From the IMG/VR virus record IMGVR_UViG_3300022867_000010: DNA of 64,000 bases; one strand, 5' to 3'. Shown here piece by piece: positions 1-64,000 of the stretch. How positions within the stretch are numbered: the first letter of the stretch is position 1; each line of letters starts with the position of its first letter. This DNA comes from an uncultured virus (IMG/VR IMGVR_UViG_3300022867_000010) (Duplodnaviria; Heunggongvirae; Uroviricota; Caudoviricetes). The notes beneath the pieces are model-generated. The model was not told the DNA's origin. It did not search any database and saw nothing but the letters and a program-made list of their open reading frames with translations. The translations under genes and the position numbers were made by a program.

Positions 1-51
1 TAATCATAACGGGCATTGTTTTCCATATAACCATCATACTATTCTCTTATT

Positions 52-129
52 TGGTACATCTGACGGGGATCGAACCCGCATTTCCCTGATTGAAAGTCAA
101 GTTGCCTATTCCAGTTAGCAGACAGATGT
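52..129 (-). tRNA. tRNA-Glu(TTC)
   Basis: Cloverleaf on the minus strand: acceptor ACATCTG/CAGATGT, anticodon loop CT-TTC-AA, GGTTCGAT T-loop, encoded CCA. Confidence 0.9.
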
Positions 130-149
130 ATAATTCTTTTAATATATTT

Positions 150-225
150 TGGGGTGTAATCTGGGTTTCGAACCCAACCCTCATGAGTCACAGTCATGCA
201 TGCTTCCAATTACACCTATCACACC
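150..225 (-). tRNA. tRNA-His(GTG)
   Basis: Anticodon arm CATGA-CT-GTG-AC-TCATG, G-1:C73 pair typical of tRNA-His, encoded CCA. Confidence 0.9.
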
Positions 226-245
226 CCAAAATATATTCTACCCAT

Positions 246-276
246 AAAAAAACCCGCGATATTTCTATGGCGGGTT
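246..276 (-). terminator. Intrinsic terminator upstream of the tRNA genes
   Basis: AACCCGC..GCGGGTT stem followed by a T-run on the minus strand. Confidence 0.7.
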
Positions 277-390
277 AACGTTGTCTCTTATTATAAGTTT
301 GTTACTTTCTTTAAGACAATGCATCCCCGCTACACAATTTCTCGTGTTTTAAGAGTTGTTCTAGTTTTAAAATTAATGTTTTCATATGTT

Positions 391-451
391 TATTTATACG
401 TTTTATTATTTAATATATAGTTATTATAACAGGTTTTTACACCTTTGTCAA
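391..451 (-). promoter_or_regulatory. sigma70 promoter (TTGACA 451-446, TATAAT 428-423) plus T4 late promoter TATAAATA (398-391)
   Basis: Consensus boxes with 17-bp spacer. Confidence 0.75.
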
Positions 452-454
452 CCT

Positions 455-691
455 TTATTTTGGTGCTTCGTGAGACCAACCCATATCTTTCATTTTTAGA
501 TGATCTGCTTTAACCTTTGCCATTTTGCTTTTTCCTGTCTTAGGGTCATACATCATGTGCGGCTCAAAATCATCTTCTTTGACACATTTATTAACCATCT
601 TACCTTTGTTCTTTCCAGTACCGTCCTGCTTACCGTCTTTCTTATAGCCGTCCCAGCAATCTTGTTCTCTAAAAAATTTAAATGTTTTCAT
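455..691 (-). CDS. Hypothetical protein with capsid-targeting-like N-terminus
   Basis: Starts MKTFKFFREQ; CWDGY...CV motif; in a late unit. Confidence 0.6.
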   Translation of the reverse strand: MKTFKFFREQDCWDGYKKDGKQDGTGKNKGKMVNKCVKEDDFEPHMMYDPKTGKSKMAKVKADHLKMKDMGWSHEAPK

Positions 692-692
692 A

Positions 693-1073
693 TCATACCT
701 TAATTTTAGGGTCGTTAGACTTAAAGTCTTTCTTTCTCATGATAGTCTTTGTGACCATCTCTTTATCTTTTGGACGTGCGTTTATGACAAACGGTATGTT
801 TACATCGTTTGCAACATCATTAATAACTGCCTCGAAATTGTCTGGAAAGTCTGCCATAGATTTTCCCATTTTTTTCCAAGCTTTTCTGAACAGACTTATT
901 AACTCTGCAGCAGTAATGGGTTTTCCATTTCTCTCATCATTCATTCTGTCGGCGAAATGTCGTGTAAAAGATACATCGATGTTTGCCTTTTTAAACAACT
1001 TGTCGGCAAACTTCTCTACCTGATTAAGTTGATCTTGAGTTATTTCTTCGTTAAAGTTTTTAAAGGATTTCAT
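693..1073 (-). CDS. Hypothetical protein with capsid-targeting-like N-terminus
   Basis: Starts MKSFKNFNEE; TATAAATA at 1086-1079. Confidence 0.65.
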   Translation of the reverse strand: MKSFKNFNEEITQDQLNQVEKFADKLFKKANIDVSFTRHFADRMNDERNGKPITAAELISLFRKAWKKMGKSMADFPDNFEAVINDVANDVNIPFVINARPKDKEMVTKTIMRKKDFKSNDPKIKV

Positions 1074-1090
1074 TTAGCTATTTATAACTT

Positions 1091-1360
1091 TTAAGATTCC
1101 CAATAACTAAAGAATTGTATCTTGTAGTATTCCAACCTTGTTGCCACGTAGTTTAAATGATTATTGAACCATCGTCTAACAATATAACCACGAGCAATAC
1201 TGATTACAGTAAAAAATGTAACAATGGCCCAATGTTGATTAGATGTAAAGTTCATGCCTGTTATTGACGCAATCACAGGCCATGAGATAAACCCTATTAC
1301 AAATCCAATGATCGTATTTAGACAAGTTTCCACCAACGATACAAATTTGCTCTGTATCAA
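1091..1360 (-). CDS. Small membrane protein
   Basis: Two hydrophobic segments; overlaps its neighbour. Confidence 0.6.
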   Translation of the reverse strand: MIQSKFVSLVETCLNTIIGFVIGFISWPVIASITGMNFTSNQHWAIVTFFTVISIARGYIVRRWFNNHLNYVATRLEYYKIQFFSYWES

Positions 1361-1614
1361 GATTTATTTCTCATTTTTTGGTATTCATGGTGCAATACGG
1401 ATATCCACACACCAGACAAAATGAATGCAGCCAGAAAAACATAGTCCCAACTGTGTTGAAATGGCGCACCCCATATTAGGATTTCGATCATTCCCTCTAT
1501 TGCATTAAAGATCATAAACATCATAAAGATGCCATACCAAATAGAACAATAAGGATGCTTATGAAACTTGACTGTATCCACCACACAAAATGCATATCTG
1601 TTTAATATATTCAT
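1357..1614 (-). CDS. Small membrane protein
   Basis: Two hydrophobic segments; ATGA overlaps with neighbours. Confidence 0.55.
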   Translation of the reverse strand: MNILNRYAFCVVDTVKFHKHPYCSIWYGIFMMFMIFNAIEGMIEILIWGAPFQHSWDYVFLAAFILSGVWISVLHHEYQKMRNKS

Positions 1615-1829
1615 CTATAATCCTCGCTGTCATAATGACCTCTAGACAGTATTTCATAAATGTCTTCGGGTTCAGGCTCGGGGTTGTTTACAAGATCCAT
1701 CTTGGACATTTCCTCTTGGTGCCAGTAGTCCCATTCCATGGCGCTTTCGTACATATGTTCTGAATACCACGAATCATTTTCTTCTTCCATAATAAGATAT
1801 TGTTCGTCTGTATAATTTTCTGTTGACAT
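1611..1829 (-). CDS. Acidic hypothetical protein
   Basis: ORF; start reassigned to MSTENY. Confidence 0.5.
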   Translation of the reverse strand: MSTENYTDEQYLIMEEENDSWYSEHMYESAMEWDYWHQEEMSKMDLVNNPEPEPEDIYEILSRGHYDSEDYR

Positions 1830-2082
1830 AAATTTTTTTCTCAATCTTCTTATAATTAGCACCAATAAACTCACGCAGGTTCGCACTTTCTATTTCTGAT
1901 TCAGTTTTCCAGATATCGAAGTAACGTATATATGAAATATCTACATGACAGCGCAAACATCTACTGTACCGTTCACTGTGGTAATTTGATTTTATGTCAA
2001 AGAAAGTGTAAGTGCCTCGTACCCGACGATGAACGTTTTTTCGATCAACTTTATGGCCAAACCACGAACACATCATACCCAT
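1774..2082 (-). CDS. Hypothetical protein
   Basis: ORF downstream of a sigma70 promoter at 2145-2117. Confidence 0.45.
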   Translation of the reverse strand: MGMMCSWFGHKVDRKNVHRRVRGTYTFFDIKSNYHSERYSRCLRCHVDISYIRYFDIWKTESEIESANLREFIGANYKKIEKKIYVNRKLYRRTISYYGRRK

Positions 2083-2128
2083 TTAATGACTTCCTACTTA
2101 ATTATTTAGTACGTGTATTATACCACAA

Positions 2129-2566
2129 CTATGGTGTAATGTCAACAACATCGCCAATATATCGTTCAACTACGCGTTCTCTCAAATTAGTAGTGCTAAA
2201 AGAGTGCTTTCGTTGGTTGTACACGATTTCGATGTCTCTCTTACCACAAATCGACTTACCTGTGAAATTTGTCATTTTATACTCTTCGCCAATAAATCTC
2301 TTGTGTATATCATATGTGAGCATTATATCTTCAAGATCGGTCTCACGTGTGTACGGCACGATCTCATCAACGTACCGACACCCTTTTAATTGCACATATC
2401 TTTCAAACAAAGACTGAATAGGTGCATTCTTTTGAGGCCTGTCGATAGTCGGGTCTGACTGTAATCCTACAATTAGATAATCACATTTTTGTTTTGCTTC
2501 GTGTAACATGGAAACGTGACCTGCATGAAAAAGATCAAAGGTGCTAAAAGTTATGCCTATGATCAT
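2129..2566 (-). CDS. Glycerol-3-phosphate cytidylyltransferase-like protein (TagD family)
   Basis: TFDLFHAGH (HIGH) motif, LIVGLQSD, C-terminal RKHSFSTT. Confidence 0.85.
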   Translation of the reverse strand: MIIGITFSTFDLFHAGHVSMLHEAKQKCDYLIVGLQSDPTIDRPQKNAPIQSLFERYVQLKGCRYVDEIVPYTRETDLEDIMLTYDIHKRFIGEEYKMTNFTGKSICGKRDIEIVYNQRKHSFSTTNLRERVVERYIGDVVDITP

Positions 2567-2835
2567 TGCGATACACCACCTTGTCTTTCTTCGCCATGTT
2601 TGATTTCCCACATATTCAAGTTTCTTGTCAGATAATCAAAAAACAAGTCGCTTTTAGTAACACTCCAAGCTACACATTCGTCTTTCATCACAAAGATAGT
2701 ATCTTCCTTAGGACTATCATCATCATCATCATCCTGGGCTACATATATAGCGTTGATACCCCTTGACATTTTTCCATGTACAACCTCGAACATATGTAGC
2801 ATTTTTTCTTCAATTGTTAAATCTTGTTTATTCAT
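2563..2835 (-). CDS. Hypothetical protein
   Basis: ORF coupled to the ligase and TagD-like genes. Confidence 0.5.
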   Translation of the reverse strand: MNKQDLTIEEKMLHMFEVVHGKMSRGINAIYVAQDDDDDDSPKEDTIFVMKDECVAWSVTKSDLFFDYLTRNLNMWEIKHGEERQGGVSQ

Positions 2836-4154
2836 TACATTTTCTCCTGTTCATCAAAGCCGCGGAATCGGACGAATCGCGGAAATCTTAAACTATAAGT
2901 GTCTTTATCTCTAGACTGAGTGATGGCGTCTGCTTTTATCTCTACGACACCAACAGGGTTATCGCTATTCCATATAAGATCGCGAGTCTCGTCAGTCAAC
3001 CCTGACCCAACACTAACCAAGATCTCTTTACCATCTTCAACACCACTGCATACAAGTGCACCAAGGGTGCCTTTATATTTTCCTTCGCCTTCTTCTAGCT
3101 TTATCACCTTCAAGTCAAGCGTTATGAATGGTTTTAATTTCAACCAACTTGAAGACCGTTTACATTCATAAAATGATTCTGGGTCTTTAAGCATGATTCC
3201 TTCATATCCACCCTCGATTGCTTGTTTATTAATTTCTTTATATCTTGCCCGACCTGCGTCAGTATCAAGATCAACCACTTCACTAGATAAAAATCTAATG
3301 TGTTTGAATAGATATGATTTGTTATATGATTCTACAACAACGGAGCGTTCGGCTTGTTTTAATAGACTTTTTCCAGCAAGAAATTCATCCAAGGGCAATA
3401 TATCAAATACGTGAAGCACAGCATCACCAGCATCCACATCACTTTGTCTATTGACTTGAGTCATCAGGTCTTGAAAGTTGCTCGACATAATTTCACCGTC
3501 AAGTACCATATCAACAGGAAAATCTAGTGCCGACAATTCCGTCTTCGTGTGGCCAAAATTAAGCAATTCACGGCCATTGCGAGTGGTTTGGATGATACCA
3601 CCTTTGTTGGCCTTGATTACAGTCAGAACTCTAACTCCATCGAGCTTGATTTCTATTTGCTTTTTACCTACAACTTTCTTTTCGTGTTTTGCACTATCAT
3701 GAGCAAGCATACAAGCAAAAACAGGAATACCATATTCTGTTAGCATACCCGCCTCTTTTACTGCCTTGTTGACTGTGGATTCAGTAAATCCTGATCTCAT
3801 ATCCTGAATAAGAATATGGCGATACCAGAAGTCCCATTGATCTTTGCCAGACTTTTGCATAACTTCGATTATCGCATCTCTTGCTGCATGTCCCGTCAAC
3901 CTTCTAGATTCGAGGTCATCTGTTAAATTAGTAAAGTCATCCCATGGTAACGTAGGTGAATCAAATGATTGTGTAGACCAAGGAATTTTTTTAACTCCAA
4001 ACGTGATAAGAGGATTCATTGCTAAATTAAACCCTGCAAACAATTCGTCATTTCCTGCTTCAGCTTCGACGCGGATGGCATTCTGTTTAAAAGTTTTACC
4101 ATTGTCGCTCTGAAGATGTACTATGAAATCCCAAGGATTTGTTTTAAATGTCAT
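2835..4154 (-). CDS. 30: ATP-dependent DNA ligase (gp30)
   Basis: KLDG, VLDGE, EGIMLK, WLKLK and SLRFPRF motifs. Confidence 0.95.
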   Translation of the reverse strand: MTFKTNPWDFIVHLQSDNGKTFKQNAIRVEAEAGNDELFAGFNLAMNPLITFGVKKIPWSTQSFDSPTLPWDDFTNLTDDLESRRLTGHAARDAIIEVMQKSGKDQWDFWYRHILIQDMRSGFTESTVNKAVKEAGMLTEYGIPVFACMLAHDSAKHEKKVVGKKQIEIKLDGVRVLTVIKANKGGIIQTTRNGRELLNFGHTKTELSALDFPVDMVLDGEIMSSNFQDLMTQVNRQSDVDAGDAVLHVFDILPLDEFLAGKSLLKQAERSVVVESYNKSYLFKHIRFLSSEVVDLDTDAGRARYKEINKQAIEGGYEGIMLKDPESFYECKRSSSWLKLKPFITLDLKVIKLEEGEGKYKGTLGALVCSGVEDGKEILVSVGSGLTDETRDLIWNSDNPVGVVEIKADAITQSRDKDTYSLRFPRFVRFRGFDEQEKM

Positions 4155-4274
4155 TATTAATTTCTCATTTCAATTTTATACAGTAGTGCAAAATGCCGAT
4201 TAACACCAAGAAGGTCACAACCAACACCAGCTTAAACTTTAATACAGTTATCTTGTGTTTGTTCATATCATAAA

Positions 4275-4742
4275 TTACGCAAAAGTTAAAGTTGCCAAAT
4301 AAGCAAAGGCATGATGATATTTTTCAATCCGAGCAAAGTCTTTTCCACGCAAACCTTTCATACGAGTTGGGTCCATGTTATGTTTCAGATCAATTAATTT
4401 TACCATTACCGCGTCCTCATTTACGGCGATTCTATTAATGTATTGATCATAATCTTCGTCTGGTAAATGAGTCATCGACTCAATTCCAGCAATAACTCTG
4501 TCACTAAAACCCGTGCGCTGCAATCTATCAAATGTCCATTCGGGTTTGTCTTCGATCAAGTCATGCATGATGGCGATTTGCATCATTTCAGGGTCGTTTT
4601 TTGTTTTCTTTCCAATGTTGTTCATTACATGAATACAGTGAAGAATATATGGTCGACCGCCTTTATCTAGATCATAAGAGAAAGCAGCAGCAGTAATTTC
4701 GATTGCAATTGAAAGCATTCGGTTTTCGTGATCTGTTTTCAT
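4275..4742 (-). CDS. SpoT/Mesh1-like HD-domain hydrolase
   Basis: GRPYILH...MHDLIED...VKLIDLKHN. Confidence 0.8.
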   Translation of the reverse strand: MKTDHENRMLSIAIEITAAAFSYDLDKGGRPYILHCIHVMNNIGKKTKNDPEMMQIAIMHDLIEDKPEWTFDRLQRTGFSDRVIAGIESMTHLPDEDYDQYINRIAVNEDAVMVKLIDLKHNMDPTRMKGLRGKDFARIEKYHHAFAYLATLTFA

Positions 4743-4773
4743 AATATACACTCTTCAATTAATTTATACAACC

Positions 4774-4802
4774 ATTATATCATTAATAATGGTACTTGTC
4801 AA
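4774..4802 (-). promoter_or_regulatory. sigma70 early promoter
   Basis: TTGACA-17-TATAAT. Confidence 0.8.
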
Positions 4803-4826
4803 CACTTATTTTTAATTAATTAGGTG

Positions 4827-4884
4827 TTGACAAGTGAATAGAAGTGTGTTATAATAACTAAGTCGTGCCGGGGCAGGTTGGTAT
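4827..4884 (+). promoter_or_regulatory. Antisense sigma70 promoter with conserved G-rich leader, copy 1
   Basis: TTGACA 4827, TGnTATAAT 4850; 40 bp match 28003-28042 with one mismatch. Confidence 0.75.
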
Positions 4885-4887
4885 GTA

Positions 4888-5820
4888 CTAATCGAACTTC
4901 CTTGCCATAAGGGTATCAATTGGTATATTTGCAGATATCCAACCCCACAATTGAGTTTTAATATCAATCATTTTGTTTACGGGTTTGGATGGCATTTTGA
5001 GGGTCAGGTATTTAAAATCTTTTATTGTACCAAATATATCACCTTTCTGCTTCTTGCCACCGAAAGGTTTATCTAATCCTGTACGACCACGCGCTTGGGT
5101 ACCACGAATAGAGTCTGTAGGTTTATCACCATTTGATCTATAATCTTTTCCATCAGAAGTCTTGAAGAATATAGTATTCTTTTGGTTGTTTAATACAACG
5201 TGAATGCCGCCATTCAGACCAACGGGTATCTTATTTTTATCTACAATATCCCACATAGTCTTGGCCGCGCCTTCATGAGTTTCGAACATAATATCTGAAG
5301 GTACTACTCTTTCTCTGGATGCATTCTGTTTAATCGCTATCTTATAATCTGTTAATATCCAAACCAAATGTACATTGTTAGGATTATATCCCGCATCATA
5401 CATTCTAGGTAAAGTTTTATCAATTTGCTTTAGATCTTTTAGAGTAACGTCAAACATGATGTTTGGCAATATTTCTTTATTCTGCATGGCGCCAATCATA
5501 TTAGACAGAGTTTTATCTTTGATTCCTTTTTCGTCTACAAACTTGTGTAGTTTAAAAACGTCTTCAGGTTTCTTTAAATTGAGGCCACGTATCTCTGGAT
5601 ATTTCTTTTTTAACTTATCGATTTTAAGGAACGTCATTTTCCATTCATCAACATCACGAACTTTATAATCCTGAGAGTTAATAAAATTCTTTGCGGCAAA
5701 CCCTTTACCAGAGTTATGAACTAACATATTTTGCTTTGTGACATGATAGTTGTGATTGCCCGATATGCTCAGATCGTGAACTACTTCCTTAGTTATTTCA
5801 CTTCTTCTTATTAATTTCAT
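4888..5820 (-). CDS. Split-intein C-fragment (36 aa) fused to the C-terminal part of a P-loop kinase
   Basis: VHDLSISGNHNY...LVHN|SGKG; later IMFDVT and NASRERVVP. Confidence 0.85.
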   Translation of the reverse strand: MKLIRRSEITKEVVHDLSISGNHNYHVTKQNMLVHNSGKGFAAKNFINSQDYKVRDVDEWKMTFLKIDKLKKKYPEIRGLNLKKPEDVFKLHKFVDEKGIKDKTLSNMIGAMQNKEILPNIMFDVTLKDLKQIDKTLPRMYDAGYNPNNVHLVWILTDYKIAIKQNASRERVVPSDIMFETHEGAAKTMWDIVDKNKIPVGLNGGIHVVLNNQKNTIFFKTSDGKDYRSNGDKPTDSIRGTQARGRTGLDKPFGGKKQKGDIFGTIKDFKYLTLKMPSKPVNKMIDIKTQLWGWISANIPIDTLMARKFD

Positions 5821-5933
5821 CTGTTTTTTCCAATTTCTCGGTAAGTTCGGTAAGGGTCAATTCTGGAAAATGACCTCGGTCTTTTAAATATTCAGCCTTT
5901 TCTAAAAATCTTAACCATTTTTTGTGTCGTCAT

Positions 5934-6134
5934 TCATACTCGATGGGCCTTGCCTGTGTCTATAACAACATTTCCCAATCGTATATCTTCCACCATCATT
6001 GCTTTATCTATATTTAGTTCCATTTCCGTCATATATTTATATTTATATTGCGGAAATTGTGATTCACATGCTAAACGTTTGTCTAAATTTATTCCAAAAT
6101 CAACTAAACCTTTTGGCAGGTGGTGTTGGTATTG
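5934..6134 (-). pseudogene. Possible decayed GIY-YIG/T5orf172-like endonuclease remnant between the intein halves
   Basis: Startless frame FGINLDKRL...FPQYKYKYMTEMELNIDKAMMVE; position matches fractured-gene loci. Confidence 0.35.
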
Positions 6135-6140
6135 CGTTTA

Positions 6141-6521
6141 TTATGCTATTGGTATATCCTTTGCTTGTACCCATTCACCTTCAATAAAGAACTCGTGATT
6201 TGCAGTGCACTTAACTATTTCGCCATTATCGAACTCTAATTCTAACATAGGCTCTGGATTAGCTTCGAAAGAGTGGGTGTCTTCAACTTCTTTAAGTTCT
6301 TCGTTTCCTGTATCTTCATTTGTAGTCCAAACCAAATCACCTTCTTTTATATCTGAAATTGGTGTATGGCCCGATTCAGTATGTACCAGAGTATCTGCCG
6401 AGAAACAACCGGCGCCACCGGCAAGTATAACAATCTGACCGTATCGAGCGCCTTTGTTGATTAGCAGAAGTTTTTCTTGGAGTTCTTGTTGCTCCACTAT
6501 ATGATTTTTAAAGGATAACAT
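6141..6521 (-). CDS. P-loop kinase N-extein (38 aa) fused to split-intein N-fragment (88 aa)
   Basis: IVILAGGAG|CFSADTLV; block B CTANHEF; WVQAKDI then stop. Confidence 0.9.
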   Translation of the reverse strand: MLSFKNHIVEQQELQEKLLLINKGARYGQIVILAGGAGCFSADTLVHTESGHTPISDIKEGDLVWTTNEDTGNEELKEVEDTHSFEANPEPMLELEFDNGEIVKCTANHEFFIEGEWVQAKDIPIA

Positions 6522-6522
6522 A

Positions 6523-7005
6523 TTAATTTACATACATGTTTAGTTCGAATGTTTTGCTTTTGCTTTCTCTGTTGTAGATTTGTATGTGTAGTTTTTTCTT
6601 TGATTCCTTGCCATTTTTATCAACAAGAGTTAAGGTGTATCTATTTGTCTTTCCACGGCCTGGCTTTGCAGGACCTGTTGCAACATCATTCCATCGAGAT
6701 TCATCTTCGATAGCAAAGCCGGTTTTCTTTAATTCCTTTTCGACTTCTGTAAATGCATTGCTCATAGAGTCATGATATATCTCATAGGAAGTCTTGGCTT
6801 CTTTCAAAAGATCTTTTGCATCAACACTCATAGAACCGTTTTTGACACTTACATTAATTGTGCCGTTAGGGTTAACCATATCTACAACACCTTTCAGTGT
6901 TTTTGGAGACAAAGAGTCGTATTTATTTGCATTTTTTACAGTTACAACATCACCCTTGCTAAATTTGGACTTTGTTGCTTCGTCAAACTCTTTAAATGAT
7001 TTCAT
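6523..7005 (-). CDS. Hypothetical protein with capsid-targeting-like N-terminus
   Basis: Starts MKSFKEFDEA; TATAAATA at 7047-7040. Confidence 0.65.
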   Translation of the reverse strand: MKSFKEFDEATKSKFSKGDVVTVKNANKYDSLSPKTLKGVVDMVNPNGTINVSVKNGSMSVDAKDLLKEAKTSYEIYHDSMSNAFTEVEKELKKTGFAIEDESRWNDVATGPAKPGRGKTNRYTLTLVDKNGKESKKKLHIQIYNRESKSKTFELNMYVN

Positions 7006-7206
7006 GATCTCTCTGATAATTTGTAAGTTAGGATAATATTATTTATAACAAAAAGGCGCCGCGCCCTTAATTTATTATGTACCACAGCGACCAGCAGGCC
7101 ACGACTTGAGACCTTTTTGGCCGTGGTTCCCGATATGATCAGGTCCTTTTTGACAATTTGACCGCCAGTGCGGTATAACTTTGCTTCTGCTTTTATAATT
7201 ATTCAT

Positions 7207-7827
7207 TTAATCCCAAAGTGATTGATAGTGTTTTCCAAACAAATCAAATCCTTCTTGCATCTGTTCATGATGTTTTTTCAGACCGACATGATCACAAACA
7301 CTGGTATGATTCGGCCCTTTTACTAATTCAGAAAGATCTTCATCTGATGTGTCCTCCCATCTATAATCAAATTCTCCTGTATAATATTGACTCTCCCAGC
7401 CATCATCAATGGTCTGTTCGAATGCCCAGATCATTTTGTCCAGGACTTTATCCCATTCCTTTGCGCCAGAATTTTCTTCTAGTTGAAATCCTTCCCCCAC
7501 AAATGAGTGCTGTGGTGAGTACTCTTGTTCGTCGCAAAATTCGGAAGGATAACCATGCTGCTCTTTTTTAAGTTGCTTAAGTAATGGAACTATGATATAA
7601 GAGAGAGTTGAATAGACAGACCAAGTATCGTATTGATCAAGCTTTACTATCACTTTTCGCTTTCGTTTATCATATACCCATTGACATACATCACTAACGC
7701 ATTCAGGCAGCTTTCCACCAAGTTCAAAACACTTGTCCTCACTTACACCTATATGCTGAAGTAAATCTGTAAACTGATACGGTCCCCAATAGGTTAAGTA
7801 TGGCCCTATCTCAACTTTCATCGTCAT
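7207..7827 (-). CDS. Hypothetical phage protein
   Basis: 206-aa ORF with a Shine-Dalgarno site. Confidence 0.65.
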   Translation of the reverse strand: MTMKVEIGPYLTYWGPYQFTDLLQHIGVSEDKCFELGGKLPECVSDVCQWVYDKRKRKVIVKLDQYDTWSVYSTLSYIIVPLLKQLKKEQHGYPSEFCDEQEYSPQHSFVGEGFQLEENSGAKEWDKVLDKMIWAFEQTIDDGWESQYYTGEFDYRWEDTSDEDLSELVKGPNHTSVCDHVGLKKHHEQMQEGFDLFGKHYQSLWD

Positions 7828-7928
7828 TATCCTTATTGTGTATTATATTGCTTAGTTCACACATTACAGAAAACATCAACAAACCAAGAATTATAATAGA
7901 AGCGGTGACTATGATCAACGAAAAAAGA

Positions 7929-8153
7929 TCATTCATCATAGTCACCGCTTATTAATTCCTGTGATAGATAATGTGGATTTAATGCCCAGATACCGCATAG
8001 ATCGACGTATTCGTTTTCAGGTTGAACAAGACCTATTATTTCTGCCCATTCTTCCAATTCGTCTTTGGTCAATTCAACTGTCTGTTGTCTTTTATTCATC
8101 ACCAAAAAATCTTCCAGCTTTAGGATAATTACTTTTCGTTTGTCCATAATCAT
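7929..8153 (-). CDS. Hypothetical protein
   Basis: ORF in operon context. Confidence 0.4.
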   Translation of the reverse strand: MIMDKRKVIILKLEDFLVMNKRQQTVELTKDELEEWAEIIGLVQPENEYVDLCGIWALNPHYLSQELISGDYDE

Positions 8154-8260
8154 TAGAAAATGATATGTATATCACATCATGATTGATACCGACGTTTATA
8201 ATATTTCCTAATATAACTATTACAACAACAAGAATTAGTTTTGGCATGGGGTATTTATAA

Positions 8261-8737
8261 TCATTCAGGATCAATGGAACTTAACTCCTCTTTAAGCACT
8301 TCGATCCAAAATTCATATTTTGCTTGACGCGTCAAGTCAGCATTTTCAATTCTTTTCATTCGCCTTAAATCCATATTATGAGTCATATCACAAATCTTGA
8401 CTCGCATTGCGATAGGATTTAACATAACTCGATCCATGTAGACATTATAATCTTCATAGATAGGTGATTTAATTTTGGTTAGTGCTACAACAGCATCAAC
8501 AACTTTTCTGTTGAATCCTAACTGACCTAGTCGAACAGCCGTCATATCGGTATCTTCAACAATGTCGTGCAATAATGCAGCCATAATGTCATTGTCTGTG
8601 ATTAGTAAAGGATAAGTTTTTTGAAGTATCTTTGCAACTTCTCTTGGGTGATTGATGTATATCTCACCGCCTTTATCAAATTGGCCTTCGTGCATTATTG
8701 CTGCAATTTGATCTGCATATTCTATAGTATTAATCAT
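8261..8737 (-). CDS. SpoT/Mesh1-like HD-domain hydrolase
   Basis: GEIYINHP...AALLHDIVEDT...VKICDMTHN; start reassigned to MINTIEY. Confidence 0.85.
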   Translation of the reverse strand: MINTIEYADQIAAIMHEGQFDKGGEIYINHPREVAKILQKTYPLLITDNDIMAALLHDIVEDTDMTAVRLGQLGFNRKVVDAVVALTKIKSPIYEDYNVYMDRVMLNPIAMRVKICDMTHNMDLRRMKRIENADLTRQAKYEFWIEVLKEELSSIDPE

Positions 8738-8768
8738 ATAATTTTTTTTTCTCAATTTCCATACATGT

Positions 8769-8843
8769 ATTATACCATGGTTGGGGTATAATGTCAATAA
8801 CTAATTTTAGTTTAGTTATAATTAGTTGTTATATCGATATAAC
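8769..8843 (-). promoter_or_regulatory. sigma70 promoter with upstream palindrome
   Basis: TTGACA 8797-8792, TATAAT 8774-8769, GTTATATCGATATAAC 8828-8843. Confidence 0.85.
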
Positions 8844-8861
8844 TAATAGATAGGTCAATAT

Positions 8862-9299
8862 TCATCGCAAATGTAATAGGTTGAAATCAGGGCCGCAGAA
8901 TTTATAGTCTAATGCCATCTGATCATCACTCGTTCTTTTGTAGCGTTCGGCATAGTATAATATTTGTATACCTGCCTGACTTAAATGTTTCAGGCATTGT
9001 CTGCAAGGAGATAGAGTTGTATACATAGTGCCGCCTTCAATTGATAAGCCAGCCCGTGCGGCAAATATGATAGCATTCATTTCTGCATGAATTTCGTGAT
9101 CTGCACTCCATGCAGAATGTGCCTCCCCTGATTCAGTCCATACATCACAACAGTTGGTATACCCTTTTGGTGTGCCGTTATAACCGGTTGATATAATGCG
9201 ATCATCTTTGACTATAATCGCACCAACTTGAACAGAGACGCACTTAGAACTGCGTGCAACTTCCCTTGCTATATTCATGTATTGGTGATTGCCTATCAC
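8862..9299 (-). CDS. cd: dCMP deaminase
   Basis: STGYNGTP, HAEMNAI and SPCRQC motifs. Confidence 0.95.
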   Translation of the reverse strand: MIGNHQYMNIAREVARSSKCVSVQVGAIIVKDDRIISTGYNGTPKGYTNCCDVWTESGEAHSAWSADHEIHAEMNAIIFAARAGLSIEGGTMYTTLSPCRQCLKHLSQAGIQILYYAERYKRTSDDQMALDYKFCGPDFNLLHLR

Positions 9300-9523
9300 C
9301 AGAAGCCTCCTTCAAAATTATCAATGTCATCATTATTGTCATCAAAATTGTCTGAGGATAGATAATTGATCTCTGACTCTTTAACTACAACAGTTCGTTT
9401 AGATAACGCCCTGACCTTTGCTTTTATGGCAAGCCGTTTCATTGTCAATTTAAATTCATCGCTTTTTTGTGTCTTGGCGACTGCGTCTGCAATGAGATCA
9501 ATTCTAGTCATCAAAAACTCCAT
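9296..9523 (-). CDS. Hypothetical protein
   Basis: ORF overlapping the cd start. Confidence 0.5.
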   Translation of the reverse strand: MEFLMTRIDLIADAVAKTQKSDEFKLTMKRLAIKAKVRALSKRTVVVKESEINYLSSDNFDDNNDDIDNFEGGFW

Positions 9524-9859
9524 CTTTCTTTAACTTCAATGTTCCAAAAATTACAGACACAACACCGACAATGGCAAAAGCCAAGATATACGCCAAATTT
9601 AGTTCTGGGTTATCAAGCATGGCAGACGCCAATAATAAGGTAATTATTCCAAACACGAATCTAATCATTTTCTTCATACCCTGGTTCGATTGACAATAAC
9701 CCTTGTTTAGATTTAGGCACCTTAAGTTCTTTGATAGCGAAGATTTTGGCGGCGTATAGATCGCCGACGGATAAAGGTATCTCTATTTTCTTAGAGTTAT
9801 AATATGCAATGTATCCAGTTTGTTTCATAATTTAGTCTCTTTAATTAATTTATACATGT

Positions 9860-9924
9860 ATTATACCATGGTTCGGGTATAATGTCAACAACTTTCTTAT
9901 AACTTGTAGTTATAACCTTATAAC
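9860..9924 (-). promoter_or_regulatory. sigma70 promoter with upstream palindrome
   Basis: TTGACA 9888-9883; GTTATAacctTATAAC 9909-9924. Confidence 0.8.
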
Positions 9925-10436
9925 ATTTCTCTAGCTTGAGCGAGCAAAACAGAATCTGCCTTGGTCAATACATCCAGAAGCAATGCTTTTTCTTTCAAAT
10001 AAACCTTTGCAAACTTGGGATCGTGTTCGATAATAGAAACACTGTTGTCTATCAAATCTGCGACCTTGATGTTATGTACATCAGCACTTGCGGCACCTAA
10101 TCTTTCTCGGTCCATCTTCTTTCTAGCCGCCCTGTTAGGACTCACACCTTCGATAAATGGGTCATCAGACAATGCTTTGATCATATCATGTACCCTAGTA
10201 CCAAATTCTTCTTGAATCATATCCAAGGTGACCTCAGTATCTTCAACTGTGTCGTGCAAGAAAGCAGCAGCGATTACATGTTCATCCGTGATACCTACCG
10301 AACGTAATGTCAGCGCTACATTAACCGGATGAAAGATATAAGGCTCTCCTGTGTATTTTCTTTTATGATATATGTCGCCGTGATATTTCCACGCGAACCA
10401 ATATGCTTTTTCTGTTAGTGCAGTAGTAGTTGTCAT
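9918..10436 (-). CDS. SpoT/Mesh1-like HD-domain hydrolase
   Basis: RKYTGEPYIFHP...AAFLHDTVEDT...IKVADLIDN. Confidence 0.9.
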   Translation of the reverse strand: MTTTTALTEKAYWFAWKYHGDIYHKRKYTGEPYIFHPVNVALTLRSVGITDEHVIAAAFLHDTVEDTEVTLDMIQEEFGTRVHDMIKALSDDPFIEGVSPNRAARKKMDRERLGAASADVHNIKVADLIDNSVSIIEHDPKFAKVYLKEKALLLDVLTKADSVLLAQAREML

Positions 10437-10463
10437 AATTTAAACTCTTTAATTTATATATGT

Positions 10464-10517
10464 ATTATATCATAACCACGGGCTATGTCAACAACTTATT
10501 AGTTATATCGATATAAT
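10464..10517 (-). promoter_or_regulatory. sigma70 promoter with upstream palindrome
   Basis: TTGACA-16-TATAAT; palindrome 10502-10517. Confidence 0.8.
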
Positions 10518-10523
10518 TAATAG

Positions 10524-10712
10524 TTATAAAAATATATAACCATTGTAGTAACCCCAACCTAACCACAAAATGGCGCCAGTTACAATATATATTAAGATGT
10601 TGGGCATCATATATAAAAGTCTGACTATCAAGACACAAATAAATATAATAAAAGCAATTTCGATAAATGGCGCAGCAATCTCTGGCCAAGTTAGATAACC
10701 ATGTCTATTCAT
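10524..10712 (-). CDS. Small membrane protein
   Basis: Two hydrophobic segments. Confidence 0.5.
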   Translation of the reverse strand: MNRHGYLTWPEIAAPFIEIAFIIFICVLIVRLLYMMPNILIYIVTGAILWLGWGYYNGYIFL

Positions 10713-11073
10713 TGTTCATTCTCTGCCAACGGTTGGCTCTTTCAAAAAATTCTTTAGCGAACTTTTGTGGGTTTTTCAAATGTTCATCCGTGCCCATTTC
10801 GTCATCATATATTGTAGCAGTGCCGCTGTCGTTATAATATTCAACGTCAACTTTGAATGCAAAATGCATTTTGCCTTCTTCATCGGTAATTCTGGTAACA
10901 GGATGAATTCCAAGATATCCCACCTTCAAACTGCTTCGAGCATCGACAAGTGCCTCCACGATTGGTTGCAAGACAATCTCACCGACAGTATCTATCTCGA
11001 ATGTTGTGTCTTCATATTTGCCTTCATATTTGCCTTCGTATTCGACAAGCAACGTTTTTGGATCTTTAATCAT
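10705..11073 (-). CDS. Hypothetical protein
   Basis: ORF overlapping both neighbours. Confidence 0.55.
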   Translation of the reverse strand: MIKDPKTLLVEYEGKYEGKYEDTTFEIDTVGEIVLQPIVEALVDARSSLKVGYLGIHPVTRITDEEGKMHFAFKVDVEYYNDSGTATIYDDEMGTDEHLKNPQKFAKEFFERANRWQRMNNE

Positions 11074-11390
11074 AAGTATCTAGCTCCATATACGTCCCAA
11101 GCAGTAACACAACCTTCATTTTCGTCAAAGACGTTTCCACGAACACCTTTAGCAGGGGCTTTCCAAGACGCGGCTTTAAGTATATCTCCATTCTCCAAAT
11201 TCACAAAAGAGTGCACAGATTCGGGATTAAATGTGTTGGGTTTACATTTGATAATCTTCGCGTATTTTTTGCCGTAAGATACATCAATATTAAAAACACC
11301 TATATCATATTTCATATTCACATAATGTTCAGCGGTGTGTTTTTCTAAAGTAATTCGCATTTTCTCGATCTGTTCTTTGACTGTATTCAT
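11070..11390 (-). CDS. Conserved phage hypothetical protein
   Basis: GKKYAKI...VHSFV...GDILKAASWKAPAKGVRGN, a motif I recall from large phages. Confidence 0.7.
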   Translation of the reverse strand: MNTVKEQIEKMRITLEKHTAEHYVNMKYDIGVFNIDVSYGKKYAKIIKCKPNTFNPESVHSFVNLENGDILKAASWKAPAKGVRGNVFDENEGCVTAWDVYGARYL

Positions 11391-11421
11391 AATTTAGTCT
11401 CTTCAATTAATTTATACAACT

Positions 11422-11476
11422 ATTATACCATAGGTGTAATACAATGTCAACAACTTATTAGTTATAACGATATAAT
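11422..11476 (-). promoter_or_regulatory. sigma70 promoter with upstream palindrome
   Basis: TTGACA 11450-11445; palindrome 11461-11476. Confidence 0.8.
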
Positions 11477-11760
11477 TAGTAGTAATAACGGCGAGAATCA
11501 TCGGTGTTTTCGAAATTCCACCGACTTGTCTCAGGTTGCCACTCGCGAACGCCAACACTCTTCTCGGTGCCAGCAGTAGAATCTTTCATTGATTGTTTGT
11601 CAAGATAATTATATCCTGCGTAGTTTCCTGTAGCGTGTAATATTGTTTCTAGCAAAGCATATTGCCCTATGCGAAAGTCTTTATAGTCGTCACAGCTATT
11701 AAGCAACGCATCATTAACTATGTTTTTAATTTCATCAACACTAAAAGTTTTTCTGGACAT
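11476..11760 (-). CDS. Hypothetical early protein
   Basis: ORF starting MSRKTF directly behind a promoter. Confidence 0.6.
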   Translation of the reverse strand: MSRKTFSVDEIKNIVNDALLNSCDDYKDFRIGQYALLETILHATGNYAGYNYLDKQSMKDSTAGTEKSVGVREWQPETSRWNFENTDDSRRYYY

Positions 11761-11792
11761 AATATGGGACTCTTCAATTAATTTATACATGT

Positions 11793-11867
11793 ATTATACC
11801 ATGGTTGGGGTATAATGTCAACAACTAACTTGGAAATTTTTAGAACTTGGAAATATATCGATATAAC
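11793..11867 (-). promoter_or_regulatory. sigma70 promoter with degenerate upstream palindrome
   Basis: TTGACA 11821-11816; AATATATCGATATAAC 11852-11867. Confidence 0.8.
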
Positions 11868-11946
11868 TTAGAGTTATATGGTGGAACTTGAAAAAACTTG
11901 TATAGAGTAGGGTTATCCTACACAAGTTATATTACATGCAGCGTAC

Positions 11947-12255
11947 TCAGTTGTCAACTTTCGCGCCAGCACGCCATTGATAACAGCTCCAATACTTTGC
12001 TTTCCACTTTGGTCCTGGGTCCTTATCACAGCCGTGTCTTGCTCGGAAAGATTTACGTCTAGCAGGGTCGTCTCTTTTGATTTCCATGTTTGGGTCACCA
12101 AAAGTAACCTTAACTACGTTATCTTTATCATTTTTAACGTAAACGCCAAATTTTTTGGTAGACCCTGAAGGCAACCTAAAAGGGTCATTTAACTTTACTT
12201 TCTTTCCTTGATACTCATTATCTTCGAGCATTGTGTAATCAAGAAACGATTTCAT
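11947..12255 (-). CDS. Basic conserved phage protein with capsid-targeting-like N-terminus
   Basis: MKSFLDYTMLE...KKFGVYVK...FGDPNM...RRKSFRARHGC. Confidence 0.7.
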   Translation of the reverse strand: MKSFLDYTMLEDNEYQGKKVKLNDPFRLPSGSTKKFGVYVKNDKDNVVKVTFGDPNMEIKRDDPARRKSFRARHGCDKDPGPKWKAKYWSCYQWRAGAKVDN

Positions 12256-12358
12256 CAACCTACCCAGACACAGTATTGAGAAGCAGTAGCAACTGCTTGG
12301 CATGCCTGCAAAGTTGCGTATTCCGCGATTGCTATTCCTTCGTGCATTAAATTATACA

Positions 12359-12604
12359 TTATATTTTATCCTTTGCGTCACAAGATGCGCCAGACAACAT
12401 ATTGGCGACTTGTACTTTTAGTACGATTATTTCATTCATCTTAGTTTGTTCTGCTCGAAGACCACCTATTTCGAGGTTCATAGTCTGTAGTTCTTGATTC
12501 TGTTCGTAGTATCCATACCCAAACAAGGCAGAGAGTATAATAAATACAGATAGTGGTTTTTTAACCAGTAATTCTATTATAGCATTGTAATTCATAGAGA
12601 ACAT
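12359..12604 (-). CDS. Membrane-anchored coiled-coil protein
   Basis: N-terminal TM segment; TATAAATA at 12625-12618. Confidence 0.55.
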   Translation of the reverse strand: MFSMNYNAIIELLVKKPLSVFIILSALFGYGYYEQNQELQTMNLEIGGLRAEQTKMNEIIVLKVQVANMLSGASCDAKDKI

Positions 12605-12626
12605 CCTTCGTTTTCTATATTTATAG

Positions 12627-12654
12627 AAAAAGGACCTTTAGTAGGTCCTTTTTC
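12627..12654. terminator. Bidirectional intrinsic terminator
   Basis: AAAAAGGACCT..AGGTCCTTTTT. Confidence 0.8.
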
Positions 12655-12658
12655 GATA

Positions 12659-12732
12659 TGGCGAAGAGCTAAGGAATCGAACCCCAAATTTCAGCGTTGG
12701 AAACTGATGTGTTACCATTACACCAACTCAAC
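12659..12732 (-). tRNA. tRNA-Trp(CCA) with mismatched acceptor stem
   Basis: Anticodon arm TCAGT-TT-CCA-AC-GCTGA, GGTTCGATT, G73, encoded CCA; two U-U mismatches in the acceptor stem. Confidence 0.65.
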
Positions 12733-12736
12733 TTAA

Positions 12737-13000
12737 TTATGCAGAGACTATATAATTATCCGGAGAGAACACCTTATCGGCATCGGCTGCATTAACTTGA
12801 AATTTATGCGTTCGATTTGATTCACTAAAACCATGAGCGGCACTTACACGTCCACGAATTTTTGTATAACCATTGAATGAATGAACTCGAGCTACTCGAT
12901 AGCCGGCGTTAGTTTTAGGTGCAACGTCTGCGCGACGAAGTTCGCCGTTAGGCATACGGACTGTTATTAATGTTGTAATCATACTATTTTTTCCTTTCAT
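12737..13000 (-). CDS. Hypothetical protein
   Basis: ORF behind a sigma70 promoter. Confidence 0.55.
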   Translation of the reverse strand: MKGKNSMITTLITVRMPNGELRRADVAPKTNAGYRVARVHSFNGYTKIRGRVSAAHGFSESNRTHKFQVNAADADKVFSPDNYIVSA

Positions 13001-13042
13001 TATTAAGATACCATTATATCACAAACGAATGTGTTTGTCAAT

Positions 13043-13846
13043 CTATTTGTCACGAATCTTGTTATTCTTTTCTACCGCGGAAGTAAGTACACCGAGCTCG
13101 GAACCCATGAGCTTTGCATAAGATAACAAAGCGGAGGTGTCCTTGGGGAAGCAATGTCCACCAAATCCACGATCACCATCAGGTCCAGGGACTTTCATAT
13201 GAGAAGCACCGACTCTAGAGTCTCGTGTCAGCATATCGGTAAACTGGGGCCAAGTGGTTTTAGTGTTAGTCTTTTTATGAAGTTCGTGAAGTTCATTCAT
13301 GAAGGTCACCTTGGTAGACAACCAACTATTAATTGTATACTTCAGAAGACTTGCGGAAGCAATATCTACCTTAAATGTAGGAACGACCTTTACCCTACTA
13401 TGGTTAAGATATGCTCTTTCGACAACTTCGCAGAGCTCGAAATATCCACCTAGTACTTGCATTGGTGGATTACAGAAGTCCCAATGGGCATTGGCTTCGG
13501 TGAGAAATTCTGGATTGTATACAATTTTTAAATTGTAGTTTGAGACCATCAGTCGAAGATGGTCTGGAGTGATCGTACTCTTGATAACAACGATGCCTCG
13601 ATATTCCAATTGTTCGAGCTGGAATAATGTCTCATAAGTTATAGATGCATCCACTTCGCCGTCTTCTCTTTGTGGTGTTGGAAGGCATAAAAATATGATT
13701 TGGGGTTGTGCAAGAGCACAGTCTTCTAAGCTGAGAGTGGTGTGTCTAGGGTCAACTATTAGTTGATCGACATTGACATTAAATCCATGGGACACACTAC
13801 CACCGACAAATCCTTTGCCGACAATACCTAAAGTTAGTTGTTTCAT
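13043..13846 (-). CDS. UDP-glucose/GDP-mannose dehydrogenase family protein (short form)
   Basis: GKGFVG, CLPTP, IKST, YNPEFL and GFGGHCFPKD motifs. Confidence 0.9.
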   Translation of the reverse strand: MKQLTLGIVGKGFVGGSVSHGFNVNVDQLIVDPRHTTLSLEDCALAQPQIIFLCLPTPQREDGEVDASITYETLFQLEQLEYRGIVVIKSTITPDHLRLMVSNYNLKIVYNPEFLTEANAHWDFCNPPMQVLGGYFELCEVVERAYLNHSRVKVVPTFKVDIASASLLKYTINSWLSTKVTFMNELHELHKKTNTKTTWPQFTDMLTRDSRVGASHMKVPGPDGDRGFGGHCFPKDTSALLSYAKLMGSELGVLTSAVEKNNKIRDK

Positions 13847-14046
13847 AATCTAATCACCTTTGATCTATTAATAATATAAGTTCATTATAACACGGATGGT
13901 TCTATTTGTCAATCTTTATTTAATAATTTTTCTATGTACATTTGTCTTGTTGTGTGATATAATAGTTATATCACCTAATTTTAATATTGCGTATGAAGCT
14001 TTTAGAAATACAACGACAATTACAATTATCACTAATTCTATCATTA

Positions 14047-14337
14047 TTATACACCTTTGATGCCGAAAAGATAAGATATCGACAAAATAATTGCCGTACC
14101 CGCGATTGATACCCCTAACCATTTTATAGCAGAGCCAATTAAAACTTGACTTACCATTTCTAACTCAAGCTTTCTAATTCTATCTAGCACATCTTCTTCT
14201 TTAAAGTGTGCTAGATGTATAGATAGTTTGTCTACTGCTCTTTCTAATTTACTAGCTATGTCAGATGCTCGTTCCTCTTGAATTTCTAGCTGACGAAGTC
14301 TATGCAATACATCATTATTATTATTATCATCCGACAT
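14047..14337 (-). CDS. Coiled-coil protein with C-terminal TM (possible lysis accessory)
   Basis: Coiled coil plus TM; TATAAATA at 14375-14368. Confidence 0.5.
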   Translation of the reverse strand: MSDDNNNNDVLHRLRQLEIQEERASDIASKLERAVDKLSIHLAHFKEEDVLDRIRKLELEMVSQVLIGSAIKWLGVSIAGTAIILSISYLFGIKGV

Positions 14338-14386
14338 AAAGTGCTCCTTGTCTTATGTAAATGATTATATTTATAAGACTTAAATT

Positions 14387-15703
14387 CTATTTAAAATTTA
14401 AGTCCCAAAGGAATTCATCTTTGGTCGTGGTGGATTTCCAATATTCACCTTCAGCTTTTATGTTTTCTATCTGGGTTTTCAATTCATCTACCATCTCTTT
14501 GGTTAAAGTCATGATATTAAGACGCAGCAATTTGTCGCAGTCGTCGTCGGATGCCTTCATGAATGATTGAATTTGTTTGACAACCTTTGCTTTAGTGCTA
14601 CCTTTAAACTTAACCTCGTCGGCAAGCACAGCATTTATAAAAGCGCGTTTAATAAGCAACCATCGCATTTGTTCCTGCAATTTTTCAATCTTAGTTTTGA
14701 TACGCAGATCAAGCACACCCATCTTGAATTCAATAAAATCCTTTATTAAATCCCGCTCGTCAGTATATTCTTTAAGATTCCCTTCTGCATCAATCACAGT
14801 AATATTCTCTGCATATGATTTTTCAAGTTTAAACATCTTCTGAATCTTTGCATCAGTGTCTAAAGTTTTGGCAACCTTGTTGCTTAGGTGAATTTCAAAC
14901 TGAAAACCATGTGTAGAACACTGATCTGAATATCTAACTATATTGCCATCATCTTCGATCTTATCAAGTATTTTGATATATGTCTCACGATCATAGCCGT
15001 ATGGAATTTCAGTGATAATAAGTTTGGTAGAAGATGGGCGTTTGAATATCCCGTAAGATAAGAACCGGTCAGAAATAGGGTCGTATGATGTAGCACCTTC
15101 AAAGTCTGGAAATGTAATAGGCAAACGATTAGTTATCTTTCCTTTGGAGATATATTCTTTACATGCTTTTATTATGTCTTTCTCGCTGCGCGGTAGTATA
15201 TTGGTCGCAAATCCTGTCGCAATACCCTTTATGCCATTGGTCAAGACCAGTGGTATAACTGGAAGGTAATATTGAGGAGGAAGATGCTCTGGGTCTTCAT
15301 GCTCTGGAGACAAGTCAATATCCTTGATGTATTTGTTGAAGTTTGCGTGTAGTCGTGTGTAGACATAGCGAGCTGCGCCTGCCGCCTGTATCTGACGAGT
15401 ACCAAACGAACCTCTACCTTCGATCAAACAAATATTGTTGTTCCAATTGGCAGCCATCAACTGCCCTGCGCCTGCAGCAGAAGTTTCGCCGTGATTATAA
15501 CCATAATCAGATATGATGCCCGATATAGCAGAGACCTTTTTGAACTCTTTGGATGAGTTCACAATCGACGAATAGAGATAGAAGCGCTGCACTGGTTTTA
15601 AACCATCCACAGCACTTGGAATTGCTCGATTCTCGATTGTGTACTTTGCAAAGTCTTTCATTTCATTATTTGCAATGTCTGTCAGAGAGTATATATTAAT
15701 CAT
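14387..15703 (-). CDS. 52: DNA topoisomerase II medium subunit (gp52)
   Basis: RAIP..DGLKPVQR, YNHGE, AARYVY catalytic Tyr. Confidence 0.95.
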   Translation of the reverse strand: MINIYSLTDIANNEMKDFAKYTIENRAIPSAVDGLKPVQRFYLYSSIVNSSKEFKKVSAISGIISDYGYNHGETSAAGAGQLMAANWNNNICLIEGRGSFGTRQIQAAGAARYVYTRLHANFNKYIKDIDLSPEHEDPEHLPPQYYLPVIPLVLTNGIKGIATGFATNILPRSEKDIIKACKEYISKGKITNRLPITFPDFEGATSYDPISDRFLSYGIFKRPSSTKLIITEIPYGYDRETYIKILDKIEDDGNIVRYSDQCSTHGFQFEIHLSNKVAKTLDTDAKIQKMFKLEKSYAENITVIDAEGNLKEYTDERDLIKDFIEFKMGVLDLRIKTKIEKLQEQMRWLLIKRAFINAVLADEVKFKGSTKAKVVKQIQSFMKASDDDCDKLLRLNIMTLTKEMVDELKTQIENIKAEGEYWKSTTTKDEFLWDLNFK

Positions 15704-16504
15704 TTATAGTTCCACCGTAAAAGATGCATCAAAATCTGGATTTAAATCAGTAGGATAATATCCTCGAGGATTACATATCACCCGAGTATTTCCAATTTGA
15801 TAGTCGCTTGTGTTGTGTAAATGCCCATGAACCCAGAGCTCTGGTTGTGCTTCTCCCAAATCTATTACATGTTCGAATAGCTCAGTGCAATAGGCACCAT
15901 TCAAAGAACTATTTTTGTAGTTATCAGATACAGATTGAAACGATGGCGCCATATGTGTTACTACCACCACCTTGTTTCCTTTTTCTTTTTCAATCTTTAT
16001 TAGTTCCATAATATAGATTTTAGAAGACATATGATCTTGTATTGTATCTATTGGTGTCAACTTACGCTTCCAAGGTTCGTCCAAGGTGCCTGTCCTTATA
16101 GTGCTATAATCATTCATACCGCACTGTGCATCATGCATAGTCATTACATTGTGGCCATCCATATCAGACCACAAAGTTGCACCAATAAATGCAACATCTT
16201 CTAGCCGCGTGACGCCCTTTTCTAAAACACTCACATTATCAAATTCTATTAGTTCGTTTGATATGCGATTATGTGTAGTTGGAAAGTTTGTCCCGTAATG
16301 CTCATGATTTCCAAGCACAAATATAACTTCTTTGAAGCGATAAGACATTTCTTCGATGAAATATCTATAGGACGATTTACGTTTAGCAAGGCCAATATCT
16401 CCTGCAAGAACAAGAACCGTATCTTTGTCTTGAGGTAGATCGGGGATTTCCATATCGCCTTGACTAAACTCAAGATGTAAATCTGACATTATTCTAATTT
16501 TCAT
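15704..16504 (-). CDS. Calcineurin-like metallophosphoesterase
   Basis: SDLH, AGDI, GNHE and HGHLH motifs. Confidence 0.9.
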   Translation of the reverse strand: MKIRIMSDLHLEFSQGDMEIPDLPQDKDTVLVLAGDIGLAKRKSSYRYFIEEMSYRFKEVIFVLGNHEHYGTNFPTTHNRISNELIEFDNVSVLEKGVTRLEDVAFIGATLWSDMDGHNVMTMHDAQCGMNDYSTIRTGTLDEPWKRKLTPIDTIQDHMSSKIYIMELIKIEKEKGNKVVVVTHMAPSFQSVSDNYKNSSLNGAYCTELFEHVIDLGEAQPELWVHGHLHNTSDYQIGNTRVICNPRGYYPTDLNPDFDASFTVEL

Positions 16505-16808
16505 TTTTTACAGTCCCATCATCTTGTAACAAAACTAAGAAAGGAGCAAGGTCACCTGTCCATTTGCTTTCATGACCGCATTGGCCGCACGAACAAACAT
16601 AATAAGATAATTCATTCATGTTTACAGGATCATAAAATCTTTTTTTGTGTTTATATTTAACTCCTGAAACACTGAACCACTCGTTACAGCTAGGACATTT
16701 AATGTCTGTCCCTGTTCTTTTTAAATGCCGTTTGGTTACTTGATCATAGAAATAGGAATATAAGCGCGTATGCAGCTTGTCTATTATATTTTGAGGCTTC
16801 ACATTCAT
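16494..16808 (-). CDS. Hypothetical Zn-binding protein
   Basis: CPSC...CGQC; start reassigned to MNVKPQ. Confidence 0.55.
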   Translation of the reverse strand: MNVKPQNIIDKLHTRLYSYFYDQVTKRHLKRTGTDIKCPSCNEWFSVSGVKYKHKKRFYDPVNMNELSYYVCSCGQCGHESKWTGDLAPFLVLLQDDGTVKNEN

Positions 16809-16823
16809 ATCGTCACAATCCTT

Positions 16824-16913
16824 AATTTCTATACATGTATTATACCATAGTCGCGGCACAATGTCAATAACTAATTTCAGTTTAGTTAGAATTAGTTGTT
16901 ATATCGATATAAC
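16824..16913 (-). promoter_or_regulatory. sigma70 promoter cassette with palindrome; 81 bp identical to 56728-56808
   Basis: TTGACA 16867-16862; palindrome 16898-16913. Confidence 0.85.
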
Positions 16914-18745
16914 TATTGTGTTAACCAAACCTTTCTTAATGCAGGGTCAGCGCCAAACATTATTTCAAATTGATTTTCGTCATCAATAGATATAGTTGAA
17001 AATTCTGGTTTGTTGATTATATCGTAATATTCCTCCTCGGTTAATGAAGCAAGACCTTTTATATATCTGTGATGATACCCAGCACTAGACTTGTTTGATT
17101 TGAATTCTTTGGCATCCTTATAAGAATAGAACCAAGAAGCGGTCTTCTTATTAGAAGAAATCATAATAGGTGTTCGAGTAAGATGCACTCGCTTTTCGTC
17201 GTATAACCGCGGCCAGAATTTGTAGAAGAATGCAATTAGCAATCCACCGATATGGTTGCCGTCATGGTCTGCGTCTGCAAGTATGGCAATATTCCGGTAG
17301 GTCATATCATCAATGCTGTCTGGGTCGTTGATATTTAAACCAAGAACCGCGACCAATTCGCCTAACTCTTTATTCTTTAGAACATCGGCAGGTTTCATGT
17401 TCCAAGTATTCATTACAACACCGCGCAATGGAAAACCACCTACAGTCTTGGGATTACGAACCTTTAACAAATAACCAATCGCGGAGTCACCTTCACATAG
17501 AAATAAGGTACCTGTAGTACCTGAAGCTGCAATGTGTTTCGGCACCTTAATCTTTCTAAGTTTCTTTTGTGCAAGTGTTGCCGCTCTATTATCAGCCGCC
17601 AGCTTCTTGGCCAACTGCGCTTCAACGATAGGTCCAATAATATCATCTGAACCCATTATTTTCTTAGCAATCTTTTCGAAATCAATAACACCTGTTTTGT
17701 TGTAGTGTTCCTTAACTCCGGTTATATTCGACGTTAGACGTTCCTTTGTCTGTGAATCGTAGTTAGGGTCGGTAAAATTGCGGGCAAACATGACAAAGGT
17801 AAGACCATTCTTGATCGTAGATTTGGTCACATCAATTTTAAATTTGCGTTTCACCAACTTGGCCAATATCTCCACAATCTCATTTATGATGTAATCAACA
17901 TAAGTACCACCCATGCGAGTATTAACACCATTGATATATGACGTAGTCTTGAACCCGTCTTCAGACGAAGTGATGAAATAGGTCAAATCGGTTGTCACGT
18001 TGAAAACTGTGCTTGCATCAGGGTCAGTCTGAAACAACTGAGCATATTTCTTTATATTAGATTCTTTAATACGAGTCTTGTTGAATTTGAATTTGATTTC
18101 AGGGAATGCAATCTGTAGGCTCGTTAATCGATCTTGAATCAACTCCTCAGTATTAACGTCTGATATGTTATCAATACCGAACAATGCAAAGTCAGGGGTA
18201 AATGTAACTCTAGTACCGCTACCTTCCTTAGTTGAGTTAGAAACATCAATACTATTTGCACCATCCTTGCATTGCACTTTAACAAGATTTTTCTTCTGCC
18301 ATGTTTCACCAATGAATTTCGAAGACATAAAATTGGTACATGCAGAACCTACACCGTTGGCGCCAATCGTGGTACGTTCATCATCAAACGATGTACCCGC
18401 GTTAGTTTTTGTCCATGCAGCAACAGGCCTGACTACTTTATCACCAGTATGGTCTGTTACCATCTCTTGAGGTATACCGCGACCATTATCTTCGATAGTG
18501 ATTGCATTACCTTTAACTGACACTGAAATTTGGTTGGCGTGTTTGAATTTGGTCCGGATGGATTCATCAATTGCATTATCAATGATCTCGTCTACCATCT
18601 TGTTTAAGGCAGGAACATAATTAATAGACTTCCATTTGCCCACGACAAAGCGCTCAAGACTTTCAGATGCAGTAGAACCAAGATACATCCCAGGCCTAGT
18701 GCGTACATGTTCGCGAGGGGATAATATTTTAAACTCTTCTTTCAT
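16913..18745 (-). CDS. 39: DNA topoisomerase II large subunit (fused gp39+60)
   Basis: RPGMYLGS, EIIDNAID, DNGRGIP, EGDSA, PLRG, DADHDG and YIKGL motifs. Confidence 0.95.
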   Translation of the reverse strand: MKEEFKILSPREHVRTRPGMYLGSTASESLERFVVGKWKSINYVPALNKMVDEIIDNAIDESIRTKFKHANQISVSVKGNAITIEDNGRGIPQEMVTDHTGDKVVRPVAAWTKTNAGTSFDDERTTIGANGVGSACTNFMSSKFIGETWQKKNLVKVQCKDGANSIDVSNSTKEGSGTRVTFTPDFALFGIDNISDVNTEELIQDRLTSLQIAFPEIKFKFNKTRIKESNIKKYAQLFQTDPDASTVFNVTTDLTYFITSSEDGFKTTSYINGVNTRMGGTYVDYIINEIVEILAKLVKRKFKIDVTKSTIKNGLTFVMFARNFTDPNYDSQTKERLTSNITGVKEHYNKTGVIDFEKIAKKIMGSDDIIGPIVEAQLAKKLAADNRAATLAQKKLRKIKVPKHIAASGTTGTLFLCEGDSAIGYLLKVRNPKTVGGFPLRGVVMNTWNMKPADVLKNKELGELVAVLGLNINDPDSIDDMTYRNIAILADADHDGNHIGGLLIAFFYKFWPRLYDEKRVHLTRTPIMISSNKKTASWFYSYKDAKEFKSNKSSAGYHHRYIKGLASLTEEEYYDIINKPEFSTISIDDENQFEIMFGADPALRKVWLTQ

Positions 18746-19038
18746 AGAGAAACAACCGGCAGTTTTGAAAACATAACAAAAGCAGTATCGTTTATAGTAG
18801 GGGTTGTGGAATTATACATTTCAGCATCCCATAGTGATTGGGGTCGATCAATCGAACCTTCTGCGATACGGGTCATGTTGAGGGTGTCTTGTTCGTATCG
18901 CAATGCTGCGCGTTCTGCGGTTATACGAGAAGGATAAACACCAACTATTGAATCTTCTGTTGTTTTAACTGTAAACATAGTTTCAAAATCTAGCATTGTG
19001 TCTTTCATTTCTTGTTTTGTCATATTAAATCGGTTCAT
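18742..19038 (-). CDS. Hypothetical protein
   Basis: ORF behind promoter 19099-19072. Confidence 0.5.
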   Translation of the reverse strand: MNRFNMTKQEMKDTMLDFETMFTVKTTEDSIVGVYPSRITAERAALRYEQDTLNMTRIAEGSIDRPQSLWDAEMYNSTTPTINDTAFVMFSKLPVVSL

Positions 19039-19164
19039 TATATTTCACCTTGTTTATTAATTTATATATGTATTATATCATAACCCATGAGTATGTCAAC
19101 AACTAATTGAACTAATTGTCACAAATATTTTTATATGGGTATAAACTTAGTTAATAACGTTTTA

Positions 19165-19440
19165 TTATGCAGTTTTCGTATACGAATTCATCATATTAAT
19201 AATAATGGCGTCACATTGTATCGTACTATCGATAATGTCTGCCAATATACAGTCGACTGGGTAGTATGCATTTTCTATCTGTTTAGAAATGGCATAGTCT
19301 ATATATTCATTCAAGTGGGTCACCGGCTTGTCTGATGAAAAATTCCAATGGCCTGCATGATCGCGAAAAAGTGGGTCACCGTCGACCCAGTGATTAGGTT
19401 TGTATCTTGCAGGAAATTTGTCTATTTTTGGGTTTTTCAT
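19165..19440 (-). CDS. Hypothetical protein
   Basis: ORF with ATGA overlap. Confidence 0.5.
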   Translation of the reverse strand: MKNPKIDKFPARYKPNHWVDGDPLFRDHAGHWNFSSDKPVTHLNEYIDYAISKQIENAYYPVDCILADIIDSTIQCDAIIINMMNSYTKTA

Positions 19441-20051
19441 GTCAATTCTTCATTCTCGATATCTGCTTCTGAATCACCATCCCATTCGTCTTCCACCACA
19501 TCTTCAACCTCTTTTTCTTTAAGCATATTTTGTAATCTTTCGATCACTTCTTCGCTAGTCATCCAAAGATCTTTGTTGTCTAACATTGACTGAATCTCTC
19601 TTTCCGTCAAAAAACTTCTATAAATATCATACAAAAAGTTTTCAGACCATCGCCGCTCATATATGATATTATCATACATTTCACCACCTTTACCCGAAGT
19701 GCCGCCACTGTAATTATGAAACATAAACATAGAGTGCTCTGCAACTTCATAAGAGTCAGCACATAACATTATAATGGTAGCGGCCGACATACAAGAACCT
19801 TCAATAGAAACCATAACATATGCCTTGGTCTCTTTAAGTGATCGAGCAAATTGAATAGCAGTATATAAATTGCCTCCATCGGAATTTATATAGATCTTTA
19901 TAACGTCTTGTTCTGATGCTTTTCGTATCACATCAAACCAATTTATATATTGTTCTGGTGCTTCTATGTTACCGGACAAATAAAACTCATATAGATGTCC
20001 TATCGGAGTTTTTACAAAGGTGTCAGTTTCTATTAAATCGCTTATATTCAT
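19437..20051 (-). CDS. ClpP-like serine protease
   Basis: IYINSDGG, CMSAAT, FMFH and DLWMTSEE motifs. Confidence 0.85.
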   Translation of the reverse strand: MNISDLIETDTFVKTPIGHLYEFYLSGNIEAPEQYINWFDVIRKASEQDVIKIYINSDGGNLYTAIQFARSLKETKAYVMVSIEGSCMSAATIIMLCADSYEVAEHSMFMFHNYSGGTSGKGGEMYDNIIYERRWSENFLYDIYRSFLTEREIQSMLDNKDLWMTSEEVIERLQNMLKEKEVEDVVEDEWDGDSEADIENEELT

Positions 20052-20697
20052 TTCGTACCTTAATTAATTTAGGGATCCATTTATAAATCGGCTCTATAAA
20101 AATCTGGGGTTTTTGGTAATCAACCCCGATTGCTATAACAGACTGTTCGGGTACTAATCCAGTTTGTTCATATAAAGCCGCACCGTAAAATGCACATTGC
20201 ATAAAATAACTTTCTATCCATTCTATTTTCTTAGGTTTTGCCGACGTTTTAAAATCAATAATCGATAACTTACCATTCCAGTTTGCTATACAATCAACGC
20301 GTCCTGCTATTTGTAACTTGTCGGAATATAACGCAACTTCCTGAGCATATATATCACCCACAGCAAGATCAAGCACAGGTTTTAGTGATGAAAATAAACT
20401 CGTCACAATTGGCATATAACCAGCAGAATAATGCTCCTTGTTTGCCAAATAGTCTTCTGCTATTTGATGAAGTGCAGTTCCTCTAGTTGCCGCATGTCTT
20501 GATGTTCTATCTGCTTCGTCTTGACCAACGTTTTTCTTCCATTGGTCAATAGCATCTTTGGACAACATAGACAAAATTGTGGTGATAGAAGGATATCTAT
20601 CACCAGCGGGGGTAGTATACAAACGCTCGCCATCCACCATCTCTGCGAGCAGATCTTTATAGATTAATGGCAAGCCGACGTGGTTAAACATTACCAA
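20023..20697 (-). CDS. PD-(D/E)XK exonuclease
   Basis: YPSITT, RGTALH, AGRVD, IIDFKT and Q..FY motifs. Confidence 0.85.
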   Translation of the reverse strand: MVMFNHVGLPLIYKDLLAEMVDGERLYTTPAGDRYPSITTILSMLSKDAIDQWKKNVGQDEADRTSRHAATRGTALHQIAEDYLANKEHYSAGYMPIVTSLFSSLKPVLDLAVGDIYAQEVALYSDKLQIAGRVDCIANWNGKLSIIDFKTSAKPKKIEWIESYFMQCAFYGAALYEQTGLVPEQSVIAIGVDYQKPQIFIEPIYKWIPKLIKVRNEYKRFNRN

Positions 20698-21383
20698 TCA
20701 ACACCTAGTTTCATGTGTTCCTTGGTCATGATGTACTCACGAACTAGATCACTTCTCACAATGTCTTCCCAACCAAATTCCACGCTTTTAAACATCTTCA
20801 TATTCGAAAGTATTTCGAGAAATGTATTAATGTCTTCTTTGTCTTTTCTGGTTGTAAAATCAGATTGATGATAGTCACCACAAGCAATAAACTTGCAGTT
20901 ATTACCTAATCGGGTGATAGTTGTATTCAGTTCTCTACCAGAAAGATTTTGCATTTCGTCAACAACTACAATTGCATTGTCTATAGTGATGCCTCGAAGG
21001 TATGAAGTTGAAACAAATTGTACATCACCTGCCGCTTTTAAACTCTCCCATGCATTGCTCTTATTGAACAGATCGTTGCAGATACAAACATACGGTGCTT
21101 CATAAACTAATTTCTTTTCGTCTTCGTCGCCTGGGAGAAAACCTATATCTCTCGATGGAACAATTGATCTTACAATAATAAGTTGCTTATATTTAGTCTC
21201 CTTGTCTAATACATCAACCAACGCATTAGCTATGGCTATATAAGTTTTTCCTGTACCGGCAGAACCAGAAAGGATTAAATGATAATTATCATTGTATGCC
21301 TTAAAAACCTTTTCTTGATTTTTAGTTATAGGCCCGAAATTTTTAAGGTCTTCTAAACGTAACTTTGTTGCTCTTGGCTTCAT
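20691..21383 (-). CDS. phoH: PhoH-like ATPase
   Basis: GSAGTGKT, IGFLPG, YLRG, DEMQN and IVRS motifs. Confidence 0.92.
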   Translation of the reverse strand: MKPRATKLRLEDLKNFGPITKNQEKVFKAYNDNYHLILSGSAGTGKTYIAIANALVDVLDKETKYKQLIIVRSIVPSRDIGFLPGDEDEKKLVYEAPYVCICNDLFNKSNAWESLKAAGDVQFVSTSYLRGITIDNAIVVVDEMQNLSGRELNTTITRLGNNCKFIACGDYHQSDFTTRKDKEDINTFLEILSNMKMFKSVEFGWEDIVRSDLVREYIMTKEHMKLGVDW

Positions 21384-21385
21384 AT

Positions 21386-21616
21386 TTAATAGTCTGGTAT
21401 GTTGTTAACTTTACACGTTTCCTTGACTTTAGATATCATTTCTCGGAATCCGTCATCTACTTTTATATTGGTGCCAACACCACTAACGATTTTGGGTGAA
21501 CCGACGATCTGCTTTATATGTGGGTTGTCTGTTAAGAAGACTCCCATAGAGGCATAACTCATTAGTTGCTCAAATCGTTCTTCAGTTTTAGTGTTTTCAA
21601 AATCGTATAATGGCAT
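21386..21616 (-). CDS. Conserved T4-like small protein
   Basis: MPLYDF...; located upstream of phoH. Confidence 0.55.
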   Translation of the reverse strand: MPLYDFENTKTEERFEQLMSYASMGVFLTDNPHIKQIVGSPKIVSGVGTNIKVDDGFREMISKVKETCKVNNIPDY

Positions 21617-21805
21617 TTGCTTCTCTTGGTTAGTATTTCGATTCTTGTATGTCAACGATCTTCGAGTTAAGAAACTCTAACTTCGTCTGTATTTTGTGCG
21701 CCTGTTTGTGGTTGCCCTCCTTTTCTAATCGATAAAGATAATGCTTCAATTCCTTTGAATCCTTTTTAAGACGTTCTATTTGTGGAGACATACTTACCTC
21801 TTTTA

Positions 21806-21845
21806 TAAAAAAAGGCTGGTGTCGACTTTACTTCAACACCAGCCG
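21806..21845 (-). terminator. Intrinsic terminator
   Basis: GGCTGGTG/CACCAGCC stem with a T-run on the minus strand. Confidence 0.65.
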
Positions 21846-21877
21846 CTAGTGTACGTGATCAACAATCACAAAACTAT

Positions 21878-22324
21878 TTATAAAAGGTCTTTGCTCGCAA
21901 TAAGATGCGGAAACTCTGCAGTGATAACCTTTACGGTCAGCCCTTTAACCACACCAGCCATCTTTTTGTCTTTCATCAATACTAAATATTCGGCATCAAG
22001 TGGGTGTATTTTTTCCAACATACTGATAAATGCCGCCTCTTTCATAATGGGAGTCATTGAAGTTCTTTCTCCTACAACAAAATTGGCAAGTTGTGAAGAT
22101 AATTTATCTAGGTTGATAGGCACCATCTTTTCTTCATTTTCAAGATAAAACGGAGTATAAGGAACTTCGCCCTTAGGTATAGACCACTGAATGGTGTCAT
22201 CAAATGACCCTTTGAGAAAATCTCGCAGACCTAATGAGTTATGTAGTCTTAGTAGTTTAGATTTGTTAGCTGCACCTGTTGTTTCATGTACTTCTGCAAG
22301 CACTTCATGTAAATATTTCTTCAT
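21878..22324 (-). CDS. Conserved T4-like hypothetical protein
   Basis: IPKGEVPY...FISMLEKIHP..AE; downstream of rnh. Confidence 0.65.
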   Translation of the reverse strand: MKKYLHEVLAEVHETTGAANKSKLLRLHNSLGLRDFLKGSFDDTIQWSIPKGEVPYTPFYLENEEKMVPINLDKLSSQLANFVVGERTSMTPIMKEAAFISMLEKIHPLDAEYLVLMKDKKMAGVVKGLTVKVITAEFPHLIASKDLL

Positions 22325-23193
22325 AAAAATTCTCCCACACACTCAATTAAGAGGCGCATTCTGTTAGTTATTAAATAATTGAGCACTTTGTTGTTGCCCT
22401 TCGCAATCTTCGCCATCTCGTCATCGTGAGTTTTATATATATTTTCCATAATGTCTTCTGGTGTATAAGATAAGTCTACAAGAGTTCGGTTTCTGATATA
22501 GTTGCGCCATTGGTCTTTGGTTAAATGCTTCTCTAATTCATCCTCGGTCATATTGGTAAGAGGTTCAATAAAAGATTTAAGAATTGGTTTCTGTCTACCA
22601 CCTTCAACAAAGATCTTATCGTGACTGTGCATACTAGGAACACCATCCCCTTTGTCTCCACGTATAATATGTTCCCGCAGATATTTTACAGGGTCTGCAT
22701 CCTTAACCTGCTTCTTTTGTACAGGGGCAAATTGTTTAACATTTGAATGGCGGTGCAACTGAATAAAGTCGTGATCACCAGAAACAATCATTACCTTTTC
22801 GCCTTGGCCAAATTCCTGAGTACGTTCGACAAGACCGCCAATTATATCGTCTGCCTCAGCACCTTCCACATAAACAACACTATATGGAAAATTGTTCTGT
22901 AGATCTTCGCGAACACCATTAATGATTTCGAATAGTTGTTCCCAATCAATTCCTTTTGCTACTGCCTTATCTCTGTCTTCTTTTCGTTTAAATTTGTATT
23001 CAGGAAAATAAGATCTGCGCCACGAGGTTGCGTCACAGCAGATTACCATGGTACCATATTCTTTGCGAAATTTAAGATTATACATTCTAATCGAATTTAA
23101 AATCTGGTGCTTGATGATATCGGCGCGGGTGTGATCGAGATTGTTTACCATAATATTTGCAATGGCGATTGCATTATAATCTATAAGTATCAC
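22321..23193 (-). CDS. rnh: T4 RNase H / 5'-3' exonuclease
   Basis: MILID, EADDII, SGDHDFIQL and GDKGDGVP motifs. Confidence 0.92.
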   Translation of the reverse strand: MILIDYNAIAIANIMVNNLDHTRADIIKHQILNSIRMYNLKFRKEYGTMVICCDATSWRRSYFPEYKFKRKEDRDKAVAKGIDWEQLFEIINGVREDLQNNFPYSVVYVEGAEADDIIGGLVERTQEFGQGEKVMIVSGDHDFIQLHRHSNVKQFAPVQKKQVKDADPVKYLREHIIRGDKGDGVPSMHSHDKIFVEGGRQKPILKSFIEPLTNMTEDELEKHLTKDQWRNYIRNRTLVDLSYTPEDIMENIYKTHDDEMAKIAKGNNKVLNYLITNRMRLLIECVGEFL

Positions 23194-23253
23194 TTGTTTT
23201 CCTATTTGTTAATCATTTCATGTATTATATCATGGCTAGATGCTGTTGTCAAC

Positions 23254-23670
23254 CTATTTAAAAAGAGTTTTAACATGTTTTCGGTGAATTCGGCACCCAA
23301 TGAAGGCATTATAATAATCTTCTGGCCTAAGCAACACCTCAAGATCAAATTGCAGCTTTGCCTCCATATAGTTCATTTCGCCTTTAGTCATGCAGAGCTC
23401 GAGTATCTCTCGTTGGAATCTGTCTTGTCCAAATTCCTCAACAAGAGACTTTACTAACTCACTGCTTCCATAATACTTTTGCCAGTCAGTTTCGACAATC
23501 TTTTTTCGTTTGCGGGTTTTGCCTTTGAGGGGTGGCAATTTACGGATAGACATAAGAGTCTTCTTGCCGACATATTTCATACCATTTGTGGTATCTGTTA
23601 TGCAGTATATAAAACCTTTCCATTCACCAATATCAGCAGAGGTAAACTCTTTACCTTTATAAATCCACAT
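23254..23670 (-). CDS. GIY-YIG domain nuclease
   Basis: GFIYCIT...KYVGKK...YYGSS...FQREIL...YYN. Confidence 0.75.
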   Translation of the reverse strand: MWIYKGKEFTSADIGEWKGFIYCITDTTNGMKYVGKKTLMSIRKLPPLKGKTRKRKKIVETDWQKYYGSSELVKSLVEEFGQDRFQREILELCMTKGEMNYMEAKLQFDLEVLLRPEDYYNAFIGCRIHRKHVKTLFK

Positions 23671-23900
23671 TTTGAGGAATCCCTTTTTTGTGGTTATCCA
23701 GAATGCTGCAAGTCTGCATCTCACATTCCATGCCATCAATATGGGTACATCCATTTTCAAGATAGTAATCACAGGCCCATACTGGGTCGTTCGGGTGCAA
23801 AATTCTGCCTATGAACCCTTCATAATCAAACATAAAAATATTTCCTAATCAAACAATTATTTATATGTGTGGCCAAGGAAGACCACACATATAAATTATA

Positions 23901-24926
23901 TCAGCCCTCGCATGCTTCACAAGAGCCACTTGATGCTTTTACCCCCGATTCAGATCGTATATAATACAAAGATTTTATGAAAGGATCTTTGAATGCCATT
24001 TCATGTATTTTTGAAATTACTTCTTCTTTCTCGTCAGCACTAAAAAATAAGTTAATAGATTGTGCCTGATCGATATGTCTTTGACGCGCCGATGCCAATC
24101 GAATAATCGATTCTTGGTTGATTTCAAACGCCGTCTTGAAAACTTCTTTCTGGTGATCATCAAGCCATTCAACATCCTGAACTGAACCGTTATCATCTAT
24201 AATAGCATTTATAGTCTTCGGATTAAAAACACCTTTCTCTTTCATAACTGCTATGAGTACCGGATTGATTCTGTCAACTTCGCCAGCACTAGTTCTTTGC
24301 ACGTATGCATTTTTGTATATAGGTTCAATTCCTTGAGATACAGAGCCACATAAAATTGCCGAGGACAAATTAGGGGCAATTGCCATGCGGTGAGTGTTAC
24401 GCAAACCGTAACCAACGCACCATTCCGGTTCACCTAGGGTTTCTGCTAACCAACGGCTAGCACGCTCTGAAGCTGTTGCCAGTTGTTTAAAAATTGAGTT
24501 GTTGATCATATGCGCTTCCATACTTTCAAAAGCAATGTTTTTCTGTTGTAAATAAGTATGAAAACCTAATGTACCTAAACCTAACGCTCTACTCTTTTCT
24601 GTGAAGCGAACTGCCTTTTCTAATCCACGAATCTTTTTGCCTTCTTGGATAAATTCTTCGGCCACGCAGTCAAGAAAAACGGTTGCGTCAAATATAACTT
24701 CGTCTGGGTCTTTCATATTATCATATTGAGATAGGTTGATTGACGAAAGAACACAAGTAAAAGTAACATCATCAAAGCCTTCTCCTGTATCACTAGAAGT
24801 TGCATTCAATGTAATTTCAGTACAATTGTGTACTAATATATCATTTGCAAAGAAGTTATGATTATTCTCTACTGTAAGATCAAACACCGCTTCTTTATTA
24901 TCTAAATATTCTATTGTTAAACTCAT
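23901..24926 (-). CDS. nrdA: Split-intein C-fragment (34 aa) fused to the C-terminal half of class I ribonucleotide reductase alpha
   Basis: VFDLTVENNHNFFANDILVHN|CTEI; LGLG, AIAP, SQGIEP, SLYY and terminal CEACEG. Confidence 0.92.
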   Translation of the reverse strand: MSLTIEYLDNKEAVFDLTVENNHNFFANDILVHNCTEITLNATSSDTGEGFDDVTFTCVLSSINLSQYDNMKDPDEVIFDATVFLDCVAEEFIQEGKKIRGLEKAVRFTEKSRALGLGTLGFHTYLQQKNIAFESMEAHMINNSIFKQLATASERASRWLAETLGEPEWCVGYGLRNTHRMAIAPNLSSAILCGSVSQGIEPIYKNAYVQRTSAGEVDRINPVLIAVMKEKGVFNPKTINAIIDDNGSVQDVEWLDDHQKEVFKTAFEINQESIIRLASARQRHIDQAQSINLFFSADEKEEVISKIHEMAFKDPFIKSLYYIRSESGVKASSGSCEACEG

Positions 24927-25681
24927 ATTTTCTTATTCCTATGATTATTGCCGTCAAGCAAGGTTAAATCTGTTATTTTAAATGTTTCTATTAGCAACGT
25001 TTGTATATTTTCGTTCCATACCGGTTCTCTATATTTTCCTTTCAAACTCTTAGGTAGCGGTTGACCATAGACTTCGACAAAGTATCTTTTAGTCATGGCC
25101 ATACTCCATCTTCCATATTTTTTAAATATTATTTTACAGGCCTCGAGTATATCTTCATTTGATATACCAGTAAATCTTGGGTTTTTTTCACCAGTGACAG
25201 AAGCACCAGTTTTTAATTTCCATTCATCCGATCTTTTCATTCCTACATGAAAAAACACCCATTTACCAGATAGTACATGTGGATGATCTTTTTTAACTCG
25301 ACCAATTCGAACTCCAGTAATAGAATCTTTTACAATTAAAGTTCCGGTGTGTCGTTTCGAAACTTCTGCTGCAATGATCTTGCGAGCTGCAGAATACGCT
25401 CTAGATGATAATCTTTTTCCCTTTGACACAACTCTACCCATATTGATCAAAGCCTGGTTTGCTTTATATCTGCCCTGCCCTGTTGCTAATTTAGCGAGCA
25501 ATACATGAGCAATCCAATGTTCTTTTTGTGTCAGAAGTATCATATTAAAACTTTCATCTGTACCGCCAAATGATCTTGGTAGTATGTGATGATTTTCGTA
25601 TTTAAAATCGCGATCTTTTTTAGATCGACCTAGGTTTCGTCTGCTTTCTATTAAATTATTGTACAAGTTCAGATAGTTCAT
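24923..25681 (-). mobile_element. Free-standing HNH homing endonuclease splitting nrdA
   Basis: YENHHILPRSFGGTD..N...LT..EH..AH..L; basic C-terminal segment. Confidence 0.85.
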
Positions 25682-25685
25682 TTTT

Positions 25686-25720
25686 AATCCTGTTTAGTAC
25701 TATTTATACTAAACAGGATT
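25686..25720 (-). promoter_or_regulatory. Late promoter inside a 14-bp hairpin covering the HNH ribosome-binding site
   Basis: AATCCTGTTTAGTA/TACTAAACAGGATT flanking TATAAATA 25708-25701. Confidence 0.75.
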
Positions 25721-25750
25721 TCCAAACATAAAGATGTTAATGAATAGAGA

Positions 25751-26905
25751 TTACCCTATTACAAGTTCGTCATCTTCAAGCAATTCTTTCGCCATAACAT
25801 ATCCACGATTTTTTGTAAATATTTTATGATCTGGAGTACATTTAATAGATTTTCCAGTTTCATCATCCGTGATTTTCATAATAGTAGCGTTAGGGTTTGT
25901 TTCCGCACCATCAGTAATTGTTTCCCAATTGCCCAATTTATTCTCAACATCATACGACCAGATTTTCCAATCATCGAGATTATTGTTATAATGATTTTCA
26001 ATGAAATGTTGCAAGGTACAAGATTTAACACCAGAAACATCTCCTTTAACTGTTATAATAGTATCTCCAGTCATACATAAATTTGATGCATATACTTGCA
26101 GACCGCGATCCTTGTACATTGCTGGGCTTTGTCTGTTTACTTTATCAACAAAGAAGAAATATCCCTTACCTGTCAACATTTTAATCTTCAATGCTTTCTG
26201 ATATCGGGCAACTGCATCTTCCTCACCTTTGTCTAAACGTTCGATAAAATCGTCACTTATATTCCAACCAACATTCACATCGTCAGGCATTGTTTCTACG
26301 TGCTGACACATCTCCCAAAAATCACCGCTTTCGATAGGAATATATCCTGCCCATGAACCCCGTCTAGTACTTCCTTGAGAAACGTCTCGAGACATCTGCA
26401 CAAAGTCCTTGAATACAGGTACAACACCACTTGCGGCGCCACCACCTTTGATATGCGTACCTCGTTCACGAATAGCGCCAAGATACGAACTTGTACCAAA
26501 ACCGTTCTTTGAAAGGAGAGCACCTTCTTTCTGGGCTTCATAGAAATTATACACCGAATCACCAACGTAACTTCCAGAACACGATACAGGCATACCACGA
26601 GTCGTTCCCATATTTGCCATTACTGGTGTACTTGGAGCAAGAAAACCATTCCACATCAAATCGAAGAATTTAGTATTCCATTCTTCGCTCGATTCGCCCA
26701 TGTGCTTCGAGGCGGTTTTTGCGATACGTTCAAACGTCGACCGAACATCCGGTTCAGATTCCGTTTGATATTTTTCCTTAAACATTTGCCACCCAGGAGT
26801 GGTGTAGTAATCGGGAATTCTGCCAGACGCCTGTAACTTCTTACGTTCCCTGCCCAGCTCTTTATAAATTGATACGTGTTCTTCTACCATTATACTTGTC
26901 CCCAT
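25751..26905 (-). CDS. nrdA: Ribonucleotide reductase alpha N-terminal half fused to split-intein N-fragment (108 aa)
   Basis: PSTPV, PVSC, SQGSTRRG, ASNL|CMTGD; block B CTPDHKIF. Confidence 0.92.
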   Translation of the reverse strand: MGTSIMVEEHVSIYKELGRERKKLQASGRIPDYYTTPGWQMFKEKYQTESEPDVRSTFERIAKTASKHMGESSEEWNTKFFDLMWNGFLAPSTPVMANMGTTRGMPVSCSGSYVGDSVYNFYEAQKEGALLSKNGFGTSSYLGAIRERGTHIKGGGAASGVVPVFKDFVQMSRDVSQGSTRRGSWAGYIPIESGDFWEMCQHVETMPDDVNVGWNISDDFIERLDKGEEDAVARYQKALKIKMLTGKGYFFFVDKVNRQSPAMYKDRGLQVYASNLCMTGDTIITVKGDVSGVKSCTLQHFIENHYNNNLDDWKIWSYDVENKLGNWETITDGAETNPNATIMKITDDETGKSIKCTPDHKIFTKNRGYVMAKELLEDDELVIG

Positions 26906-27891
26906 ATGAAGTTAGTTTCTTTCCAGTCTCTGTTATATTCTGATCCAGTTGATATAAAGAAGTCATGAAGCTTTGATGAATTGATATTACGATAAAACCA
27001 TTTCTCTATAGGATTGTATGTAGGTTTATATAGCTTTTGATAACCAAGTTGTTCAAGACACAAATCAATTCTTGACTGTACGAACATGTCTAGCTGATGT
27101 TCTGTAATGCCACGAATGTTTCCTTTCTCAAAAATCATCTTGATAATTTCTTTTTCATGCTCGTAAGTTTTTGTAGCTACCTTAATAATATCCTTCTCTA
27201 AAGTTTCAAGTTCTTTCTTGGTTAAATTGGCTTCTCTCATTAAGGTCTTGAACAACCAAGCATCTGCCATTGCGTGTAGATTTTCATCCTTAACTGAGAA
27301 GTTAATACCAGCAATTAGGTTTGTCAGTTTGTTTTTGCCTTCGGCTTGAAAGTGTTTTAGAAAGGCGAAGTTTGCATATAACACAGCACCTTCAACAAAG
27401 GAAAACGCGCCAAGACTTCTTAACAAATCCATGTTGTTGTCACTTGGTGAAGACAACACATCTCCAATCCACGATATACGATCACTCAATACTTTGTTTT
27501 CTTTGTAAGAGTTGTAAAATTCGTTGGTTGCAAGACCAAGAATTTCGTTTATCTTTGAATAGAAAGGTGCATGAACATTTATTTCCACATAGGCGAACAT
27601 ATTTGCCATTCGCTGAATGTCTGGCCGAGGAAATGATTTTGCAACACGAGCTGACCAATATTCATTGCCAACATTTAGTTCATATTCTGTGAACAGTTGT
27701 AGTACAGTTGTAACGCCGTGTAGTTCTGCTTCGTCGAGGTTGTTCTTGAGATCATGAAGATCTTTCTCCATCGATATCTCGCGTTCTGTCCATAATATAT
27801 CTTGTTGTTCTTCCGAAAATGCTATTGCTTCAGGATAGTCAAACGTATATTCGGATTTTTTGGTTCTTATTCTTGGTAATTCCTCGCTCAT
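26890..27891 (-). CDS. nrdB: Ribonucleotide reductase beta subunit
   Basis: W...E, EINVHAPFY, EGAVLY, DENLH, DFF....EY motifs. Confidence 0.92.
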   Translation of the reverse strand: MSEELPRIRTKKSEYTFDYPEAIAFSEEQQDILWTEREISMEKDLHDLKNNLDEAELHGVTTVLQLFTEYELNVGNEYWSARVAKSFPRPDIQRMANMFAYVEINVHAPFYSKINEILGLATNEFYNSYKENKVLSDRISWIGDVLSSPSDNNMDLLRSLGAFSFVEGAVLYANFAFLKHFQAEGKNKLTNLIAGINFSVKDENLHAMADAWLFKTLMREANLTKKELETLEKDIIKVATKTYEHEKEIIKMIFEKGNIRGITEHQLDMFVQSRIDLCLEQLGYQKLYKPTYNPIEKWFYRNINSSKLHDFFISTGSEYNRDWKETNFIWGQV

Positions 27892-27932
27892 TCGTTGTAT
27901 TCCTATAGTTCAATGTTTAATTTCGTAAGACT

Positions 27933-27961
27933 ATTATACATCATTCAGGTGCACTTGTCAA
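27933..27961 (-). promoter_or_regulatory. sigma70 promoter for nrdB
   Basis: TTGACA-17-TATAAT. Confidence 0.8.
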
Positions 27962-27984
27962 CCCAAAGCTAGAATTATTTGGTA

Positions 27985-28042
27985 TTGACAAATAGTTGGT
28001 TATGTGTTATAATAACTAAGTTGTGCCGGGGCAGGTTGGTAT
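27985..28042 (+). promoter_or_regulatory. Antisense sigma70 promoter with conserved G-rich leader, copy 2
   Basis: TTGACA 27985, TATAAT 28008; repeat of 4845-4884. Confidence 0.75.
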
Positions 28043-28082
28043 ACACAATATACTAATTTATGCTGGCAGAGTTATTTATAAG

Positions 28083-28123
28083 ACTGGATTACCGAGATAG
28101 GGGGGAATCAACGGTAATCCAGT
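28083..28123. terminator. Hairpin, probable terminator
   Basis: ACTGGATTACCG...CGGTAATCCAGT. Confidence 0.55.
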
Positions 28124-28129
28124 ATTTAT

Positions 28130-28666
28130 TTAACGATTCTTTGCTTCTGGCATAGCCATGGCTCTTTCACCAAACCACCACATAGTAGCTGTTGATGCGG
28201 CAAACACAGTTGAATATAAAACGTATCTTACCAATTCCACAACTTCTGTTGCATTAAAAATAACTTGTTTGTCCATTGCAATGGATGCATAATCTGTTAA
28301 TGTTCCATCTAATATCATTTTCAGTTGCACGATAACAAGTCCCCATAAAGTTAAAGTCAATATAGGACGGAATAATGTCTTCGCGGCAACAACCCATTTG
28401 TAATTTGGTTGACCGTTAAGTGCCACCTCACTCTGGTGGGTAACATTCATTGCTTCCCATGATGCTAAATTTGAGTCGCTGTTCATCTTAAGTACAAGAA
28501 GATCTTTCTGAAATTCTCGTTCAGCGGCTTGTTCTATTGCCTTTGCGGCCCGTTCTTTGTTTTTTACAAAAGCGCCTAATGCAGAACCAAGTATTCCCAC
28601 AATACCGCCAGAACCTACCGACAGTGCTCCTCCTATTAATGTCATCCAATCCATTACACAGACCAC
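28130..28666 (-). CDS. Membrane protein, holin-like
   Basis: Several TM segments; FRPILT and WWFGER motifs. Confidence 0.55.
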   Translation of the reverse strand: MVCVMDWMTLIGGALSVGSGGIVGILGSALGAFVKNKERAAKAIEQAAEREFQKDLLVLKMNSDSNLASWEAMNVTHQSEVALNGQPNYKWVVAAKTLFRPILTLTLWGLVIVQLKMILDGTLTDYASIAMDKQVIFNATEVVELVRYVLYSTVFAASTATMWWFGERAMAMPEAKNR

Positions 28667-28805
28667 CTTTTTATAAATTCTTTAAAAGACTTCATGCGCT
28701 TTCGACGCATTATGTTCTTAGGGTTGTCAGAATACAGTCTCTGCTTCTTGGTAGGAGGCATTGATACATTGCCATCCCCTGCGTTATTAGTCGGAGCGTC
28801 TTCGG

Positions 28806-29390
28806 TTAACATTTCTTTATATCCTTTCGTGTTATATAGAGCGCTTGTTTTGACATAAGATGCTTAATTTTATACACATCCATACCAAATATATTACCTA
28901 CAGAATTACAATTAGATTCTATGATAATTTTATTTCCTGTATGGCCTGTAACTATGCCTGTAATTGGAGATACAATGTCTCTATTGAGTTGATAGGTGCC
29001 TTCCATTAGACAACCGTCCTTTAAAACAAACCATTCAAGATCTTCATTTATAGAAGAACCCTCGAATTGTAATTTTTCAACAATTTGATCGTGTTCGAAG
29101 TCGACTTCATGCTCTTTTAGCAAATATAGTGCTGCAGCATAAGAAACTAATGCTGAACGGCCGAATGGTACTTTATTCATTATACGCTTAACATTAAACA
29201 CAAGACGATTAAACACTGAATACGCTGCCTTTTCTTCTGTTGTATTCAGATCAGCAACTTTCTTTAGTGCTTTGCCTTCAGTGTCCACTATGCCCAACTT
29301 GAATGCATCAGTTGTGTTCCATTTTTGCGTTAGAAGACGCAAAAACTTAAAGGTATAGTATGTATTAATTGCTCCTGATATTAAACCCAT
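28806..29390 (-). CDS. Conserved T4-like hypothetical protein
   Basis: YTFKFLRLLT..W...DAFKLGIVD..GK. Confidence 0.65.
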   Translation of the reverse strand: MGLISGAINTYYTFKFLRLLTQKWNTTDAFKLGIVDTEGKALKKVADLNTTEEKAAYSVFNRLVFNVKRIMNKVPFGRSALVSYAAALYLLKEHEVDFEHDQIVEKLQFEGSSINEDLEWFVLKDGCLMEGTYQLNRDIVSPITGIVTGHTGNKIIIESNCNSVGNIFGMDVYKIKHLMSKQALYITRKDIKKC

Positions 29391-29397
29391 GGTGCCT

Positions 29398-29769
29398 CTA
29401 TATTGATCTAAGTTTTTTTACGATAGTGGCATCAATCTTATATGTCACCAGCGCATCCTCTGTCAAATAATTCAAGTATATAAGAAACGTTTTTAATGTG
29501 TTCCAATACTCTCGTTTTATTTTAAAGAATGTAAGTTTATGTCCACCTTCGATACCAAACACATTATAGATTATAATCAAGTGATTAAGTATCAAGCGTT
29601 CCTGCAGATCTTCATTGTCGTCTGAATATCTTTTTAATAATCTGTTCAAATATTTAAATCTGTTCAAATCGTCACAAAACTCCTCAACATTGGAACATTG
29701 AGGGTTGTTGTATACATGAGACGCATACATCACAAAATTGTCGCCATTCACGGTATCAAATATATGCAT
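29398..29769 (-). CDS. Conserved T4-like hypothetical protein
   Basis: YNNPQC..EEF.DDL.RFKY...ERLILNHLI. Confidence 0.7.
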   Translation of the reverse strand: MHIFDTVNGDNFVMYASHVYNNPQCSNVEEFCDDLNRFKYLNRLLKRYSDDNEDLQERLILNHLIIIYNVFGIEGGHKLTFFKIKREYWNTLKTFLIYLNYLTEDALVTYKIDATIVKKLRSI

Positions 29770-29783
29770 AATATTTTTTGATC

Positions 29784-30128
29784 TTATCTTAAATTAAATG
29801 GGGTTTTAACACCACCAATCGCTGATTTGCCTTTTTTAGACCCTTTGCTTTTCTTAGTTGTAGTAGGTGATTCTTTTTCTACTTCAATACTAACAACATC
29901 GTCAACTATCACATCGTCAACTATCACATCGTCAACTATCACATCGTCAACTATCACATCGTCAACTATCACACAGGTTTCTTCATGGCCGCCTATCTTG
30001 GCAACACCATTCCATGCTGCACACTGTTCTTCAGTTAACTTTGCGCCTTTTAACTTCTCGCCACGTTTGGTGTAATAACCACTGACCTTGGCAATAGCGT
30101 TTTTGAATTGTCCTCTTTTTCTTTCCAT
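29784..30128 (-). CDS. Hypothetical protein with IVDDV repeats
   Basis: ORF containing a 15-bp tandem repeat. Confidence 0.5.
   Translation of the reverse strand: MERKRGQFKNAIAKVSGYYTKRGEKLKGAKLTEEQCAAWNGVAKIGGHEETCVIVDDVIVDDVIVDDVIVDDVIVDDVVSIEVEKESPTTTKKSKGSKKGKSAIGGVKTPFNLR
29896..29973. repeat. Five copies of the 15-bp unit ACATCGTCAACTATC
   Basis: Read directly from the sequence. Confidence 0.9.
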
Positions 30129-30153
30129 TACATTTCTCGTTTTGTTTATATGT

Positions 30154-30600
30154 TTATTTATCAGACTTAGAAAGAAGTCCTAAAAATTTAGATTCTTTCA
30201 TTTCTGATTTTTCGTCGTCCCCTTTCCAGTTAGCATCAACGTAGTCGTAAAATTTCTTTTCGTCGTCTCCAGATAATTCACCTTGGCTTTTGACACCAAA
30301 CTTCTTTAATGCAGCAGCGAAGAATTTTTTATATGCAGGGCCATCGTTTTTTGTGTCTTTATCTGCCCCTTCATTTTTTGTGTCGTCTTCGTCTTCGTCT
30401 TCTTCGTCGTCCTTTTTGGTAGCAGGACCATTTGCGGCAGGGTCAGCTGTAACCTTTTCTTTGGGTTTTGGCTCGTCTCCATCAGTGTCAACGGGTGTGT
30501 CTTCTTCGTCTTCGACTTCAACTTTAACTTCTGTCTTTGCTTTCGATGCTTCAATCATTGCACGATATACATTGACTAGATCTGATAGTTCTTCTTTCAT
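30154..30600 (-). CDS. Acidic hypothetical protein
   Basis: Low-complexity acidic linker plus YKKFF...LKKFGV...KKFYDYVD..W. Confidence 0.6.
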   Translation of the reverse strand: MKEELSDLVNVYRAMIEASKAKTEVKVEVEDEEDTPVDTDGDEPKPKEKVTADPAANGPATKKDDEEDEDEDDTKNEGADKDTKNDGPAYKKFFAAALKKFGVKSQGELSGDDEKKFYDYVDANWKGDDEKSEMKESKFLGLLSKSDK

Positions 30601-30605
30601 TGTTA

Positions 30606-30884
30606 TTATCCTAATAATGGTAATGCTATGTGAATTGCCGTACCGATGTATATAAAGCCGAGAGCGATGTATATAACGACAAGAGATTTTGTATGTTTTT
30701 GATTTGAATTAGACACAATGTTATTTTCTATGGACTTAATTCTATTATCATGATCATGCACTATATCATTTATAGATGCAATGGTGGTGTTCTGGGATAT
30801 AATAATATCCAAGGATTTTAATAATATTGTCGTATTATTCTCGATTCGATCCAATCGGCCGTCTAAAGACGTTTCTTCTTCCAT
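30606..30884 (-). CDS. Coiled-coil protein with C-terminal TM
   Basis: Composition. Confidence 0.5.
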   Translation of the reverse strand: MEEETSLDGRLDRIENNTTILLKSLDIIISQNTTIASINDIVHDHDNRIKSIENNIVSNSNQKHTKSLVVIYIALGFIYIGTAIHIALPLLG

Positions 30885-30886
30885 TA

Positions 30887-31102
30887 TTATCCAACCTTTA
30901 CGATTTCTTTTGCTTGTTTTTCAGCGTTTCTTTTAGATTCGCCATACTTCACCAACAAAGCTGTCATTGTTTTAATGTCTTTCTTATCAGCAGCATCGTT
31001 AAATGCATCGGCATCCTTTCCGCTATATATCTTAACTAGTGCGTCTTCTTCCAATGTGCCTTCTGTGTGCAAGTCTTCTTTGAATTGAAAATATGATTTC
31101 AT
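30887..31102 (-). CDS. Small protein with capsid-targeting-like N-terminus
   Basis: Starts MKSYFQFKED. Confidence 0.55.
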   Translation of the reverse strand: MKSYFQFKEDLHTEGTLEEDALVKIYSGKDADAFNDAADKKDIKTMTALLVKYGESKRNAEKQAKEIVKVG

Positions 31103-31131
31103 GATAGTCCTTAATGTATATTAGTCTAAAG

Positions 31132-31950
31132 TTATTTGTTTATAATTGCAACGTCTGTTAACCATTTTCGGATTTTCTTGCCATTACTTTCTACGATCAC
31201 GTAGTTAGAACCGGTCACGATTATCAGGCCGACTTGATCCGTATTATCAAGAAGCACGTAGTCTCCTTTCTCAAACAAGTTGCCTTCTATGTAGCTTTCT
31301 CTTGTTTCAGAAACTGATCTTAATTGAATATGCTTTCGGAAAGTATAGGATTCTTTAAGTCCCATGCCTGAACGAACAGCATTGAATAATAATTTACCGT
31401 CTTTGAACGCCTTTGGCAGTCCTTTTTGAAACATTTCAAAATCGTTTGCTTCAGCGGCAGCACGCATCTTAGAGGCGGACATTCCACTTACTTCGTCGCT
31501 GTCAGGATCTCTATCACCAGCAGAAACAACATTCAGTGTCTCGAAGTTATAAAATCCGTGCCGACCTTTTACGCCATTGTACTTATTTATGATTTTATCG
31601 AACTCTGCTACTCTGTCAGAACCAACAACCATGGTTGCCTTAATGTATCCTTTATCAAACAAGAACACCATAACATCGAAGACATTTCGTATTTTCTTAT
31701 CTAAAATGATGTTTCGTGCATGTTTTGGAAACATCTTCCTCATGAACTTTACTTTGGACACGTAGTCCAAAGGATTCTTCTTGGGATCATTAGAAGAAGA
31801 CGCAAATACGAAATAATCCGCTTTACTATTTACAGTTGACAACTTTTTAATAAGTTTTTCGTGCCCAGTTGTAGGTGGGTTAAACCTGCCAAAAGTAAAG
31901 ACTGCTTCGTTCGTCTCTTCTGTGATGTATTGACTAAATGATTTAATCAT
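31132..31950 (-). CDS. HIGH-family nucleotidyltransferase (cytidylyltransferase/NMNAT-like)
   Basis: FGRFNPPTTGH, VVGSDR and MSASKMR motifs; starts MIKSFSQYITEE. Confidence 0.85.
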   Translation of the reverse strand: MIKSFSQYITEETNEAVFTFGRFNPPTTGHEKLIKKLSTVNSKADYFVFASSSNDPKKNPLDYVSKVKFMRKMFPKHARNIILDKKIRNVFDVMVFLFDKGYIKATMVVGSDRVAEFDKIINKYNGVKGRHGFYNFETLNVVSAGDRDPDSDEVSGMSASKMRAAAEANDFEMFQKGLPKAFKDGKLLFNAVRSGMGLKESYTFRKHIQLRSVSETRESYIEGNLFEKGDYVLLDNTDQVGLIIVTGSNYVIVESNGKKIRKWLTDVAIINK

Positions 31951-32347
31951 CTGACAAATCTTCCTTTTTTGTACTACGTTTGCCGCGTTCGGCTTGTTTT
32001 ATTTTCGGCAATAGTTTTTTAGACAATCTACTTATAGCAGCGCTCTTCTTGGCAACCTTCTTTTCTAAGGCACCTCGTGCAGCAAAGGAAAGATCACCCT
32101 TCGACTTATCTTTTAAAATCTTTTTCTCTATTTCTTTTCGAGCATGTTTATTAGCTCGACTTTTCAGTTTTTCAGGAGACGCTATACGATTTGCGGCACG
32201 TTTCTTACCCGCTTTAATTTTGGACTTATTCTTTCTCATTGCGGCCCGCATCTTCATCCGCCCTCGAGCATCTAATGCTTCGTCGAAGTCATCTTCATCT
32301 TCGTCGAAGTCATCTTCATTGTTTACATATTCCTTGAAGGATAACAT
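31943..32347 (-). CDS. Highly basic protein with acidic leader
   Basis: MLSFKEYVNNE, acidic segment, then K/R-rich body. Confidence 0.65.
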   Translation of the reverse strand: MLSFKEYVNNEDDFDEDEDDFDEALDARGRMKMRAAMRKNKSKIKAGKKRAANRIASPEKLKSRANKHARKEIEKKILKDKSKGDLSFAARGALEKKVAKKSAAISRLSKKLLPKIKQAERGKRSTKKEDLSDD

Positions 32348-32433
32348 ATTTGTACCTGTTAGTTATTTGCGCGCTGCAGCGCTTTGTGCCATTGTTGGCA
32401 TATCCATGTTCTTTCTCCGAGCACGCCAGCCTT

Positions 32434-32829
32434 TTATTTATTTGATTCTTCTACAGTGCCTATTTTATCTTGCACCCAAGCAGAGGTGCCGAATTCAGCA
32501 CCTCTCTTTTTTGCCAACGCGATTGCCGCTACTTTAGTCATGTTAGGTTGTATAACTTTATTGTCTTTGTATACAGTGTATTTGTCACCCACTTTGCGAG
32601 CTTCGTCAAGATCAAAAGCAGCATCAACCGCTTTATTACCATGTCTATCACGAAGAATTTGTGAAATTGCACCTCCCTTATCAAAGCCTTGTACGTTTAT
32701 AACTTTATTAGTAGATTGTATAATACCCCGAAGCTCCTTGACAGATTTCTTTTTCAGATCGGCATATTCTTTTTTTACTTTCTCAATACGCCCTTTGTTT
32801 TCAAGAATAAATTCTTTATATGTTTTCAT
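32434..32829 (-). CDS. Putative internal head protein
   Basis: MKTYKEFILE closely matches the T4 internal-protein targeting peptide MKTYQEFIAE. Confidence 0.65.
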   Translation of the reverse strand: MKTYKEFILENKGRIEKVKKEYADLKKKSVKELRGIIQSTNKVINVQGFDKGGAISQILRDRHGNKAVDAAFDLDEARKVGDKYTVYKDNKVIQPNMTKVAAIALAKKRGAEFGTSAWVQDKIGTVEESNK

Positions 32830-32840
32830 TTCTGTACCTA

Positions 32841-34091
32841 TTATCTTGTGGGAGAATCCCATCCTTTGAGTATTTCGTCGCTAAAATTTGCGTAGGAGAA
32901 ACTTAACTGATCGACCAACTTAAAAGCATTACCTTTTGCGTGATCAATCGCTACAAAACCTTCATGACCAGTAACTTCAAATCCATTCTTCGTTCTTAGG
33001 AACGTGGACATATTGTCAATCTTATTCAACTTTCCAACTATGATCAATTTTACATCACCTAATAGATTTTGCAATTCAAAAAGATCGATAAGTTGTTTTT
33101 TGTTACTATCAGAGAAAAACTTCATAAAGTCGTCACGGGCAATGATCTTTCGTTCTTTACCTGCATCCGATTTTAATTTATCTATCTCTTTCTGATATTT
33201 ATTATTTATATATGCAATTAGACCAGTAACATGCTTTTTAGGGTCGGAAGACATTGTTCCGCCGCGGATAAAACTGTTTGCATATGTCTCAATGGTCTGT
33301 GCAAGATTAGGGGTAGTTTCTATTTGTTTTAAAGTTTTGGATGATACTTTCTGAAACAACTTGCCGGCCTGACTCAACTTCTTGTCAATCGAATTAGTTT
33401 CTTTCTTGGTTAACGATACACTGCCACTCAGATTCTTAACGTTAGCATCATCGAACCAAACGTTTTTCGTTTGAGTGAATTGTTTTGCATCAAGTTTAAA
33501 GGATGCATTAAGGTCAGCAAATGTACTACCTTTGTATTCCGTATGAAGCACGATGCCCATCTTGGACCCTTGAATTTTCTTTGCAAGTTTAGAATCTGTT
33601 GGTACTGCATATAAAATTGTGTTTGGGTGAAATGTCAGATAATTCTCGCCATCTATCTTTTGTGTTTTCAAGTCGCTAGCGCTATACATCATATCGCCCT
33701 GAAAGATTCCTTTTGGATTTAACTTTGGAAGTTCTTTGAGCGCAATTTTCATTTTTACATTTAAGTCAGCACTTGATATGTCGGCATCAATGTCAGCGTC
33801 AGTCATATAAAACTTAGGAGTTTTTGCAAATATACCTTTCTTTGCCACGAAGAATTTTCCAGCATCAGGTTCGCCGCTTGGTACTTGACCAAAGAATATG
33901 GCAGGGGCGCCGTCCCATTTCATCGTCACATCTATTTTAGATGTAGATGTTCCAGCCAAGGTGTTTCTTAAATCTCGCAGAGATTCTATTGCTTGTCTTG
34001 TACCTTTAACACCTTTATACAGAACTAGATTCTGTATGTGCTGCATGTGAGCATTAACTTCTTCGGTTACATAAGATTTGAAGGATATCAT
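32841..34091 (-). CDS. Conserved phage protein with ligase-like nucleotidyltransferase motifs
   Basis: KWDG, FQGD, HEGFV and FKLV resemble ligase motifs I, III, IV and V; starts MISFKSYVTEE. Confidence 0.6.
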   Translation of the reverse strand: MISFKSYVTEEVNAHMQHIQNLVLYKGVKGTRQAIESLRDLRNTLAGTSTSKIDVTMKWDGAPAIFFGQVPSGEPDAGKFFVAKKGIFAKTPKFYMTDADIDADISSADLNVKMKIALKELPKLNPKGIFQGDMMYSASDLKTQKIDGENYLTFHPNTILYAVPTDSKLAKKIQGSKMGIVLHTEYKGSTFADLNASFKLDAKQFTQTKNVWFDDANVKNLSGSVSLTKKETNSIDKKLSQAGKLFQKVSSKTLKQIETTPNLAQTIETYANSFIRGGTMSSDPKKHVTGLIAYINNKYQKEIDKLKSDAGKERKIIARDDFMKFFSDSNKKQLIDLFELQNLLGDVKLIIVGKLNKIDNMSTFLRTKNGFEVTGHEGFVAIDHAKGNAFKLVDQLSFSYANFSDEILKGWDSPTR

Positions 34092-35368
34092 GAGGCCTTC
34101 ACATAAGCAGCAGACATTTCGGATTCAGAGGCAGCGTAACCAATCATAGCCGTTATAACTTTTGTTTTCATTGTTTTTGATAATTTATTAAATTGAAAAA
34201 GAAGTTGAGCTCCCATTATCTTGGACATAAAAAATGTTGCGTCCTTTTCGTCTACCTTCTTTTTAAAGTCGGAATACTTGATAGAAGGTTCCCCCAATGT
34301 TGTGTAATAATCGTAAAACTTGCGAAGATTATCTTCTGTTTTTATGCCCAAGGTTTTTTGTGGCATAAATAATGATCGGCCGATATTTTTCATCAAAACG
34401 GCAACAGGTCCGCCTGAAATCTTTCCTTGATTGGCAAACTTACCTTTTATCTCACCTTGCCATGTTGACCCAAATGTTCGGAATTGAATTTCACCACCGT
34501 CATATTGAATGTATACATCGTTAGATTGAAAAAATGATCTCTTTCCTGTCGTGAACTTGGTAAATTGGTATTCTTTTCGTTTCTCCGTAAAGTTCTTCTT
34601 TTCTAAAGAAACCTTACCTTGTGCCTGCTTCAAAGAAACACCAACAAGAATGCCTTCATTTCCTGCATTCAAAATTAAGTTGTTTAATTCTAATATACTT
34701 TGAGTACCTTCAATATCGAGCGCTTCTGCTTTACTTGTTGCCATCCAAATATCAGCAGGGGTCCATTTGTTTAAGTTAGTAAAGAGTTTTTCAATTTTGT
34801 TCAGCTTTTTGAATTGATTGTCTATTCGTGCAATAAAAGCAGAACCTCTATGAAATATATATTTCTTACCTTTATATAAACTTTCTTTGTGAAGTTTCTC
34901 CGCGGTAAGTATACATGAATCTCTCCAAACATCGTCAAGATTATCTACGATATTATTAATTGGCTCGTCAACGTTGACACTATTAGCTGCACCATGTAGG
35001 GATTCGGCACTATATTTGCCGCCTTTATACCATCTGTCTGCTAAATACAGACATTGCGCGGATTCTGTTAATTTTGTAACAGCTGCACCTGCGCCACTAC
35101 CACCGCCTGCTGTTTTTGCGACAATAGTTATCTTGTCGGATAGTTGAGTTTCGCCTACTGAAGATTTGTTCGATATGGGTTGAAAATTGCCGCCAAGTTG
35201 TGTTGCAATGTCTTTCAGTGCTTTAACTCGTTCGGAGTTACTGTCTACCATTATTGCAATAATTCGGCCCTGTACTTTCTTAATTTTAGAATAACCTATA
35301 TCGTTTAATAGTGTTATTACTGAGTCGGTTACAGCATACTCAATTAAGAAGCTTTTAAAACTTTGCAT
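34088..35368 (-). CDS. Putative PD-(D/E)XK-fold nuclease
   Basis: TE...KWTPADIW...VGVSLKQ; starts MQSFKSFLIE; TATAAATA at 35415-35408. Confidence 0.5.
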   Translation of the reverse strand: MQSFKSFLIEYAVTDSVITLLNDIGYSKIKKVQGRIIAIMVDSNSERVKALKDIATQLGGNFQPISNKSSVGETQLSDKITIVAKTAGGGSGAGAAVTKLTESAQCLYLADRWYKGGKYSAESLHGAANSVNVDEPINNIVDNLDDVWRDSCILTAEKLHKESLYKGKKYIFHRGSAFIARIDNQFKKLNKIEKLFTNLNKWTPADIWMATSKAEALDIEGTQSILELNNLILNAGNEGILVGVSLKQAQGKVSLEKKNFTEKRKEYQFTKFTTGKRSFFQSNDVYIQYDGGEIQFRTFGSTWQGEIKGKFANQGKISGGPVAVLMKNIGRSLFMPQKTLGIKTEDNLRKFYDYYTTLGEPSIKYSDFKKKVDEKDATFFMSKIMGAQLLFQFNKLSKTMKTKVITAMIGYAASESEMSAAYVKAS

Positions 35369-35393
35369 TATTCGACATTCCCATACAATATAG

Positions 35394-35906
35394 TTAGTTA
35401 TTAATGTTATTTATAACATCTTTTACCTCGCGACCCGTAGAAACTATAAACTTATTATACAATATTTCTTCCCATTCGTCAGCTTCTATCTCCCAAGGAA
35501 AATTCCAAGGACAGTCGATATAGTCTTGATCGTCGTATACATTAACTTCTTTCCATATACGATAATGTTTATCATTATATCTTTCCTTCAACTCTCCAGA
35601 GGCCATTTGTTTAACATGGACCATTTCATGAAAAAGAGTTAACATCATTGTCTTTTTATCTATATTAGTAACAAGAAGTTGAAATTCTCGAGGCCTGATA
35701 TTAGAATCCATCCATTCAGCACTCCCAAAGTCACCATTTTTGAGCCGACCGATCTCTACATTTATAAAAAGACTACGGTATCTTGGCATCAATACGCGTT
35801 TGGCAAATGAGATACATTCCTGTATTAGCAATCTTTGTTCTTTGTTGCCGCCTTTCACATAAATATGTGTGTTATCTACTCTGGTTAATATATCGTTCTG
35901 ACTCAT
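35394..35906 (-). CDS. HEXXH metallopeptidase-like protein
   Basis: TLFHEMVHVKQ...PWEIEA. Confidence 0.75.
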   Translation of the reverse strand: MSQNDILTRVDNTHIYVKGGNKEQRLLIQECISFAKRVLMPRYRSLFINVEIGRLKNGDFGSAEWMDSNIRPREFQLLVTNIDKKTMMLTLFHEMVHVKQMASGELKERYNDKHYRIWKEVNVYDDQDYIDCPWNFPWEIEADEWEEILYNKFIVSTGREVKDVINNINN

Positions 35907-36112
35907 AGATCTTTTTTAGAGTGCTTAACAAGATCACCAGATTTCGATATTTTGAGATAACCTTCTGCTTCAAGATATTCCATTGTAGTTGAAATGATAG
36001 TATTAGTATGTTTTTCCTGCTGCTTAGCGCTAATGTTTGCGTTTTGCATCAAAAGTGAGAATGCCCAACATCCTAATAGTACTAATATTTCCCAAGATTC
36101 AAATGTATACAT
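35903..36112 (-). CDS. Small hypothetical protein
   Basis: Coupled ORF with N-terminal hydrophobic segment. Confidence 0.5.
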   Translation of the reverse strand: MYTFESWEILVLLGCWAFSLLMQNANISAKQQEKHTNTIISTTMEYLEAEGYLKISKSGDLVKHSKKDL

Positions 36113-36912
36113 TATACATCCATGTCAATATATTTGCTCATTGGGAATAATCTGCTAATCGCAAGAGCAATAGCTTTAGCAAGTTCCATATGTTCTTTTT
36201 GAGTACCGTTGCTCATTCTCAATTCGCAATAATGAATCCAACTTCGTATAGTACCATTTACATATAAACGAGATTTAGTTAAACCTTCAGGCAAAACAAC
36301 TCTTGCTTGTTCCTTTGCAATTCCATGTTCAATCGCCCATTCATAAACATTTTTAGTGTAAGTCATTAGTTCGGCCTGAGCTTTATACCAATATGCGGCA
36401 ACTTCCATGGCGTCAGAGTCTTCAGGATCAAGATTTACAGAGTTCTGCCTATTTTTATTGTCTTGAAAACGACACTCTCGCGGTTCTACAAACATACCTT
36501 CCATGTCAGTAGGATCGGCATATCGTTGACTAAATTCCTGAAAGGAGAATGATCGGTGGCGCAGCAGTTGTCGAGCAATGTCTCTCGTTGTATCGACCTC
36601 AATTGTTGCAGACACCATCTCGAAAGGCGAGAAGTGTTTATGCTTTATAAGATAACGAAGCAATTTATCATTAGTTTCTACGTTCATTTGTCCAGCAGGG
36701 TTTGATACCCGGGCACAATAAGCAATCAATTCTTCAAGGCCTGTTCTTACTTCTTCATCACCGTGGAAGTTAACTTGAGGGGTTACACCTAGGTTTGATA
36801 CCCGGGCACAATAAGCAATCAATTCTTCAAGGCCTGTTCTTACTTCTTCATCACCGTGGAAGTTAACTTGAGTGGTTACACCTACTAATCTTGCGTTCAT
36901 ATTTTTCACCAT
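36112..36912 (-). CDS. thyX: Flavin-dependent thymidylate synthase with a 31-aa duplication
   Basis: HFSPFE, RQLLRHRSFSFQEFSQRY and EQARVVLP motifs. Confidence 0.95.
   Translation of the reverse strand: MVKNMNARLVGVTTQVNFHGDEEVRTGLEELIAYCARVSNLGVTPQVNFHGDEEVRTGLEELIAYCARVSNPAGQMNVETNDKLLRYLIKHKHFSPFEMVSATIEVDTTRDIARQLLRHRSFSFQEFSQRYADPTDMEGMFVEPRECRFQDNKNRQNSVNLDPEDSDAMEVAAYWYKAQAELMTYTKNVYEWAIEHGIAKEQARVVLPEGLTKSRLYVNGTIRSWIHYCELRMSNGTQKEHMELAKAIALAISRLFPMSKYIDMDV
36699..36884. repeat. Two 93-bp tandem copies inside thyX
   Basis: Near-identical units starting at 36699 and 36792. Confidence 0.9.
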
Positions 36913-37139
36913 TTTAAAGAGTTAATGAGATCGTGAGTTAATGCACGAGCTGTTTGAAAACCTACTTTTCCAAAGAGCAGCCGATCTTTGTGTGTAGAAT
37001 TATTGAATCCAAATTCCATAATTGATATAAAAATCTCTCCAATACAAAGCAAAATTGCTAGGACTAATACTACGGGAACTAACACAATCATTATCAAGAC
37101 TCGAATCAACCATTTTACAGTTCTAATTATTTGTTTCAT
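36906..37139 (-). CDS. Small membrane protein
   Basis: Long hydrophobic stretch. Confidence 0.45.
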   Translation of the reverse strand: MKQIIRTVKWLIRVLIMIVLVPVVLVLAILLCIGEIFISIMEFGFNNSTHKDRLLFGKVGFQTARALTHDLINSLKW

Positions 37140-37224
37140 TATTTAATCTTTCCTTATTTTCTTCGTTTAGTAAATCTTGACCATTCTTCGTTAATCCAAC
37201 AAAGGTCTTGATTCATAATATATT

Positions 37225-38613
37225 CTACATCTTAAAGTTTGTAAATTCAGGTTTGTCTCTATTACCAAAACTATTTATGGGTGCGTCAGTTGTCCCTGGA
37301 CTAGTTTCTATCAGACTTTGAGCACCTTCTTCAACATCATACAACTTCATTTTAGGTCTGTCAACACCTATAACAAATCGTTTATAAGTACTCAAATCTG
37401 CATAACGATTCTTAAGTTGTTTAACCATAATCTGATTAAGTTTTTCTAGTTCGTCATTAGTTATTAGTGCGAACATAAAATCAGCCGTGGCGGGTAAACC
37501 CCATGATTCACTTGTGTTTGTAAGATCAACATCTGAATTGTTAGCGCCATCACGATTTGACTGTGTTGCCGTAACGACAGGTAGATTATTTTCCACCGCA
37601 AGTCCTCGCAATTCTTCAGCAATAGATTTTACCAAGGTATAGCTATTAATACTTCCGCCAATTCCTTTCATTCTTGAGGATGAACATATGTTTAGATAAT
37701 CAATAAAGATAATCGTCGGCACGAAGTTCTTCTTCAACTTAAGTTCATCCAACAATGCTCGGAAATGGCCGGCGTGTGCTGCCCCTGTTGGATATTCCTT
37801 GATGATTAACTTACCATTAGTTTTTGCCTGTATTTTGTCAACCTTCGACATATACATATCTGAACTTAGATTAGTAATTTGATCTAGTGGCACATTAAAA
37901 AGATTTGCGTCTATACGCTCCGCAATTCTTTCTTCTGCCATTTCCATAGTAATATATAGTACATTTTTCTGTTGAGCAAGAGATGCCGCGGCCATGTGAC
38001 ACATAAACAAACTCTTACCAACACCTGTGCTTGCAAGTATTACATTCAGAGTTTTGTTTGGAAGACCTCCTTTAGTAATTCTGTTGAAGTAATCTAGATC
38101 AAAAGGAGTTCGAACCTCTTTTTGGTGATAAAAATCATAGCGATCTGAAGCATTTTCGAAATAGTCATGACCTACACTGGCATCAAATGTAACCGCAAGT
38201 GCTCGTTGTAACAAGTCAGGTAATGAGTTTTTGCTAAGATTGTCATGAGTGCCATCAATGATAGTAATTGATTCCATGATTGCAAGATAAATAGCTCGAT
38301 CTTGGCACCACTTTTCTGTATTTTCATATAACCACTCAGGGTTAACATCTTCAACCTTGTCCAACTCATTCAACACAATAAGTGCATCTGAATATTGGTG
38401 TTCAGTTATATCACTATTCTGTAATTCAATAGATATCGCTTCAATATTTGGCAGATTATTATATTTACTAACAAAGGAAACTATTGTTTCGAACACCGAC
38501 CGATGGATTCCTTCAAAGTAATCTTTTTTAAGAAAAGGTATTACTTTTCGAGTAAACGAGTCATTTGCTAATAGATTTCGCAAAATAGTAGTTTGTATAG
38601 ACGCTGTACCCAT
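37225..38613 (-). CDS. 41: Replicative helicase (gp41)
   Basis: ASTGVGKS, ITMEM, IKEYPT, IDYL, TATQSNR and QLKNRY motifs. Confidence 0.95.
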   Translation of the reverse strand: MGTASIQTTILRNLLANDSFTRKVIPFLKKDYFEGIHRSVFETIVSFVSKYNNLPNIEAISIELQNSDITEHQYSDALIVLNELDKVEDVNPEWLYENTEKWCQDRAIYLAIMESITIIDGTHDNLSKNSLPDLLQRALAVTFDASVGHDYFENASDRYDFYHQKEVRTPFDLDYFNRITKGGLPNKTLNVILASTGVGKSLFMCHMAAASLAQQKNVLYITMEMAEERIAERIDANLFNVPLDQITNLSSDMYMSKVDKIQAKTNGKLIIKEYPTGAAHAGHFRALLDELKLKKNFVPTIIFIDYLNICSSSRMKGIGGSINSYTLVKSIAEELRGLAVENNLPVVTATQSNRDGANNSDVDLTNTSESWGLPATADFMFALITNDELEKLNQIMVKQLKNRYADLSTYKRFVIGVDRPKMKLYDVEEGAQSLIETSPGTTDAPINSFGNRDKPEFTNFKM

Positions 38614-38939
38614 TATTCAGAAGGCTCGTCTTTGGTTTTCTCGGCTGGCATTTCACCTATCTTTGCTTCTAATGAATCTGTTATAACATGAGTCAACAAA
38701 TCGCCGATGTAATTCTGAAAATAAGAATCATGTTCTAATGAGGGGTCACCTTCGATCAACTTCCAGTCAAAAGAAACTTTAAGTCCCTCAACATCATTCG
38801 AATCTTCTTCATGAACCTGAACTTGGCCAAACTGAAATTTTGTATCTGTCCACTGGCCGGTAGTCAAATGAATTGTATAATGGTCGTCTTCAGGTCTTTC
38901 GACAAATTTGAAATCGTCGTTTGATATAATATGAGGCAT
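38613..38939 (-). CDS. Hypothetical protein at the gp40 position
   Basis: Synteny uvsX-X-41. Confidence 0.5.
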   Translation of the reverse strand: MPHIISNDDFKFVERPEDDHYTIHLTTGQWTDTKFQFGQVQVHEEDSNDVEGLKVSFDWKLIEGDPSLEHDSYFQNYIGDLLTHVITDSLEAKIGEMPAEKTKDEPSE

Positions 38940-39007
38940 ATAGTTTCCATAATTAAGTTTATAATACATTGTATCATAAAAGGGGTTGTTTGTCAACCCC
39001 CATCAGA

Positions 39008-40057
39008 TTATTCTTCCATTTCAGCAATGAACTCGTCGGACCACACCGCAGCTGCGCCGATGGTATATTGTCCTTCCACAAATTTCTGAAACTTCACGTC
39101 TTCGAGAATAGGGTTCCAGAATTCAGAATTCATGATTTCTTTCAGACGTTTGTTGCCACCAATTTCACCTGTCTCCTGATTTACAGGAGCATACCAACCA
39201 TTCTTAGGTTTGACAACATGACCAGATTCCATAGCGACTTCAAGTAAACCACTGTACTTTTCGATGCCACCTTCCCAAGAGACACTAACAGGTATTTTAG
39301 ACTTCTCTTTAACGAATCGAGATTTTTCCACATTAATCACAAAATCATAACCAGTAACTTCTGTTCCAGTTTTTGTTTGACGACGGCCGATAATCCAAAT
39401 GGTGTTCGCACTATAATAGATACCCGTACCACCAGATACAATCGCTCTACTAAACATTTCCATAGATTGGTAGGTATGATTAATCGCTAGCATAGGAATG
39501 GCTTTCATAGCAAGATAAGGTGTACACATTCGAAATAAACCTTTTAATGCTTTTGCTCGAGTCATATCAGCAACCGACTTTTCGTTAATCGCATCATCCA
39601 CTTCTTTCTTGCTAGCAAGGTTGCCGATAGAGTCAATTACTATAATAACTTTATCCTGTACTTCGATTTCTTCGAGTTGACTAACGATATCAAACTTTAG
39701 TTCTTCTACGTTGGTGATCGGTGTATGTAATACCCTACTAGTATCAATTCCGAAAGTTTCAAAATATGCCTGAGGCGAGCCAAATTCACTATCATAAAAT
39801 AGTATAACTGCATCGGCATGCTTTTTTAAATACGCGGCCGCCATTAGCAATGCGAAAGATGTTTTGAAGTGCTTCGAAGGTCCGGCCAACACCGTAAGTC
39901 CAGCGGTAAGACCGCCTTCTAATTTTCCTGATAATGCCACATTGATCATCGGCACATCAGTCTTTATTGTCTCGATGTTGCTAAACAACTTTGACTCAGA
40001 AAGAACCGCGGCCTGTTTCACCTTGGAGTTCTTCTTTAATTTATCCATCACGCTCAT
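39008..40057 (-). CDS. uvsX: RecA-like recombinase
   Basis: AGPSKHFKT, YDSEFG, DSIGNLAS and EKSRFVKEK motifs. Confidence 0.97.
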   Translation of the reverse strand: MSVMDKLKKNSKVKQAAVLSESKLFSNIETIKTDVPMINVALSGKLEGGLTAGLTVLAGPSKHFKTSFALLMAAAYLKKHADAVILFYDSEFGSPQAYFETFGIDTSRVLHTPITNVEELKFDIVSQLEEIEVQDKVIIVIDSIGNLASKKEVDDAINEKSVADMTRAKALKGLFRMCTPYLAMKAIPMLAINHTYQSMEMFSRAIVSGGTGIYYSANTIWIIGRRQTKTGTEVTGYDFVINVEKSRFVKEKSKIPVSVSWEGGIEKYSGLLEVAMESGHVVKPKNGWYAPVNQETGEIGGNKRLKEIMNSEFWNPILEDVKFQKFVEGQYTIGAAAVWSDEFIAEMEE

Positions 40058-40123
40058 ATATTTTTACCTGTAAATTGTTTGTTAAATGATATTATAACAC
40101 AAACTGACAGGGTTGTCAACCTA

Positions 40124-41599
40124 TTAATATCCATTAATTTCTTTATAAAGCGCAAAAGACATACTACCCATAGCGATGTTGTGTTTAGCCGAGATCATTA
40201 CAAGATTCGAAAATTCTGTCTTTCCACCCCTAGAGTGAGCAACAAGGTGACCGCCGTGAGCATCTTCCATTTTTAATGGTTTTCCATCTACTGCACATTT
40301 ATAACCTTGTTCCGCCAGTTTGGATTCTCGCATTGTCTTCGAAAAGAATCGTCTTGTGTCTTTGATTGTAATCAATTGGGTAAAATCAAGATATTGTGTA
40401 AACCAACCCAAACATGTTTTCATTCTTTCGGCATCATCATATTCACCCAATGTATCTTTGAACTGAAGACCTATTGTCTTGTTTTGATTGTAAGGAGATA
40501 CCTGATTCTCAGGCTCTTCCATATCAGCAACAGGTTTGAAGAATTTTTCATCCATTACTTTTTTCAATGCATCAAAATACGCCGCATCATCGATTATTTT
40601 GAATGAGCCGAACTCCTTTTCCATGTACATCCAAACCCTCTTAAACAACTCAAATTCTCTTTTACCAAGACCGCTATTCAATTTCATCTTTTTGACTTCA
40701 GCCATTCTTTTGACATGATCCAAGGTCTTATGTACCTTTTTCTTTAAATTATCAACCTTTTTAAAGTCCAAATCTTCATCAGAATACATCTCTAAAAGTT
40801 GTTTCTCAGCGGCTAAACCAATACCTCCTTTATCATCACTGTGATATCTATAGTATATTCTAGCAACAATTTCATCTATTTTGAGTCGGCTTGGGTCGAA
40901 TGTCAACCAAGCCAGATTCTTAACACTATAATCGAAAAGTGGGTGACACGTTGAGTTAATGCCCGCAACCAATCGCGCAGTTTCTCTAACCGCGTTGGCG
41001 ATTGCAATGTCTCCATAAGAGTTAAGAGTTTCTTGTCTGTTAACTGGAGTCGTCTTATTCAATGTTCTGAATATATCACCAATTTCACTTGGGGTTAAGT
41101 TAACATATACGGCAAAAAGCAAAGGATACTTCAAGAAATCATCTCTTTCTTCGTCTGAATAATCCACCCAAAGTTTTCCATCAACATGAAACTGGTTATT
41201 CACAAAAGCATAAATATATCTTTTTCTGTTGCCGCCATCAATACTTGCGAATGTGTAAGAATCAGCCGGAACTAGACCAGTACCCTTCTGAGAGATTCTC
41301 TTTCCATCGAACTGATAAGGTTTAAGCGCGGATTTTTTTGGAATTTTGTGAATAGTGATCTGACCGATATCATAACCTTTCATCATCGTAGAGATAATAC
41401 CTTGCGCCTTCGAAGGTGTTTTTTCGGTACCTTCCAATTTCGGAGCAACGTCTAAACGCTGACCAACAGGTTGAGTATCGATAATGTTATACAGTAATAA
41501 GTATTCTTTAACCGTGATGGTTTCACGAAAGAACTTAAGTCCTCTTTTTACATAAGGTTTGTTTTTACCCATTCCTAATAATTTATTCACATCAGACAT
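40124..41599 (-). CDS. DUF262 (ParB-like) plus C-terminal HNH protein, GmrSD-like architecture
   Basis: QR...I.T...G...IDGGNR...IF..LN; H...HSRGGKT..SNL.....HN. Confidence 0.7.
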   Translation of the reverse strand: MSDVNKLLGMGKNKPYVKRGLKFFRETITVKEYLLLYNIIDTQPVGQRLDVAPKLEGTEKTPSKAQGIISTMMKGYDIGQITIHKIPKKSALKPYQFDGKRISQKGTGLVPADSYTFASIDGGNRKRYIYAFVNNQFHVDGKLWVDYSDEERDDFLKYPLLFAVYVNLTPSEIGDIFRTLNKTTPVNRQETLNSYGDIAIANAVRETARLVAGINSTCHPLFDYSVKNLAWLTFDPSRLKIDEIVARIYYRYHSDDKGGIGLAAEKQLLEMYSDEDLDFKKVDNLKKKVHKTLDHVKRMAEVKKMKLNSGLGKREFELFKRVWMYMEKEFGSFKIIDDAAYFDALKKVMDEKFFKPVADMEEPENQVSPYNQNKTIGLQFKDTLGEYDDAERMKTCLGWFTQYLDFTQLITIKDTRRFFSKTMRESKLAEQGYKCAVDGKPLKMEDAHGGHLVAHSRGGKTEFSNLVMISAKHNIAMGSMSFALYKEINGY

Positions 41600-41630
41600 A
41601 ATATAGACTCTTCAATTAATTTATACATGT

Positions 41631-41705
41631 ATTATACCATAGGTGTGGTATAATGTCAACAACTGATTTCAGTTTTCTTATAACTTGTGGTTGTATCGAT
41701 ATAAC
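41631..41705 (-). promoter_or_regulatory. sigma70 promoter with upstream palindrome
   Basis: TTGACA 41659-41654; GTTGTATCGATATAAC 41690-41705. Confidence 0.8.
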
Positions 41706-42646
41706 TAATAGTTATTACGGTAAATGTATTCTATTGCTCTTTCTGCTTCCAATTCAAAAGGTCTTTGGCCGTACCAGTTTCCAGTCTCTAGATCGATTTG
41801 ACGGCATAATTGTGCAATTTCATGTGATGTTATAGGGTACTCCATTCGTACAGCATTCGCGGCTATCTGAACCATTAAGGAATACATTTTGTGATACCAG
41901 CCAGTCCCTGATATTTCCTTGTATTGATCAATCATGTACTTCTTGACGAACTTGCAGTCATGAAAAGACGTCCAAGACACTTTAGTTTGTTCCTGATTGT
42001 CCTTTCGTTGTTGTATAATCATTTCCTGCATAGCAGCAGGTAAGCGCTCGAAGAAGTTGCCACCGACTTTTCGTTCTGTAGGCGGCATAGGGTGTTTCTT
42101 TATAAGTTCGTCAACATCGAGTACAGCGCCAGTGTTTGTAAAGATAAAATTATTAGCACCATCATAACACGCAGGAATATAGTACATACGACTAAAATCT
42201 TTAACTTGTTGATCTCCCATTGAACCGAAAGTGGTGTTGAGAGCATACCAAAAGTCTCTAATGTTTTCCGTCTTGATGATATTTTTAACAGGAAACACCA
42301 ACCTGAATTTAGGTTTGTCTTTAGTACTTGAAGCTGTGCTATAACAAATATAGTAATAAGCACCAAATCTATTATGAAGTTCATCTTTTAAGTCTCCTTT
42401 ACATTCATGATCATCTATGTCGAGCGCGGCCCATGCGCCCCATCCGGTAACATTTTTGTTCGCTCTTGTTGTTCCTTCAATATAAGTAGCAGGAGATATC
42501 AAACAAGCATTTTTCTTTCCAGCACACGGTACCTTACTTAAACCATACAACAGCGACTCAAATTCAGCAAAGGTTTTAAACTCTGCCAATTTGTGAGTCT
42601 TGTTGTCATATAAATCATTAAATATGGTGAATGCAGTATCAGACAT
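41705..42646 (-). CDS. Primase-polymerase-like protein
   Basis: LDIDD, YSTAS...PKFRLVFP, D...KD.SR.YY.P motifs. Confidence 0.65.
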
Positions 42647-43595
42647 ATAGCTTGAAATATTCTATAGTTTTCTCAAGGCCCTGATGTAAACTTACTTTTG
42701 GTTCCCAATCTAATTCTTTCTTAGCTTTAGTTATATCTGGGCAGCGTTGCTTAGGATCATCGAGAGGAAGGGGTTTATTTACGATTTTAGATTTAGTGTC
42801 AGTCATCGCAATTACCACCTCGGCCAGTTCACGTATTGTAAATTCTACAGGATTGCCAAGATTAAAACAAGGGTTGTTTAAATTTACATTTGTATTCATT
42901 AAACTAACAAGACCGTCAACCAAATCATCAACATATTGGAATGATCTTGTTTGAGTACCATCTCCATATATTGTAATGTCTTCACCACGAAGTGCCTGCA
43001 TTATAAAGTTTGACACCACTCGCCCATCAAGTGGGTCCATTTGTGGCCCGTAGGTGTTGAATATTCTAGCAATCTTCACCTCAGTCCCGTATGATCTGTT
43101 ATAATCCAAACATAAAGATTCTGCGGCACGTTTACCTTCGTCATAACAACTACGAATACCATTTGGATTTACATTACCAAAATATGATTCTGGTTGCGGA
43201 GTGATGCTTGGGTCTCCATAAACTTCACTGGTAGATGCCTGAATTATAGGACATTTATTTGACCGAGCTATTTCTAGGACATTTATCATGCCGTAGACAT
43301 TCGTTTTCATTGTGTGTACAGGATCGTTTTGATATGCTGGAGGTGAAGCAGCACAGGCTAAGTTGAATATCATATCAACAGACATCATAGAATAAGGGTT
43401 TATAATATCGTGTTCAACCACAGTGAAGGGCATACCTTTCGCTGTATCCGAGTTTGGATTCAAATGCTTGATATTAACCATTCTGCCGGTTTGAAAATTG
43501 TCTAGACAAATGACCTCATGACCGGCGCCCAACAATCTTTTACAAAGATGGCCGCCTATAAATCCTGCGCCGCCTGTTACCAGTATTTTACTCAT
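42639..43595 (-). CDS. UDP-glucuronate decarboxylase (UDP-xylose synthase family)
   Basis: [43 protein letters not shown] and [10 protein letters not shown]. Confidence 0.88.
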
Positions 43596-43884
43596 CTTCT
43601 ACATCCACGTAGCGTAGCAGAGTATCTTCAAATCGATCAAGTTGTGGAAACCAAATAGACTTAGTTTTATGTGTCATAGGTTGTTCCATTCTTTCTGCAA
43701 ATAATTGATAGTCTTCTTCACATCTAAAACGTACCCTTACTATACGATGCACTCCGGCCTCGTCTCGTTTACCACTAGAATCATGAACATACTCAGGCAT
43801 GCCATCCCAATCTAATGGCATGGATTCTTCTTCTTGTCCAGTATTGACAAATAAACTGTTTACTACAGGTCTTTTAACGGCCAT
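43588..43884 (-). CDS. Small protein adjacent to the glycosyltransferase
   Basis: W.GMPEY...VRF..EED...F...TKSIWFP. Confidence 0.6.
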
Positions 43885-43950
43885 GGCCTGATATTCCTCA
43901 TTTAATTAGATTATAATCTATTATAACACAAAGAGATGGTGTTGTCAACC

Positions 43951-44802
43951 TTAATCAACCTTCGGTTCTTCTAGTCTGGTTAATTCCATTCCGTAGTTAT
44001 CAACACCTTTTTTAATGTTAAGGCCTTCTTTCTTGATTAATCGGTTATTCTCGAAAGATCGATAGTCCACATGATGATGCCACCGGCCGTATTTTTCCAC
44101 AATCTCTACAACATCTGGGTGTTGATCATACAAAGACTTGGCAAACTTGAATCGATTGTCTTTGTCAGCGCCATAGACTTCATCGGTATTACCACCTTTC
44201 ATGCTCAGAGTACCTGTTTTACCGCAAAGAAAAGCATTGAACAATATAGTACAATCCCCGTCTTTCAACACTCTAAGACTTAGATCAGTGTCCTCATTAT
44301 ATTTGCCGCGCCACCGGTGAACAGTATCGTTGGCAATTAACAAACAACTGTAGACGCGAGTGTTTGCCAGATATGCTGGACGAGTAGTAGATCGCTTTGG
44401 TATAAAATAGAAATATTGCATTCCCGCAATCTTGACATTTTCATATCGATCTGTAAAATCCTCTGCGGCACGAAAAGTTGTGCCAGAAGTTACACGGACT
44501 CGTTTGTTCTTGTTGAATCGATAAAAACATTTAATGTTGTCGTCAAGAATCCAGTGGCGTTCATGGCCTTCAGATATACTGTGATCCCAAACCCAATTTC
44601 TAGCAGGTATACTTCCTTGCCCTAGATTGCTGAACGGCAACACCAATATTTTAGCAGGGTCAATAACCGCAGCATATTCATCATACTCCTGAGGCTCGAT
44701 TACAATCCTGTAGGGAACCTTCATCAGTTCCAAAGCATCTGAAGTCTGGCGAGATTCCCACCGACCCTTCGATATAATATAGACAGGATATTTCGGGTTC
44801 AT
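43951..44802 (-). CDS. GREB1/TAGT-like GT-A glycosyltransferase
   Basis: YPVYIISKGR, ARN, HWILDDNI, NEDTDL and GGNT motifs. Confidence 0.75.
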   Translation of the reverse strand: MNPKYPVYIISKGRWESRQTSDALELMKVPYRIVIEPQEYDEYAAVIDPAKILVLPFSNLGQGSIPARNWVWDHSISEGHERHWILDDNIKCFYRFNKNKRVRVTSGTTFRAAEDFTDRYENVKIAGMQYFYFIPKRSTTRPAYLANTRVYSCLLIANDTVHRWRGKYNEDTDLSLRVLKDGDCTILFNAFLCGKTGTLSMKGGNTDEVYGADKDNRFKFAKSLYDQHPDVVEIVEKYGRWHHHVDYRSFENNRLIKKEGLNIKKGVDNYGMELTRLEEPKVD

Positions 44803-45191
44803 TTATAATCGCCCAATAAAGGTAACAGATTTGGTTCAGAATAATCCTCTCCTTTCAAAATCTTACCATCACTTCGATATATAGGATTGCCGAATTGATC
44901 CAATTTTGACATATTAGAACGTTGAACTTCATTAAAGGTTAAGTCTAGAGGTATACCGTAGGTATGGCCTGCACCGTATGTCACATACAGAATATCAGTT
45001 AAGGCATCCGCTATCTCAACCATATCGTCATCGAGCACCGCCGCCTCTAATTCTAAGAGTTCTTCCCGTATCAATTCGATGCGAAGCAAGGCCTCGGCTT
45101 TAGTTGGAAAAGCCGGAAATGTTCGTACAGGTTGCCCAAAGGTTTCCATGAAACGCCCTACTTTTGCAAAGTTACTTTCAGAATTACTCAT
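44799..45191 (-). CDS. MazG-like NTP pyrophosphohydrolase
   Basis: LIREELLE...EIADALTDILYVTYG...EVQRSNMSK. Confidence 0.85.
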   Translation of the reverse strand: MSNSESNFAKVGRFMETFGQPVRTFPAFPTKAEALLRIELIREELLELEAAVLDDDMVEIADALTDILYVTYGAGHTYGIPLDLTFNEVQRSNMSKLDQFGNPIYRSDGKILKGEDYSEPNLLPLLGDYK

Positions 45192-45253
45192 AATTATCTT
45201 TTCCTGTTTATACATGTATTATACACTAATTATTAGTGTTTGTCAACAACTAT

Positions 45254-47755
45254 TTACATAAAGTCAAGAAGACTCGTGGTTGGTTCGATTTCCCAACCTA
45301 TGGCTGTCAATATAGGCAATATGGCGTTTGTAAATGATTTTTCAAACTGCGTATTATAATCTATGTGTCTATTCAACTGAAGTTCTGGTGGCAAATAATC
45401 AGGATATGATATCACATTTTCTCTGATAGGATTAGGCACCTTTAGATAACAGAACTTTATCTTTTCACCATTCTTGGCCAGATCGTATTCTTTTAATCCG
45501 CGGTCATTAATATGGTGATTATAAAGCAAAGCACCTCTGACATGGATAGGAGTTCTTTTTCCGTATATCGTAAGATTGTTCTGAAACTTGCCGATATCAC
45601 TTAATCCACGAGGAAAAGAAATGTCTTCAATAGGCAGGGTGAAGAATTTCGTCTTGAACTCCGCAATTGATTTTTGTGTTTTTTCTTCTGATCCAGATAT
45701 AATGACCTTGAACATAGATTTTAGCGCTTCACGACAAACCGCAGGAGTGCTTGATTTAATTGCCTCGATACCCATAATTTTCATCTTAGGTTCTGCATAT
45801 TGAACACCTTCGCTGTTGTGTACATTCAGTATATAGCGTTTCTTCGCAGTCCATATACCAATATCGGCAATAACTTCTCTTTCCATAACCATACGATTTT
45901 CATAAGCATCAGCATTGGTTGCCATTCTAGCATATGATTGTGCTATCATAGGTTCAAATTGATCTTTGCACATTTTATCAATCAACTCAACAGTCTTTGC
46001 TTTATCTTCACCTAAACCAAGTTTCTTAACTAAAGGCCCGAAGTTTAAATAATTAGAATCTGTATCAGCGGCCACAACATAGTCAACATCAACAGAATCT
46101 ACAATCCGATTCATAAACTTATTGAATGCTTTATCGGCCCAACGAACTGCAAGTTGACCAGACAAAGTAATTGCTTCTGCTATACGAACATCGTAATGTC
46201 TGAAATGTCGATTACCCATAGCACCATACAAACTGTTCATAAGTATCTTGATTGACATTTGCTGATTGTCTAAAATAGAGATAGCTTTTTCTAATCTAAA
46301 CACTTCCTGTTTATCCGCTTTATCTACATTCTGCAATAATTGCTGATTGGCCAACATCGCCTTCTTGATTTCTTTTCGCTGTGCATAATAATCTACGATG
46401 ATCTCTGGGATTATACCTCTTGAATCCTTGGTAAAATGAGCACCGTTAACTGCCATAGAAGTGTTTGGGTGTACATTAATAGGTTGTTGTTCGTCCAAAA
46501 ATAGATCAACATCACAACCTCTGGTCGTTGGGTCAAGAATAGTCTCGGGAGACATATTAAACTGTGTGATAATAAGAGGATAAAGTGAAGCCAAATCGAA
46601 TGAAACAATCCAATTGTGAAGTCCAACTTGCACAGGTTTGACATAACCACCAACAAAGGGAATCTTCGCTTTGCTTGTCTTGGGTTGCAGTACAATGTTT
46701 CTATCATGGAGCTTTCTGTATATAATAGCATCCCAAATTGCTGTTGTACCCATTGTGTCCTGATAATTCACACCGCCTCGATAGGCCATGGTCATTGCAA
46801 GCGAGATCAATCCTAATTTATCTTCAATGCGGTTAACAAGTTCAACGTCTTTGATGTTGTAGTCAATAAACAACTGAAAGTTTTCCGTATAAAGACCATG
46901 CAAACCTTTGTATTCCTCATAAGAGATCTTTCGTTCACCAAGAACAACCGACGCAATATGATCTAACTTATAAGATTCCTGAGCGCCAAGAGTATTCAAT
47001 GTGAACTTTTTAAATAGCTCTAGATAATCTAAGGATGCTACACCTGTAATCTCCCAAGTTTGTTGCTTCTTGCCAAATATATTTACATCTCTTGGAGATA
47101 TAAGACCCCAAGGAGATAATTTCTTGGCAAATTCTTCACCAAGTACTCGCGTTATCCTGTTAACCAAATATGGTATATCATAAAACCGAGTGTTCCAACC
47201 AGTAATAACATCCGGTGTATTAATTGGAGACGACCAATGTGAAACGAATCTCATTAGCATATTTGCTTCGTCTGAGCATTGGTGATACTCTACGTCTTTA
47301 CGTCTATTATCATATGCTTTCATGCCCCAGACATAATATCTATCTTTTTGCCATAATGCAATAGATATAATTCGATTCGCCGCTGTGTCTGGCGCTGACC
47401 ACCCATCATCATATTCAGTTTCAATGTCGATATTAGCAACATTTATCTCGTCCCGATTGAATGATGTTTTGCCTGGGTATTGTTCCTGAATGTGTTGAAC
47501 AATATAGTTTTGATTGCCGTATACTTCGAAGTTAGGGACGTCCTTGTATTGATCAACAAAATCCTTTGCTTCTCGCATGGAGTCGAATTTAATAGGGGAA
47601 ACGTCGATCCCATGAAGTGATTTGTGAGAACCGTCACTGTCAGGGATATACAGTGTAGGTTTAAACTTTACTCGTTTCTGATCGCGGTGACCGTCTTTAT
47701 AACCACGATAAAGCAGAGAATTGCCGTATCTGGCTACGTTGGTGTAATATCTCAT
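45254..47755 (-). CDS. 43: Family B DNA polymerase (gp43)
   Basis: DIET, GWN..FYD, SFDLASLYP, KILMNSLYG, DTDS and KKRY motifs. Confidence 0.97.
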   Translation of the reverse strand: MRYYTNVARYGNSLLYRGYKDGHRDQKRVKFKPTLYIPDSDGSHKSLHGIDVSPIKFDSMREAKDFVDQYKDVPNFEVYGNQNYIVQHIQEQYPGKTSFNRDEINVANIDIETEYDDGWSAPDTAANRIISIALWQKDRYYVWGMKAYDNRRKDVEYHQCSDEANMLMRFVSHWSSPINTPDVITGWNTRFYDIPYLVNRITRVLGEEFAKKLSPWGLISPRDVNIFGKKQQTWEITGVASLDYLELFKKFTLNTLGAQESYKLDHIASVVLGERKISYEEYKGLHGLYTENFQLFIDYNIKDVELVNRIEDKLGLISLAMTMAYRGGVNYQDTMGTTAIWDAIIYRKLHDRNIVLQPKTSKAKIPFVGGYVKPVQVGLHNWIVSFDLASLYPLIITQFNMSPETILDPTTRGCDVDLFLDEQQPINVHPNTSMAVNGAHFTKDSRGIIPEIIVDYYAQRKEIKKAMLANQQLLQNVDKADKQEVFRLEKAISILDNQQMSIKILMNSLYGAMGNRHFRHYDVRIAEAITLSGQLAVRWADKAFNKFMNRIVDSVDVDYVVAADTDSNYLNFGPLVKKLGLGEDKAKTVELIDKMCKDQFEPMIAQSYARMATNADAYENRMVMEREVIADIGIWTAKKRYILNVHNSEGVQYAEPKMKIMGIEAIKSSTPAVCREALKSMFKVIISGSEEKTQKSIAEFKTKFFTLPIEDISFPRGLSDIGKFQNNLTIYGKRTPIHVRGALLYNHHINDRGLKEYDLAKNGEKIKFCYLKVPNPIRENVISYPDYLPPELQLNRHIDYNTQFEKSFTNAILPILTAIGWEIEPTTSLLDFM

Positions 47756-47815
47756 ATGAATCCATAATTAAGTGGGTAAACCCATTATATCATAATAATG
47801 GGTACTTGTCAATGT

Positions 47816-48115
47816 TTAATAAACTATTTTGGATTCTGGCGTAATGATTTGTTGAGTTTCGGGAAAAATGCTTCTATAATGGGCCAACAATTCCGCATTA
47901 GGTTCAGTCATGAACAATATTGCCTCTACGTTCAGATCTAGACCTTCGTCCAAATCTGCGTAAGGCATAAATCTGCCGACAGCAAGACCTTCATCAGTCG
48001 GTATGATTATGGAAATGTCGTTTATAGTCATTTTACCAAGTGTGTACGATGCTGTGATTTCTGCCAGAAGTTCTTCACCTGAAGTCAATCTTATTAAACT
48101 TATTTTATTCGTCAT
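47816..48115 (-). CDS. Conserved T4-like hypothetical protein
   Basis: LIRLTSGEELLA motif. Confidence 0.6.
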   Translation of the reverse strand: MTNKISLIRLTSGEELLAEITASYTLGKMTINDISIIIPTDEGLAVGRFMPYADLDEGLDLNVEAILFMTEPNAELLAHYRSIFPETQQIITPESKIVY

Positions 48116-48142
48116 AATGTATATTCTCTTTAATGTAGTTTG

Positions 48143-48565
48143 TTAGCTAGCAGTACCTATATTGTATTTGGGTATAAGTTCCCATTTATATTTGTCTTTA
48201 TGTGAAATGATTTTAATTTGTTTCAGAGGAGCAACATCTGCGGCCTGATCTTCATTTAGTATCGTAATCAATCCCCAATCAGACAATAATGTCGTAATGC
48301 TATTTCTTCTCTGAATATCATTTTCAAACAAGTTAGACGATTTTCCATCTAATAAAAACAGTTCTTTAAAATGTACTATAAAATAGTGTCCTTGTTTGTG
48401 TAATATATGGCATGATTGAAATAGTCTATTTTCTTTTTTCGAAGCAACACCCATACGCGTAAGAGTTTCTCTTACCTTTAAAAAATCGTCTGGAGCACTA
48501 AGAGAGACTTCTAGCATACAAGCCGGAGTCCATTCAATTACTACGTTTTCGTTTTCCTGTTCCAC
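48143..48565 (-). CDS. regA: Translational repressor RegA
   Basis: DDFLKVRETLTRMG...QSCHILHKQG.YFIVHFKEL. Confidence 0.95.
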   Translation of the reverse strand: MEQENENVVIEWTPACMLEVSLSAPDDFLKVRETLTRMGVASKKENRLFQSCHILHKQGHYFIVHFKELFLLDGKSSNLFENDIQRRNSITTLLSDWGLITILNEDQAADVAPLKQIKIISHKDKYKWELIPKYNIGTAS

Positions 48566-48938
48566 CTTGGCACACCCTTTTGGATAGTTTTATCACTTGT
48601 TCATTAGATAATATTTTCAAAACTTGGCGAGCCTTTTCGTTACTATAGCCATAATATGTTTTGATCACATCGATATCGCTTGATTCCTCAGCTTTAAACC
48701 ACTTGGAGAATCGTTTGCGTTTCCTTAAAGTATTTATATAAAAGTGAAACTGCAATTTAGAATCAAGGTGATATGCTCTATTCATTTCATTTGCAAAGAG
48801 TATGCTATCTTCAAAATATGAAAGACCTCGATTGACAACAAACGGAGCATATGCTTTTTCGTCTATGTCATCAACCATAATATCCTGCTTAGTTGTGTTT
48901 ATAGCATTCAGATAATCGAAGGGCGACAGTGCACTCAT
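48534..48938 (-). CDS. 62: Clamp loader small subunit (gp62)
   Basis: Y.PF.VNR.LS...RKRFSKW...YYGYS.EKA; synteny. Confidence 0.9.
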   Translation of the reverse strand: MSALSPFDYLNAINTTKQDIMVDDIDEKAYAPFVVNRGLSYFEDSILFANEMNRAYHLDSKLQFHFYINTLRKRKRFSKWFKAEESSDIDVIKTYYGYSNEKARQVLKILSNEQVIKLSKRVCQGGTGKRKRSN

Positions 48939-49525
48939 TAAGATATAGCTATGATTAGTTGTTGCATACGAAGAACGTCTACGACAATATCGTGCTCCGG
49001 GTCATGTTTTTTAAACTTTTTTCCCAATCCGTCGGGCATAAAGCTATTTTTGATATCAGAACCATAAGATAAACCTTCAATAAAAGATCTTGTGTCTCGT
49101 ACAGTCCAGAAGTTATGCGGTTCGGGGTAACCTAATTGCTTTGCCCATGCAGTTGTAATCATTGGGTCAAATGTATTTCCACGAGTAAAGACTCGGGTCA
49201 CACCAGCCGCTTCATTTTTAATGATTCCGATAAGATTAGTAATAGATTGATCTACTCCTGGATTAGGAACCAATTGAGTATTTCTTACGGCTGCAGGCAG
49301 CGCTTCCCACCATGCTACAGTTTCTAAATTAATCTTTCGTTTATAGGTTTTTACCTGTTCTGCCACGTCAAATTTGAAGAATTTAGTTGCATCTAGCAAC
49401 TCTTGAAATGTGTATGGATTTGTTGTGAATCTTTCTGGTTCATATCGCATCGTGGCGATAGATAATACAGGCAAGGTAACCACGTCAGTGTCTAGTGTTT
49501 CGTAATCGTATATTAAGTTAGTCAT
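48938..49525 (-). CDS. dexA: DexA-like 3'-5' exonuclease
   Basis: DYETL, T..WW, RGNTFD, RDTRS and HD..HD...D motifs. Confidence 0.8.
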   Translation of the reverse strand: MTNLIYDYETLDTDVVTLPVLSIATMRYEPERFTTNPYTFQELLDATKFFKFDVAEQVKTYKRKINLETVAWWEALPAAVRNTQLVPNPGVDQSITNLIGIIKNEAAGVTRVFTRGNTFDPMITTAWAKQLGYPEPHNFWTVRDTRSFIEGLSYGSDIKNSFMPDGLGKKFKKHDPEHDIVVDVLRMQQLIIAIS

Positions 49526-50460
49526 TATTTGAACTCCGTTGAGGACATTATTTCTGTCAAACATGCCACGACATTAATCTCTTTGTCAGCACAAAATGCA
49601 TCGCGAAATTGATAATCAGCAATGATAAGTACGACAGTTGGTATTGATGATGGCGCGATTGAATCTGACATTGAATCATATATGCGTCTAAATATTACAT
49701 GAGACTCTGTATCGATATTGTCTGCAACCCATTTTCTCATTAACTTGAAGTTTTTATCCTTCAAATAAGCAAGAAGATTATTAAAGCTTTCATCACCTAG
49801 ATTGACCAGAATGCCTGTATCAATTTTACCCGATATAGAGTATCGCTGACATTCGTTTAATATACGGCGAAAATCTGGAAAGTATCTCTGTACAAGTTCA
49901 GCAAGGACTTTCTTGTCGTATTCGATGCCTTCCTTATCAAGGATGCCTGCGGTACGTTTGAAGATGCCATTCGCAATGGCAGGTTTTTGTGCTGAAGGTA
50001 TAGAAAAATCATAGACCGAACATCTCGAATGAAGCGGCTCGATAATACGATTGCGGAAGTTGCACGTTAGAATGAACCGACAGTTGTTGGAAAATTCTTC
50101 GATGAAACCGCGAAGCGCAGGTTGGGTAGATTGTGGATTTAGATAATCTGCTTCATCTAGAATCACAACTTTATAACCACCTTGAAGTGATACAGTAGAA
50201 GCAAATTGCTTTATAGTTGTTCGCAGAGTATCAATATTGCCATTTTCCGACCCGTTTATAATAAGATAATCAAGATCAAGTTCTTTACAAAGCGCTTTGG
50301 CAACGGTCGTTTTACCAACACCTGCAGTACCAGCAAACAACATATTTGGCACTTCACCTGATTTGATGATTTCAGAAAATGTCTTCTTTAGATCACTGGT
50401 GAGAATAGTATCATTAATTGTTACCGGCCGGTACTTTTCGACAAATAGAAATTCACTCAT
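49525..50460 (-). CDS. 44: Clamp loader large subunit (gp44)
   Basis: VEKYRP, GTAGVGKT, LDEAD, SRC and FPDFR motifs. Confidence 0.95.
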   Translation of the reverse strand: MSEFLFVEKYRPVTINDTILTSDLKKTFSEIIKSGEVPNMLFAGTAGVGKTTVAKALCKELDLDYLIINGSENGNIDTLRTTIKQFASTVSLQGGYKVVILDEADYLNPQSTQPALRGFIEEFSNNCRFILTCNFRNRIIEPLHSRCSVYDFSIPSAQKPAIANGIFKRTAGILDKEGIEYDKKVLAELVQRYFPDFRRILNECQRYSISGKIDTGILVNLGDESFNNLLAYLKDKNFKLMRKWVADNIDTESHVIFRRIYDSMSDSIAPSSIPTVVLIIADYQFRDAFCADKEINVVACLTEIMSSTEFK

Positions 50461-50464
50461 AATA

Positions 50465-50662
50465 TTAATTCACACACACGGCTGAAATATACTCACCACG
50501 AACTTCAAATTTGCCCCAGAAAGGGGTAAAGCATATGTTATTATAATCATTGCCTTCGTCATCACACGAAGTAACGACCTCTGAGGTCAACAGTTGAGGA
50601 TTGTCTTTTCCAAATTTAATAAGACCGTTCGTGTATTCTTCTAATGTCATTTCATTTCTCAT
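50465..50662 (-). CDS. Hypothetical protein
   Basis: ORF behind a duplicated promoter. Confidence 0.45.
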   Translation of the reverse strand: MRNEMTLEEYTNGLIKFGKDNPQLLTSEVVTSCDDEGNDYNNICFTPFWGKFEVRGEYISAVCVN

Positions 50663-50726
50663 TATGTAATTGAAGCACCATTATATCACAAATGGTGCTT
50701 CGTGTCAACCATTTTTAATGTTATTT
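50655..50726 (-). repeat. Promoter-containing repeat, copy 1 (copy 2 at 51117-51187)
   Basis: About 70 bp near-identical; TTGACA-17-TATAAT with inverted repeat GAAGCACCATT/AATGGTGCTTC. Confidence 0.85.
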
Positions 50727-51125
50727 AATTAATGGAAGGTTGGCTACGTATTCTACTAACCAGACTTTTGGTGCTAAATAGATTTGCAACCATGTTAGAT
50801 TTAAACATACAGTGTAAATTGTGGACCAGACTATAACTCTTATAATTGTGCCAAGTCCTACATACCCTATCCAAAAATCGTCAGACGGGTTTTTATTGTA
50901 AGTTGATAAACCTATTTTTATGTCTATTAACAATGATATTGTTAATCCAATCAAACCAATGATAAACATGATTAAACTATAGGTGCCATACCATAAAATC
51001 AATTGTTCTAAATATACTGGTAACTCACCTGCTAAAAATTCTTTTGCTTCACTAGCGTTATCTAAAACGCCTGTGACTAGTTGAGTCAATGCTGTTTCAA
51101 GTGCTTGGTTCATGTTATTTCTCAT
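50721..51125 (-). CDS. Membrane protein
   Basis: Two TM segments; WLQIYLAPKVWLVEY. Confidence 0.6.
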   Translation of the reverse strand: MRNNMNQALETALTQLVTGVLDNASEAKEFLAGELPVYLEQLILWYGTYSLIMFIIGLIGLTISLLIDIKIGLSTYNKNPSDDFWIGYVGLGTIIRVIVWSTIYTVCLNLTWLQIYLAPKVWLVEYVANLPLIK

Positions 51126-51187
51126 TTTGTAATTGAAGCACCATTATATCACAAATGGTGCTTCGTGTCAACCATTTTAATGTTATT
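51117..51187 (-). repeat. Promoter-containing repeat, copy 2
   Basis: Match to 50655-50726. Confidence 0.85.
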
Positions 51188-51419
51188 TTGTCAAACTTGA
51201 TTCGAAGTCAATGTCTGGAATTATTGATTGAGGTTTAAAAATTACTCTGTAATGATATATACTGACACCTTTGCTTTCTAACTGCTCGGCAGAATAATTT
51301 TAATAATTTTACGTTTTTCATTACATACTCCTTGTTGCTTATGATAGGTGCTTTTTATTTAATCAAAGGCAGGTTGGCTACGTATTCTACTAACCAGACT
51401 TTTGGTGCTATTGCGATCT

Positions 51420-51611
51420 TCAATCATCATCGACAATCTCATAATCAGACTTATCAATTTCTGATATTTCGACATCTCGCCATTCGTAATGAGTTGAGTT
51501 GGATATTCCGTGAGCACTGAACACTTGCTGTAACTTAAGTCCCACTGGACCGTCATAATTAGATATAATCTTAGCAGGATCGCAGCCAGTGCATTTTTTA
51601 AGTCGAATCAT
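51420..51611 (-). CDS. Hypothetical protein
   Basis: Small coupled ORF. Confidence 0.4.
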   Translation of the reverse strand: MIRLKKCTGCDPAKIISNYDGPVGLKLQQVFSAHGISNSTHYEWRDVEISEIDKSDYEIVDDD

Positions 51612-51613
51612 TA

Positions 51614-52030
51614 TTAATGCCCCTTAGATTTTAGGAAATCTACCATTGCCATCATGTCGATCTTCCAAGCTTTTGGGCTTTCTTGGTACGGTGTTACTCT
51701 AAAGTAATCGGATAGAATGTTGGTTTTATGTATACCCATCTCATGTAGACCTAGTATTATATCTCCTAAGCGAAATGCGTCTAACGCCGCTAACTTATTA
51801 TAGTTTTTACCAAAATCGTGAGGATCTAGAACCTCACGAAAATTTGATCTTAGCGTTCCAGCCATTACAGCTCCAGCAAAACACGCGTAACAGATTTGGT
51901 CAACATCACAATAATCGTGCCATCGGGTCATATTGACTATATAATTAGGGTTTTTTTCTATCAACTCTAAATCGTTCAAGGCCAAAAGTATGAGTTCTGA
52001 CGGTACGTCTGGTAGCTTTAATTTTTTCAT
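51614..52030 (-). CDS. Hypothetical protein
   Basis: 138-aa ORF with a C..C.AG motif. Confidence 0.55.
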   Translation of the reverse strand: MKKLKLPDVPSELILLALNDLELIEKNPNYIVNMTRWHDYCDVDQICYACFAGAVMAGTLRSNFREVLDPHDFGKNYNKLAALDAFRLGDIILGLHEMGIHKTNILSDYFRVTPYQESPKAWKIDMMAMVDFLKSKGH

Positions 52031-52147
52031 AATATATATACTTTTTGTTTAAAATTAGTAAGGCTGGTTACGTTATCCAGCAATGCAGCGCGATCAGTTC
52101 GGCATTCGCAGTTTTTTAGATCATCTCATTGTTATTTTGTGTTGCTG

Positions 52148-52396
52148 TTACCCCGTAGTAATAGATTCATACAACTCAACAATATCTTCCTGTTCTTGTT
52201 GAATCTCGGTAAAATTTTGCTTGTGGTAGATTGCAGCAATCTTTTTTACGTTTTTCTTGTCAAGATCAAGTTCGTCAGCAATTCTTGCCACCGCTTCTTT
52301 CTGGAAATCCCTTTCGGCGTCATTACGAGTCATACTGTTTGATATTTCAGTAATGGCATCTTTTAACTTTTTTACATCTGCAGGATTGCTTAACAT
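52148..52396 (-). CDS. T4 DsbA-like double-stranded DNA binding protein
   Basis: Helical protein with I.E.S...YHKQN pattern. Confidence 0.65.
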   Translation of the reverse strand: MLSNPADVKKLKDAITEISNSMTRNDAERDFQKEAVARIADELDLDKKNVKKIAAIYHKQNFTEIQQEQEDIVELYESITTG

Positions 52397-52668
52397 TATT
52401 TAGTACCTTCAGTTAGAAATTGTGGCTTGTTGTCTGATGCAGATTCTTCTACTTCTTTAGCTTGAGGAGCAACCGACTTGATGAAGGTCACTACTCGGGT
52501 TCTTAGAGCGCCGACAGTTTCCATTTCGGCGCCTTCAAATGCTCCTCGTTTTGAACAGTTGTCAATAATGCCAATCATTCCTACAAGATCATTTAACTGC
52601 AGTTGTTCAGCAGCACCTTCGGTTTCAACAGTAGGTGTTACTTTGGTTGATGTATCAGATTCGTTCAT
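52396..52668 (-). CDS. Hypothetical protein
   Basis: IID..SKRGAF.G.EM..VG motif. Confidence 0.6.
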   Translation of the reverse strand: MNESDTSTKVTPTVETEGAAEQLQLNDLVGMIGIIDNCSKRGAFEGAEMETVGALRTRVVTFIKSVAPQAKEVEESASDNKPQFLTEGTK

Positions 52669-52830
52669 ATTATTTGTCTCAAATTTTACGTTGCATTATA
52701 TTTTAATGTGTAACCATTATACACCATTTTAATGTGTTTGTCAATACCTAATTTATATAAATAATAAAAACAAACCGGTTGGCGTTTTCAGCACCAACCG
52801 ATTCTAACATCACAATACGGACATATTGCA

Positions 52831-53001
52831 ATGCCTACAATCTATTTATATCTAAAAACCCATAACATCACTGGGTTAAAATACCTCGGCAAAACTACCC
52901 AAGAACCGCACAAATATTGGGGTTCTGGAATAGATTGGCTGTTACATATCAAGAAATATGGTTATAATGTAACACGGTCTGGTTGGTCTATCCAAAGCTA
53001 G
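52831..53001 (+). pseudogene. Truncated GIY-YIG homing endonuclease (56 aa, below the ORF-track cutoff)
   Basis: MPTIYLYLKTHNITGLKYLGKTTQEPHKYWGSG..W..HIKKYG; own TATAAATA 52756-52763 and hairpin 52776-52800. Confidence 0.75.
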
Positions 53002-53677
53002 AAGACTTCTCCAAAGCAACCCAATACTCGATGGCGCCAGAATCATTTACAAAATGTGAGATTAACTTTGAGGATATTGATACCTCGTAATTACCTGACA
53101 TAAACTTATAGTTTCCAATATTGAACACGAAAGAAAACGGTACATCAGGACGAGTACTCGTATCAGCCGTGATATCAATAGAATAGGAATTTGCTGTATT
53201 GTTTTTAACTTCACCTATAACTGCGGTGATAGGTGAATTTTTGTCACCATCGCCTGATATGGTCATATCAGTAGAGCCAAGTGTTGCCGCGGCTTTCCTA
53301 AGTGCATTAATGTCAGAATCAGACATGGTAAACTTAAGATCGATGTTTGGCATATTTACATCTTTTTCGGGCTTTGTAAGAAACGAGGCATCTGAAAAGA
53401 AATATTTAACCGATTGACGACCACTTGATATTCTGGCAAACATTGCGTCTGAACTCAAAGCAATTTCTGGTTCTTCAAACATGCCATGCACACCAAGGAA
53501 TTCGTTCAGATCATATATACCGAATGATGTATCGAATTCTTCTTGGATAGTGGCTTTTGCGAGGATATTCTTACCTTCAGATATAGTTCGGATTACTGAA
53601 CCTACATCGAGCACGATATTAGAATTGATGGATGCCAAATTTTTTAAAATACTGACTGTGTTTGCACTAAGTTTCAT
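52988..53677 (-). CDS. 45: Sliding clamp (gp45)
   Basis: MKLS..T..ILKN..SIN, FGIYDLNEFL and YWVALE motifs. Confidence 0.95.
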   Translation of the reverse strand: MKLSANTVSILKNLASINSNIVLDVGSVIRTISEGKNILAKATIQEEFDTSFGIYDLNEFLGVHGMFEEPEIALSSDAMFARISSGRQSVKYFFSDASFLTKPEKDVNMPNIDLKFTMSDSDINALRKAAATLGSTDMTISGDGDKNSPITAVIGEVKNNTANSYSIDITADTSTRPDVPFSFVFNIGNYKFMSGNYEVSISSKLISHFVNDSGAIEYWVALEKSSSFG

Positions 53678-53766
53678 AATTAATCTTTCTCACTTGTTGT
53701 AATTGTAAATAGTATGACTATTATATCATACTAAATTGGGTTTGTCAACCTTTTAGTACACAATAA

Positions 53767-54762
53767 TTAAAGAATTTCTTGTTGGAAAAACCAAGCTCGC
53801 GCCTTAGCACTGGTACCTTTGCTTATATCCCTCATCTCTAAGGAGTTATCCTTAATCACGTCTGATTCTTCTTTTGCGATATCATTATTCACCCATTGAA
53901 TAAAGGCGCTTAAGTATTGTCGATCAAAATCTAATAAGTTATCTGTCTGGGCAAGTTTATGGTGCGGCACATTAGGTAAAATCTCTGCTGCAGCCTGATT
54001 TAATCGATTTTCAGTTACCGCGTATTCGATAAATTCCATAATAGAGTTTAACTTTTCTACATCAACAGGGGCCAAAGTTTTTACTTTAGATATGCTGTGT
54101 TTTTCACCTTTAATTTTAAAAGATAAAAGTTCACCGCTATCTGAAATATGTTCCCATACAACACCCTCGCCTATACCTAAATTACCAAAGAACTTGCCTA
54201 CTGGGCACTCAGCTTCGATTTTTTCTGTAATATCAATCAGCTGATTTTGCACTTTCTCTGGATTAGCAAAATCGATTTCAATTGATTGCGACCAGATTGT
54301 CAGACAATCAGTAATACAGTCAAGGCTCGACTTAAACTCTGGACGATTGTCGATCCATTTGCTATCGTCTCCATTCACCAATTTTACACCAAACGTGTAA
54401 AAGAACTTTGGTAAACCAGAAACGGCAACATTTGGGGATATTTGCTGGCCAGCAAACTCGCCGTATATGACAACCGTATCATTGCTGCCTACAAGATTTG
54501 AACTGATAAGATCTTGTTTATATCTTAAAAACTCGTATTCATAAAGACTGGCCCAGGCGGCAAATCCTTGATTATCATCACCAATCCTAATTTCCTTGTT
54601 TCTCGATTGCAGAATTATATCATCATTGGGTGCAATGACCACGGAAGCATTGGTGCCATGAAGTTTAACAGTGCCTTTAAACGTAAGCAATGGCATTGCA
54701 CCGTGTCTGGTAACTTCTCTTATAGTATTTCTATATTGGGATACAGATGGATATTTAATCAT
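53767..54762 (-). CDS. Rnl2-family RNA ligase
   Basis: KLHGTN, QSR, YGEFAG, GEGVVW and FKIK motifs. Confidence 0.8.
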   Translation of the reverse strand: MIKYPSVSQYRNTIREVTRHGAMPLLTFKGTVKLHGTNASVVIAPNDDIILQSRNKEIRIGDDNQGFAAWASLYEYEFLRYKQDLISSNLVGSNDTVVIYGEFAGQQISPNVAVSGLPKFFYTFGVKLVNGDDSKWIDNRPEFKSSLDCITDCLTIWSQSIEIDFANPEKVQNQLIDITEKIEAECPVGKFFGNLGIGEGVVWEHISDSGELLSFKIKGEKHSISKVKTLAPVDVEKLNSIMEFIEYAVTENRLNQAAAEILPNVPHHKLAQTDNLLDFDRQYLSAFIQWVNNDIAKEESDVIKDNSLEMRDISKGTSAKARAWFFQQEIL

Positions 54763-55420
54763 GTAATAAATCTCTAATGTTGGATTTTAAGTCTTGAATG
54801 TCACCATGATTGCTAATAGTGCATTTCGGGCTACAACCTATCCAAGCCCATTCACTTTCATGGACATGTTCAAGCATTTTTGGTTTTTCCTCTGGGTATT
54901 TAATTTGGTCGATTTCAGTGTTCCAAATCTTTGCAGAAGTGAACCACACAGGTCGCACTCCACGCTCTATCATCCACAAATCACCATTAGTTTTTAACCA
55001 AGCAATTTCGTTAGGGAATCTAACGTCTGTGACGACTACATTACCCAACTTTGCAATTTTGCTCTCCAAAATATTCAACCAAATATCTGAATGAAAGTTG
55101 TTGCGAAGAACCTCAGTACCTAAAGTCTGCAGAGCAGTTCTTGGGGACCAAGGTTTACCCAACTTTTGTGACCAAAAGACGTCTGGGGTATCTCTTTGAC
55201 TTCTTGATTCATCGGTAAGACCTTCCAACATCTCACGGTCCCAATCAAACAAGATAGCAACTACATCCTTTAACGATTCAGCAAAGCTTAGACGAGTATA
55301 ACCATAATCTGAAACCAGAATGTCTCCAGCCGTGTCTTTGCCTGAACCGATAGAGCCACATAAACCTATAAGATCAGGTAGATTGGATTTATTTTTTTCG
55401 GTTAATTTACAAGTTTTCAT
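54755..55420 (-). CDS. 1: Deoxynucleoside monophosphate kinase (gp1-like)
   Basis: GSIGSGKDT, SFAESLK, R..LQ..GTE, DVRFPNE and HESE motifs. Confidence 0.9.
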   Translation of the reverse strand: MKTCKLTEKNKSNLPDLIGLCGSIGSGKDTAGDILVSDYGYTRLSFAESLKDVVAILFDWDREMLEGLTDESRSQRDTPDVFWSQKLGKPWSPRTALQTLGTEVLRNNFHSDIWLNILESKIAKLGNVVVTDVRFPNEIAWLKTNGDLWMIERGVRPVWFTSAKIWNTEIDQIKYPEEKPKMLEHVHESEWAWIGCSPKCTISNHGDIQDLKSNIRDLLHD

Positions 55421-55437
55421 AATTTTTCCTAGAGCCG

Positions 55438-56706
55438 TTATAGATATGGTGCGTCATCACTATTAGATTCAGCATCAATATCAATATCAATATCAGCATC
55501 GACCTTAGTGTAAAGATCAAGAAACGCTTCTTTAGTTTCTTCATCAAAGCGATTAACACATAACTGAATGGATTTCATTTTATCCTTAAAGATTGAATGT
55601 GTTTGGACAATATGACACAAACGTCTAGTCGAAATAATCTCATCAATTGCATCCATTGCAAATGTATCACGAATTGTTTTTGACCAGTTCGTAAGATTAT
55701 CTGCAAATTTATCATCAACTTCACCTGAGTAAAGTTGCATATGTTTTAGGACGATTCGTTTTTCAACAGATGGCGATGGATATGGTTGTTCCAACGTAAT
55801 AGCGAAGCGTTCAAGAAATGCCTCGTCTATAATTGTCGCCGCGGCAAAACGGCCATCGTCTGAACCTTTGCCTTTAGTATTAGCAGTAGCAACAACATTG
55901 AATCCTTCGGCAGGACGAATGATCTCACCTGTCTTTTTAAGTAAAACAGGTTTGCCTTCTAAAATCGCCTGAAGACACATAATCTTGTTAGTACCACGGT
56001 CAATTTCGTCAAGCAACAAAATATCGCCGTTTTCCATTGCCTGAATAACAGGGCCTTTCTGGAAAACAGTATCACCATTAATCAAACGAAAACCACCTAG
56101 CAAATCATCTTCATCTGTTTCTGGTGAGATTTGAACTCGAACACAAGAACGTTTCAGCTTTGCACAAGCCTGTTCTATCATAAGAGTTTTACCGTTTCCA
56201 GAAAGACCAGAAGTAAACATAGGGTAGAACATTTTTGATTTTATAATTTTAACCACATCCCGAAAATGTCCCCATTCGACATAGGTGTCTAAAACTTCAG
56301 GTATGAATGTTTCCATTAAAGTCGAAGTGGGCGCAGGTCCCTTGTCTTCCTTGGTAAAAGAGATCACATTTTCAACAACAGGAATGGCGTCGGTATTTTT
56401 AACAGAAAACAGACTTGCAATCTCTGAAAGATCGTAAAGACCATTTTCAAGTTTAGGTTGGGCAACGGCGATTTGTCGCCCGAAGTTATGTGAGTAACCT
56501 AGGTCACGTGCCGCGTCGGCAACGTCATCAGCTCGAAATTCTGTCTTTGAGGGATATTGATTAAAGATAGATCTTGCAACCTCGACGATCTTAGCAACCG
56601 TAGTGTCTGTGACCTTCATCGAAGGTTTATCCATAACAGACATACGGCGTTTAAATATTTTAGCAACAGCAACGGTAGTGCCAACAACGGTAGTAGCATC
56701 TTTCAT
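55438..56706 (-). CDS. cobS: CobS/MoxR-like AAA+ ATPase
   Basis: GLSGNGKT, TDEDDLLGG, LLDEID, ATANTKG and ISTRRL motifs. Confidence 0.88.
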   Translation of the reverse strand: MKDATTVVGTTVAVAKIFKRRMSVMDKPSMKVTDTTVAKIVEVARSIFNQYPSKTEFRADDVADAARDLGYSHNFGRQIAVAQPKLENGLYDLSEIASLFSVKNTDAIPVVENVISFTKEDKGPAPTSTLMETFIPEVLDTYVEWGHFRDVVKIIKSKMFYPMFTSGLSGNGKTLMIEQACAKLKRSCVRVQISPETDEDDLLGGFRLINGDTVFQKGPVIQAMENGDILLLDEIDRGTNKIMCLQAILEGKPVLLKKTGEIIRPAEGFNVVATANTKGKGSDDGRFAAATIIDEAFLERFAITLEQPYPSPSVEKRIVLKHMQLYSGEVDDKFADNLTNWSKTIRDTFAMDAIDEIISTRRLCHIVQTHSIFKDKMKSIQLCVNRFDEETKEAFLDLYTKVDADIDIDIDAESNSDDAPYL

Positions 56707-56727
56707 AATATAAGTCTCTTATTTCTC

Positions 56728-56817
56728 AATTTCTATACATGTATTATACCATAGTCGCGGCACAATGTCAATAACTAATTTCAGTTTAGTTAGAATTAGT
56801 TGTTATATTAATATAAC
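56728..56817 (-). promoter_or_regulatory. sigma70 promoter cassette with palindrome
   Basis: TTGACA 56771-56766; GTTATATTAATATAAC 56802-56817. Confidence 0.85.
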
Positions 56818-56831
56818 TTTTAATTATAACG

Positions 56832-59066
56832 TTATGCAATCATTTCGATAAACTTGGTAGCAAACAATCGGGTAGATTTTTTACCAACGCTGTGTTTCTT
56901 AAATGCGCTACGTATCTGAGTCGCGGTGGCATTTTCCTGAACTTCAAATTCTTTCTTTTCAGCATTAAGATCTTTGGTATTCATAAAAAACAGACGGTTA
57001 TAGCCTAGAACGTTATCGACAGGAACAAAATGATTTTTTCTAAATTCCTTGTTCATAGAGTATATATCAAAGGGCTTTTTATATCCACAAAACGCTGCAT
57101 AATTCATTTTTTTTTCCATTTGTCTTTTATTTGTCGCTACAAAGTAACCAATAACATTAAATTCAGTCTGAAGATATTCAAACATATCTTTTTGCAGATT
57201 TTTATATCGATCTTCTCGAGTATTATATGTGTATATTTTACCATCAATTTCTACTTTATAATGTTGTGGCAACCGGCCGAACTGCCGGTTGAAGTACGCT
57301 GGGTCTACTCGATGAGCATTCATACTAGGGTCTAGGTGATGATTTACATCACCGCCGTCCCCGTCAGTCAAAAATATCGCGGTTACCTTTTGCACATTAT
57401 TTAATCTCTTAAAATCCCGAATTATATGTCTAGCCATCATGATGGTTTCGACCAGAGGTGTGCCACCTAATCGATAATCTTGTATAGGATAGTTCCTGCG
57501 AATTAAATCACCATAAGGTCCTTCAATAGCTAATTCCAAAAGAAAATGATAACTTGAAGTGTATTCATCTTTATTCATCCGTGATGATAGTATATGTCTA
57601 ATAATACTATCGCTAACGTCAATATCTTGATCTTGAAGTGTATGAGTGATCCCTATCACTTTCTCCCTATGTTTTGATTCATTAGAAGAAGAACACGTAA
57701 AAGTATAAATATCAAAGGGTATATAAGCTCGTTTACAAAATGCGGCCAGTATCAAACTCTGCTTAATAACATCTCCTAAATCACCGTTCATAGAGCCAGA
57801 AGCGTCGATAAACATAACCATTCCATGGCTCTTAGCATCCGCCAAATTAGTAACAGATTTGAAAACATCGTCGTCATATTTGTAAGAAAACATGCGGTTA
57901 ACGTCAAGCACACCTTTAGAAGAAGTCGTGGCCCGTTGATATTGAAAAGCATGTTTTTTTAAGTCAAATTCCTTAATCATCAACGATACAGAAGATTTAG
58001 ACGTTTCCATAAAATCATCATATTTTTTTTTGTTGTGTGTAGACATCTCCTTAAAAGTAATCTTTTTTTCGATTAAAGCGGTTTCTTGATAGTTCTTTCG
58101 ATTATCAAGAACTTCTTTATAACCAACAACACAAGTTTTAGTAGTCTTTTTCGAAACAGCTTTAATATAATGAATGAACTCGCCACCGTTTTGAGTTAGA
58201 TCGCCATTCTTTTCGTGTTCACGAAACGCCGAATCTGTAAAAGGTTCGGGTGGAGTTTCAAAATCATCTTTCTTTGACATATCCACATCATGCGAACCTT
58301 TTTTGCCCATTGATCCGGCAGAATCCTCATCGGCTTGATCACTTGGCTCATCACCACCAGAATCTTCCTCGGCTTCCTCGGCTTGATCACTTGGCTCATC
58401 ACTGACAGAATCCTCAGCGACTTCATCACTGGCAGAATCCTCAGCGACTTCATCACTTGGCTCTTCATCTTCAAGATTGTCGATCAAATCTTTCATTTCC
58501 TTTTCCTTTTCCTTTTGTCTTTCTTTTAGCTCGTCGGCATAACCACCAAGCATTCTACAAACTCTAAGAGTGTCTTCCCAAGTTTCAACCGCCATTGCAG
58601 CTTTAAGCAAAGGTTGTTCTTCATCTGTAAAGTTGATATCTAACAAATTACGAACCTTGGCTTTAATGTTTAGTCGATCTATAAAATGTAGAGAGTTAAC
58701 ATCTTTGTCGTCAATACCGAAGAAGTTTCTATTTAACAAATCCATATAACCGCGTTTGAAACAAAGAACAAGTCCTGGATAGGTTCTAATCACCAACTTT
58801 TCAATTCTAATGTCTTCAATTATATTAATAAACGATCTTGGTATGCCAGGGACTTCTTCTTTAGCATCATGCCAACCTTGTGTTGGAGTGTAAAGAGCAT
58901 GGCCAACTTCGTGGCCAATCATCAGGTCATTAAGATGTTTAGATTCAGAGGTCCACAAAGGAAGACCAAGAGTACGAGTTTTAGGAACAAAGAAGGCTGT
59001 TTTGTAGTTTCCAACTTGAACCGTAATATCTTCTTTGGCTAGTAGATTAACAATGAGTTTATTCAT
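56832..59066 (-). CDS. HEXXH peptidase-like plus vWA domain protein (CobT-like partner of CobS)
   Basis: HEVGHAL.T, EDIRIE, MIDAS DASGS, GGTPL, FLTDG; acidic repeat linker. Confidence 0.8.
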   Translation of the reverse strand: MNKLIVNLLAKEDITVQVGNYKTAFFVPKTRTLGLPLWTSESKHLNDLMIGHEVGHALYTPTQGWHDAKEEVPGIPRSFINIIEDIRIEKLVIRTYPGLVLCFKRGYMDLLNRNFFGIDDKDVNSLHFIDRLNIKAKVRNLLDINFTDEEQPLLKAAMAVETWEDTLRVCRMLGGYADELKERQKEKEKEMKDLIDNLEDEEPSDEVAEDSASDEVAEDSVSDEPSDQAEEAEEDSGGDEPSDQADEDSAGSMGKKGSHDVDMSKKDDFETPPEPFTDSAFREHEKNGDLTQNGGEFIHYIKAVSKKTTKTCVVGYKEVLDNRKNYQETALIEKKITFKEMSTHNKKKYDDFMETSKSSVSLMIKEFDLKKHAFQYQRATTSSKGVLDVNRMFSYKYDDDVFKSVTNLADAKSHGMVMFIDASGSMNGDLGDVIKQSLILAAFCKRAYIPFDIYTFTCSSSNESKHREKVIGITHTLQDQDIDVSDSIIRHILSSRMNKDEYTSSYHFLLELAIEGPYGDLIRRNYPIQDYRLGGTPLVETIMMARHIIRDFKRLNNVQKVTAIFLTDGDGGDVNHHLDPSMNAHRVDPAYFNRQFGRLPQHYKVEIDGKIYTYNTREDRYKNLQKDMFEYLQTEFNVIGYFVATNKRQMEKKMNYAAFCGYKKPFDIYSMNKEFRKNHFVPVDNVLGYNRLFFMNTKDLNAEKKEFEVQENATATQIRSAFKKHSVGKKSTRLFATKFIEMIA
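58318..58470. repeat. Imperfect tandem repeats encoding an acidic linker (SDEVAEDS / DEPSDQA)
   Basis: Read directly from the sequence. Confidence 0.7.
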
Positions 59067-59095
59067 TTCTTCAATTCCTTAATTTCTATACATGT

Positions 59096-59290
59096 ATTAT
59101 ACCATAACCCAAGTACAATGTCAATAACAATTTGCAAACTTGTAGTTATAACGATATAACTAAATGTTATATCGGTAAGATTATTTGGTGTAGGTGTTTT
59201 CCAATTCATACGACCATTATATAGGGATTTCAGTATAATGTCAACAACTATTTTTGATTTAGACAGAACTTGGAGTTATAACGTTATAAC
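59096..59290 (-). promoter_or_regulatory. Two tandem sigma70 promoters, each with an upstream palindrome
   Basis: TTGACA 59124-59119 with palindrome 59145-59160; TTGACA 59244-59239 with palindrome 59275-59290. Confidence 0.85.
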
Positions 59291-59375
59291 ATTTAGTTAT
59301 ATAAGATACGCTGAGTACGCTGCATGCTTTTAGAGTTGCTTGGTGATTACCGTGAAGGATTCAAGCCAGATATGT

Positions 59376-59417
59376 AAAAAATGTTCTAGTACCGACACAT
59401 TACGAAGGTACTAGAAC
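59376..59417 (-). terminator. Intrinsic terminator after gene 46
   Basis: GTTCTAGTACC/GGTACTAGAAC stem followed by a T-run. Confidence 0.75.
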
Positions 59418-59424
59418 GTTTCTA

Positions 59425-61140
59425 TTATTTTATGACACTAAAGTTACGAGACTTGACGAATTCTATCTTAGATCGAAACTTATCCGCGAGCATATCGCCT
59501 TTGTGAGATATGATAAAGGTGTTGCTTTCGGTGCCCAGAGTGTCCATTATCTTCATAAGGTTATCAACTGAGTCCTGATCAAGACTAGAGTCAAATGTTT
59601 CATCCAATATCAACAAGTTGGTGCTAGCGCTGTTCTTTAACTTCGCGATCTGTCGCCACGCAAATAACAAGGAAATATCAATCTTCATCTTCTCCCCTTC
59701 ACTGAATGAGGAATAGCTGAAAGCATCTCTATATCTTGATCTGATGGTCTCGTTAAAGTTTTCATCGATGTTGAAGTCCACAAAGAAGTCAAGAATCTGT
59801 AAATACTTATTTACAATAATATTCATGACAGGAAGATACTCTTTTATGATTTTTGTCTTTATGCCTGTGTCCTTCAACATCTCATTACAAGCATTAAAAT
59901 ACGTTTGCTCTTCATTAAGTTTAGATTTAGTTTCAACCATAATGTCTCTTTGATTTATAAGATCATTTAGATTTTCGGTTGCTACACCAATATCTCCATC
60001 CTGATTACTTAATTTAATGAGACCAGCATTCTTATTATTGATAATACTATTCAGTCTTTTGATAACAGACATGTTATTTCGAATGGTCCCTTTATGATCA
60101 TTCATTTTGTCCATCTCTTGCTGTAGTTCAGTCATGGCCAATTTGTTTGAATTTGAAGTATCTTCAAGAGTTGCCATTGCCTGTTGCAACTCTGTTGCTT
60201 TTGATTCACACGATCTGATATTATGATTCTTGGTATTTTCCTCAATTTGAATACCACACGAAGGACAATGATCATTGTCCGTGTAGAACTTAGCATCCTT
60301 TACTATATCATTCATTTTTTGTTTGAATTGTGCGGCGTATTCAACCAACTTAAGATTTTGATCGTTAGATTTATTCAATTCTTTTAATACCACATCAAAC
60401 CTTGTATCGATCTCTGACTGTAAGTCGCTGTTGTGTTGATCATACTTAGTTATGTCTGCTGCAAGGCTTTCAACTTCTGTCTGTATACCAACCAAAGTGT
60501 TCTGATTAAGTACTGCTACTTTGTCTATATGACCTTTCTGCATATCTATCTTGTCTTTAAGAAGATCGTTCTGATAGACAACTTCTTTTAGATGATCTTT
60601 ATTCTTATTAAGTCGATCTTTCATGATACTATTCATTTTAGAAAATATGTTTATATCTAAAAGATCTTCTATTACTTCGCGCCGATGACCAGCAGGCAGC
60701 TGCATAAACGGAATAAAAGAACTAGAACCTAAAACTACAATCTGATGAAACGATTTGTGGTTCATCTTAATTATGTTGAGTTCAAGAAACTTCTGATAAT
60801 CCCTTGCTTTTGCATCTTGGTTGATTAATGTATCATTCTGATATATTTCAAAACGAGCAGGCTTGATGCCTCGTATAATAAGAAAAGATTGCTTTCCTAT
60901 ATTAAATTCAACTTCCGCTACACAATTCTTTCCGTTAATAGAGTTTATCAGTTGTGGCTTTGTGATGTTTCTATGAGGTTTGCCAAATAGTGCAAATGAC
61001 AAAGCATCTGTCATAGTAGACTTTCCAGAACCATTCTTGCCTACAACTAGTGTAGTTTGAGATCGATCAAGAGCAATCTCAGTAAAAGCATCGCCCGTAC
61101 TGAGAAAGTTTTTATATCGAAGTTTAGTAAAGTGTATAAT
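59425..61140 (-). CDS. 46: Recombination ATPase gp46 (Rad50/SbcC-like), probable ATT start
   Basis: IHFTKLRYKNFLSTG...GKNGSGKST lies upstream of the first ATG; CPSC hook, FSEGE, ILDE and ISH motifs. Confidence 0.93.
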   Translation of the reverse strand: MIHFTKLRYKNFLSTGDAFTEIALDRSQTTLVVGKNGSGKSTMTDALSFALFGKPHRNITKPQLINSINGKNCVAEVEFNIGKQSFLIIRGIKPARFEIYQNDTLINQDAKARDYQKFLELNIIKMNHKSFHQIVVLGSSSFIPFMQLPAGHRREVIEDLLDINIFSKMNSIMKDRLNKNKDHLKEVVYQNDLLKDKIDMQKGHIDKVAVLNQNTLVGIQTEVESLAADITKYDQHNSDLQSEIDTRFDVVLKELNKSNDQNLKLVEYAAQFKQKMNDIVKDAKFYTDNDHCPSCGIQIEENTKNHNIRSCESKATELQQAMATLEDTSNSNKLAMTELQQEMDKMNDHKGTIRNNMSVIKRLNSIINNKNAGLIKLSNQDGDIGVATENLNDLINQRDIMVETKSKLNEEQTYFNACNEMLKDTGIKTKIIKEYLPVMNIIVNKYLQILDFFVDFNIDENFNETIRSRYRDAFSYSSFSEGEKMKIDISLLFAWRQIAKLKNSASTNLLILDETFDSSLDQDSVDNLMKIMDTLGTESNTFIISHKGDMLADKFRSKIEFVKSRNFSVIK

Positions 61141-61178
61141 AGGTAGTACCCCAATTCATTATGTAATTTTGCATTAAG

Positions 61179-61775
61179 TTATTTCTCATACCAATTTCTC
61201 ATCAGATTGTCTTTCCAAGGTAACATCCTTAAGTTATCTTTTTGAGACAATTCCTCAGCTGAAAGGCCGTTTTCAAATCCGAATTTAATCGTTATAATAT
61301 GGTCCAGTTGGTATCCGCCATCAACACCACATATAGTTCGGGGATGATCGTTCGGATTAATTTCCTCTTTGTACATTTCATATATTTTCTGTGTAAGTCG
61401 ATGCACTCTACCTCCAAATTTTTTAAATTCTGGCGTAGTGTCTTTGCTTTGAGCCTTACTGAATGACTCAGTCTGCGTATATGATCTATCAATATTTCGT
61501 ACTTTAGTTAGATATTCCTCATTTATATGCATACATGATCTAGAACAATATTTACGATTGCTAGATGGAACGACTAACATTAACACTCCACACTCCCCGC
61601 AAATTTTGTTATTTTTTGGCCCGTGTTTTGGTCCACTTCCAACTTGGCGCTTTGCACATATTTGATAATGCTTTAATAATCTGCTTACTGTAGGTCTAGA
61701 TATATTAAAGTTCTTCATAATTTCATCATAGGTATGGTCTTTAACCCATAATATATCTTCTTCTGATAAACGCAT
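61179..61775 (-). mobile_element. Putative free-standing HNH endonuclease with Zn finger
   Basis: CGEC...YCSRSC; YQLDHII...NLRML..KDN; TATAAATA at 61805-61798. Confidence 0.65.
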
Positions 61776-61846
61776 ATTAATCTCTTTTGTATGGAGTTAT
61801 TTATACATTTCCATTTTTCCATTTCAGTTTAGTAAAACTTATCATA

Positions 61847-62341
61847 TTAGTGCTTCCAAGTTACCGCCTGATGACCTTTATGTTTAACCATCCAGTCTGC
61901 GCAGTAACTTGCAGCAAAAGCATCTGGTTTCGCCTTGGCTTTCATGCCAGTCATACCCATTACATAACCAGTCGCTTCGTTAATAACGATACTGGAGTTA
62001 TGCTTTTTATTAGGGTTAATGTCAAGGTGGATTTCACATTCAAAGTTTTCTAATTCTTCTGCTAATTCCATATACAAACCAACGACCTTATACGACTCAT
62101 TCATAAGACGCATTCTAGGTTTTGCTTTGTTTGGGTCATAATCCCGTTCAGTATCGCTGTAACCAAATACTCTACAACCATGGCGGCCGCTAAGATGAAT
62201 TACCACCACGGTAGTATATCTGGCATACCACGTATTGCCTTTCTTATACTTAACGGAGTCACAACCTAAATAGATCTTTGAGTCGTCCTCTACTGTGGTA
62301 AGGAATTCTTTAATTTCTTCAATTTCAATCTGATTAAACAT
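61847..62341 (-). CDS. RNase H-fold protein
   Basis: IYLGCDS...RL..E...EIHLDIN...AASYCAD. Confidence 0.75.
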   Translation of the reverse strand: MFNQIEIEEIKEFLTTVEDDSKIYLGCDSVKYKKGNTWYARYTTVVVIHLSGRHGCRVFGYSDTERDYDPNKAKPRMRLMNESYKVVGLYMELAEELENFECEIHLDINPNKKHNSSIVINEATGYVMGMTGMKAKAKPDAFAASYCADWMVKHKGHQAVTWKH

Positions 62342-62344
62342 TAT

Positions 62345-63406
62345 TTAAACTACCTCTAAATTTAAAGCCTCAATGTAGACTTCTTGCATCAATTGCTTGA
62401 TTCTTTCTTTATTCAAATCCGTTTCTACATTCATCACGTAACCATCCAATAACTCCGTGGTATCTTCTACCGTAATGTTATTGTCTGAGGTGTTCATCCC
62501 TGCAAATTCATCGAACGATTCCGCGATCTTTAGATCATGGACGCCCACATCATTAATCCTATCAACAAACTTATCAAAAGAGTAAGGGTCGGATTTATGT
62601 ACAACCACGATCTTTATAAATTTGTCTGTGAACTTTTGCACATCAACTGTGCTATAGTCGGTGGTCTTATCATCATATATTATCTTCTCAAATAGAGTCA
62701 CCGAATTATGTACTGGACTCATGATTCGAGTATCTGTATCAAATATATGGAAATACTTAGGATCATGAGCATCAGCCCATGTAAATTCAAGTTGTGACCC
62801 AAGATATGTTATATTGCCCTGAGAAGACTTTGTATGAAAGTGCCCAGACCACACCTGTTCAAAGCGCTTGAATGCCTCCATACCCATACCATGCTGGTTT
62901 TTAATACCTTTCATCATATCAAAACCCACCAACTCTAGGTGTGCTCCAAGAAAGTCTGCTTTACAGTTCTGCACAAAGTTCATGCTTTCTTTATAGTTAT
63001 AGTTATTAATCCACGGCAACAGGGCAATATTGCAACCGTCATAGTTCATAACCCGTGGCTCCATTACTATATTTATCTCGTTCATGTAATGACCTAGCAA
63101 CTCTTTTAGTGAACAAAGATCGTTGTCATTCTTATAAAAAACATCATGATTCCCAGGTATGATATCCATAGTGATACCAAACTTCTTTAGGTTGTCTAGA
63201 AAGTGCTTACGATTTTCGTGAAGTGCTTTAAAGTTTATAAACTTTCGGTGGTCGTAATAGTCACCCAGATGAATAATTGTAGTGATGCCATGTTTAACTA
63301 AATAAGGAAAAAACACATTCTCATAAAAGTCGGCCTGATACCTAATAAAGATCTCAGACGAGTTTCGTATACCACAATGAGTATCATTTAAAAATGCAAT
63401 TTTCAT
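62345..63406 (-). CDS. 47: Recombination endonuclease gp47 (Mre11/SbcD-like)
   Basis: DTH.G, HLGD, GNHD and SGHFH motifs. Confidence 0.95.
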   Translation of the reverse strand: MKIAFLNDTHCGIRNSSEIFIRYQADFYENVFFPYLVKHGITTIIHLGDYYDHRKFINFKALHENRKHFLDNLKKFGITMDIIPGNHDVFYKNDNDLCSLKELLGHYMNEINIVMEPRVMNYDGCNIALLPWINNYNYKESMNFVQNCKADFLGAHLELVGFDMMKGIKNQHGMGMEAFKRFEQVWSGHFHTKSSQGNITYLGSQLEFTWADAHDPKYFHIFDTDTRIMSPVHNSVTLFEKIIYDDKTTDYSTVDVQKFTDKFIKIVVVHKSDPYSFDKFVDRINDVGVHDLKIAESFDEFAGMNTSDNNITVEDTTELLDGYVMNVETDLNKERIKQLMQEVYIEALNLEVV

Positions 63407-63639
63407 GATAGATCTTTACTTTCAGGCCAGTTTCTGAGTCCTTTGCTTTTCAATTCAAGATCAGTCATTATCTTAATAACATAATCTGACGCGTTATTAA
63501 GATTTAGTCGAATTGAATATTCATCAACATTGTGGCCAAATGGCTGGTCATTTCTTACTAGCATTTCAAATGCTTCTGTATATCTATTAGAAGATAATAG
63601 ATATGTTTTGTATTTTGCCTTCATAAAAATGTTGCTCAA
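63403..63639 (-). CDS. Hypothetical protein
   Basis: ORF overlapping the gp47 start. Confidence 0.4.
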   Translation of the reverse strand: MSNIFMKAKYKTYLLSSNRYTEAFEMLVRNDQPFGHNVDEYSIRLNLNNASDYVIKIMTDLELKSKGLRNWPESKDLS

Positions 63640-63822
63640 ATTAAAGTTTGTTAGTTATCATTGTCGCTAATATCCCAATCCTGTCGTTCCGAATCCATTC
63701 GAGAATCATTAAATGCCGTCATATATTTTGTAGATACCAATTCAGTTTTTACTGCTGAATCTGATTTTACTACCACAACCTCTTGAAGTTTTACGTTATC
63801 TTCGGGTGTATAAAACATATTT

Positions 63823-64000
63823 CTACCTATTGAATGTGAATAATTCCAACCCTTCTTTTTTAGCTTTTTGTGCTTTCTTCTCAGCTTTTATCTTTTTCTT
63901 GGTAAACCCATCGTCTTCCTTTACTCTTTGAATTCGTGATCTTAAATCATCGACAAAGGTATGATCAATGCTACTTAAATGGTTTAGTTCTTCATCATTT
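63823..64000 (-). CDS. 55: Probable C-terminus of late sigma factor gp55 (partial)
   Basis: FVDDLRSRI...Lys-rich...GLELF tail; synteny upstream of gene 47. Confidence 0.55.
   Translation of the reverse strand, partial: NDEELNHLSSIDHTFVDDLRSRIQRVKEDDGFTKKKIKAEKKAQKAKKEGLELFTFNR

Follow-up and report, generated by a model that had tools for sequence, protein, structure and literature searches.

A probable trans-splicing split intein in the P-loop of a zeta-toxin-like kinase gene of an uncultured phage

Introduction

In a 64,000-nt stretch of DNA (the window) from an uncultured virus, IMG/VR record IMGVR_UViG_3300022867_000010, two neighbouring ORFs encode the two parts of a P-loop protein, and the break lies inside the ATP-binding loop. 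The question is whether the two products are joined by a split intein, or whether the gene is broken. The complete virus record comprises 198,785 bp with terminal repeats. It encodes gp23 and a gp21-type protease, and is therefore T4-like. All sequencing runs listed as containing the stretch (24/24) are labelled as salt lake metagenome, and 11 of them are possibly its source.

Split inteins of phage origin are known from fractured genes. According to the accessible part of Dassa 2009 (PMC2677866), these comprise the host N-part with IntN, a free-standing endonuclease and IntC with the host C-part, all on one strand; IntN has 88–105 aa, IntC has 33–54 aa, and the endonuclease end overlaps the IntC start. 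The hosts listed there are gp41, IMPDH, DnaE, NrdA, NrdJ, ligase, terminase and one unknown protein, and the endonucleases are only GIY-YIG or Vsr-like. The gp41-7 locus, which lacks an endonuclease, was counted there as the same arrangement.

Results and Discussion

Anatomy of the split kinase locus

The locus (6521..4888, minus strand) consists of two ORFs in different frames, separated by a 320-bp gap (Table 1). Re-derivation of the ORFs returned the anatomy of the original prediction, i.e. 38+88 aa and 36+274 aa. The length of the spacer was also as described, but two open stretches without a start codon had been overlooked, one of them an endonuclease remnant.

Table 1. Positions of the features of the kinase locus and of the NrdA gene in the window
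Feature	Position	Strand	Description
Upstream gene	6523..7047	-	160 aa; N-terminal motif as in the kinase; TATAAATA 42 nt 5' of the gene
N-extein	6408..6521	-	38 aa; capsid-targeting-like N-terminus, first beta-strand, first Walker A half (…GGAG)
IntN	6141..6407	-	88 aa + stop; Cys1, block B TxxH (TANH), net charge -18
Endonuclease remnant	5934..6137	-	67 codons; PD-(D/E)XK-type C-terminal end; profile match
Paired TATAAATA copies, overlapping	6034..6047	-	within the remnant; 227 and 221 nt 5' of the C-half start
Open stretch	5798..5929	-	43 codons, without upstream ATG; overlaps the C-half start
IntC	5713..5820	-	36 aa; block F Asp and His, terminal His-Asn, net charge +2
C-extein	4888..5712	-	274 aa from Ser+1 (SGKG); zeta-toxin-like kinase body
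Fractured NrdA gene	23901..26905	-	N-half with 108-aa IntN, intact 252-aa HNH-type homing endonuclease, C-half with 34-aa IntC

Splits seen in a single contig can be errors, as the near-identical loci L027 and L268 demonstrate: the former has a frameshift inside IntN, whereas the latter encodes a contiguous 125-aa intein. The split kinase could likewise be a contiguous intein-endonuclease gene broken by assembly errors. The proposed check of the spacer against sequencing data gave the same sequence in contigs of runs X12 (5565–7100) and X14 (5311–6625), which bridge it with 0 differences and 0 gaps. L002 is identical to the window over 5858 nt (100%), spacer included, and a 400-nt stretch spanning the spacer is also exact in L023. 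Among four runs compared (possibly from one campaign), no joint skipping the spacer and no variant letters at the kinase locus were found. These identical spacers, and the record of the N-half protein on 18 contigs, make an artefact so improbable that it can be set aside.

The interrupted host protein

The search for uninterrupted homologues returned the exact junction (GGAG/SGKG) in L003 and L004, whose proteins of 312 and 313 aa match the predicted 312-aa spliced product and are 86% and 83% identical to the C-extein. The intein-free sister P0001 exceeded the Pfam cut-off for PF06414 (Zeta_toxin; 37.8 vs 22.3 bits), as did the intein-free P0002, both with a zeta-like fold; the C-half of the window alone remained below it. 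The structure model of P0001 (pLDDT 78) was closest to PezT, zeta and AvrRxo1, although the similarity was modest (TM 0.41–0.43, 11–14% identity), and a PDB sequence search with P0001 gave nothing meaningful. Its neighbours in the protein atlas are viral clusters with zeta-type names. The Pfam match, model neighbours and atlas names identify the host as a phage P-loop kinase-like protein, as originally predicted. It is like zeta toxin, PezT and AvrRxo1, which are P-loop kinases (PF06414), in the Pfam score and model match of P0001, but differs from them in its low identity and its membership of a phage family, PHROG 5268, to which no function is assigned. Invariant residues of the family are the Walker A Lys, an Asp after strand 2 and two lid Arg, all of which we take to have roles in zeta-type kinases. 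A small-molecule kinase activity is quite probable.

The C-extein matched 214 GenBank phage records, all below 60% identity, and one of these matches is annotated with P-loop and zeta toxin domains. Klebsiella phage Miro (locus CPT_Miro233) is one cultured phage that carries the family. Eight matches were found in cellular genome contigs, of which seven are real family members; the neighbours in L261 and L264, the two contigs judged, looked by eye like phage DNA.

The intein halves

The two halves together carry the features of a class 1 intein (Cys1, block B TxxH, block F Asp/His, terminal His-Asn and Ser+1), precisely inserted into a conserved host motif for which intein-free alleles exist. 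When both halves were compared with intein profiles, only the N-half gave a clear result. It exceeded the curated cut-off of the NCBIfam model intein_Nterm (TIGR01445; 30.8 bits vs 24.5) and that of Pfam PT-HINT (E 8e-9). The C-half matched Pfam Intein_splicing weakly (E 0.078; 4.8e-4 within the genome) and did not match the NCBIfam C-terminal intein model TIGR01443, which its relative P0068 passes. It nevertheless ends with HN before Ser and can be aligned with eight other split C-halves of the same site; its block F has His where most relatives have Tyr or Phe.

A complex prediction of the two halves reached 0.45, compared with 0.01 for the best control, with a partner pLDDT of at least 58 and agreement between runs in at least 79% of contacts. 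The mark applied was reached by 51 of 78 solved pairs and 2 of 108 mismatched pairs, and in the range up to 0.60 it held only 5 solved pairs and all 4 passing mismatches. The prediction thus lends weak support to association of the halves, and may stem from their resemblance to split inteins of solved structure. For the L014 intein (120 aa), AlphaFold modelling from the single sequence gave no usable fold (pLDDT 46).

In class 1 splicing, an acyl shift at Cys1 is followed by transfer to Ser+1 and Asn cyclisation. At the kinase locus, the two halves would be made as separate proteins, probably off one late transcript. The acidic 88-aa IntN would associate with the 36-aa IntC, and class 1 trans-splicing would then join Gly38 to Ser39, which would restore the P-loop (GGAGSGKG) in a zeta-toxin-like kinase of 312 aa. 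With the ATP-binding loop itself interrupted, kinase activity should require splicing and not mere binding.

The halves could also bind and self-cleave without ligation, in the manner of a bacterial intein-like Hint domain, which would leave the kinase as a non-covalent pair. The top Pfam match (PT-HINT) and the top PDB sequence match (a bacterial intein-like domain) agree with such behaviour. However, precise insertion into a conserved P-loop, Cys1, TxxH, HN, Ser+1 and the existence of empty alleles are features of inteins, and a divided P-loop that carries a bulky domain would be unlikely to bind ATP. Absence of ligation is therefore very improbable, and splicing of the two halves is highly likely.

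A resemblance to the fast Gp41-1 intein had been pointed out. It holds for the size (an 88-aa IntN, and an IntC of 36 vs 37 aa), Cys1, Ser+1 and the canonical split position, but not for the host or the lineage: the kinase intein ends in VHN and not THN, its block B is TANH and not SEEH, and Gp41-1 was absent among the 13 PDB matches of the window N-half at E<=5. For a contiguous relative, Gp41-1 was the best PDB match (E 7.6e-7). The kinase IntN is strongly acidic, whereas the N-strand of gp41-1 is reported as positive in the accessible part of PMC2677866. As the N-half did not retrieve Gp41-1 and the end is VHN, the speed of splicing is not inferable, and the suggestion that the kinase intein is fast like Gp41-1 was rejected for want of supporting evidence.

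An endonuclease remnant in the spacer

In the DNA of related loci of the same site, an endonuclease ORF lies between the intein halves. It is intact in L020 (383 aa) and L176 (about 385 aa), and frameshifted into two frames in L015. A PDF…EIK motif is invariant in this family, and these PD-(D/E)XK-type proteins are putative nucleases. The L015 piece exceeded the Pfam cut-off for Tn7_TnsA-like_N (27.8 vs 26.5 bits), but a Pfam nuclease family was matched by only this one of the three same-site endonucleases. That of L020 matched only PHROG 945, 'endonuclease' (E 1.2e-4), and a scan for further endonuclease loci gave a single weak new locus, L255.

In the window, the spacer is 320 bp long compared with 1144–1208 bp in intact relatives. 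The first of its open stretches, in the IntN frame past two TAA stops, scored 19.2 bits against an HMM of the three same-site endonucleases, while the best of 2000 shuffles scored 7.7. It was the top piece among the 2834 six-frame pieces of the genome (E 1.3e-4), and a 6-sequence HMM gave a similar match. The match begins past the PD and ExK motifs, which the remnant lacks, and the remnant is therefore dead. The second stretch runs into the start of the C-half, with the frame relation that the endonuclease of L015 has there; no homologue of it was found in Pfam, PHROGs, phage records, the endonuclease HMM, the protein atlas or five related records. The endonuclease has thus decayed in the window while both intein halves are whole, and the decayed gene of a putative homing endonuclease places the locus in the known fractured-gene arrangement. 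Most likely, a cassette of IntN, free-standing PD-(D/E)XK endonuclease and IntC homed into an empty allele, and about 850 bp of the endonuclease gene was later deleted, leaving its 3' end.

Expression signals and selection

The motif TATAAATA, which we take to be the T4 late-promoter consensus, was the commonest of 56 letter permutations between genes (32 vs a mean of 9.7). The L015, L020 and NrdA cassettes each have a copy of it at their 5' end, and L176 does not. The upstream 160-aa gene is probably the start of a late transcript; its homologue is adjacent to the kinase gene in L003 and one ORF further upstream in L004. The paired copies within the remnant could, as a guess, drive the C-half. 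No RNA dataset was listed for the stretch, which says nothing about its expression.

Perfect sigma-70 promoters lie back-to-back behind the kinase gene at 4827–4855 (plus) and 4802–4774 (minus), the plus copy reading antisense into the 3' end of the kinase gene. Of the 39 perfect sigma-70 sites in the genome, the plus strand carries only 3. The antisense promoter is found in L003 and not in L004.

Loss of the endonuclease could also have broken expression of the C-half, so that the kinase, being non-essential, is turning into a pseudogene. Degeneration of the spacer is evident, and the cassette's own 5' late promoter, found in L015 and L020, is gone in the window. Judged by eye, the ribosome-binding signals are weak, with no clear Shine-Dalgarno sequence for the C-half. 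However, both ORFs are intact, and every column that is invariant in an alignment of 57 sequences is conserved in the exteins (40 of 40). Private amino-acid changes are fewest on the window branch (10, compared with 17 and 27 in two empty relatives), and none of the four runs lists variant letters. Comparison of the split kinase with L003 gave a dN of 0.097 and a dS of about 1.9 (dN/dS about 0.05), and a recent relaxation would be invisible since dS is near saturation. Decay is accordingly given little weight. The 40 invariant residues, together with the nesting among empty alleles shown below, favour a live fractured gene in which the kinase is trans-spliced, the cassette having been gained by homing and its endonuclease then partly deleted; this reading is very probable.

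Alleles at the same insertion site

Among the best 120 of 658 homologues, 110 were uninterrupted, five were split C-halves and five had a contiguous intein at the same residue. Five further N-halves end within 7 residues of the same motif. These ten split halves (five C, five N) come from protein searches, as protein records without DNA context; complete split pairs known from DNA number four. The best 150 of 1152 family representatives comprised 135 empty alleles, nine contiguous ones, one split allele and five fragments or variants. An N-junction DNA pattern, whose listed matches are mostly unrelated, led to a kinase profile match in 26 of 173 loci screened.

By eye, the nine contiguous alleles represent four lineages, with inteins of 316–345 aa among them, and the site thus hosts three lineages besides that of the window. 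LAGLIDADG-type domains were found in both long inteins scanned (2/2). The contiguous alleles of the window lineage have 119–127 aa; three of these natural inteins (P0068, L014:2650-3009 and L054) have 119–120 aa and are shorter than fused Gp41-1 (88+37). L050 retains the C-half start motif within its fused intein, and the L014 intein closely resembles a direct, linker-free fusion of the L020 halves, which suggests that contiguous alleles arose by re-fusion after loss of the endonuclease, the direction being inferred. In the IntN tree, split and contiguous forms interleave. Since the P-loop has been invaded repeatedly, these alleles also suggest that the kinase matters to the phage.

History of the insertion

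In the extein tree, the window kinase groups with the empty P0001 (98/94), within a clade that includes the empty P0002 (100/100). In a quick tree of 91 hand-selected rows (65 empty, nine split, nine contiguous and eight with other inteins), the split alleles are scattered over the kinase family. A gain of the intein in the window lineage by homing is probable, as one gain is simpler than repeated precise loss. A search for a co-conversion tract beside the insertion, where synonymous identity is noisy, found none.

An old split intein could instead have been inherited vertically in the clade and lost precisely by the empty relatives, with the same splicing. Across alleles, intein identity rises with extein identity (Spearman 0.57, 78 non-independent pairs), a pattern compatible both with long co-descent and with homing between relatives. 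In P0122, a close relative, the N-extein is nearly identical and the split IntN has 62% identity, and the endonuclease of the window is already dead. Vertical inheritance is nonetheless unlikely: P0001 and P0002 alone would require two independent precise losses and the whole family many more, the split label needed 8 changes for 9 rows in the quick tree, at least 5 of them forced by starred branches, and a single clade of seven intein-bearing kinases was rejected (p-AU 0.038, for a set picked after the first tree).

Among the 80 best-ranked of 280 loci, the closest sister inteins are those in terminase P-loops, directly before S[GS]KT of large terminases, and like those of the kinase site are both split and contiguous. 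The terminase identity was confirmed in five of six hosts scanned. A single branch (96/98) divides the inteins of the kinase site from those of the terminase site, indicating that the lineage moved between similar Walker A sites; as the tree has a midpoint root only, the jump may have run in either direction. From L013:3001 onward, a full-length intein lies in the Walker A motif (GVGK/T, by eye) of another kinase-like P-loop protein, at an unrelated site.

A possible head-targeting motif

The N-extein had been described as starting with a capsid-targeting-like peptide; for this motif, we used the letters that we assume for the CTS. The resulting loose, self-defined motif does recur in the genome, being found in 9 of 250 called genes, eight of them in two clusters, compared with 5 of 1239 internal Met. 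Of the nine genes, four have TATAAATA within 150 nt, compared with 32 of 250 genes overall. The motif was present in only 80 of 210 members of the kinase family.

Starts of the form M-x-S/T-F-K…E cluster at 455–1073, 6141–7005 and 31132–35368 (minus strand) and include those of DUF6267 and a nucleotidyltransferase-like protein. The genes in these clusters are candidate internal head proteins.

A CTS is described for the T4 internal head proteins IPII and IPIII in the accessible part of PMC9958956. The statistics of the kinase motif fit a head-targeting signal, and packaging of the kinase into the phage head is conceivable, though somewhat short of an even chance. If the kinase is packaged and injected, trans-splicing must precede head assembly.

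Other split inteins

The window contains a second fractured gene, NrdA (Table 1), and the phage therefore needs two split inteins that do not cross. The NrdA halves have 21 of 88 and 14 of 36 residues in common with those of the kinase intein. The NrdA locus has an HNH-type endonuclease, whereas the accessible part of Dassa 2009 lists only GIY-YIG and Vsr-like genes.

Many split inteins were seen in viral contigs L178–L252, in a terminase P-loop and, by eye, in RecA/UvsX-like, helicase, NrdJ, IMPDH and ligase-like hosts. Several genes there carry two inteins, e.g. in L179, L223 and L246. Near the kinase locus are HD-domain-like paralogues at 4275–4751 (weak HD_4 match), 8261–8797 and 9918–10436 (minus strand; the latter two by eye).

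Comparison with known fractured genes

As far as the accessible part of Dassa 2009 goes, the kinase locus is like fractured genes in that its halves are separate ORFs of one strand and the split lies at the position of the endonuclease. Between the halves, the window has a catalytically empty remnant, L020 and L176 have intact endonucleases and L015 has a frameshifted one. The locus differs from fractured genes in that the partly deleted endonuclease is PD-(D/E)XK/TnsA-like (PDF…EIK) and not GIY-YIG or Vsr-like, and in that the host is a zeta-toxin-like kinase and not an enzyme of DNA synthesis or repair. Unlike the loci described there, empty, split and contiguous alleles all occur at one site.

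The original prediction had considered both host and site as possibly new. An intein in this kinase was not found in the openly accessible literature searched. A kinase host is absent from the fractured-gene list in the accessible part of PMC2677866, and neither 'kinase' nor 'zeta' occurs in the main text of PMC4760082 or in the accessible part of bioRxiv 10.1101/2025.01.02.630785. By eye, the IntC of the unknown-protein host (PMC2677866, supplement Fig. S1) is not of the window lineage. The type of site, on the other hand, is unsurprising, since inteins prefer P-loops as insertion sites according to the accessible part of PMC4760082. The split intein is thus real, of a known kind and most likely functional; as far as the literature searched goes, the host class is new, the endonuclease is of a different type, and the allele series is unusually complete.

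Implications

A more far-reaching reading is rather doubtful as a whole. In it, the split intein and the free-standing PD-(D/E)XK endonuclease would be one homing unit among phage kinase genes, which would end either by partial deletion with the split kept, as in the window, or by clean deletion with re-fused halves, giving cis-inteins of 119–124 aa (fused Gp41-1 has 125 aa). The host would be a head-packaged, injected zeta-like kinase that is trans-spliced before head assembly. If this is true, a natural split intein gates a virion-delivered enzyme and not a replication enzyme.

Natural split inteins gain a host class outside DNA metabolism, and fractured genes gain a third endonuclease type. 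One site holds nearly every stage of gene breaking: empty alleles, split with endonuclease, split with decaying endonuclease, contiguous mini-inteins and unrelated LAGLIDADG inteins. This allele series makes split-cassette homing and re-fusion directly testable. For protein engineering, the site offers a panel of compact Ser+1 split pairs and very short cis-inteins.
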